64,000 nucleotides of DNA from Patescibacteria group bacterium (lineage in GTDB: Bacteria; Patescibacteriota; Patescibacteriia; Patescibacteriales; UBA12465). The stretch's first letter is position 1. Each line of letters begins with the position of its first letter. The notes below the pieces were generated by a model. That model did not search any database. It had not been told where the DNA came from and saw nothing but the letters and a program-made list of their open reading frames with translations. This document shows, in pieces, positions 1 to 64,000 of this stretch. The stretch spans positions 158,284 through 222,283 of the forward strand of contig JBMNFV010000001.1 in assembly GCA_050949505.1 (NCBI GenBank), read 5' to 3'. The position numbers and the translations under genes are program-made.

Positions 1-1045
1 AAAATAATAAGTAAAAGATAATTAAACCAAGTAGTAGAGAGAGGGGGTAGTTAGTAGTTTTTAATTTATTTATTTTAGTTAAAATAGTTTGGCCAACAAA
101 AATAGCAAGTACCAGTTTCCCTAACAACAGAATGATAACCCAAAGAGCTAAAATAGTTAGGGATAAATAAATACCTATCAGGGTAAAGGCGGAAACAAGA
201 GAAATTAAAGGAAGGACTAATAAAATAATTAGACCAGGTAAAATTGCTTTAGATGATTTAGTCTCTAAAGTCTTTAGAATAACAGGCAGCCTCTTTCTGC
301 TAAAGATAATAAAAATTAAGCCAAGGAGAAGTAGATTTAAACTCAAATAAACATTAAAGGGGTGGTAAAAAAAGGAAAGTATTTTCCCTGACTTAGCTTG
401 AGTGAGGTTTTTTTGAAGTTCACCAGCGATTAGCACATTTTCCGGCAAGAGAATTTCTTGAGAGGCTTGATATTTAAAATCGCCGTCAATAGTTAGATTC
501 TCAAGAGAGACCAAGGACTCAGACTGTCTAGTGGAAGAGACCTTAAGGTCAAGGTCGCGGCCAATTTGACCTGATAATTGTCCGGCCCCTAATCTAGCGG
601 CTAAAGAGCCCTCAATATTTCCAACTGATTGAAGCTCTTGTCCAGAGAAATAAAGATCCCAGGCAATATTACTAGCCTCACCTAAGGTTAACTGATCAGC
701 TAGGATGGTAGCATTCCGAGCAATATTTCCATTGATAGTAATTTCTCCGCCAACAGCTCTAAAATTTCCTCCAAGTTGACCAGAGAAATTAATCTCAGAG
801 CTAATAACTAACAGGTCTCCAGCAATTTGACCAGTAACGGTGACTTGCTTGGCAATAACAACTAAGTCGCCACTAACAGAGCCATCAATAGTGACCTGGT
901 TAGCTAATAGGTAGAGATTGGTATCAATAATTTCTTCAGCCGAGATATAAACCGTATCGTTAATATTACCCTTAGCCTGAGTGGCGGCTAGGGGGACAAG
1001 CAAAAGCAGGGAGAAGATCAGAACCTTTAGATAGTTATTAAACAT
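1..1045 (-). CDS. Exported beta-helical repeat (bactofilin-like / polymer-forming family) protein with a C-terminal multi-TM region. It is partial and runs off the window edge.
   Basis: My own translation from ATG at 1045-1043 (minus strand). It starts MFNNYLKVLIFSLLLLVPLAATQA (signal-like). Degenerate repeats follow: NQVTIDGSVSGDLVVIAKQVTVTGQIAGDLLVISSEINFSGQLGGNFRAVGGEITINGNIARNATILADQLTLG. Hydrophobic segments come next (LLLLGLIFIIF, ILPGLIILLVLPLISLV). I saw no stop down to position 1. Not in the ORF track, presumably because no stop lies in the window. Confidence 0.55.
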   Translation of the reverse strand, partial: MFNNYLKVLIFSLLLLVPLAATQAKGNINDTVYISAEEIIDTNLYLLANQVTIDGSVSGDLVVIAKQVTVTGQIAGDLLVISSEINFSGQLGGNFRAVGGEITINGNIARNATILADQLTLGEASNIAWDLYFSGQELQSVGNIEGSLAARLGAGQLSGQIGRDLDLKVSSTRQSESLVSLENLTIDGDFKYQASQEILLPENVLIAGELQKNLTQAKSGKILSFFYHPFNVYLSLNLLLLGLIFIIFSRKRLPVILKTLETKSSKAILPGLIILLVLPLISLVSAFTLIGIYLSLTILALWVIILLLGKLVLAIFVGQTILTKINKLKTTNYPLSLLLGLIIFYLLF

Positions 1046-1168
1046 ATTAATTTTAATAATAAGTTAGTAATTGTTCCTAAGTTGCTATTATTATAGCAAA
1101 AAAATAGTAGCCAAGCAATTGTTAATTCATTAGTCAGTTAAGCGAAAAGCTAGGATTAATAAGGTTTT

Positions 1169-1197
1169 TTGACAAAATAGCCAGGCTAAACTAAGAT
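1169..1197 (+). promoter_or_regulatory. Sigma70-type promoter upstream of glyA
   Basis: TTGACA (1169-1174), 17 nt spacer, TAAGAT (1192-1197). Confidence 0.45.
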
Positions 1198-1263
1198 GAA
1201 AGAGTGGAGATTTTTAAGTATGAGGAATTTCTAGTTAGCTTTAAAATTAAGTCATTTTAATCT

Positions 1264-2508
1264 ATGAATTATACGTCTTTATCAGTCCAGGATCCAGCCG
1301 TTTGGAAGATTGTTCAGCAAGAGACTAAGCGCCAAAACGAAGAGCTAGAATTAATCGCTTCTGAGAATTATGTTAGCCCAGCAGTCCTAGAGGCGATGGC
1401 GACAGTGTTAACTAATAAATATAGCGAAGGTTATAGTGGTAAGCGGTATTATGGCGGCAATTTTAATATTGATGAGGTGGAAACGTTGGCGATTGACCGA
1501 GCTAAGCAATTATTTCAAGCAGAGCATGTTAATGTCCAACCTCTATCCGGCTCACCAGCCAATGCCGCAGTTTATTTAGCCTTTTTAAATCCTGGTGATA
1601 AAGTGTTAGGTTTAAAATTAGACCACGGGGGACACCTTTCTCACGGACATCAGGTTAATTTCTCGGGACGCTTGTATAATTTTATTCAATATGGGGTTAA
1701 TCCAGACACAGGCTTAATTGACCTAGAGGAAGTGAGAAGAATTGCTTTAAAAGAAAGGCCAAAGATGATCGTAGCCGGCTTCTCAGCCTATTCCCGAGAG
1801 ATAGATTGGCAAGGCTTTCAAGATATAGCTGATGAAATTGGTGCCTATACTTTTGCAGACATCGCGCACATTGCTGGGTTAATTGTTGCCAAGCAATTAA
1901 CTAATCCAGTTCCGATTTTTGATGTGGTCTCCACCACCACTCACAAAACTTTACGAGGACCGCGAGGAGCAATTATTATGTGCAAAGAAAAATATGCTAA
2001 GCAGGTTGATCGAGCAGTTTTTCCCGGCATGCAGGGTGGCCCCCATGACCATATTACAGCCGCTAAAGCTGTCGCCTTCCAAGAGGCCCTCCGGCCAGAG
2101 TTTGAAGAATATGGTCGTCAGGTAATCAGAAACGCTCAAGCCCTAGCTCAGGCTCTAATAGATCGAGGTTATCAAATAGTCTCAGGAGGAACGGATAATC
2201 ATTTATTAGTAGTAGATTTAAGAAATAAAGGAATCACTGGAAAAGAGGCGGAAAAAGTACTGGAACAAATTGGCATCTCTGTTTCTCGCTCAACTATTCC
2301 CAACGACTCTAACCCGCCCCTAAATCCGTCTGGGCTACGGCTAGGAACAGCGGCAGTCACCACTAGAGGGATGAAGGAGAAAGAAATGCTACTAATCGCT
2401 CAATATATTGACGAGGCGTTGCTAAACAAAGATGACTTAGATAAGTTAGCAACGCTACGCTATTTAGTAAAAGAGATTTGTCAAAATTTTAAATTACCCA
2501 CCACTTAA
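1264..2508 (+). CDS. glyA: Serine hydroxymethyltransferase
   Basis: 414 aa, full length. SHMT blocks present: ELIASENY, YSEGYSGKRYYGG and PLP-lysine context TTTHKTLRGPRG. Confidence 0.95.
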   Translation: MNYTSLSVQDPAVWKIVQQETKRQNEELELIASENYVSPAVLEAMATVLTNKYSEGYSGKRYYGGNFNIDEVETLAIDRAKQLFQAEHVNVQPLSGSPANAAVYLAFLNPGDKVLGLKLDHGGHLSHGHQVNFSGRLYNFIQYGVNPDTGLIDLEEVRRIALKERPKMIVAGFSAYSREIDWQGFQDIADEIGAYTFADIAHIAGLIVAKQLTNPVPIFDVVSTTTHKTLRGPRGAIIMCKEKYAKQVDRAVFPGMQGGPHDHITAAKAVAFQEALRPEFEEYGRQVIRNAQALAQALIDRGYQIVSGGTDNHLLVVDLRNKGITGKEAEKVLEQIGISVSRSTIPNDSNPPLNPSGLRLGTAAVTTRGMKEKEMLLIAQYIDEALLNKDDLDKLATLRYLVKEICQNFKLPTT

Positions 2509-2518
2509 TTTAAATAAT

Positions 2519-3319
2519 ATGGTAGAAAAAATTGCTGGCAAAAAAATTGCCGAACGAGTTAAAGATGAGATTGCTTTAAATATCTATAAACTAAAAGGTG
2601 ACCGACCTAGTTTAGCAGTTATTTTAGTTGGCGATAGAGAGGACTCGCAACTTTATGTCGGAATTAAAGAGAGAGAGGCGGTTAAGGTGGGGATAGATAC
2701 TCACCTTTATAGACTAGCCCAAACCACTACAGAAGCGGAGTTAATTGAAATAATAGAATTTTTAAATCAAGACGACAAGGTAGATGGTATTTTAATTCAG
2801 CTACCCCTTCCTGACCACCTAGATACTGATAAAATTATTAGCAAACTAAATCCAGAAAAAGATGTTGATGGCTTTCACCCGCATTGCCCTAACTATCTTA
2901 GTTCGCCAGTAGTGCAGGCGGTTAAGGCTAGTCTGGCCGAGATTAACTTAGATTGTTTTAATAAAACGGCCTGCTTGTTCTGTAATTCCGAAGCCTTCGG
3001 CAGAACCATGAAAACCTCTTTAATCAAGCAAGGCTTAACTATAGTTCCTGAGGACCAGTCAGAAAAGGCTGATATTTTAATTAGCGCCCTAGGAGTGCCG
3101 GAGTCAGTAACGGGGAAAGTAATAAAAGCGGGGGCAGTTTTGATAGATATTGGCACCACCAAGGTTGAGGGGGTAGTTAAGGGAGATATTAATTTTGAGT
3201 CAGTAAAAGATAAGGCCGCTTATTTAACTCCAGTTCCTGGAGGAATAGGGCCAATGACTATTGCCTTTTTGTTCAAAAATGTTTGGGAGATATTTAAACG
3301 AAAAAACAAACTAAGTTAA
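2519..3319 (+). CDS. folD: Bifunctional methylenetetrahydrofolate dehydrogenase/cyclohydrolase
   Basis: 266 aa. Motifs: LAVILVGDREDSQLYV, DGILIQLPLP, TPVPGGIGPMTIA. Follows glyA. Confidence 0.9.
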   Translation: MVEKIAGKKIAERVKDEIALNIYKLKGDRPSLAVILVGDREDSQLYVGIKEREAVKVGIDTHLYRLAQTTTEAELIEIIEFLNQDDKVDGILIQLPLPDHLDTDKIISKLNPEKDVDGFHPHCPNYLSSPVVQAVKASLAEINLDCFNKTACLFCNSEAFGRTMKTSLIKQGLTIVPEDQSEKADILISALGVPESVTGKVIKAGAVLIDIGTTKVEGVVKGDINFESVKDKAAYLTPVPGGIGPMTIAFLFKNVWEIFKRKNKLS

Positions 3320-5103
3320 TGATTGCTAAGCAAAAACAACAATTAAAAGAATTACTTAAGATCCATTTCCATTATGGGTCTTTTCGTCCAGGGCAAGAGT
3401 TAGCGATGGATAGTATTTTACAGGGGAAAAACACCTTAGTAGTTCTTCCAACCGGAGGGGGTAAGTCTTTAATTTATCAGCTGCCGGCCTTGGTGCTAGA
3501 AGGAGTGGCGATTGTTATCTCTCCACTAATTGCTCTAATGAAGGATCAGGTTGACTCTTTAGAGGCGGTAGGTATCCCTGCTACTTTTATTAACTCCTCT
3601 ATTTCTAGCACGGAAGCAAGCAGAAGGTTAGAAAGTTTAAAAAAGGGAGAGTATAAGATTATTTATATTGCTCCAGAAAGATTTTACAACCAGCAATTTG
3701 TTAATGACCTTAAGAAAATAAAAGTTTCCCTATTTGCGGTAGATGAGGCGCACTGCGTTAGTCAGTGGGGGCATGATTTTCGTCCCAGTTATTTACGATT
3801 AAAAGAGGCTATAAAACTAGTAGGTTCACCGGTTGTGGTAGCTTTAACGGCGACGGCCACTCCGGAGGTGCGTGAGGATATTATCAAACAATTAGGCTTA
3901 ATAGAACCAACAGTAGTGATTACTGGCTTTTCTCGGCCTAATTTACAGTTTGCAGTTATTCCCGCCAATGGCTTGCAAAAGATAAATAACATTGCTGACT
4001 TTTTAGCCACTAATCCAGAAATTGGCTCAGGAATTATTTATGTCGGAACACGTAATAAGGCAGACGAGTTAGTTGAGGTTTTAACTGAACAAGGAGTTAA
4101 GGCAGTTGTTTATCACGCTGGTCTAGATGCGGAGAGCAGGGACTGGGTGCAAAAAAGCTTTATGGACGGAGAGGCTCAGGTGGTAGTGGCCACTAATGCC
4201 TTTGGCTTAGGAATTAATAAAAAAGATGTTCGTTTTGTTATTCATCATGACCTTCCTGGAACAATTGAAGCCTATTATCAAGAAGCGGGCCGAGCAGGCC
4301 GAGACGGCTTGCCAAGCTTTTGCTTATTATTTTACCACCAACAAGACAGGTATCTAAGGGAGTTCTTTATTAAAGGCGATAACCCAGAGCCACAAATTAT
4401 TGCCGAGGTCTATGATTATTTGATAAATAAAGTTAGCTTGGAAATAGACACCGAGTCCTCAATATTAGTTACCTATGCTGAAATTGCACAAAGTTTATCT
4501 GAAAATATCCCCGAGATGACAATTGGAACAGCACTAAAAATTTTAGAAAGAGAGGGCTATATTTCTCGGCCTAAAGAAAAGACTAGTCATGCTTATCTTA
4601 AAATAAAGAAAGATTGGGCTGAGTTAATGAGCTCAATTAGTCCTCGGGCCAAGGTACAGCAAGAGATAGCCGAGAAGTTAGAGGAAAAGTATTTAGCCAA
4701 ACTACAAGCAGGCTGGGAATTTAATGCGGAAGAGGTAGCGGTAGTATTAAAGGTAAAAAAAGAATCATTATTACGAGTGATTAAGAAATTTGCCGAGCAG
4801 GAATTGTTAGATTATCGGCCTCCGTTTAGAGGAACCGAGATTAGGGTTTTGCGAATAGTGGAACCGGGTGATCTAGATTTAGATTTTAAAGCTTTAAAAC
4901 TTAAAGCTAATCGAGCCTATGAAAAACTTGATGAGATGGAGGGCTATGTTCATACCTTAAGCTGTCGTCAGGAATACATTCTTAAGTATTTTGGTGATTT
5001 AGATTTTAAGCTTTGTGGGCAATGTGATACTTGCTTAAAGTTAGCCGCTAATCGGCGTCAAGGAAAAAAAGACTACCGAGACAGGGAATATTTAAGTTAT
5101 TAG
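3319..5103 (+). CDS. recQ: ATP-dependent DNA helicase RecQ
   Basis: 594 aa. Motifs: PTGGGKS, DEAHCVSQWGHDFRPSY, LTATATP, and Zn-binding CRQ..CGQCDTC near the C-terminus. Start overlaps the folD stop. Confidence 0.9.
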   Translation: MIAKQKQQLKELLKIHFHYGSFRPGQELAMDSILQGKNTLVVLPTGGGKSLIYQLPALVLEGVAIVISPLIALMKDQVDSLEAVGIPATFINSSISSTEASRRLESLKKGEYKIIYIAPERFYNQQFVNDLKKIKVSLFAVDEAHCVSQWGHDFRPSYLRLKEAIKLVGSPVVVALTATATPEVREDIIKQLGLIEPTVVITGFSRPNLQFAVIPANGLQKINNIADFLATNPEIGSGIIYVGTRNKADELVEVLTEQGVKAVVYHAGLDAESRDWVQKSFMDGEAQVVVATNAFGLGINKKDVRFVIHHDLPGTIEAYYQEAGRAGRDGLPSFCLLFYHQQDRYLREFFIKGDNPEPQIIAEVYDYLINKVSLEIDTESSILVTYAEIAQSLSENIPEMTIGTALKILEREGYISRPKEKTSHAYLKIKKDWAELMSSISPRAKVQQEIAEKLEEKYLAKLQAGWEFNAEEVAVVLKVKKESLLRVIKKFAEQELLDYRPPFRGTEIRVLRIVEPGDLDLDFKALKLKANRAYEKLDEMEGYVHTLSCRQEYILKYFGDLDFKLCGQCDTCLKLAANRRQGKKDYRDREYLSY

Positions 5104-5106
5104 TTG

Positions 5107-6219
5107 TTATAAGGATTTAAAATTGTTAATTGCTTTTCTTATTTTATCAATAAATACCTCAACTCCAAATTCTTGAGCTCTAGCTAGGCAATTAGCTTGA
5201 TACTTTAATGGCTGAATGTTTAAATCGTCAGTCATTTTTTGTATCTCAATAGCTAATTTTTCAGGAGTTATTTCCGTAATTAGTACGCCAGTCTTTTTGG
5301 TGACACTTTCTTGGTAGCCCCCTTCGTTGGGGGCAATGACTGGCTTACCAGCGGCCATGGCTTCAAGCACAGTCATACCAAAGTCCTCATTTTCAGCGGT
5401 AGTGATAAAGCCTTTGCAGCCAGCATACAATTCAGCTAATTTTTGACTATCGGCCCAGTGAATAATCTCTACATTGGGAGGCTTAATTTTTTCCAAATAG
5501 GCTTTATAGCCCTCAAACTGTTTAACGCCCGGCTCATAACTGCCAACAATTATTAATTTCTCTTTTGGTAAACTGCTAAATGCTTTAAGTTGCAAATCAA
5601 TACGCTTATGAGTGATTAAACGATTAACGGATAGCCAGTAATTATTTGTCTCTAGTTTTGGGTAGTGATTAGCTTTAATTGGCGGATAGATTATTTCGGC
5701 GACTTGGTTATAATATTTTTTAATTCGGTTTTGGGTATTCTGAGAATTGCAAATCCAAATATCTACGTGCTTAGCATATTTTAAAGTTAAGCGACGATTG
5801 AAGGCTACCCACTTGTCATAAGGTGATATTTTCCAGCGACTTAAAACATTCTTTTTTATAAAATCCTTAAATTCCCAGAGTTCATTTAGGGGGCTATGAG
5901 CATACCATAAGTTAGGATGATTATTAACCGCTCCAGACATGGCCCAGTCACCAGCGATAATAAAGAAATCATATTGGCCAGATAGCTTAAGGCGACGAAA
6001 TTTCCAGAAAGCCAACTGTTGCCTAAACGGAGCCATTTTGGGAATGCGTCCTAGGCTTTTAATGCGAGGCAAGACTTCAGCAAAGCCCATCGCCTTAATA
6101 CTACTAGGCCTGATATTGGTAGTATAAATATCCGCATTAAGCTCTTGAGCTAAAGTTAAGGTAACAATTTCAGCGCCGCCAATATTATCTAAATAATTAT
6201 GAAAGATAGCAATTCTCAT
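5107..6219 (-). CDS. Glycosyltransferase, GT4 (GT-B fold)
   Basis: 370 aa. C-terminal E-x7-E region EDFGMTVLEAMAAGKPVIA is typical of GT4 enzymes. Confidence 0.8.
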   Translation of the reverse strand: MRIAIFHNYLDNIGGAEIVTLTLAQELNADIYTTNIRPSSIKAMGFAEVLPRIKSLGRIPKMAPFRQQLAFWKFRRLKLSGQYDFFIIAGDWAMSGAVNNHPNLWYAHSPLNELWEFKDFIKKNVLSRWKISPYDKWVAFNRRLTLKYAKHVDIWICNSQNTQNRIKKYYNQVAEIIYPPIKANHYPKLETNNYWLSVNRLITHKRIDLQLKAFSSLPKEKLIIVGSYEPGVKQFEGYKAYLEKIKPPNVEIIHWADSQKLAELYAGCKGFITTAENEDFGMTVLEAMAAGKPVIAPNEGGYQESVTKKTGVLITEITPEKLAIEIQKMTDDLNIQPLKYQANCLARAQEFGVEVFIDKIRKAINNFKSL

Positions 6220-7376
6220 CGGTTTTTTATTCCTAAAATACTAAACATAAAGGCCGAAAAAATAGTCTGTAAGCCAACCACCATCAAGCTAAGCATTAAG
6301 ATGGACTCTTTCTCTTTAGACAAAGAGTCTAGGCCTGAAGCTAGCCAGTGATAAAAAATGGTGGAATAAAAGACTAGACCAATAATGGTAATTATTACCC
6401 CTAGTAATAATACTCGGGTAATTGTAATTTGTTTGAACATTTTTTCAATTAACTGATGAGAATCCCCTAAGTGAGTGATGGCATAAACTTTAGAAAATCC
6501 TCCAAAAATCATTAATTGGTAGCCTAAAATAATCATCAGAGAAAATAAAAACATGGGGTGAAAATATAATTGAATTCCAAAAATAATGGGCGTGTGGAAA
6601 TAGAAAATAATATTTAATATTAAGCCTAGAGAAAAAATAATTGCTCCAGGAATGAAAAATAAAATCAGTGGTGAGTAAAGAAGGATAAAACGAAGGTGGC
6701 GCCAACCATCAGTAAAAGATTGCAGCTTTGAGTCGCCTAGGCGCTCGCGGTATTTTATAGGAATCTCAGTGATTGCTAGATTTTCTTTAGCTGCTCTAAT
6801 AATCATTTCTGAGGCAAACTCCATTCCCCCAGTATATAGTTTTAAATTTTTTAGAACATCAGCCCGTAAAGCCCGAGCGCCGCAATGAATATCTTTTATT
6901 TTTATATTAAAAAATTTTCTAACTAAGCCTGACAAGAGGGGATTTCCCAGGTAGCGGTGCAGCCAAGGCATTTCTTTTTGAGAGATTTGGTGAGAGAAAC
7001 GATTGCCAACTACCAAGTCTGCCCCAGATTCTAGCTCCCGGATAAATCTAGGTAGGTCATGAAAATTATAACTACCATCTGCATCAGCCATAAAAATATA
7101 TTCTCCCCTAGCTTCGTCCAGACCTCGTAAATAAGCGTGTCCATAACCTTCACGACTTTCCTGAACTAACCTTAATTCAGGAAGGGTTGATTGCCAATCT
7201 CTAACTACTTCAGCACTGCGATCGGTAGAGTTGTTATCAACTACAATAATTTCCGCTAATAATTGATGGTCATTAATAACTTGCTTTATTTCTGATAAGC
7301 AAAAGGCAACTCCAGCCTCTTCATTGCGACAAGGTAAGATAATGCTAATTAGTTTTTTATTATTCATGTGGCTCAA
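6216..7376 (-). CDS. GT2 glycosyltransferase fused to a C-terminal 4-TM module (polyprenyl-phosphate sugar synthase type, GtrB/ArnC-like)
   Basis: GT-A motifs ISIILPCRNEE, VVDNNSTDRS, ADADGSY. The C-terminal third is hydrophobic. 4-nt overlap with the downstream GT4 gene. Confidence 0.75.
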   Translation of the reverse strand: MSHMNNKKLISIILPCRNEEAGVAFCLSEIKQVINDHQLLAEIIVVDNNSTDRSAEVVRDWQSTLPELRLVQESREGYGHAYLRGLDEARGEYIFMADADGSYNFHDLPRFIRELESGADLVVGNRFSHQISQKEMPWLHRYLGNPLLSGLVRKFFNIKIKDIHCGARALRADVLKNLKLYTGGMEFASEMIIRAAKENLAITEIPIKYRERLGDSKLQSFTDGWRHLRFILLYSPLILFFIPGAIIFSLGLILNIIFYFHTPIIFGIQLYFHPMFLFSLMIILGYQLMIFGGFSKVYAITHLGDSHQLIEKMFKQITITRVLLLGVIITIIGLVFYSTIFYHWLASGLDSLSKEKESILMLSLMVVGLQTIFSAFMFSILGIKNR

Positions 7377-9129
7377 ATTTATATAAATAAATATTCTCTG
7401 AACTTTTTCCTAAGGAGGCAAAGTTTTGGCAAGCAAAGAAGGGGGAATAGACATAGTCTATTTTATACTGGAGAGCTAAATTTATCTTTTCTTCACAAGA
7501 AGCTAGAAAGAAATGCTCAAAGTCTAGGTAATTATTGGTAAAAAATGAAGGCTTGCTTTGCAGGGGATAGTTTGTGGTAAGCGCTCCAATTGCTAGCCCT
7601 TTCCAAGGAGGGGCAATAAATCTTTGTTGATCAAGGCTAGAAAATAGGTTCAGGTCAGAAGGGTTAAGATAGATAGTGGCTGGAGGATTAGGAGTCATTT
7701 TTTGACCATTAGCCATCGTTAAATAAAACTTATCCCAAACATTAAAGTTAGTATAGAAAACCGATAATAGTGTAAATAGACCTAAACAGGCAATGATTAA
7801 TAAATGTTCAGGCCAGCGCTGATAGTTTATTAAAGCTAGCAGTTTATCAAGAGTAAAGCCAGAAATAATAACTAGGAGTAGGGAAACAATGATAACTACA
7901 CGCTCTGGACTAATAATTAACACCTGTCCAGAATAGCTATAATATGACCATAGGACTAGTCCTCCAACTAGAGGAAGCCAAAGGGTAAGTAAGTTTTTTC
8001 TCAAAGCCCCCTTGATTCCTAAAACGATAGCTAATAAAGAGGCAATCGGCACTACTCGCCAAATTGGATAAGAAACTATCCCGGGGTCTAAGTATTCTCG
8101 CCAAATAGAGTTTCTTAAAAAGTTAATCATCTCAGAAAGAGATAGATTTTGAAAATAGAAAATCAACCAAGTGGCTAAGAGGCTAGCGATCAAAAAGGAG
8201 GCACTAAATAGGATTGTTGGCCAAGAGATTTTTTTATTGATAATAAAATAAGCTAAGGCACTAAGAGCAACAAAAACAATTAAAGGAGGATACATTAAAA
8301 TTGTTAAAAAAGAAAATAGAATAAATAAGTCTACTCTTTTTAAACTTAGTGACGAAAGGGCGGGGATAAAAAATAATAAACCACCACTAAAAGGGAGCAG
8401 GGTCCATAGTCCGGGCAGATTGCCACTATTAGCGATAAAAGGAAGGCTAAGAGTAGCAATTAGGGCGGGCAGTAAATTCACCTTATTAATCCGTAAAAAA
8501 ATAAAAGAATTAAGGCAAATTAAAGTGCTAAAAATAATTAATAAAATAGAGTAGCTATTTGATATAGGCAAGTTAAATAGTAGGGTTAGTTCAGCTAATA
8601 AGGAAAAGAAAATTAAAAGAGGGTTCTGATAATGAGAGTAATCATTCCCAGGCGCTAGAGGGTTGCCACTAATTAGGGACTGGGTATCAATGGTTTTTTT
8701 AACAATTGCGGTGCCAACCCACTCATCAGAAAAGTAGGGATAGGGCATTTTTTTGTTAATCACCAATTGTTGTCCAGTGATAGTGGAAATAGTTCCAGTG
8801 TAATTGTAATGAACTGACCAAAACTCAAAAGCAATAATCAAAAAAGCTAGTGAGACTAAAACTAATAAAGGATTTAAAATCTTTTTATAACTTAGTCTTT
8901 TTCTATTAACTAATAGTAGTATTAGGGTTAAAGCAATTAAAACGCTATGTCCGAGAAAAATGGTTAGCCAGGAAAAAGAGCCAGTTAGCTGGCTTAACAG
9001 AGCTAAGGAAATTTGATATAAAAAAGATAAGCCTAAAATGCTTAAAAAACCCAAGTAATGATTTTTAAAAATAAAAATCAAAGAAAAGGGAGCTAAAAAC
9101 AAAACTATTCCAAGCAAAGAGATAGGCAT
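7360..9129 (-). CDS. Large polytopic membrane protein, possibly a GT-C-type glycosyltransferase (function not established)
   Basis: 589 aa, hydrophobic almost throughout with more than 10 predicted TM segments. Its 3' end overlaps the start of the GT2 gene by 17 nt. Confidence 0.55.
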   Translation of the reverse strand: MPISLLGIVLFLAPFSLIFIFKNHYLGFLSILGLSFLYQISLALLSQLTGSFSWLTIFLGHSVLIALTLILLLVNRKRLSYKKILNPLLVLVSLAFLIIAFEFWSVHYNYTGTISTITGQQLVINKKMPYPYFSDEWVGTAIVKKTIDTQSLISGNPLAPGNDYSHYQNPLLIFFSLLAELTLLFNLPISNSYSILLIIFSTLICLNSFIFLRINKVNLLPALIATLSLPFIANSGNLPGLWTLLPFSGGLLFFIPALSSLSLKRVDLFILFSFLTILMYPPLIVFVALSALAYFIINKKISWPTILFSASFLIASLLATWLIFYFQNLSLSEMINFLRNSIWREYLDPGIVSYPIWRVVPIASLLAIVLGIKGALRKNLLTLWLPLVGGLVLWSYYSYSGQVLIISPERVVIIVSLLLVIISGFTLDKLLALINYQRWPEHLLIIACLGLFTLLSVFYTNFNVWDKFYLTMANGQKMTPNPPATIYLNPSDLNLFSSLDQQRFIAPPWKGLAIGALTTNYPLQSKPSFFTNNYLDFEHFFLASCEEKINLALQYKIDYVYSPFFACQNFASLGKSSENIYLYKFEPHE

Positions 9130-9185
9130 GAGAAAAGATAATTTATATAATTATCATAGTGTTTTTTGGCTAAACTTTCAAGAGC

Positions 9186-9215
9186 TTGACACCGGGTAGG
9201 GGTATAGGGCATAAT
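9186..9215 (+). promoter_or_regulatory. Promoter of the csoR-like/trx pair, with a G-tract candidate operator in the spacer
   Basis: TTGACA (9186-9191), 18 nt spacer CCGGGTAGGGGTATAGGG, CATAAT (9210-9215). The spacer carries three G-runs including TAGGGGTA. Confidence 0.45.
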
Positions 9216-9238
9216 GAGAATTGTTTTAAAATATATCT

Positions 9239-9481
9239 ATGAAAAACCGAGAACGAAGAATTAATATAATTATTGGACAGTTAGAGGGAGTGAAAAAAAG
9301 ATTGGTTAGTGAAGACTTTGATTGTCTAGAGCTAATTAATCAGCTAAAGGCAGTTAGGTCAGGAGTTGGCTCTTTAATGGAAGAAATGGTTAGTTATGAA
9401 TTAGATGATTGCTTGGCTAAGAACAAGACAGAGAGACGAACGGAGTTAAGAAAATTTATTAAAGAAATAATAAAAAATTAA
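9239..9481 (+). CDS. CsoR/RcnR-family (DUF156) transcriptional repressor
   Basis: 80 aa. N-terminal RINIIIGQLEGVKKRL helix is typical of the family. Cys29 and Cys58 occupy the ligand positions, with Glu54 where CsoR has His. Confidence 0.75.
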   Translation: MKNRERRINIIIGQLEGVKKRLVSEDFDCLELINQLKAVRSGVGSLMEEMVSYELDDCLAKNKTERRTELRKFIKEIIKN

Positions 9482-9493
9482 TTAAATAATTTT

Positions 9494-9823
9494 ATGTCAA
9501 AAGTAAAAGATATTAATAAGAGTGAGTTTTCTGCTGAAGTGCTAAACAGTGACTTACCAGTCCTGGTAGACTTCTGGGCCCCTTGGTGTATGCCCTGCCG
9601 AATGATGGCCCCAATTTTAGATGACCTAGCTGAAGACTTAGAGGGGAAAATAAAGGTAATGAAGGTTAATACTGAGGAGGGAGAAAACCAGGCCCTAGCC
9701 ATAGAGTATCAAATTCAAAGCATTCCTAATTTAAAATTGTTTAAGGATGGCAAGGTAATCGGAGAGTTTATTGGCCTTAGAGACAAAGATAGTCTTAAGG
9801 GGGAGATAGAAAATATTTTATAA
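9494..9823 (+). CDS. trxA: Thioredoxin
   Basis: 109 aa. VLVDFWAPWCMPCRMMAP, where the active site is CMPC instead of the canonical CGPC. The conserved cis-Pro context IQSIPNLKLFKDG is present. Confidence 0.9.
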   Translation: MSKVKDINKSEFSAEVLNSDLPVLVDFWAPWCMPCRMMAPILDDLAEDLEGKIKVMKVNTEEGENQALAIEYQIQSIPNLKLFKDGKVIGEFIGLRDKDSLKGEIENIL

Positions 9824-9844
9824 TATTAGCAGTCAGTTTTAAAA

Positions 9845-9882
9845 AAAACAAAAAGCCTCGGAATTAATCCGAGGCTTTTGAT
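9845..9882. terminator. Bidirectional rho-independent terminator between trxA and the convergent DsbA-like gene
   Basis: AAGCCTCGGA / TCCGAGGCTT perfect 10-bp stem (9853-9877), with an A-run upstream and a T-run downstream. Confidence 0.8.
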
Positions 9883-9908
9883 TTAAACTCGTTTAATCAG
9901 AGCAAGTT

Positions 9909-10958
9909 TTATTCGCAGGAAACATCAATTGGCATCGCGGCGCCAACGTTGTAGCCAAAGCCAGCGGAGGGGCTAGCGTTGGACAAGATGGTGGCACACT
10001 CCTCAGGAGCCTCATTAAAGGCGCTGCAAATAGTGGCTAATAGAGATGCTGAGTCGCGACTAGTCTGAATGGATTGTCCATTGATAACTAAAGTAGGCGA
10101 TCCACTAACTCCATAAAGGGCATTGTCTTCAGCATAAATATCAAAGCTTGGATAGTTTCCTTGGAAACCTATCTTATTGCGGAAATTATCCATAATTTGG
10201 TATTCTTGATCAGTTTGATTGTAGCAGGTTGCTAGGGCAGTAGCATTAACCTTAGCTTCGGCGACACAACCATCATGGTCACCGTCAGCTAAGAAGCAAG
10301 CGAGGTAGTCTAGATACTTATCGCCCTGTTCCTCCTTAATGCAATGCTGATTGATTTGTTCTACTAACTCCACTTCTCCGTGCATAGCATAGGAGGTGAA
10401 CTTAATTTCAAAATCTATTTTGTCGCCCAAAGTTTCTACAACTGGCAAGATTCCTTTTTCCATTTGGGTGCCGTAAGGGCAATGACTCATAACAAATAAT
10501 TCAACCGAAGGTCGGTCAGATTTGTTAGAAACCATAGCAACGGGCTGAGAACTACCTCCTTCAAGGTCATAAAAATCAGAATAAATTTCACTAATATCAA
10601 AAGCTTGAGGGAAGAAGAGACGGCCATCTTTAGTAAGATAGGACTCAACAACCTCGGTGGTAATATCAACACTCATTTTGTATAGACCATATTCACTAAC
10701 AATTTCTTTAACTCGGGCACGGCCGTCGTCTATCAAGAAAGTGTTAATAAAGTCTTCAGTCTGGGCAATTGCTTCAGACTTGCTAAGAGTCTTGCCAGGC
10801 TTAAGAGCGACTAGATTGCCGCTAGTAGTCTCGCCCTTGTTGCCAGAGCTGTTAATAGATAGGGCAATAATAATGCCCAAAACGGCCACAACCGCCACAG
10901 CAATTAAGAGAGTTGAAATGCTGGTCTTCTGGTTGAGAACAGATTTGATCTTACTCAT
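9909..10958 (-). CDS. Membrane-anchored extracytoplasmic thioredoxin-fold (DsbA-like) oxidoreductase
   Basis: 349 aa. N-terminal TM LLIAVAVVAVLGIIIALS. CxxC in VELFVMSHCPYGTQ. Further Cys pairs lie in the C-terminal half. Confidence 0.6.
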   Translation of the reverse strand: MSKIKSVLNQKTSISTLLIAVAVVAVLGIIIALSINSSGNKGETTSGNLVALKPGKTLSKSEAIAQTEDFINTFLIDDGRARVKEIVSEYGLYKMSVDITTEVVESYLTKDGRLFFPQAFDISEIYSDFYDLEGGSSQPVAMVSNKSDRPSVELFVMSHCPYGTQMEKGILPVVETLGDKIDFEIKFTSYAMHGEVELVEQINQHCIKEEQGDKYLDYLACFLADGDHDGCVAEAKVNATALATCYNQTDQEYQIMDNFRNKIGFQGNYPSFDIYAEDNALYGVSGSPTLVINGQSIQTSRDSASLLATICSAFNEAPEECATILSNASPSAGFGYNVGAAMPIDVSCE

Positions 10959-11037
10959 ATAGTTATTTTATTAGTTTTTAACATTTCTCCTATTATACTA
11001 AATTTTTAAATAATGGTCAAAGGGTTCGGGCTACTTT

Positions 11038-11808
11038 TTATTTCAAAGTAGCTAGCAGCTCAGTAAGCTGAGGAGGTAGGTCAAGATTAAAGGTCTTTTC
11101 TTGTCCAGTTAAAGTAAGAAAACTCAGGGTGTCAGCAACTAAAAATATTCTCCCTAGATTTATTTTTTTATTTCTTAATTTAGATTTTTTATTAAAATAA
11201 AGGTCATCACCAACCAGGGGGTGGCCTAGAGCCAGAAAATGAACCCGAATTTGATGGGTTCGGCCAGTTTTTATTTTAACTCGCACTAAAGAGTGGTTGA
11301 TAAAGTTTTGCAAAACTTGATATTCAGTAATTGCTTCACGAGCCTTAAAAATTCCCTCTAGATTACCCTGGTCTCTATTTTTTGGTTGAGGGCGGTGCAC
11401 AAGGTCAATAACTCCTAGGGGCATGGCGGCCATTTTATAACCACGGCTGGAGCGTTTAATAGGAAAGGTGATAACTCCTGACTTCTGAGAGGGATTGCCA
11501 TGAACCAGGGCTAAGTATTCTTTATTGACTTTACGGTCTTTAAATTGTTTTTTTAAGTCAGTAAAACTAACTTGAGTTTTGGCAATAACCATTAGGCCGC
11601 TAACTTCTTTATCTAAGCGCTGCACGAGGCCAGGTCGGAGAGGATCATCCCCCACAGCTTTAATATCAGGATAATGAAGTAAGAGCCAGTCACTTAAAGT
11701 GGCCTCTTCTATTCCTGGTCCTCCATGAACAATTAGTCCAGCGGGCTTATCAATTACCAAATAGTGATCGTCTTCAAAAATTATTTTAATTTCAGGTAAG
11801 TTGGTCAT
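11038..11808 (-). CDS. RluA-family pseudouridine synthase
   Basis: 256 aa. Catalytic motif VQRLDKEVSGLMVIAK, plus RTHQIRVH. No N-terminal S4 domain. Confidence 0.85.
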   Translation of the reverse strand: MTNLPEIKIIFEDDHYLVIDKPAGLIVHGGPGIEEATLSDWLLLHYPDIKAVGDDPLRPGLVQRLDKEVSGLMVIAKTQVSFTDLKKQFKDRKVNKEYLALVHGNPSQKSGVITFPIKRSSRGYKMAAMPLGVIDLVHRPQPKNRDQGNLEGIFKAREAITEYQVLQNFINHSLVRVKIKTGRTHQIRVHFLALGHPLVGDDLYFNKKSKLRNKKINLGRIFLVADTLSFLTLTGQEKTFNLDLPPQLTELLATLK

Positions 11809-11837
11809 AAGAATAAAAATTAAGTGAATAAATAAAA

Positions 11838-13319
11838 CTACAACTTATCAGTCCGGTAAGTTGGGGTCGTTTCTTTTATAGATTTAGCAAAGATCGCTCT
11901 TAAGTCTTGCGAGCTAAAGCCTTTAAATAAAAATAAAAAGATGAAATAAGTTAGGCTAGCCACAGTCAAGATTAGAAACAAGCTCCCGAGAGAGTAGAAG
12001 CTGGCTGGAGGAAAAATAAAGAGAAGGGCTCCCATTAGTAGCCCGGCTAGCAAAGACTTTCCGAGAGTTTTTAGATTTGGTAAAAAGTGACTATATTTAA
12101 AAACACAATAAACTGAGAAGAACATCATTAACACCTCACTATAGACCGCAACAGCTGCCGCTCCCAGGTAGGAATATTTAGAAATAAGCAGGAAGTAGGC
12201 GAGTAGGGAGCTAAAGCCAGTGAAGGCATAAAAACCAATTAGCTTCTTTTGTTTGTTTAAGGCAACCACAGCGTGAGTTAAAATAGTACTAATGAAGGTG
12301 GCGGCCACCGAGAAGATTAGGATCTTTAAAATAATTCCCGCTGGCCTAAAGTCAGTGCCAGCCACAAGGGTCATAATGGGGGTAGCGAGAAATTGGGCGC
12401 CAATTAAAAGAGGCACAGCCAAGATAATCATTAGGTCTAGAGATTTCTGCAGAACCTTAAAGAAGGTGGCTTGATTTTTTTGCAGCCAAGCACTAGTTAA
12501 AATAGGCAGGACTAAGCCAGCAAACATAAAAGGTAGAGTGGCTAAGACATCAATAATACGATAGGCAGCCCCGTAAAGACCAACGGCTTCTGGCTCCTTA
12601 AAGATAGATAGTAGCAAGATGTCAGAGCGTAGGTAGATTAAATTAAGAATAATAGTAAGGGCTAGGGGCCAAGCACGGTGAATAATGGTTTTCCAGAGAG
12701 AAAAGTCGTAGGCAAAGCGAATGGTAGCAAATTTAATAGCGAGTAAGAAGTGAAGCAAAAAGCTAATTAAGCCAGAGGCAAGGGTTGCTAACAAGATGCC
12801 CACTAATCCGCCGCCAACTAATTCACTGATAATAATTCCGACTAATAAGGCTACCCGACTAAGCACCTCAGCTAAGGTGGCTCGCCCCATGCTAAGTTTC
12901 TTTTGAAAAAGACCAATTAAGACCTGATTAAGGGCGGGAAAAACAAAGGCTAAGGCGGTGATTAGCACTCCCAATCTAACTAGCTGACTATAAGGAAAGA
13001 AATAAACTACTATTGGCGCTAAACCAATTAGAAGTAGGGCGGAGACTAGGCGAAGACTGAATAGATTGCTTAAAATCTTTTCTTCTTCTTGCCTGCTCTT
13101 AGTTCCGCTAATCATTTGTACAGTGACTAGAGTTAGACCAAAGTCAGCGATCACTGCAAAAAAAGTTAAAAAAGTATTAATAGTAGTATAGTCACCAAAG
13201 CCAGCTTGACCTAAATAGCGGGTCATTAGGGCCAAAGAAAAAATGCCCAGAATTGTAGAAACAATTTTGCCGATAATTTGCACTAGGGTGTTTTGGGCGA
13301 CTTTTTTAGCGAGACTCAT
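11838..13319 (-). CDS. MOP-superfamily flippase (Wzx/MurJ-like polysaccharide or lipid-linked oligosaccharide exporter)
   Basis: 493 aa with about 14 predicted TM helices. N-terminal KKVAQNTLVQIIGKIVSTILG is typical of polysaccharide biosynthesis flippases. Confidence 0.7.
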   Translation of the reverse strand: MSLAKKVAQNTLVQIIGKIVSTILGIFSLALMTRYLGQAGFGDYTTINTFLTFFAVIADFGLTLVTVQMISGTKSRQEEEKILSNLFSLRLVSALLLIGLAPIVVYFFPYSQLVRLGVLITALAFVFPALNQVLIGLFQKKLSMGRATLAEVLSRVALLVGIIISELVGGGLVGILLATLASGLISFLLHFLLAIKFATIRFAYDFSLWKTIIHRAWPLALTIILNLIYLRSDILLLSIFKEPEAVGLYGAAYRIIDVLATLPFMFAGLVLPILTSAWLQKNQATFFKVLQKSLDLMIILAVPLLIGAQFLATPIMTLVAGTDFRPAGIILKILIFSVAATFISTILTHAVVALNKQKKLIGFYAFTGFSSLLAYFLLISKYSYLGAAAVAVYSEVLMMFFSVYCVFKYSHFLPNLKTLGKSLLAGLLMGALLFIFPPASFYSLGSLFLILTVASLTYFIFLFLFKGFSSQDLRAIFAKSIKETTPTYRTDKL

Positions 13320-13427
13320 TTTTCCTTGTCTTTTTTACGCTTATTTAATATAATAAGAATAGGATTTTGCACAAAAGGGTTAACGCTAATAAATCCTATT
13401 TATAACTAAAGAAATTATAGCACATTT

Positions 13428-13856
13428 ATGTCACTTACAAGAAAGAAAGCTTTATCATTTTGCAGTTTGCTATCCTTAACCTTGGTTATTGTCGTTGGCT
13501 ATAGCCTGATTCCCAGTCTAGCCTTGGCTGATGAGACATTATTTAGTCAACAAGAGGGAATGAAGGAGTTGGGAAAATTATTTCCTAGTGGATCAGGTGA
13601 GCCGGATATAAGAATAACGATAGTACAAATAATTAGGGTGGCGATCGGGATGATTGGGGCAATATTTTTAGCCTTAATGGTGTTTGCCGGATTTCAATAC
13701 ATGACCTCCGCTGGCAATGAGGAAAAGACTAAAAAGTCTTTAGGTTTAATCAAAAACGCAGTGATCGGCCTAATTATTGTTATGGCCTCTTGGATCATCA
13801 CTAGTGCGATGATAAGATATATTTTCCTAGCAGTAAATAACCAAAGGCAACTTTAG
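13428..13856 (+). CDS. Small secreted two-TM protein resembling the TrbC/VirB2-like T4SS-pilin family common in Patescibacteria
   Basis: 142 aa. Signal/TM, then IGAIFLALMVFAGFQYMTSAGNEEKTKKSLGLIKNAVIGLIIVMASW. This is the hydrophobic - AG..MTSAGNEEK - hydrophobic pattern I recall for that family. Confidence 0.5.
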   Translation: MSLTRKKALSFCSLLSLTLVIVVGYSLIPSLALADETLFSQQEGMKELGKLFPSGSGEPDIRITIVQIIRVAIGMIGAIFLALMVFAGFQYMTSAGNEEKTKKSLGLIKNAVIGLIIVMASWIITSAMIRYIFLAVNNQRQL

Positions 13857-13884
13857 TAATACAAAGGAAAAGAATGATTTAATT

Positions 13885-13912
13885 TTGACAAAATATATTA
13901 ATCTGTTATAAT
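13885..13912 (+). promoter_or_regulatory. Promoter upstream of nusA
   Basis: TTGACA (13885-13890), 16 nt spacer, TATAAT (13907-13912). Confidence 0.55.
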
Positions 13913-13992
13913 AAAAATACTAAGCTAGTTGTTTCCTACAATTAGCTTTTCTCTTAATTAAACGCCAGTTAGGCGATTTAGTGTAAAAATAT

Positions 13993-15315
13993 ATGTCAGA
14001 TATTAATACAGCCATTAGGCTTTTATGTGAAGAAAAGAATTTGGACTATGACTCAGTTATTTCAGCAATAGAATTAGCCTTGGCGGCCGCTTATCGCAAA
14101 GACTACGGAGAACGTAATCAAAATATTAGAGTTAAGTTTAACCCTGAAGATGGCTCATCACAGGTTTTTGACGTTAAAATGGTGGTTGATAACTTGCCCG
14201 CTGAAGAGGAGGCGGAGATGTTAAAAAATTTATATAATCCTGAGCCAAGGAAGATGAAAAAAGAGGAGTACAGTGAGGAAACCAAGAGCTTCCATGAGGT
14301 AGAAGAAGAGTCAGAGGAGGAAGAGAAGAAAAAGTTTAATCCCCGGACTGATATTCAAATAAAGGAAGCGATGATTTTAAAGCACGGTGCTCAAATTGGC
14401 GATGAGATAGTAACTGACTTACCTATTCCTGAAAGCTACGGACGAATGGCCGCTCAAACGGCTAAGCAGGTAATTATTCAAAAACTAAGAGAGATGGAGC
14501 GAGATATGGTTTTTGATGAGTTTAAGGATAAGGAGCAAGAGGTAGTTTCAGGGGTGATTCAAAGACAGGAGGGGAGATTTGTTTTTGTAGACTTAGGCAA
14601 GGCGGTGGGAATTATTCCAGTAGAAGAACAAATTTACAGCGAGCCTTATGTGCCTGGCAATAGGATTAAAGTATTTATTAAAGAAGTGCGAGAAGGACAT
14701 CGGGGTCCAGAGATAATTCTTTCTCGTCGGAGTGAAGAAATTTTAAAGAAAGTGTTTTATCTAGAGATCCCGGAAATAGCTAATGGCTTAGTGGAGATTA
14801 AGGCAGTGGCCCGAGAAGCGGGCTCAAGGTCTAAGGTGGCAATTTGGACTGAGGCAGAAAATGTTGATCCAGTTGGTTCTTGTGTTGGACAGCGAGGTAG
14901 TCGCATCCAGACTATTATCAGTGAGCTAAATGGGGAGAAGATAGATATTATTGAATACGATGAGGAACCAGTTAGATTTATTGCCAACTCCTTAGCTCCA
15001 GCTAAAGTGGTTTCTATAGAATTAGATGAAGAGGAGCATAAAGCAATTGTCAAAGTTGATTCAGATAAATTATCTTTAGCAATTGGTAAAAATGGTCAAA
15101 ATGTTCGTTTGGCAGCCCGGTTAACTGGTTGGAAAATAGATATTATTGAAGAAACTGATAGTGGTGAAGAAAAGAAGGTGGTGGCCAGTGATGGAGAGAG
15201 TACCGAAATGACAACTGAGGACTCGGTAGAAACAGTAAGCGAAGAAGAGAAGTTAGAGGTCGGTAAAGAGATTGATGCAAAAGAGCAAGAAGAAGCAGAA
15301 GAGGTTGAAAAATAA
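13993..15315 (+). CDS. nusA: Transcription termination/antitermination factor NusA
   Basis: 440 aa with NTD, S1 and two KH domains (GSCVGQRGSRIQ, IGKNGQNVRLA). It also has an acidic insertion in the NTD and an acidic C-terminal tail. Confidence 0.9.
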   Translation: MSDINTAIRLLCEEKNLDYDSVISAIELALAAAYRKDYGERNQNIRVKFNPEDGSSQVFDVKMVVDNLPAEEEAEMLKNLYNPEPRKMKKEEYSEETKSFHEVEEESEEEEKKKFNPRTDIQIKEAMILKHGAQIGDEIVTDLPIPESYGRMAAQTAKQVIIQKLREMERDMVFDEFKDKEQEVVSGVIQRQEGRFVFVDLGKAVGIIPVEEQIYSEPYVPGNRIKVFIKEVREGHRGPEIILSRRSEEILKKVFYLEIPEIANGLVEIKAVAREAGSRSKVAIWTEAENVDPVGSCVGQRGSRIQTIISELNGEKIDIIEYDEEPVRFIANSLAPAKVVSIELDEEEHKAIVKVDSDKLSLAIGKNGQNVRLAARLTGWKIDIIEETDSGEEKKVVASDGESTEMTTEDSVETVSEEEKLEVGKEIDAKEQEEAEEVEK

Positions 15316-15355
15316 TTTTTAAATTACAAATAATTAAGTCATAAAATATAAATCT

Positions 15356-17377
15356 ATGATGATAACTCTATTTATTTTAGGAGGAGCTTTGCTGGCGCTA
15401 GTTTATGGTGGACTGGCAATTTCAGCAATCTTAAGACTACCAAGTGGTAATGATAAGATGAAAGAAATAGCGCAAGCTATTCAAGCGGGAGCCAAGGCTT
15501 TTCTAAATCGCCAATATCGATCAGTGGCCATTGTTGCGGTGGTCCTCTTTTTAGTAATTGGCTTTATCCCCGCTCTAGGTTGGAAAACAGCTCTAGCCTT
15601 TATTATCGGAGCGTTTCTATCAGCCCTCACTGGCTATATCGGAATGTTTGTTAGCGTGAGAGCTAATGTTAGAACTACTGAAGCGGCCCGAGGTGGACTT
15701 AAGAAAGCAATGAAGGTTGCGGTAAGGGGTGGTAGCGTCACTGGCATGTTGGTGGTTGGCTTAGCGTTAGCAGGAACAGCCGGTTTTTACCTAATCACCA
15801 AAGACCTTCAGGCCTTAATTGGCTTTGCCTTTGGAGGCTCATTAATCTCTATTTTCGCTCGACTAGGAGGGGGTATTTATACTAAAGCCGCTGATGTGGG
15901 GGCGGACTTAGTTGGCAAGGTGGAAGCCTCTATTCCTGAAGATGACCCTCGTAATCCAGCGGTTATTGCTGATAATGTTGGTGATAATGTTGGCGATTGT
16001 GCGGGAATGGCCGCCGACCTATTTGAAACTTATGCTGTAACCCTAATTGCCGCCATGGTACTAGGCTCTTTAGAATTTGTAGGTAATCATAATATTTTAT
16101 TATACCCCCTAGCTTTGGGAGGAATTTCAATTATCGGTTCAATTATTGGTATCTTCTTTATTAGATTAGGCAAGAAAAATAATATTATGCGCGCCTTATA
16201 CAAGGGCTTGATTGCTTCGGGAGTAATTGCCGCCATTACTTTTTATCCTTTAACCAAATACTTAATAGCTGGAGAGGGAGTAGCGGAAGGCCTAAGTTTA
16301 AGGGTATATTTAGCCGCATTGATTGGCTTGGTGGTAACTGGACTCTTAGTTATTATTACTGAATACTATACCTCTACAGCCTATAAGCCCGTGCAAGGAA
16401 TTGCTGAGGCCTCTAAAACTGGTCACGGCACAAATGTGATAGCTGGTTTAGCGGTCTCAATGAAATCAACTGCGCTACCAATTCTCGTTATTGGCGCAGC
16501 GATCTTAGGGGCATTTTCTTTAGCCGGTCTATATGGAATAGCAATTGCAGCAATGGCGATGCTATCTATGGCCGGCATTATTGTCACCATTGATGCTTAT
16601 GGACCAATTACTGACAATGCTGGCGGTATTGCTGAGATGGCGGAGTTGGGAGAGGACGTGAGAAATATTACTGACCCCTTAGATGCGGTTGGCAATACCA
16701 CTAAGGCCGTGACTAAGGGCTATGCCATTGGTTCAGCCGCCCTAGCTGCTCTAGTGCTCTTTGCGGATTTTACTCATAAAATAGGGGGAGGAGAAAGTGC
16801 TAAATTTTTAATTGATAACCCTTACGTTTTAGTGGGACTATTTATCGGTGGCGCCCTGCCATATATCTTTGGAGCAATGTCAATGCAGGCTGTTGGTAAA
16901 GCGGCGGGTTCAGTAGTTGAAGATGTTCGCAATCAATTTAAGGAAAAAACCGGCATTATGACTGGAGAAGAAAAGCCAGACTATGGCCGAACAGTAGATA
17001 TTGTTACTAAAGCGGCTATTAAAGAGATGATTATTCCAGCCCTAATTCCAGTGGTAATTCCAATTATTATTGGCTTTGGCTTTAATCTTATTAAAGCGGG
17101 AGCAGGCATTGAGGCTCTAGGAGGACTTTTGGTCGGTTCAATTATTACCGGAATCTTCGTCGCTATTTCCATGACCTCTGGGGGAGGAGCTTGGGATAAT
17201 GCTAAAAAGTATATTGAATTAGGCTTCTTTGGTGGTAAGGGCTCAGAGGCTCATAAGGCCGCCGTTACTGGCGATACGGTTGGTGATCCTTATAAGGATA
17301 CCGCTGGGCCAGCGATTAACCCTATGATTAAGGTCTTAAATATAGTTGCCCTGCTAATCGTCGGCCTACTGCTCTAA
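15356..17377 (+). CDS. hppA: Membrane-bound proton-translocating pyrophosphatase
   Basis: 673 aa. Motifs: [39 protein letters not shown] has Lys at the A/K switch, which indicates the K+-independent type by the published rule. Confidence 0.95.
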
Positions 17378-17401
17378 AAACAATTTAAGTTAGTTAAAAC
17401 A

Positions 17402-17435
17402 AAATGCTCCCTAAATAATTAAGGGAGCATTTTTG
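17402..17435 (+). terminator. Rho-independent terminator after hppA
   Basis: ATGCTCCCT...AGGGAGCAT stem followed by TTTTT. Confidence 0.8.
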
Positions 17436-17499
17436 TAAGCATTGATTATAATTTTTTGCTAAAAATAATTAAGATTTGGGTTAGAATTTCACAAAACCC

Positions 17500-17528
17500 T
17501 TGACTTCTTATTGTAAATATGGCAGAAT
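17500..17528 (+). promoter_or_regulatory. Promoter of orphan gene 17578..18573
   Basis: TTGACT (17500-17505), 17 nt spacer, CAGAAT (17523-17528), preceded by AAAACCC. Confidence 0.45.
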
Positions 17529-17577
17529 AGGACATTAAAAATAAATAGTATATTAACAACTAAATAAAATAAAAAAA

Positions 17578-18573
17578 ATGATAAACATTTTAGTTGACTC
17601 AAGACACCCGGAGCTAGTCATCCCGGCCACGGTATTTATATACCAAAATAGGGGAAAATATAGAGATGAACAATTCTCTATCATCCCCGTTCAAGCCTCT
17701 GACCTTGATACCGACTTTTTAAAAGTCTATCAAGGGTTAGATAGAGAATTAACTGACCTAGCCGGAGGCCAGCCCTTTTCCCAAAGCCGAGGAGGTGAAA
17801 ATAAGTTTATCATTTTCGGGATTTATCCCGAGAACAAGAAGGAGGAGCAAAAAATAGCTTACTTCTTTGATAAACATTCCGATAATATAGTTTTATGGCT
17901 AGACAATCATCCCTGGCCAGGAAACTTATTAAGATTTTTAACCTCACAAAATCCTGAGGTTAAAGTGGACAACACTAAAACCATTCTGGAGCTATATGCT
18001 CAGGTGAGTGGAATTGAAGATGAAATGAGCGATGAGTGGCTCGAGATTGAGGAGGCTCTAAAGTATAAAAACATTAACCAGCCCCTGGCAGGCAGGTTTC
18101 TTAAAAATTTTAGGATTTTTGAAGAATACTTAAGCGATAGCTTAAGTGCTAGGACGGAACTGTTTCTCTTAAGCAATTCTATTGCTATAGAATTGCTGTC
18201 CGGAGAAGAGAACCTAGGCTTAACCGAGGGAGAGAATATGTATGAAAGAGAGCTAAAGCCTCAGTATAACTTCTCTGAGAAATTTAGCGACTCCTTGCCA
18301 ATATTGTCCGAGGCAAAAAAAGCCGGGAGGTCCATTGGATTTCTCTGGCTGGACAATCCTCCGGCCTACCTTGATGCCCAAGAGGCAATTGATCAGGGAC
18401 TAAAAAGGTTCCCTTGGCTCTGCGTCCTTGGGTTTAAAATTAATAATACGAACCACATTTGGTTTGGCTCCAAAGTAGTTCCCTTGATTAGAGGGAGCGC
18501 TAGAGGAGCTAGCGTAAGAAATGTGGAAAAGTTTTTGAGAGTAATCCAGTTGGATATTCTCAAGATGAAATAA
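17578..18573 (+). CDS. Hypothetical cytoplasmic protein with no family recognised
   Basis: 331 aa ORF with its own promoter and terminator. No TM or signal peptide. By eye there is only a weak parallel to the DHH phosphoesterase motif order (ILVDSRHPE / FIIFGIYP / LWLDNHPW), with catalytic residues replaced. Confidence 0.55.
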   Translation: MINILVDSRHPELVIPATVFIYQNRGKYRDEQFSIIPVQASDLDTDFLKVYQGLDRELTDLAGGQPFSQSRGGENKFIIFGIYPENKKEEQKIAYFFDKHSDNIVLWLDNHPWPGNLLRFLTSQNPEVKVDNTKTILELYAQVSGIEDEMSDEWLEIEEALKYKNINQPLAGRFLKNFRIFEEYLSDSLSARTELFLLSNSIAIELLSGEENLGLTEGENMYERELKPQYNFSEKFSDSLPILSEAKKAGRSIGFLWLDNPPAYLDAQEAIDQGLKRFPWLCVLGFKINNTNHIWFGSKVVPLIRGSARGASVRNVEKFLRVIQLDILKMK

Positions 18574-18577
18574 AAAT

Positions 18578-18606
18578 AAAAGCGGTTTTAAAGCCGCTTT
18601 TTTCTT
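18578..18606 (+). terminator. Rho-independent terminator
   Basis: AAAGCGG...CCGCTTT stem followed by a T-run. Confidence 0.75.
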
Positions 18607-18626
18607 TACTATAAACAATACTTAAC

Positions 18627-18655
18627 TTGATTTTTCTTAGTAATGATAATATACT
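18627..18655 (+). promoter_or_regulatory. Promoter upstream of tig
   Basis: TTGATT (18627-18632), 17 nt spacer, TATACT (18650-18655). Confidence 0.45.
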
Positions 18656-18729
18656 GAGAATGCTAATAAAATTAATTAATGAACTTAAACTCACTTAAGA
18701 CGAGTTAGTTTTTCTTAATAAAATTACCT

Positions 18730-20040
18730 ATGAAAATAGAAAAAAAGGATTTAGAAAAATCACAACTGGAAATAACGGTAGAGCTTAGCGCCGATGAATT
18801 TGCTCCATATGTAGATAAGGGGGCAAAAAAGCTAGCCGCAGAAGTTAAAATAGAAGGGTTTAGACCAGGAAAGGCGCCTCTAGAAGTGCTCAAGCAAAAA
18901 GTGGGAGAAATGGCCATTTTAGAAGAGGCGGCTAATATAGCAGTTAGAAAAACTCTAGATGAAGCCATTAAAAAGGGCGGAGAAGAGCAACAAGCAGTTG
19001 GTCAGCCTCAAGTTAATATCACTAAACTAGCCCCTAATAATCCTTTTGAGTATAAAATAACCGTTACTATTTTACCAACGATCATTCTGGGGAAATATAA
19101 GGAATTAAAGTTAAAGGTTGAGGAGGCTAAAATAGATGACCAAGAGCTAGATAAGGCTTTGGGTGACCTGCGGGAAATGCGAGCTACTGAAGCGCTAGTA
19201 GATCGAGGAGCTCAAGATGGGGATAAGGTAATGGTTGATATAAAAATGCTGCTAGATAAGGTGCCAGTGGAAAATGGAGACTATAAAGACTTAGCAATTT
19301 CTATGGGGAAAAACTATTTTGTGACTGGCTTTGATGAGCAGATAAAGGGGGCAAAAAAGGGCGAGGAGAAAAAGTTTGATTTAGTTTTTCCCGAGAGTCA
19401 CCATCAGAAGAATCTGGCTGGCAAGAATGTTTCTTTTGAGGTAAAAATAAAGGATGTCTATGAGCGAGTTTTACCAGAGCTTAATGATGAATTCGCTAAA
19501 GGATTTCAATTAAAAGATCTAGCGGAGCTAAAAACCAATCTAAAAGACAGTTTGTTATTGGAGAAAAAAAGAAATATAGATACAAAAAACGAGTCAATGA
19601 TGATTGAGAAAATTGTGACAGACACTAAGTTTGGCGAGATTCCAGAAATATTGATTGAAAATGAAAGTCAAAATATGTTGGCGGAGCTAGAGCAGAGTGT
19701 GGTGAGGCAGGGAGGAGAATTTGCCGACTATTTAAGTCACCTAAAAAAGACTACTGATGAATTGCGCTTAGAGATGCTTCCTAATGCCGTTAAGCGAGTG
19801 AAGTCAGCTTTAGTTATCAGGGAAATTGCCTTGCAGGAAAAGATAGAAGTTAGTCATGAAGATATTCATCAGAAAATTGATGAGCTAGAAAAACAATACC
19901 AAGGCAATGAAGAAGTTTTAAAAATGCTTCATGAAGAAGGTTACCACTCTTATCTAAGCAGTATCCTAACTAATGAGAAAGTTTTAGAAAAATTAAAAGC
20001 CTGGAATTATGGCGGTGCTAGTCAGCAACAAAAAAGCTAG
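18730..20040 (+). CDS. tig: Trigger factor
   Basis: 436 aa. N-terminal ribosome-binding domain with GFRPGKAP signature, central FKBP-like region and helical C-terminal domain. Confidence 0.9.
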   Translation: MKIEKKDLEKSQLEITVELSADEFAPYVDKGAKKLAAEVKIEGFRPGKAPLEVLKQKVGEMAILEEAANIAVRKTLDEAIKKGGEEQQAVGQPQVNITKLAPNNPFEYKITVTILPTIILGKYKELKLKVEEAKIDDQELDKALGDLREMRATEALVDRGAQDGDKVMVDIKMLLDKVPVENGDYKDLAISMGKNYFVTGFDEQIKGAKKGEEKKFDLVFPESHHQKNLAGKNVSFEVKIKDVYERVLPELNDEFAKGFQLKDLAELKTNLKDSLLLEKKRNIDTKNESMMIEKIVTDTKFGEIPEILIENESQNMLAELEQSVVRQGGEFADYLSHLKKTTDELRLEMLPNAVKRVKSALVIREIALQEKIEVSHEDIHQKIDELEKQYQGNEEVLKMLHEEGYHSYLSSILTNEKVLEKLKAWNYGGASQQQKS

Positions 20041-20464
20041 TTTTGATTATGAGTTGCTCAGTAATTATGAGGCCGGCTTGGTTTTGCTTGGGCATGAGGT
20101 CAAGGCTTTAAAGAATGGCCAAGGCAGTCTTAAGGGTGCCTATATTAGTCTAAGGACTAAGGCCGGCAAGTCTGAACTGTATCTAATTAATGCCCAAATT
20201 TCTCCCTATAAATATGCTGGCCCTTTGCCTGACTATAATCCTCTTAGAGACCGCAAGCTCTTGTTAAAGCGTCAAGAAATAAATCAATTGGTGGGGAAGA
20301 AGGCAGTGGAAGGCTTGACATTAATTCCTTTAAAAATATATACTAAGCATAGTTTTCTTAAACTAGAGTTTGCCCTAGCCCGAGGGAAGAAGAAACATGA
20401 TAAGCGAGAAGCAATTAAAAGAAGGGATGTAGATAGGCGGCTAAGATCTTTGATAAAACGTTAG
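20009..20464 (+). CDS. smpB: SsrA-binding protein SmpB
   Basis: 151 aa. Motifs: NKKASFDYEL, GHEVKALK, RDRKLLL, basic C-terminal tail. Overlaps the tig 3' end by 32 nt. tmRNA starts 8 nt after its stop. Confidence 0.9.
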   Translation: MAVLVSNKKASFDYELLSNYEAGLVLLGHEVKALKNGQGSLKGAYISLRTKAGKSELYLINAQISPYKYAGPLPDYNPLRDRKLLLKRQEINQLVGKKAVEGLTLIPLKIYTKHSFLKLEFALARGKKKHDKREAIKRRDVDRRLRSLIKR

Positions 20465-20472
20465 AAAAACTA

Positions 20473-20856
20473 GGGGATGCCAGGCATCGACAGTCGAGTT
20501 TTTCTGCTAATATTCTAAACGTGCTTAACTATCACGCTAAACTAGTTAACACAGACAAATGCCAAAACGGCAAGAGCGTTCACTTGGCCAGTTCCAAGTT
20601 ACGCCCCAGTTATGGCCTAAACAATAAGGCGATAACCATCGAATAATAGCCAGTCTCCATAACTATTAATCGGTGTCATAATCATGGAGATAGAAATTAA
20701 TTAAGCTTAGTGATTAATTTCAAATCAATTTTAAGCTCGTCATTAGCGCTTTTTGCTTGATTTATGATGCTAATGATTAACCAAATAAGTCAAGCTATTT
20801 TAGTAAATGTATTAGTGGAAAGCGATTGGACATGGGTTCAACTCCCATCATCTCCA
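20473..20856 (+). ncRNA. ssrA: tmRNA (one-piece)
   Basis: 5' GGGGAUG pairs with 3' CAUCUCC (20849-20855, one G-U pair). The T-arm GGGTTCAACTCCC precedes it. An internal ORF from GCC at 20561 to TAA at 20618-20620 reads AKTARAFTWPVPSYAPVMA. Confidence 0.85.
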
Positions 20857-20860
20857 CATT

Positions 20861-20946
20861 GCCGTGGTGGCGGAATTGGTAGACGCGCTGGACTTAAAAT
20901 CCAGTTACAGTTTTATGTAGTGCGGGTTCGATTCCCGCCCGCGGCA
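20861..20946 (+). tRNA. tRNA-Leu (anticodon TAA), class II with a long variable arm
   Basis: Acceptor GCCGTGG/CCGCGGC, anticodon loop CTTAAAA, T-arm GCGGGTTCGATTCCCGC. Starts 4 nt after the tmRNA end. Confidence 0.9.
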
Positions 20947-20951
20947 CATAA

Positions 20952-21023
20952 GCGGGTATCGTATAGTGGCTATTATGCGACCTTGCCAAGGTCGAGAGAC
21001 GAGTTCGATTCTCGTTACCCGCT
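20952..21023 (+). tRNA. tRNA-Gly (anticodon GCC)
   Basis: Acceptor GCGGGTA/TACCCGC, anticodon arm CGACCTTGCCAAGGTCG, T-loop GTTCGATTC. Confidence 0.9.
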
Positions 21024-21030
21024 CTAGTTA

Positions 21031-21058
21031 AATAGCACTCCTGGGGGGTGCTATTTTG
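21031..21058 (+). terminator. Rho-independent terminator after the ssrA-tRNA array
   Basis: ATAGCAC...GTGCTAT stem followed by TTTTG. Confidence 0.75.
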
Positions 21059-21079
21059 TTTAGTAAGTTCGGAAATCTA

Positions 21080-21107
21080 TTGGCAAGTGGATAAGATTTG
21101 GTATAAT
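21080..21107 (+). promoter_or_regulatory. Promoter of the 21156/GH3 operon
   Basis: TTGGCA (21080-21085), 16 nt spacer, extended -10 TGgTATAAT (21099-21107). Confidence 0.5.
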
Positions 21108-21155
21108 TTAAGATGAAAACTTTAGCAGAGATAAAAAATAAATTAATTAAGTAAT

Positions 21156-21578
21156 ATGGATAATATAAATTCCTTGTGGACCAGGTTATTAAGGTTTCAT
21201 AAATTGATAATAGACCAGGCTAAAATAAGGTACGAACAAGAAAATGGTCAAATTTCACCACAAGAATATTTCAAGCTATTAACTAATCACGAACAATTTA
21301 ATTGGCTCAAACCAATTAATCAAATTTTAACCCAGGTAGACGAGGGAATGGAGACAGTTGGTCATAATCAGGGGAAGCTGAGAAAAGCTTTAAATAGTTT
21401 AGAGAACTTAATTTTAGGAAAAGGCAATCAAGAATTCTTTAAAAAGTATCAAGAATACTCAAAGCAAGACCAGGTCTTAGTTAGTTTAGAAAAAGAAATT
21501 CTTGCTAGATTAAAAGAATTATTTACTAATTTTGACGATGAGGAATCTTCGGGCTATAATAAAAAGAAGGTTAAATAA
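21156..21578 (+). CDS. Hypothetical helical protein
   Basis: 140 aa with no recognised motif. Its stop lies 2 nt before the GH3 start codon. Confidence 0.55.
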   Translation: MDNINSLWTRLLRFHKLIIDQAKIRYEQENGQISPQEYFKLLTNHEQFNWLKPINQILTQVDEGMETVGHNQGKLRKALNSLENLILGKGNQEFFKKYQEYSKQDQVLVSLEKEILARLKELFTNFDDEESSGYNKKKVK

Positions 21579-21580
21579 AC

Positions 21581-23119
21581 ATGGGGGCAATTAAAAAATT
21601 TCCAGTCAACCTATTTAAGCGACGATTGGCTAACATAGAAGCATTCAAGGAGGATCCGCTAGGAACGCAAGCGGATAATTTTTTCTATTTAGTCAAAAAG
21701 GCTAAGGCGACTACTTATGGCAAGACTTATAGTTTTAAAAAGATTCTTCAAGAGCCAGACTTTGTTAGTGCCTATAAAATGTTTAGAAAGACGGTTCCCT
21801 TAGCAACCTATGATGACTTTAAGGTTTGGATTAGACATGCTCGTCAGGGAGAAAAGAATGTTAGTTGGCCAGGGAGAGTAAAAATGTTTTCTAAGTCATC
21901 AGGAACAACTAGTGATAAAAGTAAATTCATTCCAGTCACTAAGAGATTTTTAGAAAAATGTCATTATGCGGTTGGGCGAGATGTTTTTGCTTGTTATTTT
22001 AAAAACTATCCAGACTCTAAATTGTTCTTTGGTAAGACCTTGAGCTTGGGCGGCTCAATGAGGGAAGATGAGGTTAATAGGGCTAATGTTTGCGGAGACA
22101 TTTCAGCGATTATTATGAAAAACCTGCCTCTCTGGGCGCAGTTAGTTAGAATTCCTAAAAAAGAAACTGCTCTAATGGAGGAGTGGGAGAGTAAGTTGGC
22201 TAGGTTTGTGCTTGAAACTAAGGATGAAAATGTAGTGCTATTAACTGGAGTTCCTTCTTGGGTATTGGTATTTTTAAGAAAACTAGAAGAAGAAACGGGA
22301 AAAAAAGTAAAAGAACTTTGGCCCAACTTAGAGCTATTTGTTTATGGAGGAGTCTCTTTACGACCATATGAAAATCAATACCGTGAGCTTTGTGGCCCCA
22401 AGATGAGATATTTGGAAACCTATAATTCCGCTGAGGGCTTTTATGGAGTAGGGGATGACCCTAAAAAAGAAGATCTATTGTTGATGCTAGATTACGATAT
22501 TTTTTATGAGTTTATTCCTCTAGAAATATATGGCCAAGAGAACATGAGGGCTTATCCTTTATCTAAGGTGGAGTTAAACAAAAATTACGCCTTAGTTATT
22601 TCTACTAGCGCCGGTCTTTGGCGCTATATTATTGGTGATACGATAAAGTTTACTTCTCTAGAACCGCATCGCTTTATCATTACTGGCCGGACTAGTAGTT
22701 ATATCAATGTTTTTGGCGAAGAGTTAATGGTAGATAATGCTAACCGAGCGATTGCCGCGGCTAGCAAGAAAACCCAGGCAACTATTTTAGAATATAGTGT
22801 GGCCCCTATTTATGCCACTAAAGAAACAGCTGGAGGACATGAATGGCTAATAGAGTTTATTAACGAACCAAAAGATTTAGAGGAATTTGCCGATATTTTA
22901 GACCAAGAATTACAACAAACCAATTCTGACTATGAAGCTAAGCGGTATAAAGATATTACCTTAAAAAGATTAAAGTTGGTTAAGGCTAGAACGGGACTAT
23001 TTAAAGATTGGTTGATTACTAAGAAGAAACTGGGAGGACAAAACAAGATTCCCCGCTTAATGAATGAGCGAGCGCTATTTGAGGAGATGTTGGAGTTAAA
23101 TAATTCAATAGGGAATTGA
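21581..23119 (+). CDS. GH3-family acyl-adenylate-forming enzyme (annotated in databases as 'GH3 auxin-responsive promoter' family)
   Basis: 512 aa. Motifs: FSKSSGTTSDKSKFIPVT, LTGVPSWVLVFL, LWPNLELFVYGGVSLRPY, YNSAEGFYGV, FYEFIPLE. Confidence 0.8.
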   Translation: MGAIKKFPVNLFKRRLANIEAFKEDPLGTQADNFFYLVKKAKATTYGKTYSFKKILQEPDFVSAYKMFRKTVPLATYDDFKVWIRHARQGEKNVSWPGRVKMFSKSSGTTSDKSKFIPVTKRFLEKCHYAVGRDVFACYFKNYPDSKLFFGKTLSLGGSMREDEVNRANVCGDISAIIMKNLPLWAQLVRIPKKETALMEEWESKLARFVLETKDENVVLLTGVPSWVLVFLRKLEEETGKKVKELWPNLELFVYGGVSLRPYENQYRELCGPKMRYLETYNSAEGFYGVGDDPKKEDLLLMLDYDIFYEFIPLEIYGQENMRAYPLSKVELNKNYALVISTSAGLWRYIIGDTIKFTSLEPHRFIITGRTSSYINVFGEELMVDNANRAIAAASKKTQATILEYSVAPIYATKETAGGHEWLIEFINEPKDLEEFADILDQELQQTNSDYEAKRYKDITLKRLKLVKARTGLFKDWLITKKKLGGQNKIPRLMNERALFEEMLELNNSIGN

Positions 23120-23269
23120 CAAAAGGCAATCAGTAGTCTATAGTTAATAAGCAAAATTCAATATTCACCTCTTAATAAACTCTCGGAGTGGCTGCCCAAT
23201 TAACAATGAGGCAAAGGTGGCCGAGAGACTTGATCGTAAGGTCTTGTTTATGGCTCTTTTTTTATTTTA

Positions 23270-24592
23270 ATGAGTCAGTTGAATTTAAAATATATGAAAG
23301 AAGAAAATAAAAACTCTGATGAGTTTGCTAAATTATTAGATCAAAACGAGTTAAACATCCCTCAGATAGGAGAGATTGTTAAAGGACGAGTAATTACTGC
23401 TTCTAAGGCAGAGGTCATTTTAGATATTAATGGCATCATGATGGGAGTGGTAAGGGGCCCGGAACTATACAATGAAGTAGAGGAATATTCCTCTCTTCAG
23501 GCTGGTGATGAAATTGAAGCCATGGTCATTGATGAGGAGAATGAAACGGGCAAGTTAGAGCTTTCCTTTAGACTAGTGGGGCAGGAGAAGACTTGGAATA
23601 ACTTACGCCAGGCTCATAAAGAAAAGGAAGTGATTAAGGTGAGAGTAGTTGATGCTAATCGGGGCGGACTAATTAGTCGTTATCGTCAGATTGATGGCTT
23701 TTTACCCGTGTCTCAATTAGCTCCAGAGAACTATCCTCGTATTTCTGGAGGCGATAAGACTAAGATTTTAGAGAAGTTAAAGTCTTATGTGGGGCAAGAG
23801 TTTCAGGTAACAGTTATCACCCTTAATGAAGAGGATAATAAAATTATCTTTAGCGAAAAAGAAGTTTGGAACAGGGAACAGCGACCTATTCTAGATAAGT
23901 ACCAAGTAGGCACTCAGGTAGAAGGACGAATTACGGCCATTACTAATTTTGGAGTCTTTATCTCCTTTGATGGTGGCGTAGAGGGTTTAATCCATATCTC
24001 GGAGTTAGCTTGGCAAAGGATTGATGCTCCTAATGAGATGTATAAGGTGGGAGACAGTATTAAGGCGGAAATTATTTCCCTTGAAGGCTCTAAGGTCTTC
24101 TTAAGTGCCAAGCGGCTCATCCCTGATCCGTGGCTAGAGGCTAGTGCTAAATATCAAGTGGGGCAAATTGTTGATGGCACCATTCTAAAAGTTAATCCTT
24201 TTGGATTATTTGTTAAATTAGATGAAGAGATTCATGGCCTAGCACACATTAGTCTGTTGAAAGTGGATGCTAAGCAAAAGATTTCTGAACTATATCAAGC
24301 CGATGAGGTTAGAAAGTTTGAAATAGTGAGCATTTCTCCAGCAGAGCACCGCTTGGGGTTAAGGCTAGCAGAGGAAGAAAAATCAGAGGAGACAAAGGAG
24401 ACAAAGAAGAAAGAGATAAAAAAGGAAGAAGTTAAGGAGGTAAAAAAAGAGACCACTCAGGACGAGCCAAATCAAGAAAAAGTTCAAGAAGAGAAGGTAG
24501 CTAAACAGAAGAAAAAAGAAGTCCAAAAGCCTATTCAAGAAAAAAAGACAACTACAGTTAAGGATAAGAAAAAAGTAGCTAAAGAAAAATAG
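23270..24592 (+). CDS. rpsA: 30S ribosomal protein S1 with a K/E-rich C-terminal tail
   Basis: 440 aa. Repeated S1 domains (GEIVKGRVI.., GQEFQVTVI.., GTQVEGRITAITNFGVFISF, GQIVDGTILKVNPFGLFVKL). The last ~75 aa are low-complexity K/E. Confidence 0.85.
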   Translation: MSQLNLKYMKEENKNSDEFAKLLDQNELNIPQIGEIVKGRVITASKAEVILDINGIMMGVVRGPELYNEVEEYSSLQAGDEIEAMVIDEENETGKLELSFRLVGQEKTWNNLRQAHKEKEVIKVRVVDANRGGLISRYRQIDGFLPVSQLAPENYPRISGGDKTKILEKLKSYVGQEFQVTVITLNEEDNKIIFSEKEVWNREQRPILDKYQVGTQVEGRITAITNFGVFISFDGGVEGLIHISELAWQRIDAPNEMYKVGDSIKAEIISLEGSKVFLSAKRLIPDPWLEASAKYQVGQIVDGTILKVNPFGLFVKLDEEIHGLAHISLLKVDAKQKISELYQADEVRKFEIVSISPAEHRLGLRLAEEEKSEETKETKKKEIKKEEVKEVKKETTQDEPNQEKVQEEKVAKQKKKEVQKPIQEKKTTTVKDKKKVAKEK

Positions 24593-24600
24593 CGGGCTCT

Positions 24601-24662
24601 AAAATACCCACTTAGTCGGGACTAGTCTAATTGATAGTCTTAGGTTAAGGTGGGTATTTTAA
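24601..24662 (+). terminator. Long-stem terminator after rpsA
   Basis: AAAATACCCAC (24601-24611) pairs with GTGGGTATTTT (24650-24660). Confidence 0.6.
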
Positions 24663-24683
24663 AAAAACGGGAAAAAAGTGAGA

Positions 24684-24712
24684 TTGTAAAAAAGTCAAAA
24701 ATAGCTTATAAT
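24684..24712 (+). promoter_or_regulatory. Promoter upstream of ftsH
   Basis: TTGTAA (24684-24689), 17 nt spacer, TATAAT (24707-24712). Confidence 0.4.
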
Positions 24713-24744
24713 AAAGATAATTAAGAAAAAATAATTTCAAGTTA

Positions 24745-26574
24745 ATGAAAAAGTTAATTCAAAATTTTTTAGTTTTTTTCGTTGTTTTTTTGGTAATCGC
24801 TACTATTTTTAGTACCTTTTCTGAGGGAAAGTCCAAAACTCAAACTATTGACTTGGGAACCCTGATGACTCAAGTGCAGGATAGTCAAGTTGCTGAGATT
24901 ATCGTTGATGGTAGCAAATTAAAGATAACGCTTCACGATGGCACTAAAGAGCTGGTTATTAAAGAAGATAACGAATCCCTATCAGCCCTGTTTAGTAATT
25001 ACCAAATAGAGCCTGATAAAATATTAGCGATCAAGACTTCAGTTAAGGGCACCAGTTCTTGGGAGTATTTCTTGATTAATATTGTCCCCTTCTTATTCCC
25101 CTTCTTAATTATTGGTTTCTTTATCTTCTTTATGATGCGGGGGGTGCAGGGAGTGAATTCTCGAGCGATGAATTTTGGTCAATCAGGGGCTAAGGATTTT
25201 AAAGTCAGCGAAAAAAATAAAACAACTTTTAAGGATGTGGCGGGAGCTAAGGAGGCTAAAGAAGAGTTGCGGGAAGTAGTAGAATTTTTAAAGTTTCCTA
25301 AGAAGTTTCACTCTCTAGGAGCTAAAATTCCTCGGGGAGTACTGCTTTTAGGAGCCCCAGGAACCGGAAAAACCTTGTTAGCTCGCTCCGTGGCTGGTGA
25401 AGCCAAGGTACCATTCTTGCACATCTCAGGCTCAGAGTTTGTGGAAATGTTTGTGGGAGTCGGAGCCTCACGAGTTAGGTCCTTATTTGAAAAAGCCAAA
25501 AAAAATTCTCCTTGTATCATCTTTATTGACGAAATTGATGCCGTTGGTCGTCGTCGGGGGGCTGGGCTAGGTGGTAGTCATGATGAACGCGAACAAACCC
25601 TCAATCAAATTTTAGTAGAAATGGATGGCTTTGAGCCAACGCAAAATATTATTGTCATTGCGGCGACTAATCGTCCCGATGTACTAGACCCTGCCTTGCT
25701 ACGTCCTGGCCGATTTGATAGACGAGTGATGATAGACTTGCCAGATCTAAGAGACCGAGAAGCTATCTTAAAAGTTCATTCTCGCAAAAAACCGTTAGCT
25801 GATAAAACTAATTTAAAAACAATTGCTGAAAGAACCGCCGGTTTCTCTGGGGCTGACTTAGCTAATGTGCTTAATGAAGCTGCTATTTTAGCAGCCCGAG
25901 AAGACCAGCAAGAAATTAGTGACCTTCATTTATTTGAAGCAATTGAGAAGGTTTTGATTGGTCCAGAAAGAAAGAGTCGGATTATTAATGATAAGGAGAA
26001 AAATATTACGGCTTACCATGAGGCCGGCCATGCAATAGTTTCACACTTTTTACCAGATGCAGATCCAGTTCACAAAGTTTCTATTATTGCCCGAGGTAGT
26101 GCTGGTGGCTACACCCTGAAAGCCCCTACTGAAGACCGACACTTACACTCAAAGTCAGAGTTTATCTCAGAGATCGCCGTCTTATTGGCCGGACATTTAG
26201 TGGAGAAAGAAATTTTTGGTGAAGTGACTACGGGCGCTTCATCAGACCTGCGCCGAGCGACAGATTTAGCTAGACGACTAGTGACCGACTACGGCATGAG
26301 CGATAAATTAGGGCCCAGAACTTTTGGTGATAAGGAGGAAATGATTTTCTTAGGTAGAGAAATTCATGAACAAAGAAATTATAGTGAAAAGCAGGCTGAG
26401 TTAATAGATGAGGAAATTAAAAACTTTATTGCCCAAGGAGAAGATTTGGCCAAAAATGTTATCAAAGAATATCGCTCAGAGTTAGAAAAGATAGTAGCAG
26501 TACTCTTAGAAAAAGAAACCATTGAAAAGAAAGAATTTGAAGAAATTGTTGGCGCTAAACCAAAAAATATTTAA
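24745..26574 (+). CDS. ftsH: ATP-dependent zinc metalloprotease FtsH
   Basis: 609 aa with two N-terminal TMs, Walker A GAPGTGKT, Walker B IIFIDEID, and zinc site HEAGHA. Confidence 0.95.
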
Positions 26575-26610
26575 AATAAATTATAGTTAAGCTAAATAAA
26601 TAAAAATTAT

Positions 26611-26817
26611 ATGGCAAATCCAAAGAAACAAAAATCCCAAGCAGCTACTCGTCGCGGACGATCACACTTGGCCCTTAAGAAAACCTTGCTAGTTAAATGT
26701 CCTCAGTGTGGTCAGTTAAGACAGCCACATACGGCCTGTTCTTTCTGCGGCACCTACAAGGGGAGAGAGGTAATAAAGAAAGAGGGGGACAAGAAAACTA
26801 AGACTAGTAAGAAGTAG
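26611..26817 (+). CDS. rpmF: 50S ribosomal protein L32
   Basis: 68 aa. N-terminal basic RRGRSH and Zn-ribbon CPQCG..CSFCG. Confidence 0.85.
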   Translation: MANPKKQKSQAATRRGRSHLALKKTLLVKCPQCGQLRQPHTACSFCGTYKGREVIKKEGDKKTKTSKK

Positions 26818-26823
26818 GTCCAT

Positions 26824-27318
26824 ATGTCTAACCGGCACTTATCACGAACCATTGCTCTGCAGACTTTATTTGCTTGGGACTTCAATGGGCAACAAGATGA
26901 GAATTTGCAGGTATTAATTGCTGATAATTTTTCTAACTTTGCCCCCAATTTTAATGACGGTGGCTTTGTTTCCGATTTAGTTAAGGGAGTCGCTAAAACC
27001 TGTCAAGAATTGGATGAAAAAATAGTTAAGTATGCTACCGAGTGGCCTCTGGATCAGATTAGTGCTATAGATAGAAATATTTTACGTCTTGGCATGTATG
27101 AACTTATCTATACCGAGGTTCCACCTCGGGTAGTGATTAATGAGGCGATTGAAATAGCAAAAAACTTTGGCGGTGATGCTTCTGGTAAATTCATCAATGG
27201 GGTGCTAGGGGCTTTATATAATAATGCTCCAGAAATTCAAAGCCGAGATAATAAAGAGGAGTTAAAGGCGAGTCAGGAGCAGAAACAAAAAATTGACACC
27301 AAGGAAGCCCTATCGTAA
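26824..27318 (+). CDS. nusB: Transcription antitermination factor NusB
   Basis: 164 aa. Motifs: RTIALQTLFAWDF, DRNILRLGMYEL, VVINEAIEIAKNFG, KFINGVLG. Confidence 0.85.
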   Translation: MSNRHLSRTIALQTLFAWDFNGQQDENLQVLIADNFSNFAPNFNDGGFVSDLVKGVAKTCQELDEKIVKYATEWPLDQISAIDRNILRLGMYELIYTEVPPRVVINEAIEIAKNFGGDASGKFINGVLGALYNNAPEIQSRDNKEELKASQEQKQKIDTKEALS

Positions 27319-27345
27319 TAATAGGGCTTTTCTTTCTATAATTTT

Positions 27346-28044
27346 ATGGCGAAAATAGAATTAGCTAATTTACAAAAACAACTAGGGGTTAATTTTAATA
27401 ACCAAGCCCTCCTTAAACAAGCAATCACTCATCGCTCGTATCTTAATGAGCATCCGGAGTTTAAATTGGGACACAATGAGCGCTTAGAGTTTTTAGGGGA
27501 TGCAGTTTTAGAGATTATTGTTACGGAGTACTTATATCTAAACTATCAAACTACTCCTGAAGGAGAGCTAACTAATTGGCGAGCTGCCCTAGTTAATGCC
27601 AAAATGCTTTATGAAATTGCTCAAGAGCTAAACATAGATGAGTACTTATTATTATCCAAGGGAGAGGCTAAGGATAAAAACAAGAAGGCACGACAATTTA
27701 TCTTAGCCGATGTTATGGAAGCAATTATTGGCGCCATTTATTTAGACCAGGGAATGGAGGTGGCTAAGGTATTTGTCCTAACTAACATTGTCTCTAAGCT
27801 TGATGAGGTGCTGGAAAATCAAGCCTACTTAGACCCCAAGTCCCACTTCCAGGAAAAGGCTCAAGAACAAAGAGGGATCACTCCTCACTATGAAATTATT
27901 AGCGAAACTGGCTTGGACCATGACAAAACTTTTGTGGTGGGACTGTATTTAAATGACGAGCTGATTACTACTGGAGAAGGTTCTTCTAAGCAAGAGGCGC
28001 AAGTAATGGCGGCTACCTTAGGTCTTAAAAAATTAAATTGGTAG
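27346..28044 (+). CDS. rnc: Ribonuclease III
   Basis: 232 aa. Signature NERLEFLGDAVL, with a C-terminal dsRBD. Confidence 0.9.
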   Translation: MAKIELANLQKQLGVNFNNQALLKQAITHRSYLNEHPEFKLGHNERLEFLGDAVLEIIVTEYLYLNYQTTPEGELTNWRAALVNAKMLYEIAQELNIDEYLLLSKGEAKDKNKKARQFILADVMEAIIGAIYLDQGMEVAKVFVLTNIVSKLDEVLENQAYLDPKSHFQEKAQEQRGITPHYEIISETGLDHDKTFVVGLYLNDELITTGEGSSKQEAQVMAATLGLKKLNW

Positions 28045-28048
28045 AACT

Positions 28049-29101
28049 ATGAAGATAGATAATATTTTTAAAGAAGCCGCTAAGCGACAAGCCTCAGATG
28101 TTCATTTAGTTTTTGGTCAACCACCAGTCTTGCGAATAGATGGCAGCCTAGTAGCTGCCCCAGAGTTACTTTCCAATCATCAAACGGTAACTGAAGAAGA
28201 CCTGCGAGAGGCCCTAGAAACAATGCTGTCAGAAAAAGAAATCAAGCGGCTATATGAGGATAGGGGCTTAGATTTAAGTTATCAGATCGCTGAAAATCGT
28301 TTTCGAGTTAACTGTGCCTTTGAGAAAGGGCAAATAATGATTTCCGCCCGAATTATTAAGGACCATGAGCCAACCCTAGAAGAACTAGGTTTTCCTCCCG
28401 TAGTAAAGAAATTATTAGATCTGCCCCAGGGCTTTATTCTCTTAACCGGACCAACTGGTTGTGGCAAATCAACTAGTCTAGCGGCGATGATTAATTACTT
28501 AAATAATCATTATGCTAAAAATATTATCACCCTAGAAGACCCGATTGAGTATGTATTTAAATCTAAAAAAAGTTTAGTAACTCAAAGACAATTAGGCACG
28601 GATGTTTTAAGTTTTGCCTCAGGTCTAAAGCATATCCTCCGTCAAGATCCGAATGTGATTATGTTAGGAGAAATGCGAGACCCGGAAACTATTGCCGCGG
28701 CAGTTACTTTGGCGGAAACTGGGCATTTGGTGTTGGCCACCTTACACACCCATAGTGCCGCTCAAACGATAGATAGAATTATTGATAGCTTCCCGCCTCA
28801 TCAACAGGCCCAAATTAAGTCACAATTATCTTTTGTATTGTCAGCAGTTATCTCTCAACGTCTTCTTTTGAGAAAATCGGGAGGACGAATTGCCGCCCGG
28901 GAGATATTGATTAACAATCCTGCGGTAGCTAATCTCATTCGGGAGGGCAAGCTAGCGCAAATAAAAAGCACCATAGAGACTAGTAGTTCCTTAGGAATGA
29001 TAACTATGGACAGACAAATTAAGGAACTATATCAGGCTGGAGAAATAGAGCGCCAGGAGGCAGAAAAGTATTTAGAAGAAAAGGATTATTTACCTAGTTA
29101 A
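28049..29101 (+). CDS. pilT: Type IV pilus retraction ATPase PilT
   Basis: 350 aa. Motifs: SDVHL, Walker A GPTGCGKST, ILRQDPNVIMLGEMRD, His box LATLHT. Confidence 0.9.
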   Translation: MKIDNIFKEAAKRQASDVHLVFGQPPVLRIDGSLVAAPELLSNHQTVTEEDLREALETMLSEKEIKRLYEDRGLDLSYQIAENRFRVNCAFEKGQIMISARIIKDHEPTLEELGFPPVVKKLLDLPQGFILLTGPTGCGKSTSLAAMINYLNNHYAKNIITLEDPIEYVFKSKKSLVTQRQLGTDVLSFASGLKHILRQDPNVIMLGEMRDPETIAAAVTLAETGHLVLATLHTHSAAQTIDRIIDSFPPHQQAQIKSQLSFVLSAVISQRLLLRKSGGRIAAREILINNPAVANLIREGKLAQIKSTIETSSSLGMITMDRQIKELYQAGEIERQEAEKYLEEKDYLPS

Positions 29102-29120
29102 GAATAATTATTTTAAAGAT

Positions 29121-29160
29121 AAAAAAATCGACCAGTTTAAAAATGCTGGTCGGTTTTTTT
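29121..29160. terminator. Bidirectional terminator between pilT and the convergent membrane-protein gene
   Basis: CGACCAG/CTGGTCG stem flanked by an A-run and a T-run. Confidence 0.75.
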
Positions 29161-29172
29161 AGGTATCAGTGA

Positions 29173-30624
29173 CTACTCAGAGAGAGGGGAGGGGATTTTT
29201 AGCTCGTAAAGTCTAATATTTTCATCAGTAACTACTCGACCCTCATTTTGAATTAGAAGAGTGAAGTCTGGATCGGTTAGTTTGAAATTGGTTACCACTA
29301 AAACGCTATCTGGAACAGGATTAAGTTTGGTGGCATAATTTAGAGCATTCTTTTTCTTTGTTTTTACTGAAGTGCTGTGGCTAAGGAGCCAATCTCGATC
29401 CCAGGTTATGAAAGTCACATTTTTATTACTACTAGACAAAAAGATGTCTTTGCCTGGTAGGTATGGAAGCAGGGCAGAAGCAAAGTGGTCAGCAAAAGAA
29501 ATAATAGGTTTGTCGCTTAAATTATTCTCCTTAATATAATTAGCAACTAGGCGACTATTAGAATAGGGATAACGGTAATTTAAGCATAGTGAGTAAGCTC
29601 CATAAATAGCACTAGTTAAAAAAGCAAAGCCAATAATAAAAGAGGCGACCTTAGCTAAGCGCGGGTTGGCTGGTTGTCCATCTCGTCCTAACCACCAGGA
29701 AAATAAAAAGAACACAAAAAACATGCCATAGTGGTAATTTAATCCAGTTAGCTTAAAGGTGAAAATAAAGCTAAGCCAGGCAAAGCTGAGCAGAAGGACT
29801 AGGCGGCTAGTATTGTTTCTTAGAGCAATTAACATGGAAACTAGCAAGCTAAACGATAGGCCGAGATAAACTCTTAACAGAGCTGAGAAGTCATTAAAAA
29901 AAGCAAAGAGCCCTCTAATAAAAGCTTCCAAAGCTCTATTCCAGCCTAGATAAATTAGACTGCCATGCATTTGACCATCAGAGCGCGGATAAAGCATTAA
30001 GAAGACGGCTAAGCTAGCAAGGCCCATTAAGGAGATTGCTAAGTAGTGCTTAGAAGGAATTTTCTTAAGAGAGCGATATTTTTTAATAATCTCAATCAAG
30101 AATAATAAGGCTAGCAGAGATCCAACTAAAGCGGTCTGTACACCACTCCAAGTTAAGAGAGAGACCAATAAGGCGTAGAGGATAGGCCTCTTGAATCTTT
30201 GTTGATAAAATAGGGCAACAAAAAATAGACATAAGGTCATTAAGGCATAGTGCCGAGAGACAACCGGATATTGGAAAATAAAATAAAAAGAGAAGGGAGC
30301 AAGAATTTTAGCGTATAAAGGTAGGGGGGATTTAAATAGTAATAAAAAGATAGCAGTCGCCATTATTAAATACACCAGTACTTGCTGCACCTCAAAGGGA
30401 GCCCCCAGGGCAGCAAAAGGGTGAAGAATGAGATGCCATAAAGGCGGGCAACCTTCAAAATGAGCCTGGCTAAGTAGTTGAGTAGCGCTGAGGTCTCTAG
30501 CTAAAAGCCAGCTTTGTGATTCATCGCGCCAGGGAATATGACGACTAGCCATTACTCCCGTAATAATTAAATAAACAATGAAGATTAGAGAGAGAAATTT
30601 TTTGGAACGAAAAAAGCTTTTCAT
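29173..30624 (-). CDS. Polytopic membrane protein, GT-C-like glycosyltransferase candidate
   Basis: 483 aa with about 11 hydrophobic segments and a C-terminal soluble ~100 aa. The first-loop PWRDESQSW resembles the DE motif of GT-C (ArnT/PMT-type) enzymes. Confidence 0.5.
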   Translation of the reverse strand: MKSFFRSKKFLSLIFIVYLIITGVMASRHIPWRDESQSWLLARDLSATQLLSQAHFEGCPPLWHLILHPFAALGAPFEVQQVLVYLIMATAIFLLLFKSPLPLYAKILAPFSFYFIFQYPVVSRHYALMTLCLFFVALFYQQRFKRPILYALLVSLLTWSGVQTALVGSLLALLFLIEIIKKYRSLKKIPSKHYLAISLMGLASLAVFLMLYPRSDGQMHGSLIYLGWNRALEAFIRGLFAFFNDFSALLRVYLGLSFSLLVSMLIALRNNTSRLVLLLSFAWLSFIFTFKLTGLNYHYGMFFVFFLFSWWLGRDGQPANPRLAKVASFIIGFAFLTSAIYGAYSLCLNYRYPYSNSRLVANYIKENNLSDKPIISFADHFASALLPYLPGKDIFLSSSNKNVTFITWDRDWLLSHSTSVKTKKKNALNYATKLNPVPDSVLVVTNFKLTDPDFTLLIQNEGRVVTDENIRLYELKIPSPLSE

Positions 30625-30669
30625 AGAAAATTAAAAAATAATAAATAATTCTATAATAGTAGCAGACAG

Positions 30670-32154
30670 CTAAGTTGTCTTTTCTTCATGATATTCACTT
30701 TCAGTATTAACATTCCAAACATTAGACTTATCTTTAATATTATTTTTAATATTACCAACAGCGGTAATAGCACTAAGAATAGAGTGGTCCATATTATTGT
30801 AGCGGTGCTGACCATTACGCCCAATTAGGAATAAGTTATCAAAATTATTAAGATAGTTTTTTATCTTATCTAATTCTCGATAGCTGCCAAAGTATGAAGG
30901 ATAGGCTTTTTCTTGTTTCCAGACAAAGCCAGTTCTAAAATCGCTATCGTTAGCAATCCCCATTTCCGCTAATTCTCGTTTAGCTAAAGAAATAATTTTA
31001 TCTTCAGCGGTTAACCAGAACTCATCGTCTTCATCGCAAAAAAATTCAGTGGCTATTAAGACTTTATTAGGATCTTTTAACATTTTGGGGCTAAAATTGT
31101 TGAAAATAGAAATTCTTCCCATCTTCACTCCATCCTCTTGAATGTAAAGCCAGTTGTCAGCAATTAATCCAGGGGTGTTAATAGACTGATGCTTGGAACT
31201 TAATAACAATTTATCGTAAACTAAGGGAACTAAAATTAAGCTTCGATAAGAAAGCTCAGCCCCTATTTTCCTTAGATCCGCTGGCATATTTTCAAAGCCA
31301 GCAGTTAGAGAGCTAATTGGTTGACTAGAGAAAAAATAATCCCCAGAATAGGTACTAGTTTCTTGAGTTAGGCTATTAAAGGCGGTTACAGACTTAACTT
31401 TAACGGAGTCAGAGTGATAGTCTTTAACAGTGGTGTTAAAAATAATTTCACCACCCTGATCAATCACCCTCTTAGCCATTTCTTCATAAATTTGGCCGGC
31501 TCCATAACTAGGAAAAAAGAACGAATCAATTAAGCTAGTTTCCTTGGATTGATCTTTAACTTTAAACATGGATTTTAGAGAACTGGTAATAACTTTAGAT
31601 AAAGATAGCCCCTTTACCCTTTGTGCTCCCCAGTCTTTAGGGATTTCCTGACAAGGAATACCCCAAACTTTCTCAGTGTAATTCTTAAAAAAGGTTTGAT
31701 AGAGCTCTCTACCAAAGCGGTTAATAAAAAAGTCCTCTAAACTCTCTTCGTTTTTGATAGGGGAAATTTTAGCACGTAGGTAGCTAAAAAATATTTTTAA
31801 ACTCTTTAAAAACCCTAAAGACTTTAAGGTTTGAAAGCTAAGAGTTACTGGATAGTTAAATAGTTTTTTATTGTAATAGATTCTAGACAAACGATTTACC
31901 ACTAACATTTTTTCTGGAGCAACTGGTAAAACCTCTTCCCATAATTTAGCGACGGCGGGAGACTTGGTAAAAAAACGATGAGAGCCAATATCAAATAACC
32001 AATCATCACGGTTAACAGTTTTAGAGATACCGCCTACCTGAGAGTCTTTTTCTAAAATAATTGGCTTTATATTAATTTTTAATAATTCATAGGCAGCGGT
32101 TAATCCAGCTGGTCCGGCTCCAGAGATAATGGCAATTTTATCAAACTTTTTCAT
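30670..32154 (-). CDS. FAD/NAD(P)-binding oxidoreductase (amine-oxidase / UDP-galactopyranose-mutase-like superfamily)
   Basis: N-terminal Rossmann motif [24 protein letters not shown]-terminal [15 protein letters not shown] set the start at ATG 32154, whereas the track uses TTG 32160. Confidence 0.75.
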
Positions 32155-32319
32155 AAGCAAGTAAATTAAGTTAATAAAAAAAGATAAATAATATAATATT
32201 TTTTCTAGCTGCCCAGCATTTATTATATAGAAAAAAGTGGCTTTAGTAAAGGTTAAAAATAAAAAATATAAATTTTTAAAAAGCTAATATTGCCACTTAT
32301 TTTTAACTTAAAAATACTC

Positions 32320-32347
32320 TTGACATTATTTTTAAAATCTGTATAAT
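32320..32347 (+). promoter_or_regulatory. Strong promoter of the 23S-5S operon
   Basis: TTGACA (32320-32325), 16 nt spacer, TATAAT (32342-32347). Confidence 0.65.
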
Positions 32348-32456
32348 TAATAACAGTTAAAAAGGAGTAAAAAAATTAAGGAAATTATGAGAGAATTGAT
32401 TAATCATCATTTTTATCAGCGAGTCTAAATCTAAGCAATTTTTGCTGACCATTTAG

Positions 32457-32479
32457 AACCGCTTATCCGCGGTTTTTTT
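32457..32479 (+). promoter_or_regulatory. Terminator-shaped hairpin in the rRNA leader (boxB-like element or attenuator)
   Basis: AACCGC (32457-32462) / GCGGTT (32469-32474), running into a T run of seven (32473-32479). Confidence 0.5.
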
Positions 32480-32491
32480 GCACCTTGCGAA

Positions 32492-32500
32492 CCTTAACAA
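32492..32500 (+). promoter_or_regulatory. boxA-like antitermination element
   Basis: CCTTAACAA compared with E. coli boxA ...CTTTAACAA (8 of 9 from memory). Lies 12 nt after the leader hairpin. Confidence 0.5.
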
Positions 32501-32511
32501 TCGACGTTAAA
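32496..32511 (+). other. 5' strand of the outer 23S precursor processing stem
   Basis: AACAATCGACGTTAAA is complementary to TTTAACGTCGATTTGTT at 35691-35707 (one extra T). Confidence 0.7.
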
Positions 32512-32627
32512 GTAAAGACATCAAAAATATAAGTAATCTAATGTCTTGTTGTTTAAGTTCGTATTTTTCGTCCGAACTTAAAATGCTGTGACAAGATATT
32601 AAAGCCACACTTTAGTAGCTTAAAAAT

Positions 32628-35663
<3,036 letters not shown>

Positions 35664-35690
35664 GTTTTTAGATTACCGTATTTTCTCTAT

Positions 35691-35707
35691 TTTAACGTCG
35701 ATTTGTT
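35691..35707 (+). other. 3' strand of the outer 23S processing stem, in the 23S-5S spacer
   Basis: Complement of 32496-32511. Confidence 0.7.
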
Positions 35708-35722
35708 ATAAAAAACGCTATT

Positions 35723-35840
35723 GTTCTGGTGGTTTTAGCGGAGGGGTCACACCTGATCCCTTCCCGAACTCAGAAGTTAAGCCCTCCAGCGCTGATGATA
35801 CTTGGGCCTGAGCCCTGGGAAAGTAGGTCGCCGCCAGAAC
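35723..35840 (+). rRNA. rrf: 5S ribosomal RNA
   Basis: GTTCTGGTGG...CGCCAGAAC terminal helix. Internal CCGAACTCAGAAGTTAAGC and GGGAAAGTAGGTCGCCGCCAG. Confidence 0.9.
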
Positions 35841-35885
35841 AATGGTGTTTTTTAATCGGAATTATCTGATTTCAGAAATCATGTC

Positions 35886-35918
35886 AAAAATCATCTCTCT
35901 TTAGGGGTGATTTTTTGT
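35886..35918 (+). terminator. Terminator after 5S
   Basis: AAATCATC / GGTGATTT stem (one G-U pair) followed by TTTTTT. Confidence 0.6.
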
Positions 35919-35996
35919 ATATTTTGCTTTTTTGGGAAAAAATTGATAAAATAACATTAGATTTAGAAAAAGAATACTCTAATTAAAATTATTATT

Positions 35997-36752
35997 ATGA
36001 CACGAATAGTTATTTTAGCGGCTGGCAAGGGAACACGAATGAATGTTAATTTGCCTAAGGTATTAGTTAAATTAAATGGTTTGCCGATGATTAGATACCT
36101 AATGGACTCAGTGGCTATGTCGGGAGTAGATCAGCAACCACTCATAATTGTCTCAGCAGATAATAAGGAAATTATTAGTCAGGAGCTTCAGGACTACTCG
36201 GCTCAATACGTGATTCAAGACAAACAATTAGGTACGGGGCATGCGGTGGCTTGCGCCTTAGAGGCACTAGCCAAGGACAGGCAGCAACCGGATAAGGTAG
36301 TGGTGTTTTATGGTGACCATCCTTTTGTTAGCGCTAGAACAGTTAGAGAATTAGCTAAAGAGGAGCCAGAGGCCCTAACTATTACCTCGGTTAAGGTTAA
36401 TAATTATGAAGGTTGGCATCGGAACTTTTATCACTGGGGGCGAGTAATTAGGGGAATAGAGGATAAGGTGGAGAGAGTGGTAGAACTAAAAGAGGCCAGT
36501 GAGGCAGAGAAAGAGATTCAAGAGGTTAATGGAGGTTTTATGTGCCTTAACTTCGCTTGGGCCAAGGAGGCGGTTAAGCGAATTAATAATCAGAACAGTC
36601 AGCAGGAATATTATTTAACCGATTTAGTGAAGTTAGCAGTTGATGATTGGAAGCCAGTTAGCATTTTTTCAGTAGAGCCTCATGAGGCTATGGGAATTAA
36701 TAGTTTAGAGGAATTAAGATTAGCCGAGGGCTTGCTCAAAGAGGGCCGATAA
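35997..36752 (+). CDS. Sugar-1-phosphate nucleotidyltransferase (GlmU N-terminal-domain-like, no acetyltransferase half)
   Basis: 251 aa. Motifs: ILAAGKGTRMNVNLPKVL, QLGTGHAV, YGDHP. It ends before any left-handed beta-helix hexapeptide region. Confidence 0.8.
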   Translation: MTRIVILAAGKGTRMNVNLPKVLVKLNGLPMIRYLMDSVAMSGVDQQPLIIVSADNKEIISQELQDYSAQYVIQDKQLGTGHAVACALEALAKDRQQPDKVVVFYGDHPFVSARTVRELAKEEPEALTITSVKVNNYEGWHRNFYHWGRVIRGIEDKVERVVELKEASEAEKEIQEVNGGFMCLNFAWAKEAVKRINNQNSQQEYYLTDLVKLAVDDWKPVSIFSVEPHEAMGINSLEELRLAEGLLKEGR

Positions 36753-36771
36753 TTATTTAAACAAAACAGCT

Positions 36772-37338
36772 ATGATGGGAGTAGGGAGAACATTATTTTG
36801 GATAGCGGTAGTAGTTGTTTTTTTATCTTTGTCAGGGATAGCGACTACCTTCTATGAAACAGACCTGGGGGAACAGGCAGACTTAAAGAGTAGTCAATTA
36901 ATAGCGAAAGGGCAGGCGGCAGTTTTAAGTTTCGTTAATTTTGCTAGTAATTTAGCCAAAAGCCAGGAAGGGACGGAGGCAGTGAAGAGTTCTTCTCGGG
37001 GAATAAAAGGCTTTTATCAAAGCCTTAAGGATATTTTTTTAGCGGCAATTAAAGGACGAGACTTAGAAGAGACAGCTGAAACTATTTCTACCGAAGATCT
37101 TTTAGATAGCAATCAGCAGAATTTTAGTGAATTAATAGAATTAGGAGCAGAAACTTTTTCGGGGGAAATAAATATATTTAATCAAGAAAATTATCAAGAC
37201 CAAATAGAGGCAGTTGCTCAGCCACTGTTTTCTTATGAGAAATCACCTCAGGGGGCTAAATTAGTAATACAATTTAAAGATAAAAGATATACTTTACCAG
37301 TCCCTTTTTCAGCCTGGCTATCTAAGTCAGTTGATTAA
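36772..37338 (+). CDS. Hypothetical membrane-anchored protein
   Basis: 188 aa with a single N-terminal TM (LFWIAVVVVFLSLSGIATTF). The rest is unrecognised. Confidence 0.5.
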   Translation: MMGVGRTLFWIAVVVVFLSLSGIATTFYETDLGEQADLKSSQLIAKGQAAVLSFVNFASNLAKSQEGTEAVKSSSRGIKGFYQSLKDIFLAAIKGRDLEETAETISTEDLLDSNQQNFSELIELGAETFSGEINIFNQENYQDQIEAVAQPLFSYEKSPQGAKLVIQFKDKRYTLPVPFSAWLSKSVD

Positions 37339-37408
37339 ATGGGGTAAAGGGTGGTAAAAAAGTTTAGTCAATTATTAATTTTTTTTTATAATAAAATCAG
37401 ACTCAATT

Positions 37409-37417
37409 TGATATAAT
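37409..37417 (+). promoter_or_regulatory. Extended -10 promoter element upstream of recA
   Basis: TGATATAAT matches TGnTATAAT and lies 31 nt before the recA ATG. Confidence 0.35.
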
Positions 37418-37447
37418 CAAGTTGTTAATAAATTAAATAATAAAATT

Positions 37448-38491
37448 ATGTCTAAAGAAAAAACTAAGCGAACTAATCCAGATAAGGGAGAGAATAAAGA
37501 TAAAAAAGAAGAAGCGGCTGAGCAGGCGATAGAGCAAATTCGCAGCAAGTTTGGTGAGGGCGCAATTATGCGTTTTGGTGATGCCAGAAAAACTAATGTT
37601 GATGTTATTTCCACTGGCTGCCTATCACTAGACCTGGCTCTAGGAATAGGGGGAGTGCCCAGAGGAAGGATTATAGAGATTTACGGACCCGAGTCATCAG
37701 GAAAGACCACTCTCGCCCAGCACATTGTTGCTGAAGTGCAAAAAACAGGTGGAATAGCTGCCTTTGTTGATGCGGAGCATGCTCTAGACCCAGACTATGC
37801 GACTAGAATTGGAGTTAATATCAAGGAGATGTTGCTATCTCAACCAGATAGCGGAGAGCAGGCACTGGACATTGTAGAGACTCTAGTGAGGTCTAATGCA
37901 GTTGATGTGGTGGTAGTTGATAGCGTAGCCGCCTTAGTTCCGCAGAAGGAAATAGAGGGCGATATGGGGGATCAGCACATGGGACTACAGGCCAGACTAA
38001 TGAGTCAGGCGTTACGAAAACTAACAGCTATAGTTTCTAAGTCAAAGACGGTTGTTATTTTCATTAATCAAATTAGAAATAAGATTGGGGTTTTCTTTGG
38101 TAATCCCGAGACTACCTCAGGAGGTAATGCCCTAAAGTTCTATAGCTCAGTTAGATTAGAAATTCGTCGGGCAGCACAAATTAAACAGGGAGATAAAATT
38201 ATTGGTAACCGCGTTAAGGTCAAGGTGGTAAAAAACAAGGTGGCGGCTCCTTTCCGGGTTTGTGAATTTGACATTATGTACAATCAAGGAATTTCTTTAG
38301 CGGGAGACTTACTAGACTTAGGGGTAGAGCGGGAGGTTATTAAAAAAAGTGGCAATAGCTACTCCTTTGGAGAGATAAAGTTAGGACTAGGCAGAGAAAC
38401 GGCTAAAAAGTTTTTAGTAGAGGATAAGAAGTTAATGGCAGAAATTAGAAAAGCTATTTTAGCAGCAATTAAAAAAGAGAGCGCAGAATAA
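37448..38491 (+). CDS. recA: Recombinase RecA
   Basis: 347 aa. Walker [10 protein letters not shown], plus FVDAEHALD and the L1/L2 regions. Confidence 0.95.
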
Positions 38492-38520
38492 ATAGGAGAG
38501 ATAGTCAGTAAAAAAGGCTA

Positions 38521-38557
38521 GCCAAAAATAAACAGCTAGTCTTTTTTGTTAGCCAAA
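38521..38557 (+). terminator. Terminator after recA
   Basis: GGCTAGC / GCTAGTC stem followed by TTTTTT. Confidence 0.65.
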
Positions 38558-38600
38558 ACCATTAAAAGAGCCAGCTAAAAGTCTAAGAATTAAAAACCCC

Positions 38601-38629
38601 TTGACTTTCTGATAAATTAATGCTGTAAT
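38601..38629 (+). promoter_or_regulatory. Promoter of orphan gene 38694..39974
   Basis: TTGACT (38601-38606), 17 nt spacer, TGTAAT (38624-38629), preceded by AAAACCCC. Confidence 0.45.
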
Positions 38630-38693
38630 ATTAGGAAAAATAAAATTAGTTATTTAACAATATAAACAAAAAGCCCAAAGGAGGGGGTAAGTT

Positions 38694-39974
38694 ATGGAAA
38701 CAGTATTGAAACTAGAAACAGCCATTAATCTTGGTTGGTCATCATTTGAGCTAGAGATTATTCTCAACAGCTTAGATGGTAAAGAGTTTGTTAAGGGTTG
38801 TGAGGTCCTGCAAAAGGTCCCCTCAATGAGGGGTTATGCCTTAAACCTGCTTAGCAGGTTAAAGGCAGAAAGCATTTCAGCAAATTTTTCTGAAGTGCTA
38901 GGCTTGCTAAAATCCGAGCGCGACTCTTTGCGCACGGTAGCGATAGAGAACTTACAAAAACTTTCTAGCCAAGAGCTAGTTAGTAATCTTGATAAACTCT
39001 TGATGGGCCTACAGTCTCAATATTTTTTCATTCGCTTCTATTCAGAAGAGCTGATAGAAAAAATAGAGCTAAGAGACCTTAGGGCTCAAAAAGAGGTAGT
39101 TATTAGCAATTTTATAGAAAACTATTTAGCGGCTAATAATGACTCAACAGGGATATTTGTGGACTGGAGAAGAACCATCGCTAAACTCTTAGACGAGCTG
39201 CTAAGAGAACTCTCGGCAGAAGAGACAAGAGAATATGAAAAACTCCTTAAAATTACGAAAGATATACCTTCCCTAAAAGTGGCGACTGCAATCTGTCATC
39301 TTAAGGAGATGTACTTTCAAATAAGAAGCGAGGGCAAGAGTCTGAGCTTGTTATGGAAGAAACTCTCTTCTTATGAAAAGTGGGGAGATGAGGAAGTTGT
39401 AGAGAAAGTAGCTAGGATAAAGATCCAAGCTATTGCCGCTCTACCAAAAGAGGAGCAGGCAGCCTATTTGGACTATCTAGTTCAAATAAGTAGGTCTTTT
39501 TACCCAGTAATAAGCCTGGGGGCTAAAGAGATGGCTTTAGGCATCCTAGCAAATAATCCAGAAATAGCCTCAGGGCAGCTAAAGTTTATTCTGGATGTTT
39601 GGGAGGATGAAAATTATTTTCTTCGCTGTCAAGCGAAGAGGATAGTTAAGTCATTCTCGTTAGCTGATTGGGTGGGTAATTTACCAGAACTGCTAGTTCG
39701 CTATGAACGGGCAGGGCGAGATCTGAGGAAGTTGATCAAAAACTCCTTTAATCAACCGGGGGTTGAAAGCTTTTTAGATAGAGAGTTTTTAAAAAGAGCT
39801 CTAGAAGCTCAACGGTCAATTGATGAAGATTATCGTCAGTTTGCCAGAGAGCAGGCTTTAAAGATTTCTAATGATCAGCTTAATCAAGTTAACAAATTGT
39901 TAGAGAGATTAAGCAAGGAAAAGCAAAAATACACCTCTCGTTTAGCGAGAGAGTTGTTGGAAAAAATAAAATAA
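38694..39974 (+). CDS. Hypothetical all-helical (possibly HEAT/ARM-like repeat) cytoplasmic protein
   Basis: 426 aa with no TM or signal peptide and no recognised catalytic motif. An unusually strong SD (AAGGAGGGGG, 38678-38687) precedes the ATG. Confidence 0.6.
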   Translation: METVLKLETAINLGWSSFELEIILNSLDGKEFVKGCEVLQKVPSMRGYALNLLSRLKAESISANFSEVLGLLKSERDSLRTVAIENLQKLSSQELVSNLDKLLMGLQSQYFFIRFYSEELIEKIELRDLRAQKEVVISNFIENYLAANNDSTGIFVDWRRTIAKLLDELLRELSAEETREYEKLLKITKDIPSLKVATAICHLKEMYFQIRSEGKSLSLLWKKLSSYEKWGDEEVVEKVARIKIQAIAALPKEEQAAYLDYLVQISRSFYPVISLGAKEMALGILANNPEIASGQLKFILDVWEDENYFLRCQAKRIVKSFSLADWVGNLPELLVRYERAGRDLRKLIKNSFNQPGVESFLDREFLKRALEAQRSIDEDYRQFAREQALKISNDQLNQVNKLLERLSKEKQKYTSRLARELLEKIK

Positions 39975-39978
39975 AATA

Positions 39979-40010
39979 TAATTCCGAGAGATAATCTCGG
40001 AATTTTTTTT
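39979..40010. terminator. Bidirectional terminator between 38694..39974 and adk
   Basis: ATTCCGAGA / TCTCGGAAT perfect 9-bp stem followed by T8. Confidence 0.8.
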
Positions 40011-40590
40011 ATTTATTTAAACTAGCTAGGCGTTGTTCAAATAGTTTTTGTATTTTTTGAGCAATTTCTTTTATTGCGGGACGACCATCAATGGTGATTA
40101 ATTTACCTTGTTGACGGTAGTAGTCAAGGACAGGCTTAGTTTCTCGTTGGTAGACTTGCAGGCGAGTTTTAACAGTAGTGATATTGTCATCAGCTCGGCC
40201 AGAGCGCTTGCCGCGAAGCAGAATGCGCTTGAGAGCTTCTGACTGGCTCAGCTGTAGATTAATCACTAGATGTATCTCCGTCTGACTGCGCTTAGCTAGT
40301 CTATCTAATTCTCTAGCTTGACCGAGAGTTCTTGGATAGCCATCAAAGATAAAGCCAGCTACCCGCTTATTTTTTTCAATATGGTCTTCAACAATTTTAA
40401 TAATAATCTTATTAGGAATTAGTCGTCCAGAGCTTAGGTAGCGCTTGAGCTGTTCTCCGAGAACCTTATCGCCTAATAGTTGTCGAGATAGCTCGCCACT
40501 AGAAAGGTGGCTTAAATTATTAGCTCGCGCTAAGAGCTGAGCCTGGGTGCCCTTGCCCGCTCCAGGCGAGCCAAAGATAACGACATTCAT
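40009..40590 (-). CDS. adk: Adenylate kinase (short-lid type)
   Basis: 193 aa. P-loop GSPGAGKGTQ, plus FIFDGYPRT. Confidence 0.9.
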   Translation of the reverse strand: MNVVIFGSPGAGKGTQAQLLARANNLSHLSSGELSRQLLGDKVLGEQLKRYLSSGRLIPNKIIIKIVEDHIEKNKRVAGFIFDGYPRTLGQARELDRLAKRSQTEIHLVINLQLSQSEALKRILLRGKRSGRADDNITTVKTRLQVYQRETKPVLDYYRQQGKLITIDGRPAIKEIAQKIQKLFEQRLASLNK

Positions 40591-40744
40591 AAAATCTAAA
40601 AATGATTACTTAGTATTTTAAGTATAGCTAAAAATTCTTAAATTATCTATAAAAAGATAATTAAGTAATTATTATCACGGTTAATTAAATTAATAAAAAT
40701 GATGTTTTGGACAAGAAATATTGCATTTAAGCCAGGAAACATAA

Positions 40745-40773
40745 TTGACAGAGAGTAGTTATGGGTATATATT
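40745..40773 (+). promoter_or_regulatory. Promoter of the DUF5320-DUF134 operon
   Basis: TTGACA (40745-40750), 17 nt spacer, TATATT (40768-40773). Confidence 0.5.
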
Positions 40774-40811
40774 TATAACAGTTAGTTTAAATAAATAAAA
40801 AGATTAAGTAT

Positions 40812-41045
40812 ATGCCAAGATTAGATGGGACTGGGCCACTAGGAAATGGCCCTCAAGACGGGCGGGGTCAGGGAGATTGTGGTAAGCGAAGTTGTCCAGG
40901 GTGTAGATATTTAAGAAGGATATTTAGGGGTACTCGGAGAAATGAAGCCTCTCTTACAGCAGGCAGTCTGGCCGAGCAAAAGAAGATCTTGCTAGATAAA
41001 TTAGCTAGACTAGAAGAGCAGGAAAAAGACTTAGAGCAAAGCTAG
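40812..41045 (+). CDS. DUF5320-family protein
   Basis: 77 aa. N-terminal MPRLDGTGPLGNGPQDGRGQGDC matches the MPRxDGTGPxGxGPxTGRGxGxC signature. Coiled-coil C-terminus. Confidence 0.75.
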   Translation: MPRLDGTGPLGNGPQDGRGQGDCGKRSCPGCRYLRRIFRGTRRNEASLTAGSLAEQKKILLDKLARLEEQEKDLEQS

Positions 41046-41050
41046 TTATT

Positions 41051-41326
41051 ATGTCTAGACCACGGCTAAATAGAAGGGTAAGTTTTGATCCTCAAGTTAG
41101 ATGCTTTAAGCCTTGTGGCGTGCCGATGACGGAGCTTCAAATGGTGGAGCTTAGCAGAGAAGAGGTGGAGACATACCGATTGCGCTATATTGATAATCTG
41201 GAACAAAAAGCGGCAGCCAAACAGATGGAAACTTCGCAGAGCACCTATCAGAGGATTCTAATTTCTGCTCATAAGAAAATAAGCGACGCCTTGGTTAACG
41301 GTAAGGCGATTAAAATTATTTATTAA
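41051..41326 (+). CDS. DUF134 (UPF0251) putative DNA-binding protein
   Basis: 91 aa. Motifs: RPRLNRRVSFDPQVRCFKPCGVP, an HTH-like segment, and C-terminal ALVNGKAIKI. Confidence 0.8.
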   Translation: MSRPRLNRRVSFDPQVRCFKPCGVPMTELQMVELSREEVETYRLRYIDNLEQKAAAKQMETSQSTYQRILISAHKKISDALVNGKAIKIIY

Positions 41327-41343
41327 TTTAATTATAAAGAATT

Positions 41344-42306
41344 ATGAAGAATAAAAAAAATTCTTTACCAATTATCGCCTTATTAGCCTTAGGGCTAGTG
41401 GCAGTAATTATAATCTTTGCTAGACCAGCGACTGGACCTAGTCCGGAAGAGTCATTGGAGGCTAAAAAAATTAATGGCCTAATGATGTTAATTGAATTTG
41501 AAGACATGGATGGGGTTTGGCAGTGGGAGAAAGAACTGGATAAGCGAGGCCTGACAGCCCTAATGGATGTTCAGGCTAATATGCTTAGAGAGTATCCTGA
41601 AGACTTTAAGCGCTTAGCAGATAAGGGCTATGAGATAGCCGGAGTGAGCAGTGGTGAACCCTATTGGGGAGTTCCTTATGAAAAGCAGTATCAGGACATG
41701 CTAGACACTAAAAATCTAGTTGAAGAAATAACTGGCAAGAAAATGCGGGTCTTTAGCAGCAAGTACTTTGCCTACGATGAAACTACCCTGCAAGTTGCTG
41801 ATGAGTTGGGAGTGGAATATCTCTTAGGACGAGGAGTTAATGATGTTGAAGCTACTTTATATAGTCCAGAAGAGTATGAAGCCAAGATAATCTCTGTTAC
41901 TAATGTGGATGTTGGCGAGCCCATGGGCCGAGGCTCTTTATGTGACTACAGTCTCTGGGCCAGAGGAGCTAGCGGTCAAGAGTTCAGAGAGATTTTAGAA
42001 GAGAGTCTCGCTAAGGAGCCAGATAACATGATTTTAGTTTCTCACGCCTATTTAGGAGGAACTAGACTAGAGTGGTGGAATGAGTATGAGAGAGTTTTAT
42101 CATCAGACAAGGTTATCTGGAAAGGTTTTTCTGAGTGGATAGACAATCAAGCGGAGATAAGCTTGCCGATTGATGAGATTCCCGTTAATCAAGAAGTTAA
42201 GTATACCACTCCTAGTCCCGCTAAAGAAATTAGCGAATACGAAGCTATTCCTGGATTAGGTGAGGGATCATTTACCTTGCCCAACGAAGAGCTGATGTGC
42301 CTATAG
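41344..42306 (+). CDS. Membrane-anchored or secreted protein with a NodB (CE4 polysaccharide deacetylase)-like motif order but substituted metal ligands (weak call)
   Basis: 320 aa with an N-terminal TM. By eye: IEFEDMDG (vs TFDDG), GYEIAGVSSGEPY (vs H-x-x-x-H region, no His), MRVFSSKYFAY (vs RxPY), DYSLW (vs DxxDW), MILVSHAY (vs I-V-L-x-H). Confidence 0.4.
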   Translation: MKNKKNSLPIIALLALGLVAVIIIFARPATGPSPEESLEAKKINGLMMLIEFEDMDGVWQWEKELDKRGLTALMDVQANMLREYPEDFKRLADKGYEIAGVSSGEPYWGVPYEKQYQDMLDTKNLVEEITGKKMRVFSSKYFAYDETTLQVADELGVEYLLGRGVNDVEATLYSPEEYEAKIISVTNVDVGEPMGRGSLCDYSLWARGASGQEFREILEESLAKEPDNMILVSHAYLGGTRLEWWNEYERVLSSDKVIWKGFSEWIDNQAEISLPIDEIPVNQEVKYTTPSPAKEISEYEAIPGLGEGSFTLPNEELMCL

Positions 42307-42339
42307 GGCTAGCTAAAGGGAAAGATAATAAGCTAAACA

Positions 42340-42371
42340 AAAACTACTTAGACTTAATCTAAGTAGTTTTT
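42340..42371 (+). terminator. Terminator after the 41344 gene, abutting the tRNA-Lys 3' end
   Basis: ACTACTTAGA / TCTAAGTAGT perfect 10-bp stem followed by TTTTT. Confidence 0.8.
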
Positions 42372-42447
42372 TGGTGCGCCGTGTAGGATTCGAACCTACG
42401 ACCGTCTCCTTAAGAGGGAGCTGCTCTGCCAACTGAGCTAACAGCGC
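42372..42447 (-). tRNA. tRNA-Lys (anticodon CTT), CCA encoded
   Basis: Reverse complement reads GCGCTGT..anticodon loop CTCTTAA..GGTTCGAATCC..ACGGCGCACCA. Confidence 0.85.
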
Positions 42448-42457
42448 TAAAATAAGC

Positions 42458-42534
42458 TGGTGGCGGGGGAGGGGATCGAACCCTCGACCTTAGCGTTATG
42501 AGTGCTACGCTCTAACCAACTGAGCTACCCAGCC
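42458..42534 (-). tRNA. tRNA with anticodon CAT and a G1-C72 pair (elongator Met, or Ile2 if lysidine-modified), CCA encoded
   Basis: Reverse complement reads GGCTGGGTAGCTCAGTTGGTTAGAGC..CTCATAA..GGGTTCGATCCCC..CCACCA. One U4-C69 mismatch in the acceptor stem. Confidence 0.8.
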
Positions 42535-42600
42535 TAAATATTTAATTGATAGCCCGATTATCTTACTACAAGTTTGAATAAATTTCAAGGCTTGATTTAG

Positions 42601-42674
42601 CGCGCCCGGCAGGACTTGAACCCACAACCCCTTGGTCCGAAGCCAAGTGCTCTATCCAGTTGAGCTACAGGCGC
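42601..42674 (-). tRNA. tRNA-Arg (anticodon TCG)
   Basis: Reverse complement reads GCGCCTGTAGCTCAACTGGATAGAGC, anticodon arm CTTGGCTTCGGACCAAG, T-loop GGTTCAAGTCC. Confidence 0.85.
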
Positions 42675-42723
42675 AAAAAGACTTCAGTCAGTCACAAGCT
42701 GACTGAAGGGATAATTATTGGAA

Positions 42724-43011
42724 TTAACGATTTCCTTTTAGAGCTTGCTTGAGGTGGTGACCAGTTTTAAACTTAGCTACCTTAACCTCAGGAATAATAA
42801 TTCGCTCCTTAGGATTTTGCGGATTTACGCCACCGCGGGCATAACGGACTCTAGATAAAAAAGTCCCAAAGCCAGCAATGGTTACCTCTCTATCGTTTTT
42901 CAACTCTTCAATGATAGTGTTGGTTAAGGTATCTAACATTTTTTCGGCCTGTTTTTTGTTTAGACCCTCAACTTCACGATAGATTTTATCTATCAATTGA
43001 GCTTTATTCAT
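42724..43011 (-). CDS. hup: HU-family DNA-binding protein
   Basis: 95 aa. Motifs: MNKAQLIDKI, GFGTF, RNPQ-like arm GVNPQNPKERIIIPEVKVAKFK. Confidence 0.9.
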   Translation of the reverse strand: MNKAQLIDKIYREVEGLNKKQAEKMLDTLTNTIIEELKNDREVTIAGFGTFLSRVRYARGGVNPQNPKERIIIPEVKVAKFKTGHHLKQALKGNR

Positions 43012-43059
43012 AAGCGGAATGGTTAATAAATAAAAGCAAATTGATCAGGTGAAGATTGA

Positions 43060-44583
43060 TTAACGAGCATATTCAATGGCCCGTAATTCTCGGATAACAT
43101 TAATCTTTATCTCCCCTGGGTATTTTAACTCATTTTCTATCTTTTTTGCAATATCTCTAGCCAAATTATGAGCTTGGAGGTCATTTATCTTCTTGGGCTC
43201 AACAAAAACCCGAACTTCTCGACCAGCTTGAATAGCGTAAGCTTTTTCTATTCCTTCAAAACTTAAGGCAATATCTTCTAGCTCTCCTAAGCGCTGTAGA
43301 TAGTTCTCGTAGTTATCATTTCTCGCTCCAGGACGAGCGGAGGAAATAGCGTCAGCGACCTTAACGATAATAGAGACTAGAGTAGCGGGCAGGTCATCAT
43401 GATGAGTGGCAATGGGGGCAATAATTTCTTCAGGTAGATTGAATTTTTTAGCAATATCCCGACCAATGTCAGTATGATTGCCTTGGACTTCATGGTCAAC
43501 GGCCTTACCAATGTCATGTAAGAGAGCGCCTTTTTTTGCTAGATTGACATCAGCGCCTAATTCTTCAGCTAAAATTCCGGCTAAATGAGCCACTTCAATG
43601 GAGTGTCTTAGGGCATTTTGGCCATAGCTAGTCCGATATTTTAAACGACCAAGAATTTGCACTAGCTTAGGATCAAAGCCAGTGACGCCCACCTCATACA
43701 TTGCCTCCTCACCTGCCTTTTTAATATCAATGACAATATCTCGTTTAGCATTCTCTACTGCATCTTCAATTTTAGTGGGATGAATACGCCCGTCTTTGAT
43801 TAAATGATCAAGTGCTTTTTTAGCAATATGACGTCTAATTAAGGAAAAGCCGGAGATGGTAATAGCATTAGGAGTGTCATCAACAATAATTTCTACCCCA
43901 GTCATATTCTCAATTGCCTTAATGTTTCGTCCTTCTTTGCCGATAATCCGCCCCTTCATTTCATCACTAGGAAGGTCTACCGTGGTAGTGGTAAGTTCTA
44001 CGGTATAGTCAGACACTAGTCTTTGCATAGCGAGAGCCATAATGTCCCGAGCTTTTTCTTCTAGAGTATCTTCAGCATAGTCTTCTAATTTTCTGATCCT
44101 GACCTTTAAGTCTTCAGCTTGGTTTTCTTCTATTTTCTCTAAGAGAATTTCCTTAGCCTCTTCAGGGCTTAGTTTAGATATTTCCGCCAACTTAATCTCT
44201 TGCTGCTCTTTAACCGCTTTAATTCGCTCTTTAATTTCTTGGACTTCATTAACCTTATCATAGAGCTTTTGTTGTTTGTCTTGGAGCTCTATTAGTTTTT
44301 GAGAAAAAGAATTTTCTCGTTGCTCTAATCGTTTCTGTAATTGGCTGATTTCTTGGCGACGACTAGCTTCATCTTTTTTAGCATCTTCAATAATATGAAA
44401 AGCCTTGTCCTGAGCCTCAATCAACAGCTCTTTCTCTTTTAATTTAGCGTCATTAATGAGTTTTTCTGCCTTATCCGCAGCGTTGTCAATCTTAGTGATG
44501 ACCAACTTTTTGTAGTAGAAGAGGCCAACAAAAAAACCACCAACCGCTACTGCGAAATACAGAAAATAGTTTAAGTATTCCAT
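43060..44583 (-). CDS. rny: Ribonuclease Y
   Basis: 507 aa with an N-terminal TM, coiled coil, KH domain (IIGKEGRNIKA) and HD domain (LLHDIGKA). Confidence 0.9.
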   Translation of the reverse strand: MEYLNYFLYFAVAVGGFFVGLFYYKKLVITKIDNAADKAEKLINDAKLKEKELLIEAQDKAFHIIEDAKKDEASRRQEISQLQKRLEQRENSFSQKLIELQDKQQKLYDKVNEVQEIKERIKAVKEQQEIKLAEISKLSPEEAKEILLEKIEENQAEDLKVRIRKLEDYAEDTLEEKARDIMALAMQRLVSDYTVELTTTTVDLPSDEMKGRIIGKEGRNIKAIENMTGVEIIVDDTPNAITISGFSLIRRHIAKKALDHLIKDGRIHPTKIEDAVENAKRDIVIDIKKAGEEAMYEVGVTGFDPKLVQILGRLKYRTSYGQNALRHSIEVAHLAGILAEELGADVNLAKKGALLHDIGKAVDHEVQGNHTDIGRDIAKKFNLPEEIIAPIATHHDDLPATLVSIIVKVADAISSARPGARNDNYENYLQRLGELEDIALSFEGIEKAYAIQAGREVRVFVEPKKINDLQAHNLARDIAKKIENELKYPGEIKINVIRELRAIEYAR

Positions 44584-44910
44584 AGATAATGTAGGGTCTT
44601 GGTAGTTAAAGAAGAAGGTGAGTTTGTTTTTGGAAAATTAATAAGCTGCCCAAAATAATTTAGGTAAATTAGCCCAGAAGTTTATCAGGTTTTTTAGCTA
44701 ACTTTAAGCAATAATTACAATAAAGCATAATTAAATAATCTCAAAAAAACAAGCTCGATCAATAAAAACAAACAAAATTCTTTTTCTTTAACTAACAAAA
44801 ACTGTCCTATTTAATAAATTATAAATTACCTTATTACTCTAGCACTAATTTTAGATTTTGGGAAGGGGGCAGGAGCTTTAAGGACTACTTAGTCAAAAAT
44901 TACGCCACCA

Positions 44911-44939
44911 TTGACTTTTATCTAATATTGCGATATACT
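44911..44939 (+). promoter_or_regulatory. Promoter of the first Fib_succ_major gene
   Basis: TTGACT (44911-44916), 17 nt spacer, TATACT (44934-44939). Confidence 0.5.
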
Positions 44940-45004
44940 AATCATAGTTAATACAAGATTAACTAGTAATTTAACAATTGAATAATAACAAAAAATATAT
45001 TGAA

Positions 45005-46267
45005 ATGAAAACAATTCTGAAATTAGGCATTAAAAAGGCGATAGTCTTTTTAGCCACCGCTGTTTTCCTGGCCACTAGTTGCCAGGAGGTGCCCCCGACC
45101 GTTGTAACTGGGGAAGTGAGTGTTAATATAACTGAAGCCAAGCTAACTGCTTGGGGAAAGGTAACTAGAATGGGTAGCGAACAAGTAACTGACTTTGGCT
45201 TCTGTGTTAGTAAACACGCCGAGCCAACGATTAGTGACCTTAGCTATAATGCAGATGGACCTCAAGCAAACTTTAATGTAAGCATTACTGACTTAGAGGT
45301 TGGTCAAACCTATTTCATTAGAGCCTATGCTCGTAGTTTAGCAGGCATAGGTTATGGACAGACAAAGGAAGTGGCCTTCAATAGTCTCTCTAAAGTTAAA
45401 ACCTTAGAAGCGACTCAAGTAAGGGACACTATAGCCACACTTAGAGCGGAAGTTCATACCTATGGCTACGCGACTAACACCTATTTTGAAATTTCTTCTC
45501 CTAGTTTAGGACTACGTCAAGTTCCAGTAACTAGTGAAGGAGAGATAGAGCTTGAAGTAGGGGGTTTAGCTAGAAGTGAAACTCATAGTTATACTATCGT
45601 CTCTGAGAATGAGCATGGGATAGCTAGAGGAAAGACTGCTAGCTTCAAGACTTGCCAAGAAATAGTCAAAGACTATGATGGTAATGAATACATTGCTATC
45701 AAGATCGGTGAACAAGTATGGTTGCAAAGCAACCTTAAAACTACTCACTTCTTAAATGGTGACCCTATTCCTGAGGTCACTGATAACATTGAGTGGATAA
45801 ACCAAACTGGTCCCGCTCGCTGTTATTACGATAACGACCCTCAGAATGGCGAAATCTACGGCGCTCTCTACAACTACCACGTAGGTGTTGACCCTAGAGG
45901 ACTAGTGGCGGGGTATAAGATTATGAGCGATAAAGAGGATTGGAGTCCCTTAATACTACTGCCAGACGAAGCTAGAGACCTAATGTCTCCGGACTACTGG
46001 TTAAGTTATGAAGGCTTACCAGTCTCTGGTATCACTAATTCCACTGGATTTAGTGCTTTGCCAGGAGGGAGAAGACGTATTATTACTGACGAGAGAGTAT
46101 TACCGATAAATTCGGAATTTTCCGAATTTAGAGTGGATGCCTTTTTTTGGACTAGTGACAAGTATGGCGTATACGGAGACTACATTAACCTAACTAATAC
46201 TCCTGGTAGCAGAGCTGGAATATTTCATTTCCAAACAGGCCTTAGCATAAGGCTAGTTAAGGAGTAA
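45005..46267 (+). CDS. Lipoprotein with Fn3-like N-terminal repeats and a C-terminal Fibrobacter-succinogenes-major-paralogous (Fib_succ_major, lectin-like) domain
   Basis: I start at ATG 45005 (MKTILKLGIKKAIVFLATAVFLATSC, lipobox-like). The track starts at TTG 44978. The C-terminal domain reads YDGNEYIAIKIGEQVWLQSNLKTTHFLNGDPI...CYYDNDPQNGEIYGALYNYH...NSTGFSALPGG...GLSIRLVKE. Confidence 0.75.
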   Translation: MKTILKLGIKKAIVFLATAVFLATSCQEVPPTVVTGEVSVNITEAKLTAWGKVTRMGSEQVTDFGFCVSKHAEPTISDLSYNADGPQANFNVSITDLEVGQTYFIRAYARSLAGIGYGQTKEVAFNSLSKVKTLEATQVRDTIATLRAEVHTYGYATNTYFEISSPSLGLRQVPVTSEGEIELEVGGLARSETHSYTIVSENEHGIARGKTASFKTCQEIVKDYDGNEYIAIKIGEQVWLQSNLKTTHFLNGDPIPEVTDNIEWINQTGPARCYYDNDPQNGEIYGALYNYHVGVDPRGLVAGYKIMSDKEDWSPLILLPDEARDLMSPDYWLSYEGLPVSGITNSTGFSALPGGRRRIITDERVLPINSEFSEFRVDAFFWTSDKYGVYGDYINLTNTPGSRAGIFHFQTGLSIRLVKE

Positions 46268-46276
46268 ATTAAAATT

Positions 46277-46309
46277 AAAGCGTTAATAATAACTATTAAC
46301 GCTTTTTTA
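46277..46309 (+). terminator. Terminator after 45005..46267
   Basis: AGCGTTAATA / TATTAACGCT perfect 10-bp stem followed by TTTTTT. Confidence 0.8.
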
Positions 46310-46357
46310 GATATATGCTATAATATAATTAGCTAAGAATAATTACTAGTTTAGTTT

Positions 46358-47937
46358 ATGAAACTATTTTATAAAAAATCATTAATTATTATTACTATCT
46401 CCTTAGGAGTTTTGGTGGTCGCTAGTGTACTTTCTGCGGTGGTAATAAATCAAAAAATAATAGACCAAGTAGGCAATGGCTTTAGATCGAAGAATACTCC
46501 TGGAAAAAACACCACGGCTGTCTTCTGGAATACTTCTAATAACTACAATCCTGCGACAGTAGCTAGTACGATTACTCAAATAGGGACTTGTATAGTTAAT
46601 AGTACCAACGTAGACTACTTCGTCCCCACCAGAACTAAAGGCGAGTGGAATTCTTTTGTAAGTGCGATCAATAAAAAATCAGTAACAGGGCTTTCTCTCT
46701 CAGACTTTTGTCCTGGTAATGGACAGTGTAATACTGTAGTGGGAGAGAATTGTGCTAACAGTTTAGGGGATTGTGGCTCTTGTGGTAGCCCTTGTCCCAG
46801 CTCAATTAGTTATGGAGGAGAGAGCTATGGTGTAGTTCAAATCGGCAGTCAGTGCTGGTTGGACAGAGACTTGAATGTTGGCACATGAGATAAGTCAAGG
46901 AAATAGTCCAGCCAACTAATAAGGGAGTTATAGAGAAATACTGTGTTGGCGAAGCAATAAGTGTTTCATCCTTCAGGCTTCAGGATCAAGGTGGACATCT
47001 ACACCAGGAGCGAGGCTACTGGCTTGGGGAGTACACCAGGCACGCAACAGGGAATATGTCCAACTGGCTGGCATGTACCAACGATGTCAATGAGTTTTCT
47101 ACCTTAGAGTAACTATTTATGGAGGGAACGTCGGAGGCCGGAGGGAATGTTAAAGGAGGCGGGGCTCCTGCAATACGGGAAGCGATGCGATTATTTAGTA
47201 CTGCTAATCATAGCCTATGATCATTGCGGTGGCGAAGTCACCAAATCCGTGGTAGCAAGCTCTCATGGGCCATGGCTTTAATGCGCGAGCCTACGTTTAT
47301 TTACACTGACCCAGCGTCCTTAACTTGCATGTGCGAATATAGGCAGAAAATACAGGATATTGGGCATCAGATGCTGATAACGTGCATGTGGACTTTATCA
47401 CACAGTAATACTAATCCTTTTGAGCCAGATAGCCGGTGCTCATCACCAACATACTATAATAATTATCAAGCCAGTCTCCCGGTCCGCTGTGTTCGTGATG
47501 AGCCTGCAATAAGGTTTTATGCCATCTTTGATGCTGGAGATTATGGGACTGTTAAAACTAATAGTGTGGCCGCTACAAGTAGTATCACTCAAATTATTTA
47601 TGGAACAGGAAAAAATACCGAAGCCGTAACAGTTACTCCATTTTCTGGCTATACATTTGATAGCTGGGAAATAATCTCTCCTACCCCTTCTATTAAAAGA
47701 ACTAACCCTTGGACTATCTCTAATATAAATGACCATTATTATGCAATAGCTCAGTATAAAGACAGTAGTTCAGGTGGCTCTGGATCTTCAGAAGAGGGGG
47801 TGTGCGCAGTAAGAGGAACTCTGCCTATTCACGGCTTTGACGGAAGGATACCAGACCCAACATTTGGGGATTACTGTGGGAGCCTAGGAGTAACACAATG
47901 CTTAAATTCTCCCGGGTGTGTATGGCTCTTTCAATAG
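46358..47937 (+). pseudogene. Disrupted surface-protein gene: TM anchor, Cys-rich spacer, Fib_succ_major domain (multiply frameshifted), Listeria/Bacteroides-repeat-like module, Cys-rich tail
   Basis: Track ORFs 46358..46888 and 47224..47937 are its two intact ends. Domain pieces between them are readable only by switching frames (see findings). The TTG at 47224 is not a credible independent start. Confidence 0.6.
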
Positions 47938-47965
47938 TTAGATATTTATTTAATTAGTTCTATAT

Positions 47966-48409
47966 ATGCTAAGATCTATGTTTAGCAAAAAATCTAATCT
48001 TATCTTAATCATTAGCCTGATTGTTTTAATTGGGGTAGCTATATGGTTGTTTATTTTTCTGAGGAAAGATCGCTACGTCCCCTATTATTATCCCTCTGAG
48101 TCAACAGAGATAGACTATTCTAATCTAGATATTATGAGCCAAGAGGAGGTTACTAAAGCGGGGGGTTTTAGATTAGGGATTTACGAGGCAGTTACTAGAG
48201 ATGAAGAAACAGGAACTCCAGTAGAGATGAGAATGGTGGGGATTAGAGAAGAAGAACCCTTAGAGCTAGAGTTAATGACTGATGAAGAGAAAATTCAATT
48301 CTATTTACCCTATACCCATAAGGTTCAAGTTCTCCAGCGAGACTCTGAAGGGGAGATTATGGCTTACCGGATCATTAATGATGATGAGGATATTGTCACT
48401 ATGTATTAG
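47966..48409 (+). CDS. Hypothetical membrane-anchored acidic protein
   Basis: 147 aa with an N-terminal TM (LILIISLIVLIGVAIWLFIFL). No recognised motif. Confidence 0.5.
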   Translation: MLRSMFSKKSNLILIISLIVLIGVAIWLFIFLRKDRYVPYYYPSESTEIDYSNLDIMSQEEVTKAGGFRLGIYEAVTRDEETGTPVEMRMVGIREEEPLELELMTDEEKIQFYLPYTHKVQVLQRDSEGEIMAYRIINDDEDIVTMY

Positions 48410-48427
48410 TTAGTAGTTAGTTTTTTA

Positions 48428-48458
48428 GAAATACCTCCACTAGTGGGGGTATTTTTTT
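48428..48458 (+). terminator. Terminator after 47966..48409
   Basis: ATACCTCCAC / GTGGGGGTAT stem (one G-U pair) followed by T7. Confidence 0.75.
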
Positions 48459-48542
48459 AAGAGCAAGTGAAGGCTGGGCTATATTGAGATCTCTTTAGTA
48501 AAAAGGTAATTAAAGTTTAAATTAGACTTTTAGGCCATTAAA

Positions 48543-48571
48543 TTGACTAATCGGTAAAAATGGAGTAAACT
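48543..48571 (+). promoter_or_regulatory. Promoter upstream of infB
   Basis: TTGACT (48543-48548), 17 nt spacer, TAAACT (48566-48571). Confidence 0.45.
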
Positions 48572-48635
48572 GGGGCTAGAGATAAAGAGATTATCTGATT
48601 TTTTGTAATAATTTATTCACTAATTTGCCTTGACT

Positions 48636-50606
48636 ATGAACATTACAGAGTTGGCTAGAATTTTACGAATTTCCCCTCAAGAGTTGCGCGATTTATTGCC
48701 TCAACTCGGTTTTAGTATTGGTCAAAAGGCGATTAAGGTGGATAACAATACCGCCAAGAAGATTATTAAAGATTGGCCTCGTTTGCGCCGAGATTGGGAA
48801 CGACAGAAGGCGGCGGCGGAAATTAAAAAGCAAGATGAAGTTTTGCCTAAAGAAAAGAAAACTATTCTCATTCCAGCAGTGATTACCGTCAGGGACTATG
48901 CGGAGATAGCCGGTATTCCCGTTAATCGGGTCTTAGCGGAACTAATTAGAAATGGGGTTTTTACGTCTATTAATGAAAAGATAGACTTTGATACAGCGAT
49001 GATTGTTGGTGAAGGCCTTAATTTGGATGTTCAAGAAGCGGCTGAAGAGGAGGGAGAAAGTGTTGTGGAGGAAACAAAGTTGGCTGACATTTTAGCCCAA
49101 GAAGACCAGTCGGACTTGCAAGACAGGGCGCCAGTGGTGGTCGTGATGGGACACGTTGACCATGGTAAAACTAAGTTATTAGATTCTATTCGTAATACTA
49201 ATATTATTTCTGATGAAGCTGGAGGAATCACTCAGCATATTGGTGCTTATCAAATTACTAGAAACGATAGAGCCCTAACCTTTATTGACACTCCTGGACA
49301 CGAAGCCTTTACCGCTATGCGTAGCCGGGGAGCCAAGATTGCGGATATTGCTATTTTAGTTGTGGCGGCTGATGATGGAGTTAAACAACAGACGGTGGAA
49401 GCCTTTAGAATAATTGAGGCTGCTAAAATCCCCTATTTAGTGGCGATCAATAAGATTGATAAGGATACCGCTGATGTTAATCGGGTTATGCAGGAGCTAT
49501 CTACTCAGTTAAATATTACCCCTGAAGACTGGGGTGGAAAAACCATTTGTTCACCGATTTCTGCTAAAGAGGGAACGGGGATAGAGGAGTTATTAGATAT
49601 GGTGTTATTATTAGCCGATGCTGAGGCTAGTAGTTTAAAGGCTAATCCCTTAGCAGAAGCGGCCGGAACAGTAATTGAGTCCAATGTAGACAAAGCGGTT
49701 GGCCCACTAGCAACCATTCTTATTCAAAATGGCACCTTGCGAGTGGGAGATCAATTATGTTATGAGGGAGTTATTTATGGCAAAGTTAGAGCTCTTAAGA
49801 ATTATCGGGGTGAAGATTTAACTGAGGCTGGTCCAGCTACACCAGTTAAGGTTTTAGGATTAAAGATCTCACCTAGTATCGGAGATATTTTAAGTGTTGG
49901 TGAGGGGGAGAAGTTAAAAATTAGAAAGATCAGAGCTGCCGCTCAACCAAGTAGTCCGGTGCTGACAGATGGCGAAAACGTTGATGAAAACATCCCAGCA
50001 GTTAAGGTGGTTATTAAGGCAGACTTCCTAGGTTCTGCTGAGGCAGTTGAGGAGTCGCTAATGAAGCTTAATAGCGAGCGAGTCCGGGTCAAGGTAATTA
50101 GCCGAGGATTGGGCTATATCACCGAAGGAGATGTTAAGCGAGCCGAAGACTCAGGAGCAATTATTCTTGGCTTTAATGTCCGGTTATCACCAGCTATGGA
50201 AACTCTCATTCGTGAACGCCAGGTGACCGCTAAAACCTTTTCAGTAATTTATGATTTAATTGAATATATTAAGGAAGAGATGCAATTACTAGTCAAGCCA
50301 GAAATTAAGCGAGTAGACTTAGGCCGCTTAAAAGTTCTAGCTATTTTTAGAACCGAGACGGATAGTCAGATAGTGGGTGGCAAGGTCCTAGATGGTGAAA
50401 TAGAGAGCGAGGCGATGATAGAAGTAATGCGCGGTGATGACTTTATTGTCGCTGGCAAGTTAGCTAAATTGCAATCTGGAAAATTAGATGTTAAATCAGT
50501 AGAGAAAGACCAAGAAGCAGGGATTATGTTCTCCGGTGAGCCCTTGATAGAAGAGGGTGACATTTTGAATGTCTATAAAGAGGAGCGGATAATTAACAAG
50601 ATTTAA
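48636..50606 (+). CDS. infB: Translation initiation factor IF-2
   Basis: G-domain motifs [21 protein letters not shown]-terminal domains intact. The start is either ATG 48636 or TTG 48630 (used by the track). Confidence 0.9.
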
Positions 50607-50607
50607 T

Positions 50608-50943
50608 ATGTCCAGTCAGGAGAGATTAAATGAACTGTTGTTAGAAGAATTAGCCCCCATTGTTAATCGTGAAGTTGGCCTGGCTAATAGCTTGATAACA
50701 GTTAGTTATGTAGATTGTTCGCCAGACCTTAAACAGGCTAAGGTGGGTATCTCAGTTTTACCAGACCAATTAGCGGGCACAGCTCTGCGACAACTCAAGG
50801 CTACTACAGGAGCAATTGTTAATATTTTAAAAAAACGCCTACCACTGAGACGTTTACCACACTTTACCTGGGTTTTTGATGCCAGTGAAAAAGAAGCTAG
50901 TCGGATTAGTGAGTTAATAACTAAGGCCAATAGGGAGGAATAG
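50608..50943 (+). CDS. rbfA: Ribosome-binding factor A
   Basis: 111 aa. Immediately follows infB. Contains the RbfA-like block ITVSYVDCSPDLKQAKVGISV and LRRLPHFTWVFD. Confidence 0.8.
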   Translation: MSSQERLNELLLEELAPIVNREVGLANSLITVSYVDCSPDLKQAKVGISVLPDQLAGTALRQLKATTGAIVNILKKRLPLRRLPHFTWVFDASEKEASRISELITKANREE

Positions 50944-50959
50944 TTAAAATTTATCAATT

Positions 50960-50990
50960 TAGTCCAGACTTTAGGGTCTGGACTTTTTTG
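50960..50990 (+). terminator. Terminator after rbfA
   Basis: AGTCCAGAC / GTCTGGACT perfect 9-bp stem followed by TTTTTT. Confidence 0.8.
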
Positions 50991-51032
50991 TTATTATCTA
51001 GTAAGATACGAGGTTAATTGATTGGAGAAGAT

Positions 51033-52049
51033 ATGAATTTTAGAGAAAAACTACAACTAGCTTATCAAAAAATTAGAGCGAGTAATAAGATTTTACTTGT
51101 TAGCCACCTGTCGCCTGATGCTGACGCTTTGGCATCAATCGGAGCTATGATTGAGGTGCTTAAAAAAGAAAACAAAAGCTGGTTTGCCTTTGCCAAGGGT
51201 AAGCCGACGGGGGTCTATAAGTTTATTAACAATGAACAGCTAATTTCGGCTACCGCCCCAAAGAGCTTATTAGACTTTGATCTAATTATTATCCTAGACT
51301 GTGGTTCAATAGCCAGAACAGGCCTAGAGCCAGAGATTAGAGAGCTATTAACATTAAGAGCGGCCAGGATTAAAAAGAAACCGTATTTAATTGAATTTGA
51401 TCACCATCAGCAACAAGAAAGTTATGCTGACTTGGAAATTAGAGAGCCTAAAAAAGCAGCGACGACCGAGATTATCTATCATTTTCTCTTGGCTAATCAA
51501 CTGGAAATTACTAAACCCTTAGCTAATTGTATTCTTATCGGTCTAATGACTGATACGGGGCACTTTTTACACGCCAATGCCTCCCGCGAAGCGCTGGCGA
51601 TTGCTTCAGAAATGTTGCTCTTTGGTGCTTCCTTGCCGAAGATAATTAACAAGACAGTTCATAACAAAAGCTTTTCTTCCCTAAAGCTTTGGGGCAAGGT
51701 GCTGGAGAGAATGAAATATAATGATCAGACTGGCCTATTAATTGTTGGCTTAAGTCAGGCAGATTTGCGCCAAATATTTTCCCCTCAAGAGCAGTCAGCC
51801 AAGGCTGATTTGTTTGGTGACATTATATCTTTCCTAAGCTATTTATCAGGAGTGCAAGTTGCTTTGATGCTACGAGAAGAAGAGGGCTGGGTGCGAGGCA
51901 ACTTAAGAACTACTAGCGATCAGATAGATGTTGCTAAAATAGCGGCTTGGTGGGGAGGTGGTGGTCATCAAAAGGCCGCCGGCTTTGCCCTAAAAGGAAA
52001 ATTAAAAGAAGTGACGGAAGGCTGGACGGTATTAAGGCAGGAGGATTAA
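51033..52049 (+). CDS. nrnA: DHH/DHHA1 phosphoesterase (NrnA-like oligoribonuclease/pAp phosphatase)
   Basis: Motifs: SHLSPDADALAS, ILDCG, FDHH, GGGGHQKAAG. I start at ATG 51033, whereas the track uses TTG 51018. Confidence 0.8.
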   Translation: MNFREKLQLAYQKIRASNKILLVSHLSPDADALASIGAMIEVLKKENKSWFAFAKGKPTGVYKFINNEQLISATAPKSLLDFDLIIILDCGSIARTGLEPEIRELLTLRAARIKKKPYLIEFDHHQQQESYADLEIREPKKAATTEIIYHFLLANQLEITKPLANCILIGLMTDTGHFLHANASREALAIASEMLLFGASLPKIINKTVHNKSFSSLKLWGKVLERMKYNDQTGLLIVGLSQADLRQIFSPQEQSAKADLFGDIISFLSYLSGVQVALMLREEEGWVRGNLRTTSDQIDVAKIAAWWGGGGHQKAAGFALKGKLKEVTEGWTVLRQED

Positions 52050-52061
52050 TGATGAAAGTTT

Positions 52062-52736
52062 TTAAGTTCTTTTTTTGCTATTTTTAAGGCGCCAGGCCTT
52101 AATTTCTTGGTGATTGCCACTAAGCAAAACTTTAGGAACCGAATGTTTTTTATTATCCGCAACAAACACTTCCGGCCGAGTATATTGTGGATATTCGTTA
52201 ATACCTGCGAGTGAATGGGACTCTTCCAGCAGGCTAGCTTCATTGCCCAGTACGCCAGGTAGTAGGCGAGTGATAGAATCAATCATCACTAGGGCGGGCA
52301 ATTCGCCGCCAGTTAAAACGTAGTCGCCAATAGAGATTTCTTCATCAATAAAATGCCTAATTCGGGCATCAACGCCCTCATAGCGACCACAGATAAAGAC
52401 TAACTCGTCTAGTTGGCTATATTTTTTAGCTAGAGATTGACTCCAATTCTTTCCGGAAGCGGATAATAATATTACTTTTCGCTTCTTTTTGTTAGACACT
52501 GAACTAGACTTCTTAATCTCTTTTAGCGCTTGGTAGAGTGGCTCTATTTTCATCAACATTCCCGCCCCACCACCATAGGGAGTATCATCAACTGTTTGAT
52601 GCTTGTCAGTGGTGTAGTGGCGAAGATTGTGAGTCTTAACCTTGATTATTTTCTTTTCCTGAGCACGCTTAAGAATGCTCTCATTGAGATAGCTGGTAAA
52701 GATGTCAGGGAAGATGCTAATTAAATGAAATTTCAT
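52062..52736 (-). CDS. trmD: tRNA (guanine37-N1)-methyltransferase
   Basis: 224 aa. Motifs: DDTPYGGGAGMLM, CGRYEGVDARI, IGDYVLTGGELPA. Confidence 0.9.
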   Translation of the reverse strand: MKFHLISIFPDIFTSYLNESILKRAQEKKIIKVKTHNLRHYTTDKHQTVDDTPYGGGAGMLMKIEPLYQALKEIKKSSSVSNKKKRKVILLSASGKNWSQSLAKKYSQLDELVFICGRYEGVDARIRHFIDEEISIGDYVLTGGELPALVMIDSITRLLPGVLGNEASLLEESHSLAGINEYPQYTRPEVFVADNKKHSVPKVLLSGNHQEIKAWRLKNSKKRT

Positions 52737-52808
52737 AATATTTTAACTACTATTCTATTATAACAAAAAAGTGCCGGTTTGACCCGACACTTTTTCTGTC
52801 TAGATAGT

Positions 52809-53138
52809 TTAGATATCCAAATCGTCAATAGCGGAAGTATCAATTTCTTCCCGAACCTCACGAGGTTCACGAGTTGATTGGCGATTGCCTCCCTCTGGGT
52901 CGTAAATCTTAAGATTAACGCGAGAGTTATTCTTAGCACCAACAATTTTTAACAAGGTGCGAATCGCTTGAGCAGTTTGCCCTTTGCGACCGATAACATA
53001 GCCCATGTCGGCGGGATTGATTTTAAGAGTCAATAAGACTCCTCGTTCGTCAATCGCCCTATCGACGACAACATCGTCAGGATTGCCAACGATTTGCTTC
53101 ACCACAGTTTCTAAAAACTGTTTGTCTTGTTCTACCAT
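52809..53138 (-). CDS. KH-domain RNA-binding protein (KhpA/YlqC-like)
   Basis: 109 aa. GXXG motif in VIGRKGQTAQAIRTLL. Sits between rpsP and trmD, as in many bacteria. Confidence 0.8.
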   Translation of the reverse strand: MVEQDKQFLETVVKQIVGNPDDVVVDRAIDERGVLLTLKINPADMGYVIGRKGQTAQAIRTLLKIVGAKNNSRVNLKIYDPEGGNRQSTREPREVREEIDTSAIDDLDI

Positions 53139-53225
53139 ACGTTTAGTTTTTAATGTTATTAGCTCTGCCTAAGTAGCAGACTTAGATATAATTATAGCAA
53201 AGAACCGGGATTTGTCAATAAAGGT

Positions 53226-53723
53226 CTATTGGTCCTCTTGAGGAGTCTCCTCAACCTCAGCATCCTCTTCTTTAGGAGCCTCTTCAGTCTTAGCGACCTC
53301 CTCCTTAGGGGCTTCCTCAGTTTCAACACCTTCTTTAGCTGGTTCCTCAGAAACAGTTTCCTCAACAGGAGCTTCGGTATTAGCGCTAGAAGCCGCTTCG
53401 GTGGCTTGCTTCTTATCCGCTTTGGCCTTAGCTTGATTAGCTCGTTTTTCACTAACCTTGCCCGGCTTAGAGGCGACTACCTTTTTTCCTTCAATAATCT
53501 TCTTTTCAACTAATAGGTTGTTAACGGTATTAGTCATTTGGGCTCCCTTAGATAGCCAGTAATTTATCCGATCTGATTTGGCTAGCAATTCCTTGGTGTG
53601 AGGGTTATAGGAACCAAGAATTTCTAAGGCTCGACCATAAGGATCACGACTTTTTTCCGAAATGATTAAACGGAACATTTTTTTATTAGTTTTTCCTGTT
53701 TGTGACAATTTAATTGTTAGCAT
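53226..53723 (-). CDS. rpsP: 30S ribosomal protein S16 with a long acidic C-terminal extension
   Basis: 165 aa. N-terminal ~80 aa is S16-like (MLTIKLSQTGKTNKKMFRLIISEKSRDPYGRALEILGSYNP). The rest is E/A/K/P-rich with EEAPKEE repeats. Confidence 0.9.
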   Translation of the reverse strand: MLTIKLSQTGKTNKKMFRLIISEKSRDPYGRALEILGSYNPHTKELLAKSDRINYWLSKGAQMTNTVNNLLVEKKIIEGKKVVASKPGKVSEKRANQAKAKADKKQATEAASSANTEAPVEETVSEEPAKEGVETEEAPKEEVAKTEEAPKEEDAEVEETPQEDQ

Positions 53724-53801
53724 AAGCTTATTCTGAATTAATTTCTTATTATTTATCTGCGAGCAATATTATCTTAATTAAGACAAAAAGTCAACCAAGA
53801 T

Positions 53802-56099
53802 TTAGCGATCAGCTTTAAAGCCACGATGACGACCACCTTGGTCACGGCGGTTGTTGTAGCTGGGTTTTTTGTTAAACCCTAAACGTCCTCCAAAGTTTTG
53901 TCCTGTAGACTTTCCTTTTTCGTCTTGCCAATAATGAGAGTTCTCACTCAAGTCTTTCATGCTGAGATTAATTCTCCCTTGCTCATCAATTTCCCTGATC
54001 TTTACAGTCACTTGATCGCCAATATTTAATAGGCTATCAGGGCTATCTACGCGATAGGGAGCTAATTCACTAACATGAACCAAACCATCTTGACTGGAGT
54101 TAAGGGCAACAAAGGCGCCAAAGTCTAAGAGACGAACCACCTTACCAGTAACTACTTCTCCAACCTCAAAGACATGAACTATTTCTTTTATCTCTTCAAT
54201 CGCCTGGCTAACCATAGCTGCTTCAGTTCCACAAACCATTACCAAGCCATCATCTTCAATATCAATACTAACTCCAGTTTCAGCAATGATGCGGTTAATG
54301 ACCTTTCCTCCGGGACCGATAATTAAGCCAATCTTCTCAGGGTAAACAGAGAAGCTCACAATGGATGGAGCGTAAGGTGATAGTTCAGGGCGAGGGGCAG
54401 GAAGGGCTTCAGTTATGGTGGCGAGAATATGGTTTAGGGCCTGGCGACCTTGGCTAAGAGTTTGGCGAATAATCTCTTCGTCTAAGCCAATAGTTTTAGT
54501 GTCTAGTTGAATGGCAGTTAATCCTTGGCTAGTACCAGTAATCTTAAAGTCCATTCCTCCCAAGCCATCCTCAAGGTCCTGAATGTCAGTTAAAACCTTC
54601 CAGTGGCTCATATCGGGCGTTGAGGCTAATCCCATCGCTATGCCAGCTACTGGGCGCTTAATAGGCACTCCAGCGTCCATTAGGGCTAAACTAGAGGCAC
54701 AGGTGGAGGCCATAGAGGAAGAACCATTAGAGCCCAGAGTTTCAGAAACTACCCGAATAGTATAAGGGAAGTCTTCTTTTTTAGGAATAACGGGCATCAG
54801 GGCTTTTTCTGCTAAAGCTCCATGTCCAATTTCTCGTCGACCAACTCCGCGCAAGGGGGAGACTTCACCAACTGAATAAGGGGGGAAGTTATAGTGATGC
54901 ATGTAGCGCTTTTTGCTCGCCCCTTCAATTCCTTCTAGAGATTGCTCTAGTCCAGGGGCACCGAGGGTGATAATGGACATGACTTGAGTTTCTCCCCGAG
55001 AGAAGAGCGAAGAACCATGAACCCGGGGCAAGATAGCGACATCAGCTACTAAATCTCTAACTTGGTCTAGTTTTCTTAAATCAACTCGGTGGTCTTTTTC
55101 TAAAATTGCTTTAGTGATCTCGGCCTCAACCAGAGTGTCAACTAAATTCTTTATCACGTAAGCCCGATCAGCTCGGTCAGCCTCAAGAGAGAAGAGATAT
55201 TTATTCAATTGATCCTTGATCTCACTAATGGCTAGCTTCCGTTCACGCTTAGTGTAATAGGTTTCATCAAATAGAATATTGGCAGCCTTTTCTTCTAACC
55301 AAGCAGTGCCTTTTTTAATTAATTCCTGTTTAAATTTTTCCGCCTCTAGTTCAGCAGGAGATTTAAGAGGAGGGTAAACAGTTTTCTCTTTAGGGAGAAT
55401 AGCTTTTTTCAATTCATTGATTAAGGCCAAAGATTCGGTTAATGACTTTTGGCCAGCCATAATAGCTTTGGCCATAATTTCCTCAGAAACTTCATTAGCT
55501 CCAGCTTCAATCATCAAGATCCGCTCGGCGGTACCAGCGACAATCAAGTCTAGGTCACTAAGGGCTTGTTGTTCATAGTTAGGGTTGAAGACAAATTGTC
55601 CATCAATCAGACCAACTCTAATACCTGAGATTGGTCCAGCCCACTCCACTCCAGAAATTGATAGCGCCGCGGAAGCAGCGATCAGCGAGACAATATCGTA
55701 GTCATTCTCACCATCAACAGCGAGAACGGAGATAATTACCTGCACATCCCGACGGTCAGCTTGATTGAAGAGGGGTCTAATTGAGCGATCAATCATTCGG
55801 CCAGTTAAAACTGACTGGTCACTAGGGCGACCTTCGCGCTTGATCCACTGTGACCCCTTAATCATTCCCGCGGCGTATAGTTTTTCCTCAAAGTCTACCA
55901 TTAGCGGGAAGAAATCAACTCCTTCGCGCTCAGTTTTGCTTTGAACGACATTAGCCATCACCACGGTCTCGCCATATTGGACGAGAACAGAGGCATCGGC
56001 TTGTAGGGCGAGGCGCCCGGTAGTAATAGTTAGCTCTTGGCCCAACCAGTGGGTCTTAAATACCTGTTCTTTATTCATATTTTTCTTTATCTGGGCCAT
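53802..56099 (-). CDS. pnp: Polynucleotide phosphorylase
   Basis: Two RNase PH domains, then KH (IIGPGGKVINRI) and S1 (GKVVRLLDFGAFV) domains, and a basic tail. I start at ATG 56099, whereas the track uses TTG 56102. Confidence 0.95.
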   Translation of the reverse strand: MAQIKKNMNKEQVFKTHWLGQELTITTGRLALQADASVLVQYGETVVMANVVQSKTEREGVDFFPLMVDFEEKLYAAGMIKGSQWIKREGRPSDQSVLTGRMIDRSIRPLFNQADRRDVQVIISVLAVDGENDYDIVSLIAASAALSISGVEWAGPISGIRVGLIDGQFVFNPNYEQQALSDLDLIVAGTAERILMIEAGANEVSEEIMAKAIMAGQKSLTESLALINELKKAILPKEKTVYPPLKSPAELEAEKFKQELIKKGTAWLEEKAANILFDETYYTKRERKLAISEIKDQLNKYLFSLEADRADRAYVIKNLVDTLVEAEITKAILEKDHRVDLRKLDQVRDLVADVAILPRVHGSSLFSRGETQVMSIITLGAPGLEQSLEGIEGASKKRYMHHYNFPPYSVGEVSPLRGVGRREIGHGALAEKALMPVIPKKEDFPYTIRVVSETLGSNGSSSMASTCASSLALMDAGVPIKRPVAGIAMGLASTPDMSHWKVLTDIQDLEDGLGGMDFKITGTSQGLTAIQLDTKTIGLDEEIIRQTLSQGRQALNHILATITEALPAPRPELSPYAPSIVSFSVYPEKIGLIIGPGGKVINRIIAETGVSIDIEDDGLVMVCGTEAAMVSQAIEEIKEIVHVFEVGEVVTGKVVRLLDFGAFVALNSSQDGLVHVSELAPYRVDSPDSLLNIGDQVTVKIREIDEQGRINLSMKDLSENSHYWQDEKGKSTGQNFGGRLGFNKKPSYNNRRDQGGRHRGFKADR

Positions 56100-56186
56100 C
56101 AAATTACAGAACTGTAGTGATACAGTGCTATCTATTTAATGGCCAGATTAATTATTAATTAATTATTTTTTATTAAATTTTATTAT

Positions 56187-56696
56187 TTATTTTTTACGAC
56201 TATAGATTAAAAACTTTTTACTGCTACTTAAGTCTATATAGTCATCAGCTTCTTCAATTAAGCGAGAAGAGCAAGTTTTTCTAAAGGCCATAATCTCTAC
56301 CAAGCAACCCTTGTTGTTCTGAAGGTAGGAGATCAGGGGCAGGTAGTCGCCATCACCAGAGACAATGACAATTACGTCTAGCTTGTCAGCTAATTTAATC
56401 GCATCAATAGCGATCCCTACATCCCAGTCAGCCTTTTTACTGCCACCAGCAAAAATTTGTAAGTCTTTCATCTTAACCTCAAAACCTTGTTGCCCCAAGG
56501 CTTCTACAAAGGGAGCCTCATCTTGATTTTCTGTCCGAATAGCATAAGCAGTGGCCCGAATTAATTTTCGCCCAGCCACTGCTCTGCTTAAAATTTCCTT
56601 AAAATTAACTTTCTGGTTATAGAGGTTCTTAGCAGAATGGTACATGTTAGAAACATCTACCAAAACGCCAATTCGTTGTTCTTCGTGCTTAATCAT
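56187..56696 (-). CDS. NYN-domain (LabA/DUF88-like, PIN-related nuclease fold) protein
   Basis: 169 aa. Motifs: RIGVLVDVSNMYHS, KKADWDVGIAIDA, VIVSGDGDYLPL. Confidence 0.75.
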   Translation of the reverse strand: MIKHEEQRIGVLVDVSNMYHSAKNLYNQKVNFKEILSRAVAGRKLIRATAYAIRTENQDEAPFVEALGQQGFEVKMKDLQIFAGGSKKADWDVGIAIDAIKLADKLDVIVIVSGDGDYLPLISYLQNNKGCLVEIMAFRKTCSSRLIEEADDYIDLSSSKKFLIYSRKK

Positions 56697-56703
56697 CGTA
56701 AGT

Positions 56704-57081
56704 TTATTTTACCGCCTCTAAAGCCTCGTCGCCATCTTCTTCTTCAGTTTCTTCGGGGCTAACGTAACCCTTTTCTTTCTTTAACTCTTCTTCCTCCTCT
56801 TCGGTCATCTTTTGAGCAATTTTGAGCTTTAATTTAGAGGCTAAGTCTAGAAATTGCTCATTATTTTCCTTTTGTAGATACTTAAGAAGCTTACGTCGCT
56901 CACCAACTTTTTTTAATAATCCACGGCGAGAAGAGAAGTCATGTTTGTGCACCTTGAGGTGCTCGGTTAAGTCTTTGATCTCTTCAGTTAGGATGGCAAT
57001 TTGCACCTGAGGTGAACCAGTATCGGTCTCGTGAGTCCGATACTTTTTAATTATTTTTTCTTTAGTCTTTTTTTCCAACAT
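56704..57081 (-). CDS. rpsO: 30S ribosomal protein S15 with an acidic C-terminal extension
   Basis: 125 aa. S15 core [49 protein letters not shown], then ~35 aa rich in E/D. Confidence 0.9.
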
Positions 57082-57145
57082 AAAATTTTGGCTCTATCCG
57101 AGATTAGGGCTTAATCCCTAAACCCAGTAAAGAGTCATTAGTTAA

Positions 57146-57406
57146 TTATTTTAGAGTATTAATTTTTTTCATTAACCGAGACTTTTTACGAGCCGCGGTA
57201 TTTTTTTTGATAATTCCTTTTTTAGCCGCCTTATCAATTACCTGCACAGTTTGTCGGTAGTCTTCTTTGGCTTGATTATCTCCAGCGGCAATCTGTTTTA
57301 AGTTATTTTTAGTGAGACGCTTTAACTTAACAGAAACTTGCTTGTTAGCGGCCTTACGCTTAATATTTTTACGTAATTCTTTTTCCGCCGATTTCTTATT
57401 TGGCAT
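57146..57406 (-). CDS. rpsT: 30S ribosomal protein S20
   Basis: 86 aa. MPNKKSAEKELRKNIKRKAANK.., a basic helical protein of S20 length and pattern. Confidence 0.85.
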   Translation of the reverse strand: MPNKKSAEKELRKNIKRKAANKQVSVKLKRLTKNNLKQIAAGDNQAKEDYRQTVQVIDKAAKKGIIKKNTAARKKSRLMKKINTLK

Positions 57407-57516
57407 ACTGAAATTTCTAAGATTAATTAATTAAAAGTAAGAGAATGGTAGCATAATCATAAAAAAAAATCAAGAGGGGAGAAAAAGGACTAACTGTCAT
57501 AAAAGTTATTAGGAAA

Positions 57517-57544
57517 CTAAAAATACCGCCTAGCGGTATTTTTA
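57517..57544 (-). terminator. Terminator downstream of the minus-strand tRNA cluster
   Basis: ATACCGC / GCGGTAT stem. The A5 run on the plus strand gives a U-run on the minus-strand transcript. Confidence 0.65.
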
Positions 57545-57548
57545 GATG

Positions 57549-57623
57549 TCGGGGTGGAGAGATTCGAACTCTCGATCTCCTGGTCCCAAACCAGGCGCCT
57601 TAGACCAACTGGGCCACACCCCG
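57549..57623 (-). tRNA. tRNA-Pro (anticodon TGG)
   Basis: Reverse complement reads CGGGGTG..CCTGGTTTGGGACCAGG..GGTTCGAATCT..CACCCCGA. Confidence 0.9.
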
Positions 57624-57660
57624 GAAAAAAACTAACCCGACTTGAGCGGGTTAAGTTTTG

Positions 57661-57732
57661 TGCCCCGAGTCAGAATCGAACTGACGACACGAGGATCTTC
57701 AGTCCTCTGCTCTACCACTGAGCTACCGAGGC
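57661..57732 (-). tRNA. tRNA-Phe (anticodon GAA)
   Basis: Reverse complement reads GCCTCGGTAGCTCAGTGGTAGAGC, anticodon arm GAGGACTGAAGATCCTC, T-loop GTTCGATTC. Confidence 0.9.
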
Positions 57733-57758
57733 TTAAGGGTCATCACTTAAGCTACTAG

Positions 57759-57831
57759 TTGCGGGGGTCGGACTCGAACCGACGACCTCCAGGTTATGGG
57801 CCTGGCGAGCTGCCAACTGCTCTACCCCGCG
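57759..57831 (-). tRNA. Initiator tRNA-fMet (anticodon CAT)
   Basis: Reverse complement reads CGCGGGG..CCCCGCAA with a C1xA72 mismatch. A11-U24 pair present. Anticodon arm CCAGG-CCCATAA-CCTGG. Confidence 0.85.
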
Positions 57832-57849
57832 ATAATTTTTCCTTAGAAG

Positions 57850-57923
57850 TGGGCGATGGAGGACTCGAACCTCCGACCTCAACATTATCAGTGTTGCGCT
57901 CTAACCAGCTGAGCTAATCGCCC
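57850..57923 (-). tRNA. tRNA-Ile (anticodon GAT)
   Basis: Reverse complement reads GGGCGATTAGCTCAGCTGGTTAGAGC, anticodon arm CAACACTGATAATGTTG, T-loop GGTTCGAGTCC. Confidence 0.9.
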
Positions 57924-57984
57924 TGAGGAAATTACGAATAAAAATATAACAAATAAAAAACAAAAAGGCAAGCTATTTCACTAA

Positions 57985-58944
57985 TTACAAGTTAGCAATA
58001 AGTAGCATTAGTTCTGGTTTTAGCAATAAGTCCCGAGATTTATTGGCAGAATTTAAACCGATTAGTTGATTAAGGTGGCGCTTTAATTCGGTTAGAGAAA
58101 AGTGTTTAGCTTGCTGAATTCCTTTTTTAATAACATAAGGATGGTGCCTTAACTCCTGAGTGATTTTAGCCGGAGACCAATGTCTATCAAGGGCATCTTT
58201 AATTTCCGTTAGAATTTTAAATTGCCTAATTAGCATAGCCAAAAGGTGAGACTCTTTAAGGCCAGCCAGATATTGCTCCTCTAAGAGACTGAGGGCTAAA
58301 GCTTTATTTTTAACACTAATCGCATCAGTGAGAGCAAAAATATTCTCCACGCTAACATTAGCACCCAAGGCCTTAACCATTTCTAAGTTAATTAATTTCT
58401 CTTCACCAAAGAAGGCCAGCTTTTTAATTTCCTGACTTAGGGCCCAGAGGTCTTGATTGGTGTTGATTAGCAATTGGGCGCTAGCTGGGGGAGCAATTTC
58501 CTTGCCATACGAAGCGACTTCCTGCTTAATGAAGTTTAACAGCTGAAAGTTGTTAAGGGGTTTAAATTCTTGGACAAACTTTTGTTGACTAAGAAAATTA
58601 AATAATTTTTTTGCCTCTGGGCGATTTTTAAGCTCAAGCTCTTCGTCAATAAAGGCTAAAGTGATATCTGAAGAGTCGTTATTTTTTTTTAAATAATCAG
58701 TCAGGTCGGCTAGTAATTTGGGGTTTTTGTTTTTAAAAATATTATTAACAATTACTAGTCGCTTTTCGGTAAATAGGGAAGTGGTATTTATTTTCTCAAC
58801 TAAGTCGCTTAGTTTTATGTTTTCTCCTGCTAAAGTAGTTAAACTCTGAGAGGCTTGATTAACCTCAGAGCGAAACTTGTCTTGTAGTTGTTTGAGCCAG
58901 CGACGACTACGGAAAGTGTCGGCACCGTGCAGGAAAATAATCAT
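57985..58944 (-). CDS. holA: DNA polymerase III delta subunit
   Basis: 319 aa. Length, helical C-terminal half, N-terminal IIFLHGADTF and context (4-nt overlap with murI) fit HolA. Sequence motifs are weak in this family. Confidence 0.7.
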   Translation of the reverse strand: MIIFLHGADTFRSRRWLKQLQDKFRSEVNQASQSLTTLAGENIKLSDLVEKINTTSLFTEKRLVIVNNIFKNKNPKLLADLTDYLKKNNDSSDITLAFIDEELELKNRPEAKKLFNFLSQQKFVQEFKPLNNFQLLNFIKQEVASYGKEIAPPASAQLLINTNQDLWALSQEIKKLAFFGEEKLINLEMVKALGANVSVENIFALTDAISVKNKALALSLLEEQYLAGLKESHLLAMLIRQFKILTEIKDALDRHWSPAKITQELRHHPYVIKKGIQQAKHFSLTELKRHLNQLIGLNSANKSRDLLLKPELMLLIANL

Positions 58945-59777
58945 AGGGTAATATCTATTTCTTTAACAGTTTTTATCTTATGTTCTAAAAACTTTTCCGC
59001 TGATCGCTTAAAGCGGGCTGCTTTGTTAGTAACGTAGTAGGTTTCACTAGGACGCCGACTAGGCTTGATAAAGTCAGGATGTTTGGTTAAATACTCTTTT
59101 AGACTATTAGCAATTATTTCTCCCGGATGAAGCACTTTAAGGCGACGGCCGCCGATACGCTTAATTTCTTGGTATAAGATCGGGTAATGAGTACAAGCTA
59201 GCAAGAGAGTGTCTATTTGCTTTACCTTAAGGGGGCGAAGGTATTTCTTGATAATCATGTTAGTCTCTGGTCGTTTTAACCAGCCCTCTTCTATCAGAGG
59301 AACTAACAAGGGAGCGCTGCTTTGCCAAACTTTAATTTGGGGATTAAGTTTTTTAATTTTCTGTAAATAAACTTCGGAATCAACAGTCGCTTGAGTGGCT
59401 AAGATCCCCACTCGGGATGCGGAGCTAGAGCTAACCGCTTCGGCCAGTGGTCTAATTACTCCAAAAATACGACGATCAGGGAAGTGTTTGGGTAAATATT
59501 CTTCTCGCAGTCTATCTAAGGCGTAGGCTGAGGCAGTATTGCAAGCGAGAATGACCAACTTACAGCCTTGTTGGAATAGAAAATCTACCCCCTCCTTAGT
59601 GTATTGATAAATTATCTCAGGAGTTTTAGAGCCATATGGGAGACGAGCATTATCAGCTAGATAAAGGTAATTATAGTTAGGGAGTTCGGCTAAAAAGTAT
59701 TTTAAAATTGTTAGACCTCCTAGTCCAGAATCAAAGACCCCAATTAGATCTTTTTCTTTAGTTTTTTTGCTTAACAT
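58941..59777 (-). CDS. murI: Glutamate racemase
   Basis: Motifs: IGVFDSGLGGLT, LACNTAS, LACTHYP. I start at ATG 59777 (MLSKKTKEKDLIGVFDSG). The track's 36-aa N-terminal extension lies inside murD and looks spurious. Confidence 0.85.
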   Translation of the reverse strand: MLSKKTKEKDLIGVFDSGLGGLTILKYFLAELPNYNYLYLADNARLPYGSKTPEIIYQYTKEGVDFLFQQGCKLVILACNTASAYALDRLREEYLPKHFPDRRIFGVIRPLAEAVSSSSASRVGILATQATVDSEVYLQKIKKLNPQIKVWQSSAPLLVPLIEEGWLKRPETNMIIKKYLRPLKVKQIDTLLLACTHYPILYQEIKRIGGRRLKVLHPGEIIANSLKEYLTKHPDFIKPSRRPSETYYVTNKAARFKRSAEKFLEHKIKTVKEIDITL

Positions 59778-61029
59778 AGGTTTTGAATAAATCACCTCGT
59801 TCTTTGTAGTTTTTAAATATACCAAAACTAGCACAAGCCGTCGAGAGTAGTACGACATCGCCCCTAGTGGCAATTTGTTTGGCAAGGGCTACGGCCGCAG
59901 ACATCTCTTTTGCAAAAGATATTTTCTCGGCTGGGAATCCGGCTAATTTAAGAGCCGCTTTAAGTTTGTCGCTGCCTAGTCCGGGCAGAAGAATGAGGTG
60001 CTTAACTTCTTGGGTAATAGTTTTAGCCAGCTTAGAGAAATCAGCTCCCTTATCAGCCCCGCCAGCAATTTGAATAATGGGCTCAGAAAAGGACAAAAGG
60101 TCTAAACGAGTACTTTCTGGAGTGGTGGAAAAACTATTATCAAAATATTTAACTCCATTGCGAGTGGCCACTAATTCTAGGCGATGTTCTAGGTTCTTGA
60201 AATTAGCAATCGTTTGCTTAGTTGTTTTGATGTTTAGTTTAAGCAATTTAGCCACGGCTAAGGCAGCCCCGATGTTCTCCCGATTATAGTCACCAACCAA
60301 TTGACTAGGGATAGTAGCGGGGGAGAAATAGATAAGTTTTCCAGGCAGCTTTCTATTTTTTAGCCTAGAGGCAAGCTGAGGGTTGGCAATTAAGTAGTGA
60401 TTAGTTTTTTGTTTAGCAATATTTAATTTAGCCTGCCAATAGCTAGTCAAAGATAGATGATAATTAGGATTTTTAGGGTCAGCGGGAGCGAGGTGTTCAG
60501 GAAATAGATTAGTGATCACCGCAAATTTAGGAGAGAATCTTAAATCCTCTAACTGAAAACTAGATAACTCTAAAACTAAGTAGTCCTCAGGCTTTATTTT
60601 AGTTAAAAAACTAAGGGGGGAGACTCCGATGTTTCCGCCCAACCAGACTCGTTGGCCCGATTGTTTTAAAAGCTGATAGATAAGGGTGGCGGTTGTACCT
60701 TTGCCCTTAGTGCCAGTGATGCCAATAATATTCTTGCTGGGGCAAAGTTCAAAGAATAAATTAAGGGGGCTAGTTAAAGTTGTTCTTTTGTTTGCTAAGG
60801 CTTTTTGTAGCTGAGGGTCATGAAGGGGCCAGCCAGGCGAGCGAACCAAGAGGTCAAAGTCGTCCAGACCTTGATTGAAATTTTTAGGATCACGACTAGC
60901 ATCTTTAATAACTATTTCGGCAGAAATTTTTTGCTGAGTTAGTAATTTCAATAAGGCTTGATTGTCTAAACCAAAGCCCAAGAGCGCGATTTTTTGTTTA
61001 TTTAATTTTTGTAAAGAGGGAAATTTCAT
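59758..61029 (-). CDS. murD: UDP-N-acetylmuramoylalanine--D-glutamate ligase
   Basis: 423 aa. GITGTKGKGTT P-loop, and Mur ligase middle and C-terminal domains. Confidence 0.9.
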   Translation of the reverse strand: MKFPSLQKLNKQKIALLGFGLDNQALLKLLTQQKISAEIVIKDASRDPKNFNQGLDDFDLLVRSPGWPLHDPQLQKALANKRTTLTSPLNLFFELCPSKNIIGITGTKGKGTTATLIYQLLKQSGQRVWLGGNIGVSPLSFLTKIKPEDYLVLELSSFQLEDLRFSPKFAVITNLFPEHLAPADPKNPNYHLSLTSYWQAKLNIAKQKTNHYLIANPQLASRLKNRKLPGKLIYFSPATIPSQLVGDYNRENIGAALAVAKLLKLNIKTTKQTIANFKNLEHRLELVATRNGVKYFDNSFSTTPESTRLDLLSFSEPIIQIAGGADKGADFSKLAKTITQEVKHLILLPGLGSDKLKAALKLAGFPAEKISFAKEMSAAVALAKQIATRGDVVLLSTACASFGIFKNYKERGDLFKTYVKQKN

Positions 61030-61042
61030 AAATTAAAATAAT

Positions 61043-63766
61043 TTAACCTAAGTCCCCCCAATTATTACCCCGAGACTCTTCGGCGATAATGGGGACCTGT
61101 AAGTTAACTAAACTTTCCATAATCTTTTTTAACTGGGGAGCATAGAAGTCTAAGCGATCTTGCTTAACTTCAAAAATTAATTCGTCATGAATTTGAAGAA
61201 TTAAATTTATCTCCTCGGGGTGGTCATTAATTAAGTCATCAATTTTAATCATTGCCAGCTTAATCAAATCAGCCGCCGCTCCTTGAATAGGGGTGTTGAT
61301 TGCCATTCTTTCGGCACTACGGCGCAAGCTAGGAATCTGAGAGTTAATTTCGGGTAGAGGACGTTGGCGTCCAAACATCGTCAAGGCTTGGCCGGTTTCT
61401 TGGGCTTGTTTGATAAAATTATTAACCATTAACTTTATTTTCGGATAAGCGGCGAAATAGCGTTTGATAAACTCATTGGCCTGATAATAACTTAGGCCAG
61501 TTGCCTGGCTTAGACCATGAATCCCTTGGCCGTAGAGAATTCCAAAGTTAATGGCCTTAGCTTCTCGGCGCATGTTTTTAGTGACCTCACTAGGAGGTAG
61601 ATGGTTGATCTCAGCAGCGGTAGCGGTATGAATATCTTCTTGGTTAATAAAGGCGGCAATCATTTTTTTATCACCAGAGAGATGAGCGCTTAGGCGGAGT
61701 TCTATTTGTGAGTAGTCAAAGCTTAAAAATAGGCAGCCGGGAGCGGGAATGAAGGCCTGACGAATTTTTTGTCCCTCGCTAGTTCGGGTAGGAATATTTT
61801 GCAAGTTAGGACTACTAGAGGAAAGACGGCCGGTGGTGGTAATAGTTTGATTAAAGTTAGAATGAATTCGCCCAGTTCTAGGATTAACTTCTTTAGGCAG
61901 GGAATTAAGATAGGTAGTTTGCAGCTTATTTAACTCCCGATACTCACGTAGCTCAGGAACTATTTCATGAACATCATTTAATTTCTCTAATTCTTCTTCA
62001 GCGGTAGAAAAGCCAGTCTTAGTTTTCTTGATATTTTCGGTGGGCAACTCAAGAATTTCAAAAAGGATCCTTTGAAGTTGTTTGGGTGAATTGAGATTAA
62101 AGTTTTCTCCCGCCAGGCGCTGAATATTTTTCTCTAAAGAGTTTAGTTTCTTGGTGACTTGTTGGTTTAATAAATTTAGAGGCTGGGGGTTAAAATTAAT
62201 ACCCCGATTTTCCATTTTACCTAAAACGCTAAGCAGGGGAATTTCAATTTCACTAAACAATTGCCAAAGTTTTTTAGCAGTTAATTTTTTTTCTAAAATT
62301 TTTGCCAGACGAGCAATTAAGTCAGCCTCTTCGTTAGTTTTTAGACTTAATTTTTCTAAATCTAAGTCTTGAGCAAGGAGGCTGAGTTGAGTGGCGGATG
62401 AGGAAGAAGATTTAAAGGAGTAGTCTCGCTCTAGTCCTAGTTCGCTAAAAATTAAATTATCTAAATCAGTTTGTTGGTGGCCAGGGTTTAGTAAATAGGC
62501 GGCGATTAGGGTATCAAGAAAAAGTCCCTGAAGAAAGATCTCTTGTTGAGCTAAAACGCGCCAAGCAAATTTTAAATTATGGCCTGACTTTTTTAACTTA
62601 GCTGACTCTAGGAAGGGCTTTAATTTAGCTAAATAGGAAGCCTGGGCGGGCACGAAATAGGCCTTCTGCTCCTGCCAAGCAAAACTTATTCCCAATAAAG
62701 TCGCCTCCAGAGGGTCAGAGTGATTAGTTGCTAGATTGATAGTTATACTGGTCCTCGTTTTTAATTTAGTTAACAAACTCTTAAGTTGAGCTTCAGTATT
62801 GATTAATTGATAGCCAGGTTTAGAAGGGAGACTTAAGCTTTCGGTAGCTGCTGAGTCCTGAGGGTTTAATTGTGTATGTAGGCCACGGACCTTAGTGAGC
62901 AGGGATTTAAACTCTAGACGACTAAATAGGGTAAAGACTTGGTCTTTAGAGAATTCGGCAAACACTTGAGCGGGCAGAGAAAACTTGATTGGCGCCTGAA
63001 GATTAATAGTGGCCAATTCTTGACTAAGGAAGGCGTCTGCTTGGTGAGTTTGGAGTAGTCCTAAGATGCGAGGTTTAAGGCGAGGGTCATTTTTAGCAAC
63101 TGCTTGATAGACTCCCGCTAAGCTGCCAAAGGTGGCTAGTAGTTCTTGGGCAGTTTTTTCTCCGATCCCCTTTACCCCCGGAATATTATCACTAACATCT
63201 CCCCGTAAGGCTTTGTAGTCAATAATTTGCGAGGCAGTTAGGCCGTAGCGCTCTTGAACCTTAGCTTCGTCATATAAAACACTATCGTTTAGACCACGAC
63301 TCATGGTATAGACCTTTACCTGAGGACCAACTAACTGCAAGGTATCTAAGTCGCCAGTAATAATAATTTTAGTTAGGTCAGTCTGACTTTTAGTTAACTC
63401 GCAAATAGTGCCGATCAAGTCATCACCTTCAAAGCCAGTTAGCTCTAGAATGGGGATGTTAAAGGCTTGAGCGACCTCCTTAACCAAAGGAATTTGTTCA
63501 TATAATTCATCAGGAGCTTTAACTCTGGTCGCTTTATACTCCTCATAGACTTCGTGACGAAAAGTTGGCCCCGGTTTATCTAGGGTCAAGACAACATAGT
63601 CAGGAGAAAATTCTTTTAAGGCTTTTAATAAAAAAGAGCTAAAGCCATAAACGGCATTAACTAGTTGACCACTTTTGGTTCGCAAAGTAGGGGGGAGGGC
63701 ATGGAAACTGCGGTGAATTAAAGCATGTCCATCAATGATAATTAATTTTTTATTTATTTGTTTCAT
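61043..63766 (-). CDS. polA: DNA polymerase I
   Basis: 907 aa. 5' nuclease domain (IDGHALIHRSFHA, GDLDTLQL), exo-like domain, and polymerase motifs DYSQIELRL, RREAKAINFGILYG, QIHDELIFE. Confidence 0.95.
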   Translation of the reverse strand: MKQINKKLIIIDGHALIHRSFHALPPTLRTKSGQLVNAVYGFSSFLLKALKEFSPDYVVLTLDKPGPTFRHEVYEEYKATRVKAPDELYEQIPLVKEVAQAFNIPILELTGFEGDDLIGTICELTKSQTDLTKIIITGDLDTLQLVGPQVKVYTMSRGLNDSVLYDEAKVQERYGLTASQIIDYKALRGDVSDNIPGVKGIGEKTAQELLATFGSLAGVYQAVAKNDPRLKPRILGLLQTHQADAFLSQELATINLQAPIKFSLPAQVFAEFSKDQVFTLFSRLEFKSLLTKVRGLHTQLNPQDSAATESLSLPSKPGYQLINTEAQLKSLLTKLKTRTSITINLATNHSDPLEATLLGISFAWQEQKAYFVPAQASYLAKLKPFLESAKLKKSGHNLKFAWRVLAQQEIFLQGLFLDTLIAAYLLNPGHQQTDLDNLIFSELGLERDYSFKSSSSSATQLSLLAQDLDLEKLSLKTNEEADLIARLAKILEKKLTAKKLWQLFSEIEIPLLSVLGKMENRGINFNPQPLNLLNQQVTKKLNSLEKNIQRLAGENFNLNSPKQLQRILFEILELPTENIKKTKTGFSTAEEELEKLNDVHEIVPELREYRELNKLQTTYLNSLPKEVNPRTGRIHSNFNQTITTTGRLSSSSPNLQNIPTRTSEGQKIRQAFIPAPGCLFLSFDYSQIELRLSAHLSGDKKMIAAFINQEDIHTATAAEINHLPPSEVTKNMRREAKAINFGILYGQGIHGLSQATGLSYYQANEFIKRYFAAYPKIKLMVNNFIKQAQETGQALTMFGRQRPLPEINSQIPSLRRSAERMAINTPIQGAAADLIKLAMIKIDDLINDHPEEINLILQIHDELIFEVKQDRLDFYAPQLKKIMESLVNLQVPIIAEESRGNNWGDLG

Positions 63767-63815
63767 AGCTTTAGTTTATCATTTTTACCCCGATGGAGCA
63801 ATTTTAAATAAGTAT

Positions 63816-63845
63816 CAAAAATCCCCGCTAGTAGCGGGGATTCTT
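63816..63845 (-). terminator. Terminator of the upstream minus-strand gene
   Basis: ATCCCCGC / GCGGGGAT stem. The minus-strand transcript reads GAAUCCCCGCUACUAGCGGGGAUUUUUG. Confidence 0.75.
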
Positions 63846-63854
63846 AGATTAAAA

Positions 63855-64000
63855 TTAATCAATGGCGACTAAGTAGGGGGCTAAAGTTTTCCAATCTAAA
63901 CTAACCTGAACCACTCCCGAGGCACAGATGGTAATATCACATTTGCCGTAAAAGAAACTAATCCCTTCATTGGTTAGGACGAAGTTTTGGAGATTAGCGC
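63855..64000 (-). CDS. 3' end of an unidentified gene (partial, continues beyond the window)
   Basis: My own translation of the minus strand is open for 48 codons and ends ...NLQNFVLTNEGISFFYGKCDITICASGVVQVSLDWKTLAPYLVAID, with stop TAA at 63857-63855. A terminator follows. Not in the ORF track. Confidence 0.4.
   Translation of the reverse strand, partial: ANLQNFVLTNEGISFFYGKCDITICASGVVQVSLDWKTLAPYLVAID

Follow-up and report, generated by a model that had tools for sequence, protein, structure and literature searches.

DGRs are common in Patescibacteria, and hypervariable surface-protein loci ('metagenomic islands') occur in near-clonal populations. To our knowledge, no function has been established for the FISUMP / Fib_succ_major family. 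In DGR targets of the CLec2 class, such as Legionella LdtA, a surface-exposed lectin-like domain varies while the scaffold stays constant, the change being adenine-directed substitution in a variable region of 100-150 bp (PMC5758913). Long-read metagenome assemblers (metaFlye, Canu and others) are reported to collapse strain variation into one consensus, one contig then standing for several haplotypes (10.1101/2023.01.31.526521).

The locus described here was analyzed in a window of 64 kb (the whole stretch of DNA under study) from a Patescibacteria genome of 0.7 Mb. Like a strain-collapsed consensus, the contig would stand for several haplotypes at this locus and is otherwise clean and contiguous; unlike the usual strain collapse, in which variation is suppressed at the SNP level, the window appears to interleave alleles that are about 25-30% apart and differ by many indels, and the reading frame is broken. 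Like the CLec2 targets, the locus varies in a lectin-like domain on a constant scaffold; unlike them, it displays whole-domain allele replacement with indels. Like metagenomic islands, it holds differences between two sibling loci that are confined to two FISUMP genes, and one strain carries a different C-terminal half; unlike them, its scale is that of a single-domain cassette and its host is a genome of the small size mentioned above. It is probable, in our judgement, that two alleles of the FISUMP domain, which is genuinely hypervariable, were interleaved in a strain-collapsed consensus; the run of frameshifts most likely exists in no genome.

The broken gene and its intact siblings

The surface-protein gene occupies 46358-47937 (+) and is broken in the window, while it forms a single intact 509-aa ORF in its siblings (P0001 and P0029). 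Its layout comprises a TM anchor, a conserved N-terminal region, a Cys-rich spacer, the FISUMP/Fib_succ_major domain, an InlB-B-repeat-like module (a weak PF18998 match, below the Pfam threshold) and a Cys-rich tail. The first ORF (46358-46888, +; 176 aa) carries the hydrophobic N-terminal anchor and the Cys-rich spacer and ends with YGVVQIGSQCWLDRDLNVGT followed by TGA at 46886-46888; it is open throughout, as is the frame from about 47395 to 47937. The original prediction had picked out this TGA, further stops and a series of domain pieces in changing frames, all of which are present in the sequence as described. When these pieces were concatenated, they aligned collinearly with PF09603 over profile positions 1-187 (42.6 bits; gathering score 33.9), and tblastn with intact relatives returned the same piece order. 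None of the window's own ORFs at the broken domain reached the Pfam threshold, and the match requires pieces from three frames to be joined.

The ORF at 47386-47937 (+) is annotated in GenBank as the hypothetical protein MGI6373909.1 (ACOX0C_01055, 183 aa). The deposited protein was found to be an exact translation of the window, window-specific residues included, and the window sequence is therefore that of the deposited MAG. Upstream lies an intact paralogue of 429 aa (44978-46267, +) with a Fib_succ_major domain of its own (PF09603, aa 241-428, 88.1 bits). Together with the broken gene, this paralogue forms a two-gene locus that varies between strains; in the paralogue the differences between strains cluster at 45900-46200, and one short-read contig (L009) breaks off at 45924.

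A protein search with the stitched sequence led to the intact 509-aa orthologue P0001 (L001:10001-11530) on the JGI metagenome contig Ga0591961_001004 (locus L001), where the gene order is the same as in the window. Residues 160-363 of this protein matched PF09603 over profile positions 1-187 with 50.4 bits (cut-off 33.9) and TIGR02145 with 57.6 bits (cut-off 41.65), so that both models recognize the full domain above their curated thresholds. The full-profile matches, the N-terminal membrane anchor and the conserved cysteines of the intact sibling are all typical of the FISUMP / Fib_succ_major family. No solved structure for P0001 was found by sequence. The footprint of the domain in the window, mapped via the identical flanks, is approximately 46835-47496 (+). 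The comparison with sibling genomes that had been proposed thus revealed the same gene intact, at 509 aa, in sister assemblies, and judged from these sequences the real gene is an intact one whose predicted product is a membrane-anchored surface protein.

A 627-bp island of one-directional differences

The blastn comparison of the 21.5-kb L001 locus with the window gave a single alignment covering window positions 36358-57937. Every one of the 111 differing positions in the 21.5 kb aligned fell within 627 bp (46846-47472, +), a clustering well in excess of chance. Outside this island the window equals L001 exactly, including 488 bp of the 5' part of the same gene (46358-46845, +) and 465 bp of its 3' part (47473-47937, +), both 100% identical at the DNA level to the intact sibling. 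It was thus borne out that the Fib_succ_major domain is broken between intact flanks. The island lies inside the domain footprint (P0001 aa 160-363), and only the conserved first and last motifs of the domain are spared.

Relative to L001, the island is an L001-type allele with 59 substitutions, 40 insertion events (51 nt) and 1 deletion, and the at least six frame changes counted earlier prove to be a lower bound. The differences are one-directional: A or T is the starting base of 55 of the 59 substitutions (A 21, T 34), 44 go from A/T to G/C and none from G/C to A/T. The 627 bp of the window reach 46.4% G+C, compared with 37.6% in the corresponding 577 bp of L001 and 39.7% in the whole window, in agreement with the G+C-richer region noticed before. 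Five of the 31 single-base insertions equal the adjoining base, and all seven homopolymers of at least 5 bases in the L001 island are interrupted in the window, none being left. Synonymous changes among the 59 substitutions were borderline (20 observed vs 14.6 expected, p = 0.057) and an enrichment at third codon positions gave p = 0.15; neither was counted as evidence. Rfam at gathering thresholds returned no structured RNA in the island. Taken together with the second allele described below, the island reads as two alleles seemingly interleaved base by base.

The pattern bears on the reading of the gene as a genuine pseudogene, which either decayed in situ or came by recombination from a G+C-richer donor allele that had decayed beforehand. 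In favor of this reading are the stops and frameshifts themselves, in a surface gene that is dispensable and varies between strains, and the one strain that has no such domain (P0002); the reading nevertheless strikes us as very unlikely. The flanks carry zero substitutions over 21 kb vs about 17% altered positions in the island; neutral decay is expected to run in both directions with a deletion bias, to spread its lesions by length, and would not spare 950 bp flanking in the same gene, whereas all differences were found in 627 of the 1580 bp, with 44 A/T-to-G/C changes vs 0 in reverse and 40 insertions vs 1 deletion. A decayed donor leaves unexplained both the near-complete, ordered L001 bases, of which only 1 was deleted, and the match of the added bases to the L005 allele (see below). 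The earlier suggestion of decay confined to the ligand-binding domain thus fails against the intact-gene sibling with its 100% identical flanks, and no mark of recent acquisition of the gene was found.

A DGR acting on a C-type-lectin-like variable region is the least probable of the alternatives and close to negligible. Domains of the Fib_succ_major / DUF1566 type do belong to a known DGR target class, CLec2 (PMC5758913). However, the 64-kb window contained no template-repeat-like copy of the island, nor any direct or inverted repeat partner of it, and neither the window ORFs that were scanned nor the sibling locus, by its gene table, included a reverse transcriptase. Moreover, many indels separate the alleles along about 600 bp, and the substitutions start from both A and T rather than from one base on one strand; judged on these ORFs and this gene table, the island does not have the character of a DGR variable region.

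Alleles at the locus and the source of the window-specific bases

With a few SNPs, the L001-type island is found again in Logan SRR30309660 (L003, encoding the intact 509-aa P0029) and in ENA ERZ2647912 (L007). In the latter (L007:1584-2630, about 1x coverage), the L001-type gene ends at 348 aa through a frameshift near the domain end, which is probably an ordinary low-coverage error.

A different allele was obtained from JGI 3300060823. Its contig L005 starts inside the island, about 97 nt short of the right edge (about 47377), with a third sequence, in which the frame is kept open (GFWTFEGRAVILKYINPFTDIISHSSSNNYEASLPVRCVRDE), and past the island it is 99.98% identical to the window over 4.9 kb. 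The partner contig on the left side, L009, agrees with the window at 100% identity up to its end at 45924. The L005 sequence is A+T-rich, with 36.8% G+C. We also considered the L005 allele as a deletion fusion with the upstream paralogue; the L005 peptide does not match that paralogue. In a more distant strain (GCA_025563055.1), the 326-aa protein P0002 (L002:1072-2052) has its N-terminal roughly 140 aa in common with the broken gene, and its C-terminal half is unrelated: in place of the FISUMP domain and B-repeat it consists of Cys/Gly/Pro-rich repeats, a lectin domain being absent, and P0002 gave no Pfam match.

L003 and L001 show 85 differences over 8.4 kb, every one of them between 44.9 and 47.9 kb, in the two adjacent FISUMP genes; they form patches at 45900-46200, 46400-46800 and 47700-47900, and roughly 5.5 kb of flanking genes are identical. 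Judging by this confinement, the two adjacent FISUMP genes (window 44900-47900) are a genuine hotspot for variation between strains. The L005-type allele (JGI 3300060823) and the L001-type allele (JGI 3300060679) were recovered from separate samples with flanks 99.98-100% identical, so that divergent alleles co-exist on nearly the same background. The short-read contigs break at 45924, about 47377 and 47474, the last being the start of the Logan contig L015 (SRR31066156) at the first base past the island. Since short-read assemblies break at the island edges, several alleles are indicated to co-exist. A search based on P0001 for related loci confirmed none in the genome-contig and metagenome-contig collections, and exact 26-mer scans of the left flank gave 0 matches there, the two collections including neither the source MAG nor the JGI contigs.

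The 3' part of the island (47355-47473, +) is the sole part that can be compared with the L005-type allele, and here the window-specific bases match that allele. The longest common subsequence (LCS) with L005 was 83 for the window vs 73 for L001, and in 5000 noise simulations, in which the same inserted and substituted bases were placed at random, it averaged 72.6 (sd 1.4, maximum 78; p < 2e-4). Strings that are common to the window and L005 and are made by window-specific bases include ACGTGCA, TAATCCTTTT, CAGATA, GCTCATC and AAGCCAG. In a three-way alignment of this part, L001-only bases were kept in 21 of 21 cases and L005-only bases were added in 4 of 7; where the two alleles conflict, the L005 base was taken in 6 of the 13 columns in which it is G/C, in 0 of the 17 in which it is A/T and in 0 of the 9 that are G+C-neutral. 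Because L005 is itself A+T-rich, the extra G+C of the island stems from the way in which bases were picked and not from a G+C-rich donor. Within 119 nt, the L001-type background is interrupted by at least four L005-type patches, each 1-4 informative columns long, an interleaving too fine-grained for ordinary recombination and tested directly over the 3' fifth of the island.

For the island as a whole, we used a profile of 29 distant FISUMP domains, from which this gene's own cluster was left out. The frameshift-aware alignment to this profile, a check that the original prediction had called for, scored 74.9 bits for the window and 127.7 bits for L001, while L001 with random changes of equal amount and spectrum scored 25 +/- 12 bits; none of the 300 simulations reached the window, and two other penalty settings agreed. 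Threading through all 110 window-specific bases gave 224.9 vs 181.6 +/- 7.6 for noise (0 of 60). The peptide threaded from the window is an over-fitted reconstruction of the second allele (for example, the known LPVRC became SVRC), and only its score against the controls was used. The second allele is known over about 97 nt, and the two-allele origin of the other roughly 500 nt rests on the profile-based simulations. From these comparisons of sequence, the window-specific changes are not random noise and, in the 3' 119 nt, are evidently directed to a second natural allele.

These results weigh directly on the idea that a single L001-type allele was overlaid by random local sequencing error, for instance in a gap fill or in a long-read patch left unpolished or at low coverage. 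As such an error would have it, the damage consists mostly of small indels and affects a single short segment, the contig being perfect elsewhere. Random error is nonetheless a highly improbable cause, since the window-specific bases lead toward another natural allele, the domain signal is kept far better than in simulated noise of equal amount and spectrum, and there are zero G/C-to-A/T changes. A raw long-read error patch is marked by homopolymer indels and by changes that are uninformative about alleles; here few of the single-base insertions extend the adjoining base (5/31), and the long homopolymers are broken rather than mis-counted (7/7). The simulations and the lack of homopolymer-type indels thus reject plain random sequence error, one of the explanations first put forward, whereas the proposal of a mis-assembled, strain-hypervariable region gained support from the co-existing alleles, the contig breaks at the island edges and the window-specific bases that point to a second natural allele.

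Probable origin of the island sequence

What the sequences show are the directional differences, the match to the second allele, the co-existing alleles and the siblings with an intact gene; the sequencing platform, and a consensus step as the cause, are inferred. The source MAG is a single contig of 706,112 bp, and the window crosses a 23S-5S rRNA block; the short-read sibling contig ends about 1.1 kb left of window position 36358, inside or at this block. A single contig of this size that passes through rRNA genes suggests that long reads, alone or in a hybrid assembly, were used. In the window, the block (32636-35839) consists of a 23S rRNA gene (3022 nt vs a 2925-position model) and a 5S rRNA gene, with no 16S gene adjoining within the window, and the rRNA genes appear to be unlinked.

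The course of events in a strain-collapsed consensus would be as follows. In the population, the FISUMP (C-type-lectin-like) ligand-binding domain exists in at least two widely divergent alleles, the rest of the genome being the same; the domain is probably swapped as a cassette from strain to strain through recombination at the conserved motifs on its borders. Reads of both alleles may then have piled onto one backbone, the L001-type allele, and a consensus or polishing step would have retained all backbone bases, added the extras of the second allele and picked G/C at conflicts. The outcome would be a frame-hopping sequence that is longer and G+C-richer than either allele. Nanopore read errors reportedly lean to deletions and to A/T (PMC8486125). 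The two biases of the presumed merge, by which no base is dropped and G/C is preferred, would be the mirror image of these read-error biases, and an error-correcting consensus model might be expected to pick G/C and to keep extra bases in a mixed pile-up. For the one-way merge itself (44 vs 0 substitutions, 40 insertions vs 1 deletion and seven broken homopolymers), the link to the nanopore error model is by analogy. Counted against a consensus artefact is that the consensus is perfect everywhere else in the 21.5 kb compared.

The same fine-scale mixture could come from a living cell. In that case, the window would hold a real mosaic pseudogene allele, produced from a heteroduplex of an L001-type cell with L005-type DNA that was partly repaired toward G/C; the heteroduplex would have formed across the cassette between the identical flanks, short-patch or base-excision repair would have been patchy, and some looped-out bases would have been copied in before replication. 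Such an origin is unlikely, though less so than those dealt with above. It accounts for a mix of two natural alleles on an L001-type background, the G/C-only direction (44 vs 0; 6/13 vs 0/17) is as expected of G/C-biased mismatch repair, and the remaining genome compared is clean. However, all 21 recipient-only bases were kept and bases were gained almost without loss (40 vs 1), whereas repair should remove loops too, and a mismatch of about 25-30% makes an unlikely recombination intermediate. Exact-product look-ups with the window-type ORFs of 176 aa and 183 aa returned no other contig, and so no independent assembly or gene call with them; the upstream 429-aa protein likewise had no exact match on record. 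The gene would also be a dead one, sighted a single time, in an assembly type known to collapse strains (10.1101/2023.01.31.526521). If the heteroduplex reading were true, the window would preserve a failed allele swap, frozen as a single-event snapshot of G/C-biased gene conversion in Patescibacteria.

With the strain-collapsed consensus as the preferred reading, the locus is of concern for quality control, in that a deposited, near-complete Patescibacteria MAG would present as chimeric and frame-broken a gene that the population carries intact. The record annotates the broken gene as a 183-aa hypothetical protein plus fragments, and pseudogene counts, pangenome comparisons and selection analyses that use it would be misled at this locus. 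The signature of the artefact, namely perfect flanks, insertions only, A/T-to-G/C changes only and short-read breaks at the edges, may flag similar spots. The underlying biology is modest but real: the FISUMP ligand-binding domain appears to be exchanged as a cassette between otherwise identical episymbiont-type genomes, and such an exchange fits selection from hosts or phages.

Elsewhere in the window, two ORFs, at 9909-10958 (-; 349 aa) and 17578-18573 (+; 331 aa), matched no Pfam family at E <= 1e-3, and a tmRNA gene followed directly by two tRNA genes is located at 20473-21023.
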